This document shows positions 1 through 64,000 of a stretch of DNA of 64,000 nt, one piece after another (the stretch's first letter is position 1; the number at the start of each line of letters is the position of its first letter). The stretch covers positions 15,748,001 through 15,812,000 of the forward strand of contig OX597829.1 in NCBI GenBank assembly GCA_951406725.2. The letters are read 5' to 3'. The translations under genes and the position numbers were made by a program. The DNA is from Octopus vulgaris (taxonomy: Eukaryota). The notes beneath the pieces are model-generated. The model saw nothing but the letters and a program-made list of their open reading frames with translations. It was not told the DNA's origin and did no database searches.

Positions 1-835
1 TGGTGCCACTAAATCTATAATATGTCATTTAGAAAGTCTTCAAGCTCAAGCTAAATTTAACATTTATATGTTCTTTTAACGGCAAAACTTATTTAATCTA
101 ACCTGAAGTTTTGCTATCATGAGTCGCAGCTAAACAAGCTGATATGGCGTTAGCCTATCAATCGAAAGATCAATGGTTCATGTTTCATAAAAGGTTCAGA
201 AATTGTATTTATAGTCGAAATGATTAATTTTGCTAATCTCGTACGATTCGTCTCTGCAGTATGATTTTCAATCGGGCAGGAGCGTGGTATATATGGAAAG
301 ATGTACGTATATGTGGAATACGTCTACAGCTAAGGTTACCAATATATCGTATTATAATAACAACAAGAAAAACAACAACAGAACACCAACAATAACAGGT
401 AATCAGCACTCGAAGAACTTACTCAATGTAAGTAGGAATCACTCTTAATCGTTCATCTTCTCTGTCATGAGGAATATTTAATTAACAGATGTCCTGTTTC
501 CAACAGTAAATTTTTGTGTCAGATCTGATCGAAAAGACCTTTGTTCAGAGACATTCCAGCTATGGCCATCCCGTATATTAAAGGCTACTATATATTGTTT
601 AATGCGTTTTCCACTCTTTTAAGAACAGTAGGGATGCGTTCTGAAGGTAAGTTTGTTGTCATTTATGTCAGATAAAGCGGCTCCGCAGACGCATATTTAA
701 TGCCTGATCCGAGACTAATCTTAATCCAAACCCATCATCATTAAAGTATTCTAGAAATGACAGTTTCATCTTTTGTACATTAACAATATTATTTTCCCTT
801 TGCATCCTACCTTCGTTACGGTAGAAGGGTAATAT

Positions 836-1247
836 ATATTTCTTTACTACCCACAAGGGGCTAAACATAGAAGGAACAAACAAGGACAGACAAACGGATT
901 AAGTCAATTACATTGACCCCAGTGCGTAACTGGTACTTAATTTATCGACCCCGAAAGGATGAAAGGCAAAGTCGACCTCGGCGGAATTTGAACTCAGAAC
1001 GTAACAGCAGAGGAAATACCTATTTCTTTATTGCCCACAAGGGGCTAAACATAGAGGGGACAAACAAGGATAGACAAACGGATTAAGTCGATTACATCGA
1101 CCCCAGTGTGTAACTGGTACTTAATTTATCGACCCCGAAAGGATGAAAGCCAAAGTCGACCTCGGCGGAATTTGAACTTGGAACGTAACGGCAGAGGAAA
1201 TACGGCTACGCATTTCGCCCGACGTGCTAACGTTTCTGATAGCTTGC
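836..1247 (-). mobile_element. tRNA-derived SINE, family A; full copy (1021-1247) fused to a 5'-truncated second copy (836-1020)
   Basis: Matches the copies at 6526, 7749, 24167, 43415 and 53215. Has a B-box-like GAGTTCAAATTCC, core GTCGACTTTGCCTTTCATCCTTTCGGGGTCGATAAATTAAGTACC (resembles the MetaSINE central domain, from memory) and tail CCCCTTGTGGG...AAAGAAAT. Confidence 0.9.
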
Positions 1248-1477
1248 AATGTCATAGCAGCTTTTAAGAAATGCAGGGACTCCCTCTTGGACCCGACAGA
1301 AATATTTCTTTAATGCAATTTTTGCTACTCTACTGTTGAAAGAATTATTAGAAAGTCCGAAAAATATCTTGCAACATTTGTTATGATACTTTATCATTTG
1401 AGTTCAAATACGACCGAAATCACCTTTGCCTATCATCAATCATCCATTTTCTATCATCAGACTATATCATACCTTAC

Positions 1478-2000
1478 AAATTTTATTTCTTTTTCTTATA
1501 TAAGAAACCAATATACACAACTTAGTACTGCCGAATATACTACATAAAGGCAATCTTTATATCCACCTTAACGTGGATTCTTTGTTAAAATGTCGAAGAC
1601 TGAGGCGTCCGCTCATATTGAGGCATGGTACATAAAACCAAACACACACACATACACACACACACACACACACGTATCACAGCAGACAGGAATCTGGAAG
1701 TCCCGACGCCCATAACACACTATTCCCGTCTACTACGATGTATGTCTGTGCTTTTAAGCATCATGCGTGTATATGAATGGATCTCTCAGTATTTGCCATC
1801 TTAATAAACCAACCACGCCTAGGTGGATATGAATATGGTCATAACGTGGTATATTTGACAGTACTAATTTGTGAATATTGGTTTCTTATATAAGCATATG
1901 AAATAAAAATTCATTTGGGAGGATCTCTCAAAGCTGATAACGCAGTATTCGACGTCCTGACAAGACATCCACGTTCAGTTGGATATAAAGATTGCCTTTT
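1478..2000. repeat. Diverged inverted duplication (arms ~1478-1590 and ~1800-1912) plus a third inverted partial copy at 1944-2000
   Basis: cttatataagaaaccaatat...agtactg...tatccacc is reverse-complemented by ggtggatat...cagtact...atattggtttcttatataag. Confidence 0.7.
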
Positions 2001-3735
2001 GATACTAAAACTGTTTCTGTCACTAATATTTATATACCATAAACTGAAATCTTAAATTTCTATGATATATACATGTTCAAAACTCAAATATATAATGGAC
2101 ATTTTCGCTCGAAATATTTCTAACTGAAAGTTTTTGGTATTTTCTAAATTTTGGAAAATATAATAATGTATTAAAATTTTTAATTCATTAACTCGAAATA
2201 TTGATTTTTTTCCGGTATGTCGATGACTTGAATGGTAAGGAAGTAGAGAAGTTAAACTCAGTATATGACGTGTTGATTTTATTCTTTTGGATGAGCAGAT
2301 TAGACATATGTTCACCCTCGATATGGATTCGATAATCCTATCGCTACATTTTCTCGCTTAGTTCTTCATCACTACCTTCTCATATCTTTTGGATTCATAT
2401 TATTTCAGCATCATTTCACTCACTTTCACCTCCAATATCATTTTATTATCTCCCCTGCTTGCAGCAAAACATATTCGCCAACGAAACAAACCACATCGTG
2501 GTTGCGATACCCGCCACATATCGTAACTAAATCCCTCTCTCTCTAGTCAAAATAGAAATAGAAAGATATGCCGGATAATGTGATTATTAATAAACTGTTT
2601 CAATAAAAGATGTGATAGTCACGGATGAAATTCCTGTGATGGAAGGCCTTTTCCATCTGCGCTGATATGAAACTAAAACACGTCGATATCTTAATAACAC
2701 AAATACATTTCAATTTAACACTTAGTGTCATGGCTTCCATTTTCTTTAACCCGTAACTTCCGTTCAATCATACTTCAACTTATTCTCAGATGCCAGGTTT
2801 ACCAGTTCGGAGTGTCGCTATATCTCCTTAGGAGATGCCTTCCCACGGTGTTGTCTGTTCGTCATAAATACAATCTTAACGCAACTGAAAGGAAACAGGC
2901 AATAACAAAGCAGAACCCATTCAAGTGGCTTCTCAGGTAAAACTGAATGCTTTATAACTCCTGTTAGTCTTTCATTCGACAGCATATTAGGGAAATAATC
3001 GAACCAAACAAAAGACCAGCAAATGAATAAATATTACACTCTCAAATCTAGAAATTTGTAATCGAACCAACACAACCAAAGAATTAGAAATAATAGATTA
3101 CACAAATCTCATCCATAGCTGCAGGTTTATAACTGAACATACCTTTCTCGTATCTATACGACAATAAACTTCAACCACGTATATCAATATAAATTGAACA
3201 CGTCTCACCCAATAATCGAAGAACCGAACAAACCTTATACAAATATTGATCAACAATTGAATTAATCACACAACTTTTTGCAATAATTGAACAAATCTCT
3301 CTCATAAACACGCATACACAAGCACACATACAATTACACACGCGCACACAGACAGTCACCGATATAACAAACAATAAAGCAAACACGGAAATCAACAATA
3401 GACTTATACTTCGCTTCAATCTTTAACTCCTTTCACATATCCTGATCACAGGGTGAACAAAATTTCACATAAAACAGGAGTCTTTTGCAACTGAACGAAG
3501 CTCGCGTAAACATAGGTTAGAGCAAATGAACGAGCCTCGATGAACCGTTATCAAACACTGAAAGTAAACGCTCTGATAAATCTAGAAACGAACAATTGTA
3601 TAACTCTAGAAATAATTAGTTACGTTTGAATGCTCTTCAATTTTTTATGTTTCTCTCTTTTTTTTTCCACAGATATGGTATCAATTCCTTGTGGAAGCCT
3701 TTATACAGTTTAAGAACCTGTTAGAAATAACAGTC

Positions 3736-3746
3736 ATCATCGTCAG

Positions 3747-3781
<35 letters not shown>

Positions 3782-3835
3782 GTCATCATCATCGTCAGCA
3801 TCATCATCCTCATCATCTCTGGTACCACCATCATT

Positions 3836-3870
<35 letters not shown>

Positions 3871-4150
3871 TATCATCATCATCATCATCATCATCATCGT
3901 CATCATCATCGTCAGCATCATCATTCTCATCATCTCTGGTACCACCATCATTATCATCATCATCATCATCATCATCATCATTATCATCATCATCATCATC
4001 ATCATCGTCATCATCATCGTCAGCATCATCATCGTCATCATCTCTGGTACCACCATCATTATCATCATCATCATCATCATCCTCATCATCATCGTCATCA
4101 TTATCATCATCATCATCATCATCATCGTCGTTATCATTATCATCATCACG
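3736..4150. repeat. (CAT)n microsatellite with three higher-order units
   Basis: ctctggtaccaccatcattat recurs at 3817, 3934 and 4042 (spacing 117 and 108 bp). Source of the poly-His and poly-Met pseudo-ORFs. Confidence 0.95.
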
Positions 4151-4929
4151 TCGATGGGAGATGACCCACCGTCAGCGACTCTACAGTTTTCCTCTCCCAC
4201 ATCACTCTTGCTTAGTAGGTCGCTCTTCAGTAGAATTAGAATCTCCAATCTGCTGGTCAATAAATGCCCAGACAAGTTGACTCCAAGGTTCTTTTCCATA
4301 TGTTGGTTCCCACATCAGCATTTGACTCATTACTTTACTTCATCCTTCCTACGAAAGCAATTCCTAAAGAATCTCAATCACCTTTCCTTTGTGATAGAAG
4401 TTACTCTTAGGGGATTACCTTAATGAATCTAGTTTGTTGTACAAAAGGGCCATTCGATGTTAAATCCTGCTCTCAGAAGTCTGGTGCATGTTTCATCTAG
4501 TTTTCTTTCCGGTGTCTTAAAGTCCTTGTAGTTCATCCCTATAAAAGGACAGTTTTTATAGTTGCTTGAAAGAAGCTAATCTTAAGCTGACGGTTTAGAT
4601 TTAGCTTCCAAATTGCTTCCATCTTTCACATGATTAAGCAATGCGAGTTTTAATGTCGTTCTCATTCGTATCAACCCACCAGCCCAGATATATCAGATCA
4701 TCTGCTTCTTTTCAGTTCGGTTCCATTCATTGTTAATAGGTAGTTATGTTCTTGAACACAAACCATGCCCATCGTCTTGTACTCGTTTGTAAATAGGCCC
4801 GTCTTTGAAGAACGGGACTCAATTCACAATAAAAATAGTTTGTTCTGTAGCTTCAGATATTAACGTTACGTCATCAACAGAAACTGCAGTTGTGAGAAGC
4901 ACAGTAGGATGTCTCCTGCTGCATATTTG

Positions 4930-5630
4930 TTGTAGTCAAAAGCTAATGGATTCATCATTTATATTACTTCTCTTATCACATAGTCTAGTGCTATCTTGAA
5001 TAGGAAGAGTGCAAAGGTCACCTTGAAGTATTCCTGCTTGAATTTCAGACGATCCAGCGTCGCCATCGAGAGACAGTGCCTTCGCATAGGTGTCATCGTA
5101 AGGAACTTCCTGGGGAATCCGTAAGCGACAGAGAAAATCCATTAGTTTACCGCTCCATAGCGGTAAACTAATGGATTTACCATTATCGAGCCAAAAACGT
5201 TTCGAAAGACTACGAATGTCAGTAATGTCAGAAGCCGTTTCTATTTCATTCTTTCGGTACTAGTATCCATTCTGTTACCATTCTAATTTTCCGATATCCA
5301 ATTTATAATACTTTTCCGCCACCATAGTTAATATGATGCCTCTGAAGTTTCCTGTAGATCAGCGTTTCCCAACTTATTTTCCTCCAGGCCCCATTTAAAA
5401 TTTACAGAAAAATATATGGCCACCAATGGTTGAGAAAACTTGTAGGTGCAGTATGTTTTCTGTGAAAAAAATAACAGGTTTTTGTGTCCCCCTAAAGAAA
5501 AAGAAAACATTCTGGATTCGAGGCCCCACCATAATTTTCCCAGGTCCCACCGGTGGCAATCACTACTGTACATGCTAACTTACTTCTTTGGAAACATTAA
5601 GATCCCACCCTGTCTCCACACTGTTGCTAC
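4930..5630 (-). mobile_element. RTE-clade LINE reverse transcriptase fragment
   Basis: Translations 'NFRGIILTMVAEKYY' and 'SLDGDAGSSEIQAGILQGD' (NYRGI and GVLQGD motifs). Confidence 0.75.
5360..5565. mobile_element. hAT (Charlie-like) MITE inserted in the RTE fragment
   Basis: Ends CAGCGTTTCCCA...TGGCAATCACTA. 8-bp TSD ctgtagat (5352-5359) / ctgtacat (5566-5573) with central TA. Confidence 0.7.
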
Positions 5631-6525
5631 ATCTTCATATAATCTATAGCAAATCTTCAACCGTTGTCCAGTTTTCAAAACCTTTAGCCAGAACCACATC
5701 AGATCCTGAAGCTATGTTGCTCTTAAGTGTTAGTTCTTTCATCTTAAGTACATCATTTTTTAAATCTGGACATCATCAATCACTGGGCTTGGCCAAGTAG
5801 ATGCTGAGAAGGTTTCTTCTGAAAGTCCAATCTTTCCTCAGGATTTTTAGTTTTTATCTGACCAGAGTTGATCTTCTTCCTCCCTAAAACTTCATCAATT
5901 GTGGCTCATGCCAATCTAAATTTTCCAGCGCGTTCTCTAATTCCTTTATCTGCTTTCAACATATTTTTTCTGTTCCATCTCATGTATCATCAAGGGTTGT
6001 TTTTTTTTACTACTTTGAACTTGCTTAAATTCTGTTTGATATTGAATCGATATTAATTTCATTAAGATTTTCTCTTTGTTTGGCTATGTTTCTGCTTTTC
6101 CACGGAACTAGATTTTGATTTTAGTGTGATGTTAGACTCAGCTGCAGCCTTATAGACTTCCATGATGTTGTTCTACATTGTCTGCATTATCATTGAATCT
6201 GTTGTTTACCTCAAATGCGTATTTAGTCTTCACTTCATTATCTTCCATCAGCTTAGACATATCATTTGCTGGTTTCTGTTTTCTTTATTTTTTGCCGTAG
6301 CTATTCGATGGTCTGATCCAGTGATATTAAAAGTATTGTACACCTCACAATTCAGAGCACTATTTTCGTCTACTTCTTGTTTATCAGGATGTGATCCAGT
6401 TGAATTGACAGTTAGGTCAGTCTTGTGGGCCGCGGATAGGATCTAACCCAGTACAATCTATCAAATGGTCGGGTCGTCGACGTAAAATCCGGCAACCTAT
6501 CCAATAGTTTGTACATAAGTATATA

Positions 6526-6758
6526 CCTGTTTCTTTATTACCCACAAGGGGCTAAACATAGAGGGGACAAACAAGGACAGACAAAGGAATTAAGTCGATT
6601 ACATCAAACCCAGTGCGTAACTGGTACTTAATTTATCGACCTCGAAAGGATGAAAGCCAAAGTCGACCTCGGCGGAATTTGAACTCAGAACGTAAAGGCA
6701 GACGAAATACGGCTACGCATTTCGCCCGGCGAGCTAACGTTTCTGCCAGTTCGCCGCC
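6526..6758 (-). mobile_element. SINE family A, full length
   Basis: Family match. 18-bp TSD tttgtacata(a/t)gtatata at 6508-6525 and 6759-6776. Confidence 0.95.
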
Positions 6759-7399
6759 TTTGTACATATGTATATATTATGGGCGTGTGCGCTGGGCGAG
6801 TATATGAAAATATAGGAAATGCTTAGTTTTAAAACTGTTTAAACAGTATATGCGTCTTCTTGTTATTCAGAGAGCTATGTTAGTGAGAGAGCAATTGGCT
6901 GGTAACTCTAATCACGTCAGATAGCATAAAGTGTGAGTGAATGACTAAATCTGAATTAAATAATTCTTAATCACATAGAGAAATAAACCTCAATGGAAAA
7001 AGTCACAACTTCGGAATAGAAGAAAGTGTTTTGGTGGTTGTGCATATATCGCCAGACTGATATTATGGATTACTACACAGTAACGTTTGACGGCTGAACT
7101 AGAAACTGTCGAAGGTAAGGAAATAGTATTTATTAAACAGACACCTCTGCCAGTATGTATGTGTTGCGGCAGCTGATTGTGTCCCTTCATGCAACTGAAA
7201 AACACCCTGAATAATGCCTTTGATAACCTAGAATACTTCATCTCCCATTACGCAGTTAAACGAGAAGAAAATCAGGTTGGAAATAGAAAGTACGCTTCAG
7301 ATTTACAATTTTTAAAAGTGCCGAAATTAAAAAAGATTGTCGTTATATCAACGTTCAATGCTAAGACATAACAAAATATCGTAAGAGCTATTAAATCAT

Positions 7400-8100
7400 A
7401 GCCATATCAGGGGAAATTGGAATCGATGTCATTTGTACCTATGAACGCGTGTTATGTCATGAGGATGTGGTATACAGGATGTACGGTATCAGTTTTACCC
7501 TGGATCGGCAACAAAGAGTGCTCAAAATTCGACAGTTTGTGGAGTTGGTAATTTAATCTGACCCAAAGCCTGCAAATCAATATAGACCCTGTCAATCCTC
7601 TAATTATCATCACAACCTTCAATGGAAATCGTGTTACCACCATTATTTGCTGCTGTGGCCCAATAAACGTATCAGAAGCTGAAAAGTTCTATAGTGAACT
7701 CGCCAATAACATCAAGCAAGTCCCAAAAGCAAGTCCCAGGTTACTATATATATTTCTTTACTACCCACAAGGGGTTAAACACAGAGGGGACAAACAAGGA
7801 CAGACAAACGGATTAAGACGATTAGATCGACCCCAGTGCGTAACTGGTTCTTAATTTATCGACCCCGAAAGGATGAAAGGCTAAGTCGACCTCGGCGGAA
7901 TTTGAACCCAGAACGTAACGGCAGACGAAATACGGCTACGCATTTCGCCCGGCGTGCTAACGTTTCTGCCAGCTCGCCGCCCAGATTACTATAGCAGCTG
8001 GTGACATGAAGGCATAAGTTGACAGAGATGACTGAGTAGGCACACTTTATCACTAGAAAATTATCAGAAAGCACCAACTTTTTCTGGATGTTATGAGTGT
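7400..8100 (+). mobile_element. RTE-like LINE AP-endonuclease fragment split by a SINE
   Basis: 'IITTFNGNRVTTIICCCGPINVSEAEKFYSEL..IKQVPK' resumes after the SINE as 'ITIAAGDMKA' (GDFNA-like). Confidence 0.7.
7749..7980 (-). mobile_element. SINE family A, full length
   Basis: Family match. 13-bp TSD ccag(g/a)ttactata at 7736-7748 and 7981-7993. Confidence 0.95.
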
Positions 8101-9409
8101 GACAAGATCAGTCTTACTACTAAGTGCACTAAGATATCTGGTGAGCTATGGTCGTTCAGCTATAACAGTCAGATCTCCCTCAAGTCAAACCTCAGCTTTT
8201 TAAAGGAAAGGAAGGAAATATTAACCAACGTATCACTAAACATATAACATGAAATAAACATATATTTTAGCTGAAATATTTTAGCTCATAGTTTGGTTTA
8301 TCAATTTTGACATCTGGGTTGAATAACAACTAGAATAACAGCTAGAAATATGACAGGAAAAGGAGGGGAAGTATGTACTCTGAGTAATCTGATGACTGTG
8401 TTATCGACAATAGTTGATATAAGACTTTCTACACGCGTTCGATAAGTTCCATTACAGAGAAGAATATTACCTGCAATCACAGTAAAAACACTACGTTCCT
8501 CTTGCCTTCTTTTTTTCTTTTTCTTTCTTTCCCCCTCTCTCTCTCTCTCTCTCTCTCTATCCCTCTTCCCTACACTCAGATAAAGGGGAAAGGCCCGAAA
8601 CGGTAGATTTTTTTTTCTCTCTTCATAACAAATGAACTAACCGCCCTCTCCTGTGAACTCTCCCACTGGAGAGGTAGTATGAATATTCATAAAATCTCAC
8701 ACTACTGTGGTAACGAAAAACTGCATTATTTGGTTGTGTTGTGAACCATCATGAATTCATAATGGTTTTTCAGACAAAGAAAGATTTTTTTTTAAAGTAT
8801 TGATTCTGCATTTGCTAAACGATCAAGTTCAATGTAAAGCTATTTTTCTAATTTTTTTTAATTTGTTTTGTTTTTTACTAGTTTATTTTTTTCGTGATTT
8901 TTTTTATATTACTTGTCATTTTTATATCGTCACACTCTTACTAATCCTCTCCTTTTGCTTTCTCTGTATCAATGTGTCTATATGCTTGGTCTGTCCGTCT
9001 AGGCATGTGTCTGTGTCTTTTACATTTCCTTCCTCAGTGTTTCACTCTTCCCACTTCTCTCACACATTTTCTCTCTCTTTCTTTCTTCTCTCACTTTTAT
9101 TTTATTTAATAAAGCCATTAAAAATATAACGTTTTATGTATACTGTACCACAAAATATAACTTTTTTAGCCATCATTGTATGAAAAAAAAATAGTGAAGA
9201 CGTTGTGCTAATGCACAATATATTCGGGAACAGTAAAATAGAGAACAGCAAAACTAGTTTCAAATCTGTGTTGAGATTTCATCAACAACTAAGAGCTTTC
9301 GTGAAATACATAGAGGTACTACTTATTAAGTCACGATTATTAAAGACCTCAGCAAACACACAAATTCAGTAAATGCACACAAATTCGAGAAGCGCTCCAT
9401 ATTTTTGTA

Positions 9410-9527
9410 GCTTACAGCCATATCACGTTGAAAGCACCGGTTCTCGTCCGATCACCGAAGTTAAGCAACGTCAAGCCTAGATAGTACTCAGATGGGTAAC
9501 CGCTTGGGAAACCTAGGTGCTGTAAAC
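9410..9527 (+). rRNA. Isolated 5S rRNA gene variant or pseudogene
   Basis: Full-length 118-nt sequence GCTTACAGCCATATCACGTTGAAAGCACCGGTTCTCGTCCGATCACCGAAGTTAAGC...GGTGCTGTAAAC. Box A and intermediate element recognisable. No T4 terminator immediately downstream. Confidence 0.9.
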
Positions 9528-9544
9528 GACTTTCTGTCCTTGTA

Positions 9545-9857
9545 GGCACAGGAGTGCCTGTGTGGTAAGTAGCTTGCTTCCCAACCACATGATTCTGGGT
9601 TCAGTTCCACTGTGTGGCACCTTGGGCAAGTGTCTTCTACTATAGCCTCGGGTCGACCAAGCCTTGTGACACACATACATACATCGCTTGACAACCGATG
9701 CTGGTGCGTTTACGTCCCCGTAACTTAGCAGTTCGGCTAAAGCGACCGATAGAATAAGTACTAAGCTTACAAAGAATAAGTCCTGGGGTCGATTTGCTCG
9801 ACTAAAGGCGGTACTCCAGCATGGCTACAGTCAAATAACTGAAACAAGTAAAAGAGT
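9545..9857 (+). mobile_element. tRNA-derived CORE-like SINE, family B (internal deletion)
   Basis: GGCaCAGGAGTG..GTGTGGTAAG head, B box GGTTCAGTTCC, CORE-like CACCTTGGGCAAGTG, tail GAAACAAGTAAAAGAG. Matches copies at 29711, 40683, 48478 and 60965. Confidence 0.9.
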
Positions 9858-10299
9858 ATATATAAGAAATTCTGGAAAAATAGCTTGATAAATATATTTC
9901 AAGTGTATCAGTAATGTAGTTTTTACTCTATTTTATTTTGGGCGGGGTTTGGTAGGGGTTGATTGGTGATATTCTATGCCATATACCTGTACCATAAAAT
10001 ATAACTATAGACGTTTTAGATCCAAAAACATATGTATGGTGTTATGTAAACACCGTGTCTATATACACAAATATCTTCTAGAACAGAACAAAAAAGATCA
10101 ACCGGACTAGGTTCAGCCCTCCGTTGGAATTTCATGATTCACTGATTACTCATTCAAACTACACACGGACACAACTAATAAATTCATTATTACTAAAGGC
10201 TTATGTAAACTGATTTACCAATCTGTCTACAAATACAGTGTTACCTAAAAAAAGATATCTTCATGTATTCTGTAGACGTATATAATAGCATTGAAACAA

Positions 10300-10663
10300 A
10301 AACACCAGACTTATATGCGTGTGTGTATGTGTGTGTGTGTCTGTGCACGCGTGTATATAGAGACAGATAGACAGACAGACAGATATAGATGAATATATAC
10401 ATGCATATACACACACACATACACATATAAATATATATTTATATATACGTGCATATACCTATATACATTCTTATTAGCGACAAAAGCAGTATTATTTCAA
10501 AATATCGCTCTGTATATCTTCCTTAACGTGTATATACTACAGAAACCCGAAAGACTGCAGTGGTCACCTCGAGACAGCATCTCATATAGACGTAAAGTTC
10601 TGTATACATATGTATTTTTATATATACTTACATATACATACACACACATACGCACACAGATAA

Positions 10664-10708
<45 letters not shown>

Positions 10709-10739
10709 CATACATTTATATATACATACATATACATAT

Positions 10740-10785
<46 letters not shown>

Positions 10786-10805
10786 TCATATATATAAATA
10801 CATAC

Positions 10806-10874
<69 letters not shown>

Positions 10875-10972
10875 CGCATCATGTTTTTATTTTATTTTGA
10901 TCAATTTACTCCACCACCTACACCACCAAACGGTATACACAGGTGCTTATAATTATCAAGTACTCACCCCGA

Positions 10973-11003
<31 letters not shown>
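10300..11003. repeat. Compound (TA)n/(CA)n/(GACA)n microsatellites
   Basis: Seen directly. Source of the YI/IY pseudo-ORFs. Confidence 0.95.
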
Positions 11004-11014
11004 TGATATGATAT

Positions 11015-13452
11015 GGACTCTCCCGTCTGTTTCGACGTATCAGCAGGCTCCGACAACGTACTCTTTCTTTGTCAATCATAATGCTTATGTCAAATGTAAC
11101 ATTTAAGTCCCGCCAATGATTTTGGAAAGAAGCCACAGACGTTGCAGGTACGAAGATTAGGTCAGTGCAGGTATATAATATACATTTTCGGCCACTTTTC
11201 TCATTTCCCTTGCTCCCCGAACCTGGTAATGCTGGTTGTTCGTTCCAAGGCTGTTCAATGATGTTGTGAGCTACCTCCATTTCTAAAAGGTTCCTCTTCA
11301 GCTTGCCCTTATATCTGAGCCATGGTCGACCAAAATTCCTGTGCCCACTTTCAAGCTGGCTGTACATGAGGGCTTTGGGCATTCGTTACTCATTCTGACG
11401 ACATGACTAGACTAGCGCAATCGTGATTGTATAAGGAAGCTCTCAATTCCACCAATCTTAGACTTGCTAAACAAGACGGCATTAGAAACTTTTTCTTTTA
11501 GTGAATAACTGCAGATTGTCCTTAGACAGTCTTTGTGGAAGACTTCTAGTTGGTTAATGTGTCGTCAATAGGGTATCTACGATTCTGAGCCATACAAGAG
11601 AGTAGTAAGAATGGCAGCTTTATAAACCTGTCCTTTTGTGTCAAGTTTGATTCCCCTTTCATTCCATAGGCGACGACAGAATTTGCCAAATGTGTTGGTT
11701 GCCTATGCAAGGCGGTTGACGATTTCATCATCAAGGGAAGCGCTCAAATTCTCTTTACTACCAAGATATGTAAATGACTTCTATTAATCTAGGTTTTTCT
11801 CATGAATCTGAATGGTGGTGTAAGGAAAATTGTGAACCAGTGGCATCGGCTTGACACCTCGAATTTGTTGAGGAGTAGATCAAGGTTTGTGGATTACTTC
11901 CGTCTTCTTTATTCTGGTGGTCAAACCAAACGATTTATATACATCAGAAAACCGGTCTAGAAGTTCCTGAGATTCCTCTAAGGAAGTCGCTACTATTGCA
12001 GCATCATCTGCAAAAAGTAGATCACGAATGATACTGGCGCGTAGCAGTGTTCTGGCTTTGAATCGCTGATGACTGAATAGACCACCACTTGTTCAAAACT
12101 GGAATTTGACACCATTTTGTATGTCAGCAAAAGCATACCTTAGCATCACTGAAAAGTGCAAACAACCTTGGACATATATCATTTACGTGTTTGATAATCC
12201 TGTGAAGAATGAGTCGAGCAAGAATCTTACCAGCAATAGACAGAAGCGATATTCTACAATGGTTATCACAGACAATTCTGTTTCCTTTGTTCTTATAAAG
12301 ATGTTGAATTGAGACATCTTGAAGTCCTGTGAAACACAACCTCCCATTCAAATGTTTATGAAGGGGTCATGCAGTATCTTAAATAGCTTCTGTCCACCAT
12401 ATTTATAGATTTCAGGAGAGATAGCATCCCTGCCAGGTGCTTTTCGAGGTGAGGTCTGATTAATAGTTTACCACTTCCAGGAAGGTTGGTTCCACTGTGC
12501 TGTGAAATAGACATTATGTCATCATCATTAGTGACTGAGGCGGAATTCGAAGTGATCTTTCCATCGTTTCAGGATGTCAGATTCATCAGTCAACAGTGTC
12601 TCTCTATTCGATGAAAAAATAGGAGTAACGCAATGCTCTTGAGGACGATACACTTTCTTAAGGCCATCATTAAAAAGTTTTAGAATCCATTCTCTATGCA
12701 GCTTCTTGGAGCTCTGTAGCCCTGGAAGACCACCAAGTCTCCTTCATCTGTCTCAGAGCGCGATGGATCTGTCCTCTGCATTTCTTGTCGGCATTCTCTT
12801 TTCTGGATGAGCTCTTATCATTTGTCCATGGTTTGTGCATTTTATCTATTAATTCTTGGACATCTGTGTTGTTATCGCTGAACCAATTTTGATGTTTACG
12901 AACAGGAAGTCCAAGAACCTCTAGAGATGCGGAGTGCGTTGCATCATGCAGAGCCTTCAAGAATGATTCTATCTCATCATTGATACCAACAGTGTAAAGT
13001 GCAGTGTCCAACATGATAGAGAGCTCTGCCTGCTTTTCAACACTTTTCAAAGGCAAAAAGTTAATGCGCTTAAGTACTGATGACTTTCGTAGTCTTCACT
13101 GTTTCAGATGGAACGTAGCCTTACTACAGAGAAGAAACTGGTCAGAGAGATAGCAGATGGTATGAAAGGAACACGTGTAATGTCAAAGTCCCTAATATCT
13201 CGTTTCTTGGTAATAACATAGTCTATGAGACGCCAATCCTTAGATCTAAGATGTATCCAGGTCGCCTTGCAAAAGTTTTGCTGTTCAAAAAAGGTATTTG
13301 TGATGCTTAAACTGAATTCCCTGCGGAAGGAAAGCACAGGCAGACCACAGGAGTTCATTCGACCAACACTATGGCAACCAAGTATTCTCCCACGCCTGAT
13401 TGCCAGTACCAACACTAGCGTTAAAGTTGCCCACATGGATAAATTTATCCCA
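11015..13452 (-). mobile_element. Decayed RTE (BovB-like) LINE covering endonuclease end, RT and C-terminus
   Basis: 'LSITNTFF..ATWIHLRSKDWRLIDYVIT', 'NKGNRIVCDNHCRISLLSIAGKILARL', 'DLLFADD' and 'PKALMYSQLESGHRNFGRPWLRYK'. Many stops and frameshifts. Confidence 0.9.
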
Positions 13453-13472
13453 ATATATACATACATACATAC

Positions 13473-13568
<96 letters not shown>

Positions 13569-14563
13569 TGTCTGTGTCTGTGTCTGTGTCTGTGTCTGTG
13601 TCTGTCTGTGTGTCTGTCTGTGTGTGTCTGTGTGTGTCTGTGAGTGTCTATGTCTGTATATATACATATACATACGGATACACATATATGTATATGTATG
13701 TATTTACATATAGATATTACATATGCACATCAATGTATATATGTGTGTATACATACATATGTATATATGTACATGTATACACATATATATATACATATAT
13801 AAATACATATATATATACACATATATATACATATATATACATATAAATATATATATATGTACATATATATATACATATATATATACACATATATATATAT
13901 ACATAAAACACATAAACATATATATACACATATACATATATATATGTATAAATTCATATATATATGCATATATATATATATATATATAGACATATATATA
14001 TACAACTATACACATATATACATACTTATACATATATGCCTACGAATACATATATATACATATACCGAAACGCGGAGTACATGAAACAGGGACAACTGAT
14101 GAAGGGGAATATTCTTTATGTTGCAAGTTGTTCGAAAGATTGAGGGGGAAATCGGAAAAGAATGAATTTAATGAGCATTGAGTCCAATTAAAATGTAAGA
14201 CTTTCGAATCATTGAACATTTCCTTTTGCGATTTCCCCTCTCTATCTTTAGCTCTATTCTCCTCTTTGTCTATCTCTGCCTTCTTCGTTCTGATGACGTT
14301 TACCATTTGCAACGAGGTAAACACCTATTTACCTCAACATGGTACACAGAAGCAGCTGTAAACTCATTCTTACCCTCACCTTTCTTAATTAATTAAATAA
14401 TGGCTTTTTTGCACAACAGACATACTTCTATTTATTATTTTACCTCTATTTCCTTATCATCTAAATATATGTGTGTGTGTGTGTGTGTGTGTATAGATAG
14501 ATATATATACATATATGTATACAAATATATATACATACACACACACATATATATATATATGTA

Positions 14564-14609
<46 letters not shown>

Positions 14610-14734
14610 AACACATATAAATACATATACATATACATATGTACATTCATATATATACATACATATATACATATATACACATACATATATATATACACAC
14701 AGATACATATATATACACATAGATATATACACGT

Positions 14735-14785
<51 letters not shown>

Positions 14786-14969
14786 CGTGTGGATATATAC
14801 ATCTATATATACATATATATGCATATATATATACATGTATACATATATATGTATACATATATATATATATACATGTATACATATATATGTATACATAATA
14901 CATATATAGATATATATATACATATATATATACACACACACAGACACACACACGCACACGCACACACAG

Positions 14970-15046
<77 letters not shown>
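13453..15046. repeat. Long compound TA/TG/TC microsatellite blocks with a non-repetitive island at 14064-14465
   Basis: Seen directly. Confidence 0.9.
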
Positions 15047-15050
<4 letters not shown>

Positions 15051-15328
15051 TACCTGTTCTGATTGTTCCCTTGGGCAACTCGTTGACGCCACAGGTCACT
15101 GTTGGTTGCAGTTTTCTTTGCATCTCTGCATTTAATATTGGCCTTTCTCATATCGCTTATGAACGTTTTGTGCCATAGATGCACATAAACGTTACATCAA
15201 AGGCCATTAGGACATTTATTCAGCAGAAACACGTGTCGGAATGAAATGTAATGAGAATTTAATGAGAATAGTACTGTAATAAATAAGTTTTGAAGATGTA
15301 TAATTTTCCATTCTTTATGATGGCTTAA

Positions 15329-15381
<53 letters not shown>

Positions 15382-15577
15382 CATATGCTTCAGTACGGAG
15401 TGTTAGTGGATTATAAGGTTGTAATACGAAACTGGGATGACAAAGAAATATACACATATGTTATGAACCTCATTAGCTAACAGCTGTGTCTGTAATATGG
15501 TGCAATGCACTCGTAGCGGACCCTTTGAATGATGCCATTCTGATGGCTTAGGCTGACAAGCCGATGTAGGTATATTC

Positions 15578-15618
<41 letters not shown>

Positions 15619-15748
15619 TACAGATATAGGGTGAAAGATAATTAATTTAATAAAATCAACAAATTTCACCTAGTAGTATTTCGGTATGGAAAAGGACCAT
15701 ATTCGGTAAAAACTTATACAAAAAGTTTTTTTTTTTATATATAATTAT

Positions 15749-16025
<277 letters not shown>

Positions 16026-16032
16026 GTGATAT

Positions 16033-16200
16033 GTGACAATTATTCGGTAGCCATGATAAAACCCCAAGTTTCGGATGCCGGGGTGGAAATCCACGCCGCC
16101 ATCTCTTCAGTTATCCGGCCAACGAAAGAGATGGCGGAGTGGATTTCCACCCCGGCATCCGAAACTCGGAGTTTTATCATGGCTACCGAATAATTGTCAC
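16033..16200. mobile_element. Foldback mini-element (75-bp arms), likely an inverted PLE pseudo-LTR pair
   Basis: Arms 16033-16107 and 16126-16200 are near-perfect reverse complements. Flanked by (TG)n. Contains a hammerhead motif. Confidence 0.85.
16055..16115 (-). ncRNA. Type I hammerhead ribozyme motif
   Basis: Minus strand: GATAA-CTGAAGA-GATGGCGG...CCGGCATC-C-GAAAC-TTGGG-GTT-TTATC. Stem I GATAA/TTATC, canonical core, GUU site. Confidence 0.75.
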
Positions 16201-16316
16201 TTATTACATTTACACATAAATTCCTCTATTTACATAATACCGAGGTCTCTTTCATTCTTTTGTTGTCTTACCATATCTATCAAATATATATATAAAGGTA
16301 TATACATTACATATAT

Positions 16317-16398
<82 letters not shown>

Positions 16399-16739
16399 GT
16401 TGCAAAAAACATCACAAAGAGTCTGTGACTTGAAGTTTTGCGTCCCCGCGGACGGGAACGTGAAACTCTGAGTAGCAGTTTTTTTTTTAATGAAATAAAG
16501 CATATTTCTCTACATTCCATATTCGAGTAATATTTTCTTCCAACTTGTTTTGCATATATATAGATTTGTGTGTGTGTGTGTGTGGAAAAGCAATCTTCAT
16601 ATCGTACTTAACGATATATATTCATATATTATTATTCATTCTTTCTCTTCTTTTCCCTCCCTCTCTCTTCCTCTCTCTCTCTCTCTACCTCCCTCTCTCT
16701 CTCTCTCTCCATATTTCGCCTCGTTTGTTTTCGTCTTTG

Positions 16740-17810
16740 TCCTTCGTCCGCTCACTAATGCTCTCATCTTGAATCATATTTATTCATGCTTATATGTCCA
16801 TGTTCTATATTACATTTTTTTAATTTCTTGTTTGTTCACTTTCTGTTGTGTTTGGTCCTTTGTTTGTTACTCGCCATTTCCCGCCGGTTTCTTGCTGCCG
16901 GCGCCGCCAAAAGGGGATTAATATTAACGTTGAAAGCGCGAAAATGCGTTTGACACACTGGCCGATAACTAATGAGGATTTGGTAACCTTCAGTGTATGT
17001 TTCTCTGTTTGTTTTGGTATTTGTTATGCTTTGTAAATTATTTCTTAATGGAACGCCACTTACCCTTATTTTGTTTTCTATTATTACCCTTCATCTTCAT
17101 TTCTGGCCCTTTTGCTCCCTCTCTCTTTCTCTTTCCCTCCCTCTCTCTCTCTCTCTCTCTCTCTTCCACTTTCTCTCTCCCTCTCTCTCGCTCTCTATCT
17201 CTCTCTCTCTCTGCCTCCCCTTCCCTCTCTACATTTCTGTGCTGCTATCTATTCCTGACTATTGCCTTCCCTCACCGCTCCTTCTGTCTCTCTTCCCTCT
17301 ACCGCTTTTCTCCTTCCTATTACCACAACTACGTCTCCTGTCTTGCCCTAGGGCGAGAAGAAGACATAGGTGTGGTTAACGCCATGAGTTATTCTTCTGA
17401 CTTAATTATGTCTGTCCGTATGTCCACATTTCGTGGTGTTTATTTCCGTTTTTATCCTTCGTCCGTCTACTAATGGTCTCGTCATCAATCACATTTATTC
17501 ATCTTTGTATTCTTTTATTTTTTTTACTTGTCTCATTCATTTGACTGCAGCCATGCTGGATCACCGTCAGCTTTCTGTATTGCATATCTATTTATTTATT
17601 TATTTGTTTATTTGTTCACTTTCTGTCATGTTTAGGCCCTTGTTCTTTGGCTCGCCATTTCTCAGCGGCTTCTTGCCGCCGAGGCCACCAGAGGAGAACC
17701 ATCATCATCGTTCAAGGCGTGAAATTGTGTTTGACCCTTTGGCTGATAACTAATGGGGAGTTGGTGCCCTTCTATGCCTGGTTTTCGTTTGTTCGTGCAT
17801 TTATTGTATG
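16740..17810 (+). repeat. Two diverged ~300-bp direct repeats (16740-17050, 17455-17810); third copy inverted at ~36470-36870
   Basis: Shared blocks tcgtccg..actaatg, ttgttcactttctgt, ctcgccattt, gcg.gaaa.tg.gtttgac and gataactaatg.gga. Confidence 0.75.
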
Positions 17811-17817
17811 TTTTTTT

Positions 17818-17866
<49 letters not shown>

Positions 17867-18044
17867 TCTGTTTTCGATTGTTTGTGCATTTATCATATTT
17901 TTAACTTCATATATATATACACTCACACGCACCTATATATACTTATATAGATATACATATATATATATAAACACACACATATATTTGCACGTATATATAT
18001 GTATATATATATACGCACACACACATATGTGTATGTGTAAGTGC

Positions 18045-18260
18045 GTGTGTGTCTTTGTGTCTATGTTTGTCATCCCATCACCGCTTGACAACCGGTGTTG
18101 GTAAGTTTAGTCCCCGTAACTTAGCGGTTCGGTGATAGAATAAGTACTAGGCTTAAGTAATAAGCTCTAGTATCGATTTGTTCAACTAAAACCTTTCAAG
18201 GTGGTGCTCCAACAATGGGCTGCAATCAACAGACAAGTAAAAGAGTAAAAGAATAAAAGA
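18045..18260 (+). mobile_element. SINE family B, 3' half
   Basis: cgcttgacaaccg...ccccgtaacttagcggttcgg...aagtaaaagagtaaaagaataaaagaat. Confidence 0.85.
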
Positions 18261-19063
18261 ATATATATACATGTATATTTGTATGTCATTAATCAGTTTT
18301 ATTTGCAGATTTCTTTCCAACAGAGAAAGAGCCAGTTTCTAACCTACATCCAAGGCTCCTTCATTGGAATTTCAACATCAACAACAGGGTATTTTTGCAT
18401 GTGTGTATACGTACATATACGTATACAACAAAATAAACAAATCTGTATATATATATATATATATAAACAAAACGTAACAGGCAGCAACAAAACATTCGGA
18501 CAGTTAGACGATGCATAAAAAAAAGGACAGGAAAAAACAAGGATGAGTCATTCGGATCTTTCAATCTTTAGTCGAGTACCAGATCGTCTTTGCTGTTTCG
18601 GCCGGTTACTCTCGAGACTGCTCTAACGTGGCCGGCCCCAAGAAAATCTAAGCTAAGACTACTAGATTCTTTGGATGAAAGCAGGCGAATGTATACGAGA
18701 ACAAGGACGAAAAAAAACCGGAAAAATGGTGCACAATTACAAATACAAACAACAGGACATTAACAACAGGTGTATGTATGTATGTATGCATTTATGTATG
18801 TATGTATGCATTTATGTATGTATGTATGTACGTATGTATTTATGTATGTATTTATGTATGTATGTATGTATGTATGTATGTATGTATGTATGTATGTATG
18901 TATGTATGTATGTGTGCAGATTTCTACGTTTTGTTTTATGTATATCTTCTCGTGTATACACTTGCACATCTAGACTTCCGGAAAGTTTTACGGATTTTTA
19001 CAGTTCCAGTGATGGGTTGGATCTGTAGTCTTTGAATCAGCTTTCTCAAGATTGGTATTTAGG

Positions 19064-19300
19064 CACACACACACACACAACACGCACACACACACACGCA
19101 CACACGCACACGCACACACACACAGAAGTGCACACGATACTACATACATACAAATATATAAGTTCAGGTTTATACCTGTAATTTTTGGCGCACTGAAATA
19201 TAAACCTGAACTTATATATTTGTATGTATGTATGTAGGATCGTGTGCACTTCTCTGTGTGTGTGCGTATGTGTGTGTGCGTGTTGTGTGTGTGTGTGTGT
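19064..19300. repeat. Foldback whose arms include the flanking (CA)n/(TG)n tracts
   Basis: agaagtgcacacgat.ctacatacatacaaatatataagttcaggtttata is mirrored from 19199, with a 24-nt spacer. Confidence 0.9.
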
Positions 19301-19329
19301 GTGTGAGTGTGTGTGTGTGTGAGTGTATG

Positions 19330-19361
<32 letters not shown>

Positions 19362-19605
19362 CATGCGCGCGTGTGTGTGTGTGTGTGTGCTTGTACATTT
19401 ATATTATTTCAAGAGTTTCATTCGTCACACTGCAGCTATGCTTGGACACCACCTCCGAAATTATAGTTGACAATATGTGCTGCAGGAATTATCTCAAGCT
19501 GTTACTTGTATAATAGAAACCTTTGTGTCGAACCGCTAAGTTACGGCATAAAATCAAATAATCTATAACCAGCAGTATTGAAACGAAACTACTAAACACA
19601 CACTG

Positions 19606-19651
<46 letters not shown>

Positions 19652-19806
19652 TTACACTTAGGATTATTGTCAGAGCTACAGTTGAAGATAATTACCTCAG
19701 ACGTAGCCCAGTCGGATCTAATGCAGAGGTACGTCATGCTAAGTTACACTTAAATACACAGTCAAGGTTGCACCTCTTTATACACACGTACGTATATATA
19801 TATATT

Positions 19807-19891
<85 letters not shown>

Positions 19892-19892
<1 letters not shown>

Positions 19893-20811
19893 GTCTATGT
19901 TTTCGTTTCTCATTGTGTTCGACGTTTTTTTGGTGCCCTGTACTCATATATGCGTGTATATATACATGCAGAGGTAGGTACGTACATATATGTATATATA
20001 CATGCATATGTTTTATTTATTAATATATTATATGACGGAACGCACGCATCCCTTTCTAAGATTGTTCTTGATATTAATTTTTATGCGCACTCTTAACCTT
20101 TCTGTCCCCTAACTTTCTCTGCCTTCATTCTTTGATTTCCTTTTCTTCTACTTAACTGTCTCTCCATCTCTCACATTCTTCATTCTTTCTGGTTTCCTCA
20201 CAACCATTCCCCTTTCTTCTCTCCCTTTCTCTTACTCCTCCTCCTTCTTCCCGCCGTTAACCCGCGACGAGAGCCTTGCCACCTTCTTTCTCGCCTGACC
20301 TTCTTGAGGGGTGGACGGCAATTTTCTTTGCTCCCTTCGCCGTTCACAGAAATAGCGTTCGTAATACTTTTTTTCGTTCGGCTTAACAGCCCTTCTTGTC
20401 TTGTTATTTTCCTTGTCCTGTCTTTTACTGCTTATATTTTGTTCTGTCGTTACTGTCCTATTTTTGTTACCATTTTTATCCCTCTGCAAAAAGATCTCAA
20501 ATTTTATTTGATTTGCTTTTCGCAGGAAGGAAAGTTTGTATCGAAGATACGTCTCGCCTTCACCTTCGAAACGTAGAGTAGATGAAACCATGGCAACTGA
20601 AGAAGGGGCTTTTTTCTTGTGTTATTTGTCCTGTACTCTATTTTTTTGTTGTTTAAGAAAAATGTCCAGTTCCTTAGGTTTGTGTCTATGTTTTCGTTTC
20701 TCATTGTGTTCGACGTTTTTTTTGTGTCCTGTACTCATATGCGTGTATATATACATGTAGAGGTAGGTACGTACATATATGTATATATATATGCATATGT
20801 TTTATCTATTA

Positions 20812-20821
<10 letters not shown>
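19892..20821 (+). mobile_element. Element with ~140-bp direct terminal repeats between (TA)n tracts, PLE pseudo-LTR-like
   Basis: tgtctatgttttcgtttctcattgtgttcgacg...gaggtaggtacgtacat...attaatatattata occurs at 19892-20031 and 20683-20821. Confidence 0.6.
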
Positions 20822-20852
<31 letters not shown>

Positions 20853-21610
20853 TACATATACATACACCCACACACAATATAAACATACACGCACACGCAC
20901 ATACACATACGCATACACATATAGACGCACATTCACACAAACATGCGCACACACGCACACGAATGCACACATACCTAACACTCACAACCCCACGCATATA
21001 CGTTTACACACCCGCATACACACACACACATATACACACGTACACATACACACAACTGCACGCACATACACATAAACACGCACACGCATACAGGCACAAA
21101 AAATCGCACATACTCCTCCCCACACAACCCCTCGGTCACACACATATGCACACACACACATACACACGCATGCATACATACACACACACAAAATACACAC
21201 GCACATACATATACGCACATGTACACATGCACATACACTCATACGCACACACATATATACACACGCACACATATACACACACGCACACACAAATGAAACC
21301 ACACATACATCCCATACACACACAACACACACTCATACATACACCATACACACACAATACACACTTATACATACACGCACACAATTATACATACATGGAC
21401 ACACACACGCACACACACGTGTTATCATTACACACACACACAGATCTGCGCGCACGCACATACCCACACATACCTCCTTCTCTTGCACTCTCCTGTCTTA
21501 GAAAGAACTTTTCTTCACCCATTCCCTTCCGGTCACTTCAATATGTGGCCGCGTGTGTATCGTTGACGATTTTCTTTTTCCATTTCTGCCCATCTTTGGA
21601 ATTTTTCCAT

Positions 21611-21645
21611 ATTTCTGACGAAGAGCCCCGCTCAAAACGTGAAGT
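21611..21645 (+). ncRNA. Minimal hammerhead motif (degenerate: G12A, GUG site) in a repeat shared with 30782-31365
   Basis: ATTT-CTGACGA-A-GAGC-CCC-GCTC-AAAAC-GTG-AAGT. Confidence 0.65.
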
Positions 21646-21999
21646 CCTCTTTCTTTTCTTCCCTTTCCTGTGTGTGTGTGCGCGCGCAAAAATACTTTGT
21701 TGATGTTGTACTTGAATACCGTAAATATCATGAGGTAAGTGCGTTTAGTGACCTTCCGATTTAAATTTTGACTCTATTTCTAGCAATCTCATTTTGCACT
21801 CTCATTTATTAATTCCTTTCTATTTTGCACTCTCATTTATTAATTCCTTTCTTGGTTTTAACTGCTAACGAGCCACCTGTATCATAATGTATTTAATACA
21901 TCTTAATATATTAAGATATCATTATAATGTCTTATTGTATTGATATATATATATATATATATAGGTTAACTAGTATAAGTACACTTGCTTGGCAGCAGG

Positions 22000-22395
22000 A
22001 CGCTCAGTAAGACCACTAGGGTGAGGGGGCCCTAGCTGTTCTCGCAGTATACTTCTAGAAGGACACCCTGACGTGGATCAGTGGTTTCAAGTGATAACCT
22101 TGCTTCGGACTATCACTACATGCTAATCAGAGACAGCTAATTCATACATTTTACCATACCACCTACTACAAGACCTTTGGTTTAAAAAACATTTAGTGAC
22201 GTATGCAGACGTAAGCTGTTGGAAGCACAAAGTAATTTACATCTTTCGTCTGTCACTTATGTTCGAAGGCATATAGCTCTACAATGGGACTGAATAGTCA
22301 TGTGAAAGGTCATGGAAGGAAAGTTAGAGAAACTACTGGCAATGAAGAAGCATGAGGTGACTGCAACTATCTGTGAAGATGGAGCAATCACCATG
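22000..22395 (+). mobile_element. RTE LINE 3'-end fragment
   Basis: Decayed C-terminal zinc-finger-like 'YSSTMGLNSH' and tail gcaactatctgtgaagatggagcaatc. Confidence 0.5.
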
Positions 22396-22414
22396 TGTGC
22401 TTTAATACACACAC

Positions 22415-22482
<68 letters not shown>

Positions 22483-22559
22483 ATGTAGGTGCATAAAGAG
22501 AGTAGAGTAGAGTAATATTTCCAATAATATAAACACGGTGAAAATATGGCTCATAAAAT

Positions 22560-22910
22560 GGAATTAGTGTTAGATTAGAATTCCGAGGTAATCGCAGAGC
22601 ACATGCTATGTTTAAAGACTACAAAGAGAATTTTGCCTTGAATCCTAAATGTAAATTAATTAGTCCTGCAAAGATAGAAACATGATTAATTAGCAAGAAT
22701 ATCTTAATAAGAATTCATAATAATATTAGGAAGGCAACCAGATTCCAGAAATGTAATAGTAGGAGCATAGTAATTAGTGTGTTCATTAGTATTAATAATA
22801 AACACTACTTTAAGTTTCACTCAGTTTCACATTGACGATTTTAACATTCCATTTCTGTCTCTGCTCATTAAATTCCAAAAACGTCACCAGAGCGCTTAAT
22901 GATATCAACG
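22560..22910 (+). mobile_element. Penelope-like element reverse transcriptase fragment
   Basis: 'FKDYKENFALNPKCKLISPAK...ISKNILIRI...IRKAT...INNK...FTQFHIDDF' resembles the PLE RT pattern LKDHKENF..NPKCRLINPAK...F.QFDI.DFYPSI. Confidence 0.8.
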
Positions 22911-23070
22911 ACAATAACGCAAGTGTCATTGTGCACATGCGAAATCCTCAGCCCTCCAGTAATAACGGGGCTGATTCATAGACACAGATCCCACAGGTTC
23001 GTACATCGCTAGCACGGGATGTTTGATAGCCAATACGAATTTGCCGGCTTTATATATGTATATATATATA

Positions 23071-23119
<49 letters not shown>

Positions 23120-23248
23120 ATAAATTAGAGACAAAACCACTATTATGTATTTCAAACAATGATAGGCGTAAATCACACCATATAGAAGAAATAAAATATA
23201 TAAAACATTTATCTAGATCACAATAAAGTACAGAATAATAAATAAACA

Positions 23249-23332
<84 letters not shown>

Positions 23333-23389
23333 CTATATATATATATTTGTTTTGCAAGATTTTTGATGTGAAATCGTGTGTTGAAACAG

Positions 23390-23589
23390 ATATTGTTGTA
23401 TTTAGGAATGGTCATTTTGCCAGTTTAGCCAATAAAAACACACGCACTATATATTTGGTGTTACTCTGACCGAAATAAGATTAAGTTTAATGTAAAAAAT
23501 AAACGCTGAAGCAAAGTAACAGCAAATATATAGTGCGTGTGTTTTTATTGGCTAAACTGGCAAATAACCATTCCAAAATACAACAATAT
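23390..23589. repeat. Foldback element (~75-bp arms) with one-sided extension, between (TA)n tracts
   Basis: Arms 23390-23465 and 23515-23589: atattgttgtattt.ggaatggt...gccagtttagccaataaaaacacacgcactatatatttg.tgttact. Confidence 0.95.
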
Positions 23590-23637
23590 ATATATATACG
23601 AAAGAAGGTTTGAAAATGCAATTTAAAAGATGTTTAT

Positions 23638-23682
23638 TTACTTTACCGGTTTCACTCTTTGGAAAAAGATTGTCAAAAGTAA
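23638..23682 (-). ncRNA. Minimal type I hammerhead motif with U3:A8 core
   Basis: Minus strand: TTACTT-TTGACAA-TCTTT-TTCC-AAAGA-GT-GAAAC-CG-GTA-AAGTAA. Confidence 0.7.
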
Positions 23683-24166
23683 CATGTAGAAGTTTGGTTG
23701 CGTTAATTATTGGTTGTTGCAAATTGCTACATTACATGTATACAGTCTTTGGTAACAGGGACATGTTAAGGACATAAAAAAGTTCAGCAAGTTCCTTAAA
23801 ATATTGGGCACAAAAGATTACTACATAAATAATCGTTCTCAAGGACATACTTAAGATAGTTTCCAGAAGGAATTGATATTGGTATTGTATCTGTATATTC
23901 AAACATGCACAGAATAATGGTTGACACAGAGTACTATAATCCATATAAATATACATTCTCTGGTGACATAAGTATGTTGAGAATATAAAAATTTAAGTCA
24001 CAGCGTATGGATTCAAGTAATCCGGTACTACTCATAAAAAAATTTAAAAAGTGTATCAATCAACAAAACATGGAGAATATATAGTACAATACAAGAGAAA
24101 ACAGTAAAGAGTGTATCAAGTCATAAATGACACAGAAATAGTTTGATGAAATTTTATTTAACAAAA

Positions 24167-24397
24167 GGTGACGAGCTGGTAGAATCGTTAACACGCCGGG
24201 CGAAACGCTTAGCGGTATTTCGTCTGCCGCTACGTTCTGAGTTCAAATTCCGCCGAGGTCGACTTTGCCTTTCATCCTTTCGGGGTCGATTAAATAAGTG
24301 CCAGTTACGCACTAGGGTCGATGTAATCGACTTAATCCCTTTGTCTGTCCTTGTTTGTCCCCTCTGTGTTTAGCCCCTTGTGGGTAGTAAAGAGATA
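24167..24397 (+). mobile_element. SINE family A, full length
   Basis: Family match. 17-bp TSD gaaattttatttaacaa at 24148-24164 and 24398-24414. Confidence 0.95.
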
Positions 24398-24729
24398 GAA
24401 ATTTTATTTAACAATGAGATAATTCTAATTCTTGTAACTTAAAAACGTGAGGACGAAGCTTAAATTCTGCATTATTTTGAAGAATATTTTGCATTTTGCA
24501 TTAATGCAAGCATGAAAGTCATTTATCCATTATTAAATATAATAATATAAATTATTTACATGTTTTTTAGTTACGAAACAACTTGTGAAATTCGAATTTT
24601 CTTATTGTTAAACAACATTTAATGAAATTATTTCTGTAGTTTGTGACCTTGTGTGTGTGCATGCGCGTGCGCACGTATGTGTATAACTATTACATTTGGA
24701 ACTTGAGAAAAGTATTGCGTACTTTAACT

Positions 24730-25130
24730 GTTCCACTTACATATTGTAGTTGTAATATGCAAATCGGTTGATTTCCTTCCTTTTTTGTCTGAAAATCCAA
24801 GCTTATCCAGAATGTCTGGCCTGTTTAAATGACAATGTTCCACCAGTATTTCTTGTGCTGGAATTTGCGTACGTATTTAATAACAGGGAGATTCTCTATA
24901 TTCATCCCAAGAGAATCTTCTTTCCCAATGGCATTGTACATTGTTTTTGTGAAAACGTCATGTCGCAAAAGGAGATAGTACGTTGATGATATTTTGAGGC
25001 TACTGCTAACTACATGTGTGATGTCTTCCACAGAAATATGGAATAGATAATGTATACTGGTATACATTTCCGGTTGCATCTTGGAAATCTTTACTGTATC
25101 TTTTACTAATTTGGTATTTAGTAACAATTT
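24730..25130 (-). mobile_element. RLE-type (Dong/R4/R2-like) retrotransposon C-terminal fragment
   Basis: 'EDITHVVSSSLKISSTYYLLLRHD...KYWWNIVI' (decayed zinc-knuckle/RHD region). Confidence 0.7.
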
Positions 25131-25233
25131 CCTGTTTTTCAGTTACAAATGCGTAGCCTTCGGAGTATGATGTGATGTAGCAGTCACGAGTCCAAGAGCG
25201 GTTTCGCTTCATGTCAATATTACTGCCTTCTAA

Positions 25234-40682: not shown

Positions 40683-40893
40683 ACTCTTTCACTCTTTTAC
40701 TTGTTTCAGTCATTTGACTGAGGCCATGCTGGAGCACCGCCTTTTAGTCGAGCAAATCGACCCAGGACTTATTATTTGTAAGCCTAGTACTTGTTCTATC
40801 GGTCTCTTTTGCCGAACCGCTAGTTACGGGGACGTAAACACACTAGCATCGGTTGTCAAGCGATTTTGGAGGGGGACAAACACAGACACACAA

Positions 40894-40943
<50 letters not shown>

Positions 40944-41114
40944 ACATATATACGACGAGTTTCTTTCAGTTTTCGTCTACCAAATCCACTCACAAGGCTT
41001 TGTTCTGCCCGAGGCTATAGTAGAAGACACTTGCCAAGGTGTCACGCAGTGGGACTGAACCCGGAACCATGTGGTTGGTAAGCAAACTACTTACCACACA
41101 GCCTCTCCTACCCC
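40683..41114 (-). mobile_element. SINE family B, full length
   Basis: Family match. Confidence 0.95.
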
Positions 41115-41959
41115 TATGTATATATACATATATATGCATATAAATATATATATACAAATATATATACATATATATATACACATATATACATACAAAAATA
41201 TATGAATATATACATACATATATACATATATATACGGACATATACACATACATACATATATATATATGTATACATATAAATATTCATATAAATATATGCA
41301 TATAAATATATACATATGAATATAAGCATATAAATATATACATATATATATACATATGCATCTATATATATATATGTTTACATACATACATACATAAATA
41401 TACAAAGAATAAGGAGAGAATAGAGAGGTAATTAATAAAATATTATTTATTAATTATAAAATATGACATCTCTGACAGCTGTTTCGAATCAGTAATCTGT
41501 AGATAATTAATTTATAAAATTATAATCATTATAGGAAGAATCTCTTCGGAAGTAGTAACATTATACTGATTCGAAATACATTTCGAGATAACGGCTGCAA
41601 ACTGTTAACTGATAGCATATATCCAAAAATAACCGGTTATAGAAGGAATTAATCCAAAATAGAGGGAGGAGGTAGTGTACATTTTTATGTCTTAAAGTAA
41701 AAAAAGACGAGATTAATTTAATATCATAGGGGGTTGAGTAGGAGAAAACGAAAACGAGAAAAAGAAGATGTACGCATGTATACATAAATAATAATAACAT
41801 ATATCATCATACTTATTTATAATACTGTAATACAAAAATTTAAAGTTATAAAATTTTAATGAAGTACAAGTAAACCGTGGCAATTATATATATTAACCGA
41901 AGTTATCAGAAAGAGATAAATAATTTCTAAATATGATGATGATAATAATAATAATAATG

Positions 41960-42021
<62 letters not shown>

Positions 42022-42041
42022 TATAATAATAATAATAATAA

Positions 42042-42072
<31 letters not shown>

Positions 42073-42150
42073 AAGAAGAAGAAGAAGAAGAAGAAGAATG
42101 ATAACGATAATGATAATGATGATAATAATAATAATAATAATAATAATAAT

Positions 42151-42205
<55 letters not shown>

Positions 42206-42206
<1 letters not shown>

Positions 42207-42879
42207 GGCATGATAGAGCTGCACAATATATTCACTGGATAATTTGCAAAAGCCTGGACTTGCCCCATGATAAAAACTGATGGGAACACAAACAACCTCC
42301 AGTGTTTGAAAATGATCACATCTCACTCCTCTGGAACTTCACCATTCAAACTGACAGACAGATAGACCAGACATCATAGTAAAAGACTTCAGACAAAAAT
42401 CATGCCTCCTCATTGATATAACTGTCCCAATCGATATAAACGTATCTGTCAAGGCCTACCAAAAACTGAGCAAATATAAAGATATTTGAAATAGAAATCA
42501 GCAAAATGTGGAACACGAAGACTAAAACAATACCTGTTGTCATAGGTGCCCTGGGAATGATAGCGAAAGGGACTGATTGCTACATAACTCAGATACCAGG
42601 AAACCCCAAAATGGCAGAAATTCAAAAGATAGTGCTCATGGGAACTGCTCATATCCTACGCAAAATACTTTCTATGTAATCTCAAGTTTTAAAACAAACA
42701 TAATTTTCGTATGTTTTTTTTTAGACATTCACTAGTACAACACTAAGTACAAAACCAAATATATGGCACCCTAGGCATAACACCAACATGAAATTCCAGC
42801 TTGTTGTCTCTTGAGGTCTCTGGCTGAGACTTGGAGCCAGCTTCTGCAAATGTAAAGCAAAAGTCAAGCATAGAATGAT

Positions 42880-42880
<1 letters not shown>
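42206..42880 (+). mobile_element. 5'-truncated Dong/R4-like retrotransposon within an (AAT)n array
   Basis: 'RHDRAAQYIHWIICK...LLWNFTIQTDR..PDIIV...IPVVIGALG...IQKIVLMGTAHILRKILS*'. (AAT)n lies on both sides. Confidence 0.9.
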
Positions 42881-42938
<58 letters not shown>

Positions 42939-43414
42939 TAACTTATTACTTCAGTTTATAATAATAAAATAAAATTTAATCAGAATACATAATATATCCT
43001 TACTCCACTTAAGAATATTTATTTCAAACATTTATGGTAAAAAAAAGCAATAATAATAAACTATTGAATAGGAAAGAATTTTAAAATTTCAGACATATAG
43101 CGTTCCCTTCGAGAGAAACCGGAAGTAGATATGCTGAGTCATATATAAGGGGATAAAATATTTTTAAAGAAAATAAACATTATTGTGGCACATTGCAGTA
43201 TTAAATAAAATATAATATAAAATATAAAAAAACATAAAGTAAATAAATAAAAACATTCGAGGATTAATATAGAAGTTAAAGATAAATCAGAATTAAGAGA
43301 GAGATGTACCTACTTGTATGCAAAGAGTATACCCCTAAAATTCGGGGGAGGAAACAAATAGGTATAACCATAACTATGCAGTGCCTATATAATTAAACGT
43401 ATTATATAGTAGCC

Positions 43415-43645
43415 GGCGGCGAGCTGGCAGAATTGTTAGCACGCCAGGCGAAATGCTTAGCGGTACTTCGTCTGCTGTTACGTTCTGAGTTGAAATTCCG
43501 CCGAGGTCGACTTTGCCTTTCATCCTTTCGGGGTCGATTAAATAAGTACCAGTTAGGCACTGGGATCGATGTAATCGACTTAATCCATTTGCCTGTCCTT
43601 GTTTGTCCTTTCCATATTTAGCCTCACGTGGGGAATAAAGAAATA
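43415..43645 (+). mobile_element. SINE family A
   Basis: Family match. Confidence 0.95.
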
Positions 43646-43647
43646 AA

Positions 43648-43765
43648 TATTAATGATTTCATGATATTTATTGTTATTGTTAAAATGCTTATTTATAATT
43701 GAAAGGATAGATTTGACCAGATTATTCTTAATTTGGAACGCAAAAGACGGTATCAACCATATTAT
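43648..43765 (-). mobile_element. Penelope-like element ORF fragment (RT-endonuclease linker)
   Basis: 'IIWLIPSFAFQIKNNLVKSILSIINKHFNNNNKYHEIIN' resembles IIWFNPP....KTNIG..FL.LI.KHF......HKIFN. Confidence 0.65.
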
Positions 43766-43773
43766 CATTATTA

Positions 43774-43814
<41 letters not shown>

Positions 43815-44199
43815 ATTATTAGATTATTCAACATTTCCGAGAAGAGTGGGGCTATTGTAGTTTGTTTCATATTTATCAAATCTATTTCTTTTTCAGTTTA
43901 TTATTTTTATTTTTATTTTTATTTTTAACTTTACCGTTTTTCCCATATTCATTTATATTTTTGTCGCTAATGTTATTTTTAATATGATAGCTACTCTATT
44001 TGCTTTTGGAGATTCCTATACTATTGTCAGTATTATTTATATGCGATAAATATTTTAATTTCTCTTTATAACCTGCATTAGCCAAAGCTATGTTATATTG
44101 GTCTTTATATTATATATTACATATATCCTCATTAGATTAAAAGTAAGATATTCTTCAGGTGATATTTTTAATTAAAGTATTTTTTAGGCTGGGTGATTG

Positions 44200-44238
<39 letters not shown>

Positions 44239-44404
44239 CATATATATATATATCAGTGTATATATATATATATATGTATATACATACATATATATGAATG
44301 TATATATATATACACGAGTGCATATATCTATATATATAAATGTATGTTATATACATGTATATATGTATATATATATGCATATATATATGTGTGTGTGTAT
44401 ATAC

Positions 44405-44464
<60 letters not shown>

Positions 44465-44796
44465 CAAGTAATAAGAATATGAAAATAGTAGTTTAAAAAT
44501 ATCGTTATATGTATAAATATGCCATAAACAACTATAGAAAAATGGAGGAGAAAAAAAGATGTTGAATCAAAATTAGATTTATACAAAATAGGATTCAATA
44601 CATACGCGCGTTTCAAAGGACAATACAAATATATAAGAAAAAAGTATAATCATAATAATTATAATTAAATTTATGGATTGTCATTATCCGTGTGAGGAAT
44701 TTTTGGAAGGACATCGAAAAAGTTTTAGTAAAATCAAGTAAAATAAGAAATATTAAGGGAGAATACAAATGAAGTAATAGGAAAAATCAGATATTT

Positions 44797-45114
44797 ACAG
44801 AGGGGAATTTTAAAGCCAGGTCCAACAATTACACCTTGAGCTTCAGACACTGGTATAAAAGAAAAACATCCAAATTACCCAGTGATATATGGTTCTTAAA
44901 AGAAAAAGGTGTCAATTACAACAGCCATTGAAAGATCTTAGCCAACTGTAAGCCTGGCACCATCGGCAGTGGAAAATGTGGTCTTTGTGATATGGAAAGA
45001 TGGCTCATGTGGAAAAGCAACTTAGAACTCGCTACATGTCTAAATTCAAGAACTGAAGCTTTTGGATCAGGTCCACATATGGCTAAATATTTGTTACGTT
45101 TTTTGGTCCCCTAA
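44797..45114 (+). mobile_element. Penelope-like GIY-YIG endonuclease C-terminal fragment
   Basis: Single frame with one internal stop: 'TEGNFKARSNNYTLSFRH...KLPSDIWFLKEKG...KCGLCDMER...LNSRTE...PHMAKYLL'. Confidence 0.8.
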
Positions 45115-46609
45115 AGATCACAGATAGAACCTGCTTTTTGTATTGTGTCCACCTACAAGCATTTTATCTCTCTATTTTTTAAATATATTTTACATATTTT
45201 TATATTTTTTATTGCTTTATATATTTTCATATATTTTTTCTGTATTTTACCCTTCACCCTGCATTTTCTTGTGCATGTGCGTATATCGACGTGTATATGA
45301 ACATATTTGTGCGCGTATGGGTATATATACGTGTGTGGGGGGCGAGTGTGCGGGTATAAGCGTACATGTGTATGGTTGCATATATATGTGGATGTACATG
45401 CATATGTTTTACGCGAGTGTGAGTGAGCATATGCATATATAGCATGTGCGTATTTAGACGTGTATATGAATATAATTGTGCGCGTATGGGTATGTGTACA
45501 TGTGCGTATGTATGTACATGAGCGCATACGCGAATTCTATGAGTGTTTTTTACTTTTTTACTGTCCCCCCTTCGGATTTTGTCCCTTTATTTAACGGTCC
45601 TTATCTTTTATTTGTCTTAAAAACGGTCATTTACATAGTGAGTCCGGCTAGCAAATTTGATGGCTTCATCAGCAGTTATATTGCTCAAGTAGCCATTTTG
45701 ATTGAAATACTGTTAAGTTTGTAGATTGTCGAGCTTTCTGCAAAGTTAATAGAGATTGCTTTCTCAAAAACACAGAATGAACACAAACTATTTGACAATT
45801 TGCAAAGACAAAAATGTTGCATTTTATGCAAATTATCAAGGTATCATTATTCTCGTTATGGTTATGTTCGTGCGTTGTAGTGAGAAGAAAAAACCTTCCA
45901 TTCAATGACCGAATGTGTCATTTTTCTCCTTCCATGTTAAAAGCAATTTTGATTGCCTGTACATCTGAATGGTGGTTTTGGTTACTCGTTTAGTTGTCTC
46001 GGTTTGGTCAGAAGAGGAAACAACACATTTACTTTCATGGATAGTTAACATAGACTGAGTTAAATTCTGACCATGCTTAACCAAAGACCTCGTCAAGTGA
46101 GATATACAGTACGGTGATGAGATGTTGGAAACACTTGACTAGGTAACGAAATAAAGATTGAACGTGGAAGTAAATAAGAGATCACTTGGAATTGCTGTCT
46201 AGACTAGAGACAGGTAGACGGAAAAACTGTAATAGAGTTTCCAATGTAGTAAATTGATTAGCTATTGTATTACACAGAATCGGTTTGAACAGAATGGCTG
46301 GAGTATACAACTCCTCTATGAGATAATGAGCATAGAAAGGTATGACTTGTAGTAAAGGTCCTCATTTAATACTTTCCACTAAAGAATGAGAGAAAATTCA
46401 GCAGTTTGTTTTTTAACCTTAGATTAATTCTAGAGCAGATTATCATCAAATCCGTTTCTTTTGCGTCGATCTTATCTTTCTTTTTTTATTATTCTATGAA
46501 TGTATTATTTAACAAATCTTTCATTTTTTAAAACATCGAGGTGTAATTATAGATTTCGCTGCTATTTCGAGCAGACGGAACAAGCACGTATAGGCTTAAC
46601 TACGTAGAG

Positions 46610-47214
46610 CAGTAGTTCTCAACTGAGGTCCCAATGACCCTTAGGGATTCTCATAAGATTCTGTTAAAATTTATCTGCAATAATTTGTTTATACTTCTAC
46701 AATTCCTAGCAATATTTTCGGTTTGAACGGCAGTTTTTAACATAATTTCTAGGTAACTAAAAAATTTTAAACTTCGTATACTGGTAGAATGTGTTTATAA
46801 AACATCTTTTTCTCTTGGCTTTATTGAGAAATTTCTATAGTTTGCAAGATATTTGTTTGTTTTTTTTCAATTTCTGCAATTTCAACCAATCAGTGACGTC
46901 TATTGAGGTAAAAAAAACATTCTGTGCCGTATGAATATGTCTCTCGTTTAAGAAACAGATTGGGTTTATTTACATTTGTGACGAAAAAAGATACCCTCCC
47001 CCACCCCTAACCATAACCCTAAAACATTGAAATGCAATAGATCGATATTAGGGTCATAATTATGATTGACAATTTCATACCACACCGCTAGAAAAAACTG
47101 CCGTTCAAACCGAAAAGATCTTATAATAGGATTTCTTTTAACATATAGGGAACCAGTAGAATAATATAGGAATCAAAGTGGTCCATAGATTTAAAAAATG
47201 GTCGAGAATCACTG
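46610..47214. mobile_element. hAT-like MITE interrupted by a second MITE
   Basis: TIR-like ends CAGTAGTTCTCAAC...GTCGAGAATCACTG. TSD is not clear. Confidence 0.55.
46710..47121. mobile_element. ~410-bp MITE with 24+ bp TIRs and internal telomere-like repeats
   Basis: ttttcggtttgaacggcagttttt / aaaaactgccgttcaaaccgaaaa. Same family as 60801-61657, in the opposite orientation. Confidence 0.9.
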
Positions 47215-47758
47215 AGGTCAGGTTGTTAGTTAATTTAAACATATGCTGTTTGTCGAAGAATCCGAGCATTGAATATAATGTACACATTAGAAGTAAAATA
47301 AATCTAAATAGTATAGATAATTTATGCATTAGTTAATGTTCCGATATCTCACTGAAATGATCTTTAATTTCGTTACCTTAAAACGGATGGCATCTCTGCA
47401 ATTATATGTAGATGACTTGTGGTCGTTATTTCAGAGAATGTACCATAAAAAAAAAATCAATAAAATACCTTTCATCAGTGGCGTAACAGTACTAACAATA
47501 ATTTACGATCCATATCGAATAGCCAACACTTGTTTGATTAAATAGCAAATTGCAAGAAAAAAATATTTACCGACAATTTTCTAGTGAAGTTATTAATAGA
47601 AGACCATATTTTAAATTAAGGCGCATTTCTTTTTATCTCTAAAAGACACCAAGTTGCTGCCAACATTTAAGAGATTTAATAACATTTTAATTGTAATTGT
47701 GGTTTTCCTCCTCTTTATCATCGCCGCCATCGTCACATGCAGCATAATGTTCATGTGC

Positions 47759-47790
<32 letters not shown>

Positions 47791-48074
47791 TGCTTTTTTT
47801 TTTGTTTTTCGCTTTCTTTTTTTTTGCTACGATAAAAATATGGCTATGTGATTAAGAATCTGGTAGTTTCTGGTTCAGTCCTACTGTAGGGCACTTTATA
47901 CATGTGTTTTTCACTATAACCTCGGATTGCCTAATACCTTGTGAGTGAAATTGGAAGACGAAAACTGTGGAAGCCCATCGTATATATTTTCGTATATATT
48001 TTGATATATGTGGATGGCATCTGTGTATGCGTGATGTGTGTCATTGTGTTTGCATTTACCTCCCACCACCTCAT

Positions 48075-48440
48075 AGCCGTTATTGCTGTCCATCCCCTCC
48101 TCACCGTGGTGGGGACGCTGGCAACGGGTAGTGTCAGAGCTATGCCGTCGGGCACTTCGGTTCCTGGTAGGGCCACCCAAGGCGGATTGGTCTGACACCG
48201 AGTGGTATTAGGGCCACAACCCGGGTGAAAATCCTCGGAGTGTCTTCTTCGGCAACCGGCGGCTCCTCGGTCGGTCGTTCTGTCCCTGCGTCTGCAGACA
48301 ATCTGCGGCAAACAGGATGTCTTCACATGCGGGATTGTTGGGGACCGCTTGTGAAATCCACATATTCCCACGAACCTTCTTCCATAAGTGGAAGAAGCCA
48401 AATAAACCCGCCCAGGGTGAATGTCGCCACAATTACAAGT
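48075..48440. mobile_element. GC-rich RTE-like fragment nested in a decayed family B SINE
   Basis: Plus strand gagctatgcc...ggtagggccacccaaggc resembles RTE/Expander 5' UTRs (from memory). Minus strand 'PACEDILF...RPRSRRLPKKT' resembles an RTE C-terminus. Confidence 0.45.
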
Positions 48441-48477
48441 TAGTACATATAGTGGTTCGGCAAGAGAAACCAGTATA

Positions 48478-48882
48478 ACTCTTTACTTGCTTGTTTCAGT
48501 CATTTGACTGCGACCATGCTGGAGCACCACCTTTAGTCGAGCAAATCGACCCCCAGGACTTATTCTTTGCAAGCCTAGTACTTATTCAATCGGTCTTTTT
48601 TGCCGAACCACTAAGTTACGTGGACGTAAACACACCAGCATCGGTTCTCAACCGATGTTGGGAGGGGACAAACACAGACACACAAACACACACATATATA
48701 TATACATATACATATATACGACAGGCTTCTTTCAGTTTCCGTCTACCAAATCCACTCACAAGGCTTTGGTCAGCCCGAGGCTATAGTAGAAGACACTTGC
48801 CCAAGCTGCCACGCAGTGGGACTGAACCCAGAACCATGTGGTAGGTAAGCAAGCTACTTATCACACAGCCACTCCTGCGCCT
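48478..48882 (-). mobile_element. SINE family B, full length, nested in an older plus-strand copy (47830-48990)
   Basis: Family match. The host SINE stops at ggttcggcaagagaaacc and resumes after 48882. Confidence 0.9.
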
Positions 48883-49152
48883 ATATAAGTTCCAAACTTA
48901 GAATGTATTTACTGGGGTTTGTTTGCTCGGCTAAACCATTCAAGGTAGTGCACCAGTTCAATGACTGAAATAAGAAAAAGATAAAAGACTAAGATAATAT
49001 CAGTGACGAATTAGTAGAGTCGTAGAGCGTCTGATACAATTTTTATGTTATTCAGGCCATCAGCATTCTGAATTCAAATCCTGCGAGGTCGACTTCCACT
49101 TTTTTTTTCTCTTTCAGGATCCATAATTAAAATAGTAGTAAAATATTGAATA

Positions 49153-49518
49153 CTAGCATTATGACCCGGCAACGCCGGGTCATAGTGCTTGTGCATGCAT
49201 ATACAGCTGCGTGCGTGCGCCCATACACGCGAGTGCTGTCCAAATCTCCGACCAATCACATACAGCTAGCTGGTATTCAATTGGCGTATCAAGTTTTGGG
49301 CATTTTGATTGGGGTTTGGATAGTACATTCACAAAAAGTCACTTCTTTTGATTTTTAATGGCTTTGCGGGGTAACTGGGGAAATGTGAAGATGTGCACGA
49401 CCACCCTTGGACGGTTTTGAATGACCATAGAAAGTGCAAGACCTCTAACTGAAAAATTGTGGATTTGTATGAAGGACACACACACAGACAGACATTTTGC
49501 CGTTTACATATAGAGAGA
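49153..49518 (-). mobile_element. Non-autonomous Helitron
   Basis: Minus strand A|TC...hairpin GACCCGGC/GCCGGGTC...CTAG|T. Homologous to 51903 and 53746. Confidence 0.85.
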
Positions 49519-49694
49519 TTTGGACTCTCTCCCTCTGAATTGGCTACAGTTACGGAGTCATAAGGTTCTGTTCACATCATAGTTCCACCAGTCCCTCACC
49601 CTTATGGACTCAACTATGAATTTTCAAAAATAAAAATAACGGCGCTGTGACGAGAACAGAATTCATCGAATGACAGGTAACAATGTCTTGCAGT

Positions 49695-49895
49695 AAGGCA
49701 ACGGGTTTGCAAATGGTTAGCACACCGGGAAAATGCGCCGTCTTTAAATTCTCAGTTCAAATCCCACCGAGGTCGGCTTTGCTTTTCATCCTTTCGGGGT
49801 CGATAAAATAAGTACCAGTTACACACTGGGGTCGATGTAATCGACTATCTCCCTCACCTGAACTTTCTGGACTTGCGCCAACATTTGAAACCAAT
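49695..49895 (+). mobile_element. SINE related to family A with an alternative tail
   Basis: gttcaaatcccaccgaggtc...catcctttcggggtcgataaaataagtacc...tttgaaaccaat. Confidence 0.8.
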
Positions 49896-50239
49896 ATCAT
49901 GCAGTATTGGTTTTAGGCTCTTTAAACTCTGAGTTCAAGTCCCGTCCAACTCAAATTTGCCTTTCATCCTTCTCAGATTAATAAAATAAGATACTGGTGA
50001 TGCTCTAAATCAAAACATAATCAACTAAGCACTGTCCCTAAAAATTAGTAGATGTGAAAATTGGTAGAGCTACGAACAAATTATCTTGCAATCACAATCG
50101 TTGGTATAGTTTTTTTATTCCTGGTATTTATACTTAAAGGGTCAGTAGAGGACCAGATAATCTATTCAATTAAAGTCAGATCCACAAAAAAAATATATTA
50201 TGATCAACGTTGTCATCACAAACCGCCATAATCACCATT

Positions 50240-51115
50240 ATGATGATGATGATGATGATGATGATACGGAGGAGGAGGAGGAGGACGACGATAATGATGA
50301 TGATCATCATCATCGTTGCTGACGTCATCGTCGTCGTCGTCGTCGTCAGCAAAATACAGTAATAGCGCCATATTAGATATTCTAATCTGGAGGCATAATT
50401 CCACGTGATTAATAATAGCAGCCATAGGAGAAGTGGTATTAGTAGTACTAGTCGTGAAAGTAGTACTGAGTGGGGTGTAGCGGCGGCGGCGGTGGTGGTG
50501 GTGGTGGCGGTGGTGGTGGTGGTGGTGGTGGTGGTGGTGGTGGTGGTGGTGGTGGTGGTGGTGGTGGTGTGGTGGTGGTGGCGATGGTGGCGGTGGTGGT
50601 GGCGGTGGTGGTGGCGGTGGTGGTGGTGGTGGTGGTGGTGGTGGTGGTGGTGGTGGTGGTGGTGGTGGCGGTGGTGGTGGAGGTGGTGGTGGTGGTGGTG
50701 GTGTCGGTGGTGGTGGTTGTGGTGGCGGTGGTGGTGGTGGGTGGTGGTGGTGGTGGTGGTGGTGGTGGTGGTGGTGGTGGTGGTGGCGGTGGTGGTGGTG
50801 GTGGTGGTGGTGGCATGTTGTTGGTGATGGTGGTGGTGGTGTCGGTGTCTGTGGTGATGGTGTCGGTAGTGGTGGTGGTGGTGGTGTCGGTAGTGGTGGT
50901 AGTGGTGGTGGTGGTGGCGGCGGTGGTGGTGGTGGTGGTGGTTATGTCTTGTAGATATGATAAATGGTAATAACATCTAGATCAGTATTATTAATAGCAG
51001 CTGCTACAACGACGACAAGAAGAATGACGTGAACAACAACAACAACGATAGTAATAATAACAACAACATCAACAAAAACAACGACTACTAGACACAACAA
51101 CAACAACAACAACAT
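50240..51115. repeat. Compound trinucleotide microsatellites, including a long (GGT)n tract
   Basis: Seen directly. Source of the poly-P/G/H/W pseudo-ORFs. Confidence 0.95.
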
Positions 51116-51902
51116 TAGTTTTAGCAGCAAACGAAAGTGAAATATACAGTTGAGTGAATAAACAATTTAAAACCAGCCGTTCGAACAGTCGAATTTATTT
51201 ATATTATTGCTAGAAAGAAAACATTTTAATTGAATAAACCAATTAATGTTAAGTTTTTATTTAATTCTTTATTATATATATATGTGTGTGTGTGTGTGTT
51301 TATGTGTGTGTGTATTTGTGTAAACATATATATGTGTGTGTGTATTTGTGTAGATTTGCGCGTATGTATGTTTGTTCCGCATGTGTGAGTATATACTCGC
51401 TCGTACATATACACAGACACACACGTACGCACATACACACACATACACACACACATACATAGGTAGTAATTTCTTACATCGGTACAAAGCCAGAAATTTA
51501 ATTTGAAGAACCTGTAATTATTATTATTATTATGATTATTATTATTATTATTATTATTATTATTGTAATCTTTTGTTGCTGTTGTTTTTACCCCATGACA
51601 ACTCTAAAACGTGCAGACATGCTATCATATGTAAAAATGCTGTCTTTTTCTACATCATGGTCTATATTATGTAATAACGTATTTTATTATGATTTTACGG
51701 TGTGTGATTTAAGAGTACTGAGTTGTTGTTCCAAGCATTCCATGCAGCGCTTAGAAGCCTTAGTCATAAGATCGTTCCACCCTTTGTACTTTTATGTGGT
51801 ACTTGGAGTTAGATTTAGCAACTTTTTGTAAGAACCAATTATGTAGAGGCTACATCATTTGGTATAAACTGATGTCGTTGTATCTATGCATTTTATTGTT
51901 AA

Positions 51903-52247
51903 CTAGCACTATGACCCAGCGTTGCATGCATATACAGCTGCGTGCGTGCGCACATACACGCGAGTACTGTCCAAATCTCCGACCAATCACATACAGCTAG
52001 CTGGCATTCAATTGGCGTATCAAGTTTTGGGCATTTTGATTGGGATTTGGATAGAAAATTCACAAAGAAGTCACTTCTATTGATTTTTTTATGGTTTTGC
52101 GGGGTGACTGGGGAAATGTAAAGATGTGCACGACCACCATTGGACGGTTTTGAATGACCATAGCAAGTGCGAGCCCTCTAACTGAAAAATTGGATTTGTA
52201 TAAAGGAAACACACACACAGACATTTTGCCGTTTATATATATATAGA
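51903..52247 (-). mobile_element. Non-autonomous Helitron lacking one arm of the terminal hairpin
   Basis: Homologous to 49153 and 53746. Reads actagcactatgacccagcgttgc directly into atgcatatac. Confidence 0.85.
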
Positions 52248-53077
52248 TTTTTGATGTCGTTCATCCACAAATCAACCCTCAACAAGAATGCCACTCACAA
52301 TCAAAAGCTCTCCAACCGTGAGCATCTCATATTTTTGTATATCACGTATTATATCGACTCCTGCCGTGTGCCTTTTATTTAAAATGTTATGTTGTGATTT
52401 AAATGAGATCCAGTTGTTTTTCCTAATTAGCTCCGACTTACAGATCTGCAAAAGTCAATGCAGCTTAGTTGCATAAAATAAAAATGAACATTATTAACAT
52501 TTAACTTTATCGAGATCCAAAAGAAACAAAATACAAAGACTGCGCCTGTTACAATTCGGAATATAAACTGCAAAGTACATTTAGTTCTAACCAACTAACC
52601 ATCACTTTTTATACTGTCCAGTTAATTGTTTCTGTTTTGGCCAGAAGACAGAATAGTCGTAACCATTGACACCAGTGGTTTAGTTCATTGATGCCGAATG
52701 GATGGAAGACAGGATTGTTGACCCAGTGCTATTTCAACTCATTTTGCCAGAATAATGATTTTTAACATAGACGTAAGGCGTCAATAAATTGCTGGAAGAG
52801 CGTACGGGCTATTAAATCGAACCTAGTGCAAGCGCAGACCAATGTAAGGTCTGAATTATAAATAGAAACGGATTTCCCTCATAATTCTCTTGGCATCTTG
52901 ATGCACGGAAGATAAAAGTGAAAAATAAAATTATTGATAAAATTAAACTTAATTCTGCTTCACATGTGCTATGCTACAGCACATCAGCGAATACACTTCA
53001 CACGATTTGCATATATGTTCTACACTGGTGATTCAGTTCGTTTTGCGGTGAATCGAGTTAAGGGTACTGAGGAGCTA

Positions 53078-53445
53078 TCATCCTTTCGGGGTCGATAAAT
53101 TAAGTACCAGTTACGCACTGGGGTCGATGTAATCGACTTAATCCGTTTGTCTGTCCTTGTTTGTCCTATCTATGTTTAGCCCCTTGTGGGAGGTAAAGAA
53201 ATAGGTATTTAAAAGGCGACGAGCTGGCAGAAACGTTAGCACGCCGGGCGAAATGCTTAGCGGTATTTTGTCTGCCGCTACGTTCTGAGTTCAAATTCCG
53301 CCGAGGTCGACTTTGTCTTTCATCCTTTCGAGGTCGATAAATTAAGTACCAGTTACGCACTGGGGTCAATGTAATCGACTTAATCCGTTTGTCTGTCCTT
53401 GTTTGTCCTCTCTGTGTTTAGTCCCTTGTGGGTAGTAAAGAAATA
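53078..53445 (+). mobile_element. SINE family A dimer (5'-truncated + full) inside one TSD
   Basis: TSD ggtactgaggagcta at 53063-53077 and 53446-53460. Confidence 0.9.
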
Positions 53446-53745
53446 GGTACTGAGGAGCTATAACGATAGCGAAATATCGATATATATCATTCTCGATCAC
53501 TTTGGGAAAGTTGTCTTGCCTGTCTGGGATCTTCAGTGTTCTTCAAAATTCAGTGTTTTGTGGGAAGTTTTAGCTTTCTCAGGACGCTGTCCCACGGCAG
53601 ATTGGCGTATAAACAAAAGACATACGCTGTGTATGTGCAACCGATAATTTTTACAAAATTATTGATATACTTTACATGGAAAAATAAACAAAAATATATA
53701 AACGATGAAAGTTTAGAAAACAATAAAAATCTATTGTTCACCTTA

Positions 53746-54121
53746 TCTCTCTATATATAAACGGCAAAATGTCTGTCTGTGTGTATGTGTGTGTATCCTT
53801 TATACAAATCCACAATTTTTCAGTTAGAGGGCTCGTATTTTCTATGGTCATTCAAAACCGTCCAATGGTGGTCGTGCACATCTTTACATTTCCCCAGTCA
53901 CCCAGCAAAGCCATTAAAAAATCAATAGAAGTGACTTTTTTGTGAATTTTCTATCCAAATCCCAATCAAAATGCCCAAAACTTGATACGCCAATTGAATG
54001 CCAGCTAGCTGTATGTGATTGGTCGGAGATTTATACAGTACTCGCGTGTATGTGCGCACGCACGCAGCTGTATATGCATGCACTAGCACTATGACCCGGC
54101 GTGGCCGGGTCAAAGTGCTAG
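53746..54121 (+). mobile_element. Non-autonomous Helitron
   Basis: A|TC 5' end, GC-rich hairpin gacccggc-gtg-gccgggtc, CTAG|T 3' end, no TSD. Confidence 0.9.
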
Positions 54122-54474
54122 TATAATTATAATTATGTATAACAAAATTATGAATGACTTTGTTTTATTTTCTTTTTAAGATAATCAAGAATTAATACGG
54201 ATTTTATAAAGCGTTAAATTATATTCTTAAAAATCCACGAGGCATTGTTTTAGATAACTTCTATCTCATCGTTTATCGTTCATCATCTCCATTAAAACAT
54301 CGCTGAAAATATTGATTTCATAGTCGTTCTTCTCTTTTTTACGGCTTATCTATCTACCTATCTGTCTGTCTATCTATATAGATAGATAAATAGATAATCT
54401 ATCTCCTCCATACGCGCGCGCACACACACATATATAAATGGTGAGAGAAATATTTTATATATGGAATGTATGTA

Positions 54475-54475
54475 T

Positions 54476-54508
<33 letters not shown>

Positions 54509-54563
54509 GACAGACAGACAGGCAGACAGGTAGATAGGTAGATAGATAGAGAGGGAGAGAGAC

Positions 54564-54596
<33 letters not shown>

Positions 54597-54599
54597 TAA

Positions 54600-54643
<44 letters not shown>

Positions 54644-54644
54644 G

Positions 54645-54686
<42 letters not shown>

Positions 54687-54809
54687 TATAGATAGATAGA
54701 TAGATAGATAGACAGATAGATAGAGACAGACAGACAGACAGGCAGACAGGCAGATAGGTAGATAGATAGAGAGGGAGAGAGACAGAGACAGACAGACAGA
54801 CAGACAGAC

Positions 54810-54856
<47 letters not shown>

Positions 54857-54980
54857 CAGACAGACAGATAGATAGACCAGAAGGGAGAAAGAAGGAGGGA
54901 ATGAAGGCGGATGGAAGGTTGGTAGAGAAGAAGGCGGGAGGAAGGTAGTTTGGTAGGTAGGTAGGTAGGTAGGTAGGTTT
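54475..54980. repeat. (GATA)n/(GACA)n/(GA)n compound tract with a higher-order duplication
   Basis: gagacagacagacaggcagacagg.agataggtagatagatagagagggagagagacagagac occurs at ~54507 and ~54724. Confidence 0.9.
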
Positions 54981-55120
54981 CTTATGTTCTTTTTAAGGAT
55001 TTATACATGTTATATTATGTTTTTGACGTAATGCAGTCATTGTAATGTTTGTGTGTTGATTACATGGTCACACTCCAACTTACTGCTAAAGTAGTATAGG
55101 ATCTGTACCCCAGTTTATCT

Positions 55121-55213
<93 letters not shown>

Positions 55214-55215
<2 letters not shown>

Positions 55216-55403
55216 TCCTCCCTGGACATGACGCTGGTCCCCCGCATGATTATTCATTTTCACCAGCTGAGTAGACTGGAGTAATGTGAAATGAAGTGGG
55301 GTTTTTTTCCTGAAGAAAACAACGATTCACCCGGTCCAAGAATCGAAACCCCAATCTTACGATGACGAGTCCAACATCCTAACCACTCAGCCAAGCGCTC
55401 CAC
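55214..55403 (-). mobile_element. tRNA-derived SINE related to family C
   Basis: Minus strand TGGCTGAGTGG (A box) and GGTTTCGATTC (B box). Confidence 0.7.
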
Positions 55404-55409
55404 GTAGAT

Positions 55410-56720
55410 ATACATGAATTCTTTGTCCGTCAGTATGACCGTGTTGTTTATGGTTGTTTTTTGTTTTTTTTTACTGGTGCTCTTTTGGTCGGTTTGGATG
55501 TAAATATTGTTTGTGTCTGTTGTGATGTTTGCAGAGTCGATGTTGTCTGAATAGTGGAGGAAGATGGAAGAGGCAGCGATCACCGACTTTTTTTTTATGA
55601 GAGCAAGTTTTGTTTTGTTTGTTTTCTCCTTTTCTTCTTAGTGGGACAGTTTTCCATTTTTCATCTTTATCGTCCCCATTGCAGGACAACTCTGAGTGAT
55701 TTGATGGCGGAAAAGGATAGGATTTATGGTGTTGTGTTTGGGGTCGGACGATTACGTTGCTGATGCTGGAGGTGTTGCTCTTGTTGTTTGTTGTTGTTGT
55801 TCTCTAAGGGAGCTTTTTTGTTGCTGTGCTTGGTGTTGTTTTCGTTGTTGTTGTTCTCATACAGAGCTTCGTTGTTGCTTTGTTTGGAGTTATTGTTGTT
55901 GCTGCTGCTGTTGCTGCTGCTGCTACTGCTGTTGTTGTTTCTGTTGTTACTGCTTTAGCTGCTATTCCTGCTCTCATCATGGCTGTTGCTGTTTATTTTA
56001 CTATTGCAGTTGTTTATTACACAGGGGATTGTATGCTGTTATTATTGTTGTTGTTGCTGCTGCTGCTGTTGTTGTTGTTCCTGTTTATCAGGTAACGTCG
56101 ATAGCAGTAGGAATCTTCTTTCATTTCCCTTTGCGCTGTCAACCAACAGAAAAGCCTTGGGGGTCGGGCGCACCGCAAATCTGACCCTCTGACCTCACTA
56201 ATCAAACTGGTGCCATTCAGCAATCCGATTAGCTCGAAGTTGACTCCGAGCTTCTTTTGATTCATTTGGTTTAAAAACTCCACGCCGACCTGTTTTTTTG
56301 TTTTTGTTTTTTTTGTTTTTTGTTTTTTGTTGTTTTGTTTTGTTTTTTGTTTTTGTTTTATGCCTCTGGTCAAGATATCCTCTGGCAGCCACCAGTGAAA
56401 CATCCATCTCCTTCACTTTTGCGATTCTTTTGTTGTTCGCAAATTAACGAAAACGAACCCCGTGTGCTTTCTCGCTCCGAATTTAAACCAAAATGTGAAA
56501 ACATTTGCACTTAATACTTTGTCTCGCGTGACGAAAGTTCTTTTAGTTCTTCACGCATTCTTGACAGCTTCCGCTTGCCACTGCATTGGTCTTTCAATCC
56601 ACTGACTCATAACGCCGATGCGACGGCTGTGTCATCGCACACCGATTAGTTTGGTCGATAACGTGACTTGGTACCTCTAAGACTGACTCATCTCTCGGTC
56701 TTTTGGCTAAGGATTTTTCT
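55410..56720. promoter_or_regulatory. Transposon-free, relatively CpG-rich island; candidate promoter or long non-coding exon
   Basis: No recognisable TE. DR2-type TGACCC-TC-TGACCT at 56182-56195, TGACTCA at 56603 and 56684, ATTGG at 56585. Confidence 0.3.
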
Positions 56721-57004
56721 TCTTTCATTATTACTCTCTGCATGTCAAGTCTTTCGATCAGCCAAGTTGCATTAACTAAATATCCTCTGAAAGGGAATGT
56801 TATCAAAGCAATCAATTCATGGAGCATGCTAGTATTAAGATACGCTGCACCTTTTTTCTAAAATGAAGATAGAGCTACAGAAATTAGCACTGGGACACAC
56901 CTCACAAAGTACAATGCACGTCACTATAAAAGTAATATCAATAGGGCCTTCTCCTCTTCACTTCGTGCTTAGATTATATATAAAACTTTAACATGTAACA
57001 ATAT

Positions 57005-57290
57005 TGACCGAGGTTACCGTGGTCTTTTCCGTAGGCTTTTCTTCCCACGGATAAACCTTATCTGCTTCCCCCTTTACACTTTACATCATGACACTGTGAT
57101 ACACGATCCCTATTGATCGTTTTTTTCTTTTGTTTCTTTTCCTTCTTTTCTTTTTTTTTCTTCTTTCCCTTTTACGATCCCTTTTGATCGAAAACCTAAC
57201 CCACATTTTTTTTTCTTTCCCCAAAAAAGAAAAGCTCTACTTTGTAATCTGTCCCGTCTGTGTGCAGCCCTATGTGGCTAATAAAGAAAC
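57005..57290 (+). mobile_element. Probable LINE 3' UTR sharing its tail with SINE family A
   Basis: tgtcccgtctgtgtgcagccctatgtggctaataaagaaa versus SINE tgtcccctctgtgtttagccccttgtgggtagtaaaga. Confidence 0.55.
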
Positions 57291-57364
57291 ATATATATAA
57301 AACTTCCTCCCTTTCTCTCTTTTTCTTCCTCTCTCTTTCCCTTTCTCGCTCTCTTTTTCTCTCC

Positions 57365-58700
57365 ATGTTGCTCTAGCGATGGCTGTGTTTCACACTTGAT
57401 TCTACGTTCCCTATACACTAGCCTATCTCTCTTTTTCATCAGTTCTTGTTAGGTATTCCCCCGCTTCCTTCTTCTTTCGGGAGCCCGAGTTATGGCTGTA
57501 GTACGCCTGCTGTTGGGATCTTTATTCAGGTTGTAGCTATTTCTTTCTCCATTCTTCGCTGCTCATACTCGCCTTCTCAGCTCCAACACGGTTTCATTTT
57601 TTGTGTGATCTTTTCACCATATTCTAAGTATCTATCTTAGATCTGGCCGGGAAGACGTCCAAATTTTTCTTGACTTCTTTTGTCATTTTCCAGGTTTCAG
57701 AACCATACAGCAGAACCATTGGAACCTCAGATGCTCTTGAGAAGACTGAACGTGATCCGATATTATTCAAGTATGTTTTCCGGCTACATACTACTTCCAA
57801 CGTTAAAGATAAAAACTCCTCCCTATTCAAACCTGTAGATATCTTCCAATGTCTCCCTATTGATCGTAATTTTTTCTGCATCTTTGGCATTAATTTTCAG
57901 GATCTGGTACTGGTACTTTCTGTGTTTCTATTCTGAAGTGTGCCTAGTCTATTCTCTACCAGTCCGTCCGTGTTCTGTTGAATTTACTGTTTCATTTTTA
58001 TTTTTTAGTGTGGCGGTTATGACAACTATGCGATATCATCAGCAAAGTTAATGTAGTCAAGTTTCATGGTGAACTTCCATCTGATGCCATTCTCCCCATT
58101 TTCTATCGTTCTCTTCATAATCCAGAAGATGACGAAAAGCAATAGAAAGCTGACATATTGTGCTCTGTTTCACTCCCTTTCTGATCTTAAAGTAGTCTGT
58201 GGTTTCACTCAAATCAATAAATGCACAGTCGAAGTTGTCAGGCAACTTTCATTTCTCCGATAATATTCTCTGGAGTACCGTACGACTTCATTGAAACCCA
58301 AAAGCTTTTATTGTACACCGAATTGAAGGCTTTTTCAAAGCCGACGAAGATGATATATAAAGACGATTGCCATTCATTCGAATGCGTGGTAATATTATGT
58401 TGTATGAAGATTTGTTCTGTGTTACCTCTTCCTGCCCTATATACAGCCTGTTTCTTCCCCACCCTGCTGCCACCCCCTATTTTGACCTTCTCAATTAGTG
58501 TCAATTCCAGAACCTTGCTTCCAACAAGAAGCATGAAAATGTCTCGCCAGTAATTGTAGTGCTTCAGATCACCTTTTTTTAGGGAGCTTCAGAATTAGGG
58601 CTACCTCACAGCTTTTTCTCCTGCCTCCAGACTTCATCCATAATCTGTTTCACATTTCCAGTTGTGAATCCCACATCTGCTTTGAGTAGTTCTGCCTATA
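57365..58700 (-). mobile_element. Decayed RTE-clade LINE (RT to 3' end)
   Basis: 'KGDLKHYNYWRDI', 'IIFVGFEKAFNSV...SYGTPE' and 'VLLYGSETWKMTK'. Confidence 0.9.
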
Positions 58701-58958
58701 TGAGCTCCTCACCTAGCTACCTCTCCATTCCATTTTTCAACGTTCATATGAAATTAGCATATATTAGCTTTTGAATTATGATAATAATAATAATAATAAC
58801 AACAACAACAACAACAACAATAACAATAATAATAATAATAATGATTGTGATGCATGTGCCTGGTGTACCCTTATCAGAAGGGTAGTCATAATGGGTATAT
58901 TGGGCTTCGTATATTTTACCCCAGCGTCACTTTGATGGCATGCACTGATCTCTCACTC

Positions 58959-59014
<56 letters not shown>

Positions 59015-59016
<2 letters not shown>

Positions 59017-60130
59017 CAGTGACATGAAGGAAAAGACAAAAAGAGAGTACCTGCGGCGAGTGAGATAAATATTGGCTTCAAAGTTGAATACCAGAAACAA
59101 TTTCGGCAATAAACTCGCGCGCAGTCGCAGAAGTTCGGTATGGTGCTGGAATCCTGAAGTGGACACAGGAGGAGCTAAAGGAGATGGACAGGAAGTCAAG
59201 GAAGCTCCTAACGATGCATGGAGCCCATCAACCACGTGCAGACTCTGATCGCTTGTACATGAAGAGAACAACTAGAAGAAGGGAGCTGGGAAGTGTGGAA
59301 GACTGCATACGTATCGAACTCGAGAGCTTAATTAGATACCTAGCCCAAAGTAAAGAAACCTTGCTAGTGTCAGTTGGGAATGAGGGGGTATTGAGAGCAG
59401 AGAGAAAAGGGAAAACAAAGGAAGAAGTAGAAAAAGGATGTGAAGAAGAATTACGCTAGAAGGTGACTACACAAGCAATTTCATGTAGCCGCAACAGAAG
59501 CTGGTTGATGAAAGGAACATTATAAAAGAGACCGAAAACACTATACTGGCAACGCAAGACCAAGCTTTAGCCACGAGCTAGAGGGTCAACCTTAGGAATG
59601 GGCAAGTGTCTCTGCTGTGCCGCATCTGCAATCGGGTGGATGAAACTATTGTCCGTATCACGAACGAATGTCCTAGACTTGCCTACAACCACTACAAGTT
59701 GTGGCGACACGATCAGGTAGCAAAAGTACTTCACTGGAAACTGTGCGGAAAGTGGGGGCTAGAGAGAGGCATGATGCAGTATAAGCACAAATCGTACTGG
59801 TATGAGCACAATCCAACCACTGATCAGGTACTAGAACATAACAGACCGGATCTAGTGGAGGTCGACAAGGTGCACCACATATGCATGTCCCTTTGATCTA
59901 CGAATAGTGAAGAAAGAAGACGAAAGATAGATAAAAACTTATGTACGAAATAGTACGGCTATGGAAAATGTAGAAGGTGAATTATTGTTTGGTCCTTGGA
60001 AACAGCATCAGAAGGCATCAAGGGGAATATAAAAGAAATCGGAATAGAGTACCCAGTAGAACTGTAACAAAAGGTTCGCCTCCTTGACACGGATAGAATA
60101 ATCAGGAAAGTATTAGACAGCTGGAAAGAA
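59015..60130 (+). mobile_element. 5'-truncated Dong/R4-like retrotransposon adjoining (AAT)n; short inverted RT piece at ~60185-60305
   Basis: 'MDRKSRKLLTMHGAHQPRADSDRLYMKR', 'LCRICNRVDETIVRITNECP...RHDQVAKVLHWKLC' and 'HNRPDLV'. Confidence 0.9.
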
Positions 60131-60800
60131 CGGAGAACATGCTACCGCGGGATGCAGGTTGCAGGCCCGCTACGCATGCAAGATTCCAGGATCTCCAACA
60201 AAACCTGTGTTTCCATCCCACCATACTTCTCTTCAGGAAACACTTTATATTACCGGCAATTCCAAACAGATCTAAGCTCTTGATGATCCACGAATGTGGA
60301 ATCATAACATAAGTTTTACGGTATATGTATATGGCGAGCTTATTTCAATCTCCATCTACCAAATCCACTCACGCAGCTTTGATTGGCCCGTGGCTATAGT
60401 AAAAGACACTTGCCCAAGGTGCTACGCAGTGGAACTGAAACCGGAACCATGTGATTGGGAAGCAAGTTTCTTAACACACACCCATGCCTTATACACACAC
60501 TCAGACACATGCCGACTTATACAGACAGTAATAGCAACAGAGAAATATTCTTCAAATAACACCCCCACAGCACTCTACTGTGCTTGCAACTCTCTATCTG
60601 TCGACTGACTTATTCACAATGGCATCCAAAACTCGCTCGAAACCACTACTCACTAATTTAACCAAAGATACGAATCTTTGTCTTAGACACTTTACACCTG
60701 AATAGAAGAGGTGATGGTCACGGTTGAAACATATTTGACCATATATCTTCACCAAGCAGTGATTGACATAGACAAAGCACAGCAACAACAAAAACACTTT

Positions 60801-61657
60801 GGATCTTTTCGGTTTGAATGGCAGTTTTTCTAGCGGTGTCATATGAAATTGTCACCCATAATTATGACCCTAGTATCGATCTATAGCATTTCAATCTGTT
60901 TTAGGGTTAGGGTTAGTTAGGGTTATGGTTAGTTAGGATTAGGGGTGGGGGAAAGGGTATCTTTCTCTTTTTCTCTTTTTACTTGTTTCAGTCATTTGAC
61001 TGCAGCCATGCTGGAGCACCGCCTTTAATCGAGCAACTCGACCCCGGGACTTATTGTTTTTGTAAGCCCAGTACTTATTCTATCGGTCCCTTTGCCGAAC
61101 CGCTAAGTGACGGGGACATAAACACACCAGCATCGGTTGTCAAGCAATGCTAGGGGGACAAACACAGACACACAAACACACACACATACATATTTATATA
61201 TATACACATATACGACAGGCTTCTTTCAGTTTCTGTCTACCAAATCCACTCACAAGGCATTGGTCGGCCCGGGGCTATAGCAGAAGACACTTGCCCAAGA
61301 TGTCACGCAGTGGGACTGAACCCAGAACTATGTGGTTGGTAGGCAAGCTACTTACCCACAGCCACTCCTGGTATCTTTTTTTCTTCAGAAATGTAAATAA
61401 ACCCAATCTGTTTCTTAAACGAGGGACATATTCATACGGCACAGAATGTTTTCCCCTCAATAGACGTCATTGATTGGTTGAAATTGCAGAAATTGAAGGA
61501 AAAAAACAACAAATATCTTACAAACTATAGAATTTTCTCAATAAAGCCAAGAGAAAAAGATGTTTTATAAACACATTCTACCAGTATACAAAGTTTATAA
61601 GTGTTTAGTTACGTGAAAATTATTTTTAAAAAACTGCCGTTCAAACCGAAAAGATCC
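60801..61657. mobile_element. MITE with GGATC-starting TIRs, 8-bp TSD and TTAGGG-like array; carries a SINE insertion
   Basis: TSD aacacttt at 60793-60800 and 61658-61665. TIR GGATCTTTTCGGTTTGAAyGGCAGTTTTT. Confidence 0.95.
60965..61369 (-). mobile_element. SINE family B inserted in the MITE
   Basis: TSD ggtatcttt at 60956-60964 and 61370-61378. The empty site is visible in the 46710-47121 copy. Confidence 0.95.
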
Positions 61658-64000
61658 AACACTTTTGATTTATAAAACTCCAACTTTGTTCAGAGTTTAA
61701 TTGTATGTTTTCCTTACATAATTCTGTCTTTAGATAAACCCAAATAAACGAATACCAAATTGTGGTACCTATTTACAAGTATGTGAAGTGGGATGCTGTA
61801 ATTGAAATGAGGTTCACCACCGACAGGGTTCGAAACGCCTATTCATCGATCTATTGACTGAATCATTATCAATTCAGCCATATGCCAGCTAACTTCGTTT
61901 TGTTTAGTTTTATTTGTTCTGTTTTTTTTTTATATTTCTTTAAGTGTATTTTTTTTTTGTAACTTCTAAAGGCCTCCAAGTCGCAGTAAATTACTGATTA
62001 ATTACAAATTATCCCAAATACAAACATCTGATTAGGCTATTAATGGCAAATGTATTTTTTAATGTTCGTAAAAATCACACACGGTCAGACACACATGGTC
62101 ACAGACACATGGTCACAGATACGCATATGATATGCACGCACTCATACGCATACGGATTCATACACCTATGGACCCGCACACAGACATTCACACACACGCA
62201 CACTGTTTCATGTACACGCTTACATGCACATCGTTTCGCACACACATGGATTACATAGACACACGTACACACACATGCATGCACACACACACGGACTGAC
62301 AAACATGGATTTATACACATTCACACACTCGGACACATGTACACACTCTTATATATACGGATTCATACACACGCTTACATACGCACGCACACACATACAC
62401 ACACACAAACACGCACGCACACGCACACACACACACAAACACGCGCACACAATCAAGAGAACCAGACATTTTCCGTATCTACTTCATAAACCAATTGTAA
62501 AACATTACATGAGAATATATCAACATCAGCTCTTTCAAAGCAGTCTCTACTCACTTTACACACACACACGCACACGCACACACACACACACACATACACA
62601 CACAAGCACATACAAGCGTGTGCATACACATGCACATACACACACTGAGCATAATAACAAGATCAAACAACCCGCCCACACATCCACCATTTTTCATCAA
62701 ATATTCCAATAAGATCAAACACTGAAAGCTACACAAAGGACAGGATTATAAAAACAAGTTCACGGTGCATATGAGAACATTTCATTCAGATCAGAGGTGG
62801 CAGATCCCTCGCCCGCATTCACATATCAAACCGCCTACTGTTGAAGTCTCAAAAAACCTTTATGAAAAATAAAACGGTTTGATCCTGAAGACAAAACAAA
62901 AAAAATTAAGAATAACGATTTAAGTTACGTAACTATGCATTTGTAAAATTAAAGATTCGTTATTTTTCTCAGCCCAACATGTTCTTAAGCAATTGTGATT
63001 TACTCCTGTTTCTAAAACTGTTCCCCGCCCTTGATTTAGACTGCAGTTTTAATATTGTTTTGCTTTATCTTTTATTCTTATTTTTATTTATTCCTTTTTT
63101 TGTGTTGTTTCTAAACCTAAAGGGGAATATTTGAAGTAAAAATGACAAACAAGAACGAGGCAAAAAAAAAAACAAAAAAGAAAAAGAGTTTATGAGATAC
63201 AGCCTTTTCTTCCTACAGCACCTTGAACGATCATAGGTGAAGTAGCGCATTTATTCAATTTACTCATACGACTGCAGTTCAAAAGGGTCGAGGCTCAAAT
63301 CTACTGCTTCACCCTGCGTTGTGACCCGTTCTTTGTAGTGCCGGCTTAATTCTGCATCCTTCAATCACTCTACACGATAAACTAACATTGGAGCCTAGCT
63401 ATATATGCGGCCACATGACCAGCTAGGAATAACACCCAAATCTCCATCAGATCACACACCTTACTCACGTTAATCTCAAACGGTAAGCCACAGATTCTTA
63501 GAAATACGATTTGAAGTCTTACCAAATCCATAATAATAATCGATTATCATGAAAAAAATGTGTTAGTCATAATTTCCTTATACATTGCTATGATAATAAA
63601 AGGAAGGAAGCAAAACGTACTTTTCAAATATTTTTCCAATTTTTTTAACTTTAAAACATTATTTCGTTTTGTTTATATTAATTTTTATAACTGTCCATGC
63701 GAAATGTGACAGTAATGTTCTTGTTATCTCCAGTGTACCATAAAGTTAAAGAAAACTAGAGAACCACTGCTCCAAAGAATTAAAAACGAACGGAAATAAT
63801 GGTTAATGTAGTCCTGGAGACACTATGTCTGAGAAAATACAATAAGAATAGCCTCGGTTGCAATGCCTTAAATCATTATTTTGCCCGAACAGGGCTCACC
63901 TGAGAGTAAGTAATATCAACAGCAATATCACTACTATCAGCATTTTTAAAACCACGTACAATAAAAGAGCCTTTTACGTAGTTATCTGGCCTGCAAGAAA

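What the first reader, a model, noticed from the sequence alone, without database searches (positions are those of the whole stretch)
23638..23682. Second non-canonical hammerhead, with a U3:A8 core and ACCGGU palindromic stem III
Seen on the minus strand: stem I TTACTT/AAGTAA, core TTGACAA, stem II TCTTT/AAAGA plus two extra nt, then GAAACCGGTA with a GUA site. U3:A8 again keeps the 3-8 pair. The sequence is unrelated to the G3:C8 motif, so independent families in this genome appear to use different 3:8 pairs (inference).
Basis: partly seen in the sequence, partly recalled or inferred. Interest (0 to 1): 0.75.

Follow-up and report, generated by a model that had tools for sequence, protein, structure and literature searches.

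The report
Swapped-core hammerhead in Penelope-like retrotransposon
This stretch is a likely self-cutting RNA motif (a hammerhead ribozyme with a U-A core pair, a variant already known from fluke retrotransposons) at the tail of a jumping gene with thousands of copies, and other jumping-gene families in the same genome carry C-G, G-C or A-U at that position, which would make the genome a natural test set for how freely the ribozyme core can change; cutting is untested.

Summary
The motif is real and is not a chance double decay. It lies in the 3' end of a 404-bp, 5'-truncated copy (23593-23996, minus strand) of an autonomous Penelope-like element with an RT plus C-terminal GIY-YIG ORF. The family has 2,420 pattern matches (control 0), and the first 100 listed are all U3:A8. 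U3:A8 in Penelope hammerheads is already published (S. mansoni), so the motif itself is a new member of a known kind. The wider inference holds and extends. A G3:C8 family has 5,590 matches, one family carries both C3:G8 and U3:A8 plus a few C·A copies, and another carries both G3:C8 and A3:U8. I found no paper reporting natural G3:C8 or A3:U8, but three key papers were not held. Cleavage is untested. It is likely slow and needs a dimer or the element's protein; copies do not pile up at the cut site. The scan earlier noted the 359-bp family and other Penelope hammerheads in this genome, but not this family.

The parts
23593..23996 (-). 5'-truncated copy of the 3' end (3' UTR and pseudo-LTR end) of a Penelope-like element, alpha subfamily; no ORF and no tail in this copy
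   Evidence: BLAST of the window against 30 loci: full-length matches end at 23593/23586 and 23996, about 89-98% identity; longer alpha copies carry the RT-EN ORF upstream
23677..23682 (-). Hammerhead stem I, 5' strand
   Evidence: sequence; 6 WC pairs with 23643-23638
23670..23676 (-). Core U3-U4-G5-A6-C7-A8-A9; U3 (23676) pairs with A8 (23671)
   Evidence: 100 of 100 listed family copies are U3:A8 (read by eye)
23654..23669 (-).
23644..23653 (-). G12-A13-A14-A15.1, palindromic stem III ACCGGU, U16.1, A17; predicted cut between 23644 and 23643
   Evidence: sequence; palindrome duplex -10.3 kcal/mol in cofold
23638..23643 (-). Stem I, 3' strand, overlapping an AATAAA at 23638-23633
23586..23598 (.). 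(TA)n run at the element's 3' end, the likely insertion target
   Evidence: 3' ends run into TA repeats in the family loci
36279..36328 (+).

Best explanation
This is the terminal type I hammerhead motif of a Neptune/Nematis-type Penelope-like retrotransposon, with U3:A8 in place of C3:G8; it likely cuts slowly after GUA, and likely only when two motifs pair through the ACCGGU palindrome or the element's protein assists. Shown: the motif, its position 50-90 nt from the element's 3' ends, the linked RT-GIY-YIG ORF, and strict 3:8 pairing across families whose stems differ completely. Inferred: tandem transcripts (pLTR-ORF-pLTR) bring two motifs together to form a shared 6-bp stem III; cutting trims the precursor; most genomic copies come from RNA that was uncut at the 3' motif, because they run through it. 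The window copy itself is a promoterless, ORF-less fragment with no second motif of this family in the window, so it is probably inert.
For: Family of 2,420 matches against control 0, 100 of 100 listed U3:A8; N17 is A in 19, U in 45, C in 36 and G in 0 of those 100 (by eye). Beta copies hold an intact 847-aa ORF with an RVT_1 hit, DKG, CX4CxxC and YIG; 2,603 of 7,990 scored candidates are homologues at E<=1e-30, many with PF01541. Five alpha loci with the window-type motif carry the same ORF end upstream on the same strand, 87-96% identical (L119, L123, L134, L137, L138). L098 shows motif, tail, ORF1, RT-EN in tandem. 14 of 30 alpha loci have the optional ~37-nt tail, and in 6 of 6 inverted-pair loci scored the tail is on one orientation only, as described for PLEs (PMC8557442 passages). 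A second PLE lineage with about 54% protein identity keeps the same core and palindrome with different, compensated stems. U3·G8 gives only 199 matches (control 32), the listed ones scattered single mutants. U3:A8 is reported active in vitro (PMC3088659 section 8). PLE minimal hammerheads cut weakly as dimers and not as monomers (PMC4209133), and the anole PLE hammerhead cuts only with protein (PMC11167929).
Against: No cleavage data. Stem II is weak (-0.2 to -1.1 kcal/mol), has two competing registers, and lacks the usual G10.1-C11.1 pair. Pairing U3 with A17 lowers the computed monomer energy by 1.6 kcal/mol, like the C3-G17 trap proposed in PMC3884650. The predicted MFE monomer and dimer folds are not the hammerhead fold. 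5' junctions do not pile up at the cut site: 10 of 34 junction rows lie at -2 to +1, against about 7 expected if uniform (by-eye tally, 14 of 48 rows dropped as small indels). The three subfamilies reflect few independent events, so within-family constancy of U3:A8 is mostly inheritance. In the anole element, cutting was not needed for insertion in vitro.
Confidence: 0.62

Rival explanations
1. The motif descends from a hammerhead, but this alpha subfamily no longer cuts. It is trapped by a U3-A17 pair and stem II slippage, and is carried along because it lies inside the 3' end that the RT copies, or serves as a protein-binding fold.
For: U3-A17 trap energy and two stem II registers; no pile-up of 5' ends at the cut site; cutting dispensable for insertion in the anole PLE; Naiads are reported to thrive without canonical hammerheads.
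Against: U3 with A17 is also the main form in the large AGTC/GGTC family, which has its own ORF and compensated stems; compensatory 3:8 switches in two other families imply selection on the catalytic geometry.
Confidence: 0.22
2. It cuts as a monomer chaperoned by the element's protein, and the palindrome only forms a 1-2 bp stem III; dimerisation is not needed.
For: The anole PLE hammerhead cuts only when protein is added; most copies are solitary or inverted rather than tandem.
Against: The stem III segment is a perfect palindrome in each family examined, with different sequences (ACCGGU, AAUAUU), which a monomer does not need; dimers cut and monomers did not in PMC4209133.
Confidence: 0.14
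3. Chance look-alike, or a double decay of a C3:G8 motif in this one copy.
For: AT-rich context; N7 is C, so G8 to A could arise by CpG decay.
Against: 0 of 150 shuffles give a hit; 0 of 100 listed copies are C3:G8; all 40 motif copies aligned keep U3 and A8 except one A3 copy.
Confidence: 0.02

Closest known systems
U3-A8 minimal hammerheads of Cercyon Penelope-like elements in Schistosoma mansoni (Cervera and de la Pena 2014, PMC4209133; parts 1-3 of 4 of the text, supplement file 2 part 2 and search passages read)
   Same: Type I motif in PLE terminal repeats, U3:A8 core, mostly single dispersed copies, some close on opposite strands; about 1,300 hits reported there.
   Different: Here stem III carries a 6-nt palindrome (like the shrimp and fly variants in that paper), stem II opens with U·U rather than G10.1-C11.1, N17 is A, and the ACCGGU class is dominated by U3:A8 (about 7,900 against 306 C3:G8).
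Natural U3-A8 core variants (Perreault et al. 2011, PMC3088659; section 8 and passages read)
   Same: Same compensatory change; the paper also notes a U10.1-U11.1 mismatch opening stem II as tolerated.
   Different: The section read gives several examples and does not tie them to PLEs; it names no G3-C8 or A3-U8 natural case.
PAc Poseidon element of the green anole (Frangieh et al. 2024, PMC11167929; parts 1-2 of 4 read)
   Same: Hammerhead in the pLTR, optional 30-40 bp tail from two RT start sites, AT-rich targets.
   Different: PAc has C3:G8 and belongs to the Penelope/Poseidon clade; G3:C8 was tested there only as an engineered partial rescue.
Neptune and Nematis clades of EN+ Penelope-like elements (Craig et al. 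2021, PMC8557442; passages read)
   Same: C-terminal GIY-YIG, CX2-5CxxC linker, DKG motif, (TA)n insertion, inverted 5' copies, tail at one end.
   Different: This family has an upstream ORF1 in another frame and a roughly 2-kb microsatellite-rich 3' UTR; which of the two clades it belongs to was not tested.

Membership tests
Type I hammerhead ribozyme | Core N3-U4-G5-A6-N7-N8-A9 and G12-A13-A14 with A15.1-U16.1 | tested here: met
Type I hammerhead ribozyme | Watson-Crick pair between positions 3 and 8 | tested here: met
   U3:A8 in 100 of 100 listed copies; U3·G8 only as scattered mutants
Type I hammerhead ribozyme | Stem I closing the motif and a stem II next to the core | tested here: met
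   6-bp stem I; 5-bp stem II after a U·U mismatch, weak and with a rival register
Type I hammerhead ribozyme | NUH cleavage triplet | tested here: met
   GUA here; A 19, U 45, C 36, G 0 of 100 listed (by eye)
Type I hammerhead ribozyme | Loop 1 - loop 2 tertiary contact of fast hammerheads | not tested
   not modelled; PMC4209133 describes loop 1 as poorly defined in PLE motifs
Type I hammerhead ribozyme | Site-specific self-cleavage | not testable with these tools
   indirect genomic test (5' junction pile-up) was inconclusive
PLE minimal (dimer-type) hammerhead | Short palindromic stem III | tested here: met
   ACCGGU
PLE minimal (dimer-type) hammerhead | G10.1-C11.1 after one unpaired base (consensus, not universal) | tested here: not met
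   U·U then C-G; a typical feature rather than a defining one
EN+ Penelope-like element | RT with C-terminal GIY-YIG endonuclease in the family | tested here: met
   Pfam hit only RVT_1 on the query itself, the EN call rests on motifs and on homologues' PF01541
EN+ Penelope-like element | Partial tandem pLTRs, inverted 5'-truncated copies, optional 30-40 bp tail at one end | tested here: met
Neptune or Nematis clade | CX2-5CxxC linker before the endonuclease, DKG motif | tested here: met
   positions 717 and 227 of the 847-aa ORF
Neptune or Nematis clade | Placement in an RT tree with named reference elements | not tested
   no named reference sequences were at hand
Naiad/Chlamys | Endonuclease N-terminal to RT | tested here: not met
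   YIG at 768, RT YLDD at 497
Non-LTR retrozyme | Short non-coding unit in head-to-tail tandem arrays | tested here: not met
   copies are dispersed or inverted and extend into an RT-EN ORF

The most novel reading that the evidence does not exclude
In this one genome, Penelope-type hammerheads have sampled and amplified all four Watson-Crick 3:8 pairs as working ribozymes, with switches caught inside single families (C-G and U-A with C·A intermediates; G-C and A-U). Natural G3:C8 and A3:U8 cores would then be active, and C3:G8-only descriptors would miss well over ten thousand hammerheads here.
Probability: 0.5. Interest if true: 0.65.

Novelty: new variant of a known kind. Interest (0 to 1): 0.47.

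Why it matters
The U3:A8 motif alone is ordinary for specialists. What matters is the setting. Paired natural alleles on the same scaffold (C-G, C·A, U-A; G-C, A-U) are ready-made tests of how the core pair and its neighbours tune cleavage. Their compensatory pattern is evidence that PLE hammerheads are under selection for the active geometry, although their role is still unclear and was dispensable in vitro in one PLE. It also shows that standard C3:G8 searches undercount these ribozymes: with the ACCGGU loop, U3:A8 outnumbers C3:G8 about 25 to 1 here. Canonical motifs with other loops were not counted, so no genome-wide ratio is claimed.

Tried and rejected
Rfam scan of the window: no hammerhead among the 150 of 393 rows shown. 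Non-autonomous element idea: the five longest copies first fetched looked non-coding, but other alpha copies run into the ORF, so it was rejected. The plus-strand reading frame over the element is broken by stops and was dropped. Expression: no RNA holder listed; only contigs could be laid, so ends and strand could not be read. C3-mismatch control: 1,116 matches (control 117), but most listed rows are one family without a clear stem II, so it is not a clean control. Purine-3/pyrimidine-8 count: 554 matches against a control of 973, so not enriched overall; only the family seen in the listing was followed up. The stem II comparison used loci picked by a pattern that fixed part of the preferred register, so it was repeated with an unbiased pattern. 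Cut-site pile-up test: not significant. The short endonuclease tree (12 rows, 131 columns, unrooted) cannot show whether the two U3:A8 lineages share an origin. Papers not held and not seen: Lunse et al. (PMC5785218), Przybilski and Hammann 2007 (PMC1986816), Nelson and Uhlenbeck 2008 (PMC2151028). Supplement file 1 of PMC4209133 was not searchable; supplements of the other papers were not opened. Any of these may already report natural G3:C8 or A3:U8.

Full report
Observation. The minus strand at 23682-23638 reads as described: a 6-bp stem I, core TTGACAA, a 16-nt hairpin region, GAAA, the palindrome ACCGGT, A17 at 23644, then AATAAA. A descriptor allowing any Watson-Crick 3:8 pair finds this site and the G3:C8 site at 36286 in the window, and nothing in 150 of 150 dinucleotide shuffles.

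The host element. The window lies in a 2.8-Gb genome that I take to be animal. A search with 23600-23760 gave 1,480 candidates, of which 40 were scored, yielding 49 matches at 97-100% identity. In the 30 loci fetched, the shared stretch is 23593-23996; 5' ends vary, 3' ends run into (TA)n, and ten loci have an adjacent inverted copy. 14 of 30 main copies carry an optional tail of about 37 nt, and in the 6 inverted-pair loci that the script scored the tail was on one orientation only. Passages of PMC8557442 describe these features for Penelope-like elements. A pattern search showed three subfamilies: alpha (the window type, GUA), beta (GUU) and gamma (GUC) (2,170 matches, control 0). Seven of ten beta regions fetched held long ORF pieces, one an intact 847-aa frame with an RVT_1 hit and DKG, YLDD, CX4CxxC and YIG motifs in that order. 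Its homologues carry RT and often GIY-YIG domains. Alpha is autonomous too: of 30 loci found with the alpha upstream region, 12 had tblastn hits, and five have the ORF end on the same strand upstream of a window-type motif. The window copy is therefore a 404-bp 5'-truncated end of a Neptune/Nematis-type element; the clade was not resolved by a tree.

Is U3:A8 the family state? Yes. With positions 3 and 8 free, 99 of the first 100 listed matches were U3:A8 and one G3·A8. With a pattern anchored only on the flanks and invariant core, all of the first 100 of 2,420 were U3:A8 (both read by eye). Contigs from runs labelled as three other organisms also cover the motif; among the 40 variant rows shown none falls on 23676 or 23671, but 35 rows were not shown.

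Stem II. In gamma the G at 23657 is A, which repairs the U·G of the second register and breaks the C-G of the first; 35 of the 36 C17 copies listed lack that G (by eye). This is one evolutionary event, so the support is moderate. PMC3088659 section 8 notes that U10.1-U11.1 is a tolerated mismatch.

Do families use different pairs? Yes. With the ACCGGU loop: U3:A8 followed by a non-T gives 5,833 matches (control 59), to which most of the 2,170 add; C3:G8 gives 306 (control 38); U3·G8 gives 199 (control 32), the listed ones scattered mutants of the U3:A8 and C3:G8 families. The C3-mismatch control is swamped by one other repeat. The window's G3:C8 motif has 5,590 matches (control 0), 94 of the first 100 G3:C8 by eye, and no significant similarity to the alpha element. 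Two families show the switch on one scaffold. A 359-nt tandem family has C3:G8 in 42, U3:A8 in 52, C3·A8 in 6 and U3·G8 in 0 of the first 100 of 389 matches, with units 85-97% identical; CpG decay of G8 followed by C3 to U is a plausible route (inference). A PLE family has both A3:U8 and G3:C8; the overall count for that pattern was not above its control, and I chose the 18 loci from the listing, so their ratio is not a sample. Whether the two U3:A8 PLE lineages (about 54% protein identity) share one origin is open.

Mechanism. By analogy with PMC4209133 (monomers inactive, dimers weakly active), two motifs in a tandem transcript likely pair through ACCGGU to build stem III; the palindrome duplex computes to -10.3 kcal/mol. 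PMC11167929 adds that a PLE hammerhead needed the element's protein to cut and was not needed for insertion in vitro. Against fast cutting here: the predicted lowest-energy folds are not the active fold, and U3 can pair with A17 for a 1.6 kcal/mol gain, like the C3-G17 trap in PMC3884650 passages. Copies that contain the whole motif must come from RNA uncut or re-joined at that site (inference). This is not a clear signal.

Comparison with print. U3-A8 is known in nature (PMC3088659 section 8) and in PLE hammerheads of S. mansoni, about 1,300 hits (PMC4209133). The alignment rows of its Figure S3 that I saw show C3:G8, U3:A8 and one U3·G8, and no purine at position 3. Searches for natural G3:C8 or A3:U8 returned only engineered G3:C8 mutants in the papers I opened (PMC3884650, PMC11167929); the other hits were seen as listings only. 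Three relevant papers were not held. PMC6765202 and PMC7229834 were seen as passages and the 2026 retrozyme preprint as part 1 of 5. Earlier AI notes on this genome cover the 359-bp array and rewired Naiad motifs; none matched this sequence, and a word search returned one note on a phage.

Verdict. The motif is a known U3:A8 variant in a known setting. The genome-wide spread over all four 3:8 pairs, with switches inside families, is the part I could not find in print, and it awaits cleavage tests. Interest 0.47.

Noticed in passing
window 36279-36328 +; loci L106-L117: G3:C8 hammerhead motif in a short element with inverted copies and TA ends; 5,590 genome matches, control 0; no ORF hit in the 12 loci checked.
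   Followed up: partly
L148-L152, L061 (G000:C1:20002278 and others): 359-nt tandem family, retrozyme-like, with C3:G8 in 42, U3:A8 in 52, C3·A8 in 6 and U3·G8 in 0 of the first 100 of 389 matches (by eye); units from L149-L152 are 85-97% identical to the C3:G8 unit.
   Followed up: yes
L168-L185: PLE family with stem I AAAGCA/TGCTTT and both A3:U8 (10 loci) and G3:C8 (7 loci) plus one A·C, among 18 loci that I picked from the listing; several carry an RT-EN ORF end upstream.
   Followed up: yes
L036-L065: Larger U3:A8 family with stem II AGTC/GACT or GGTC/GACC and GUA, tied to a PLE ORF about 54% identical to beta; further small U3:A8 families in the same listing.
   Followed up: partly
L156-L158 (G000:C1:447308 and others): A repeat making up most of the first 100 of 1,116 matches has C3 with U8, the GAAA-CCGGUC words and no clear stem II; it may be unrelated to hammerheads or differently wired.
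   Followed up: no
L159-L160: C3:G8 family with a long, irregular stem II region and the ACCGGU loop.
   Followed up: no
window 53446-53495 +: Canonical C3:G8 hammerhead-like motif with a longer palindromic stem III.
   Followed up: no
window 23390-23589: Imperfect inverted repeat (53-nt arms, 96% complementary) directly next to the element's 3' end; possibly another inverted retroelement remnant or a MITE.
   Followed up: no
window 24148-24414: A dispersed repeat of about 230 nt between two identical 17-nt direct repeats that look like a target-site duplication.
   Followed up: no
window 9410-9528 +: 5S rRNA gene or pseudogene, 104 bits.
   Followed up: no
L098:4392-5795 +: ORF1 of about 435 aa from its first ATG, upstream of and overlapping the RT frame, with no Pfam hit; the junction suggests a frameshift.
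   Followed up: no
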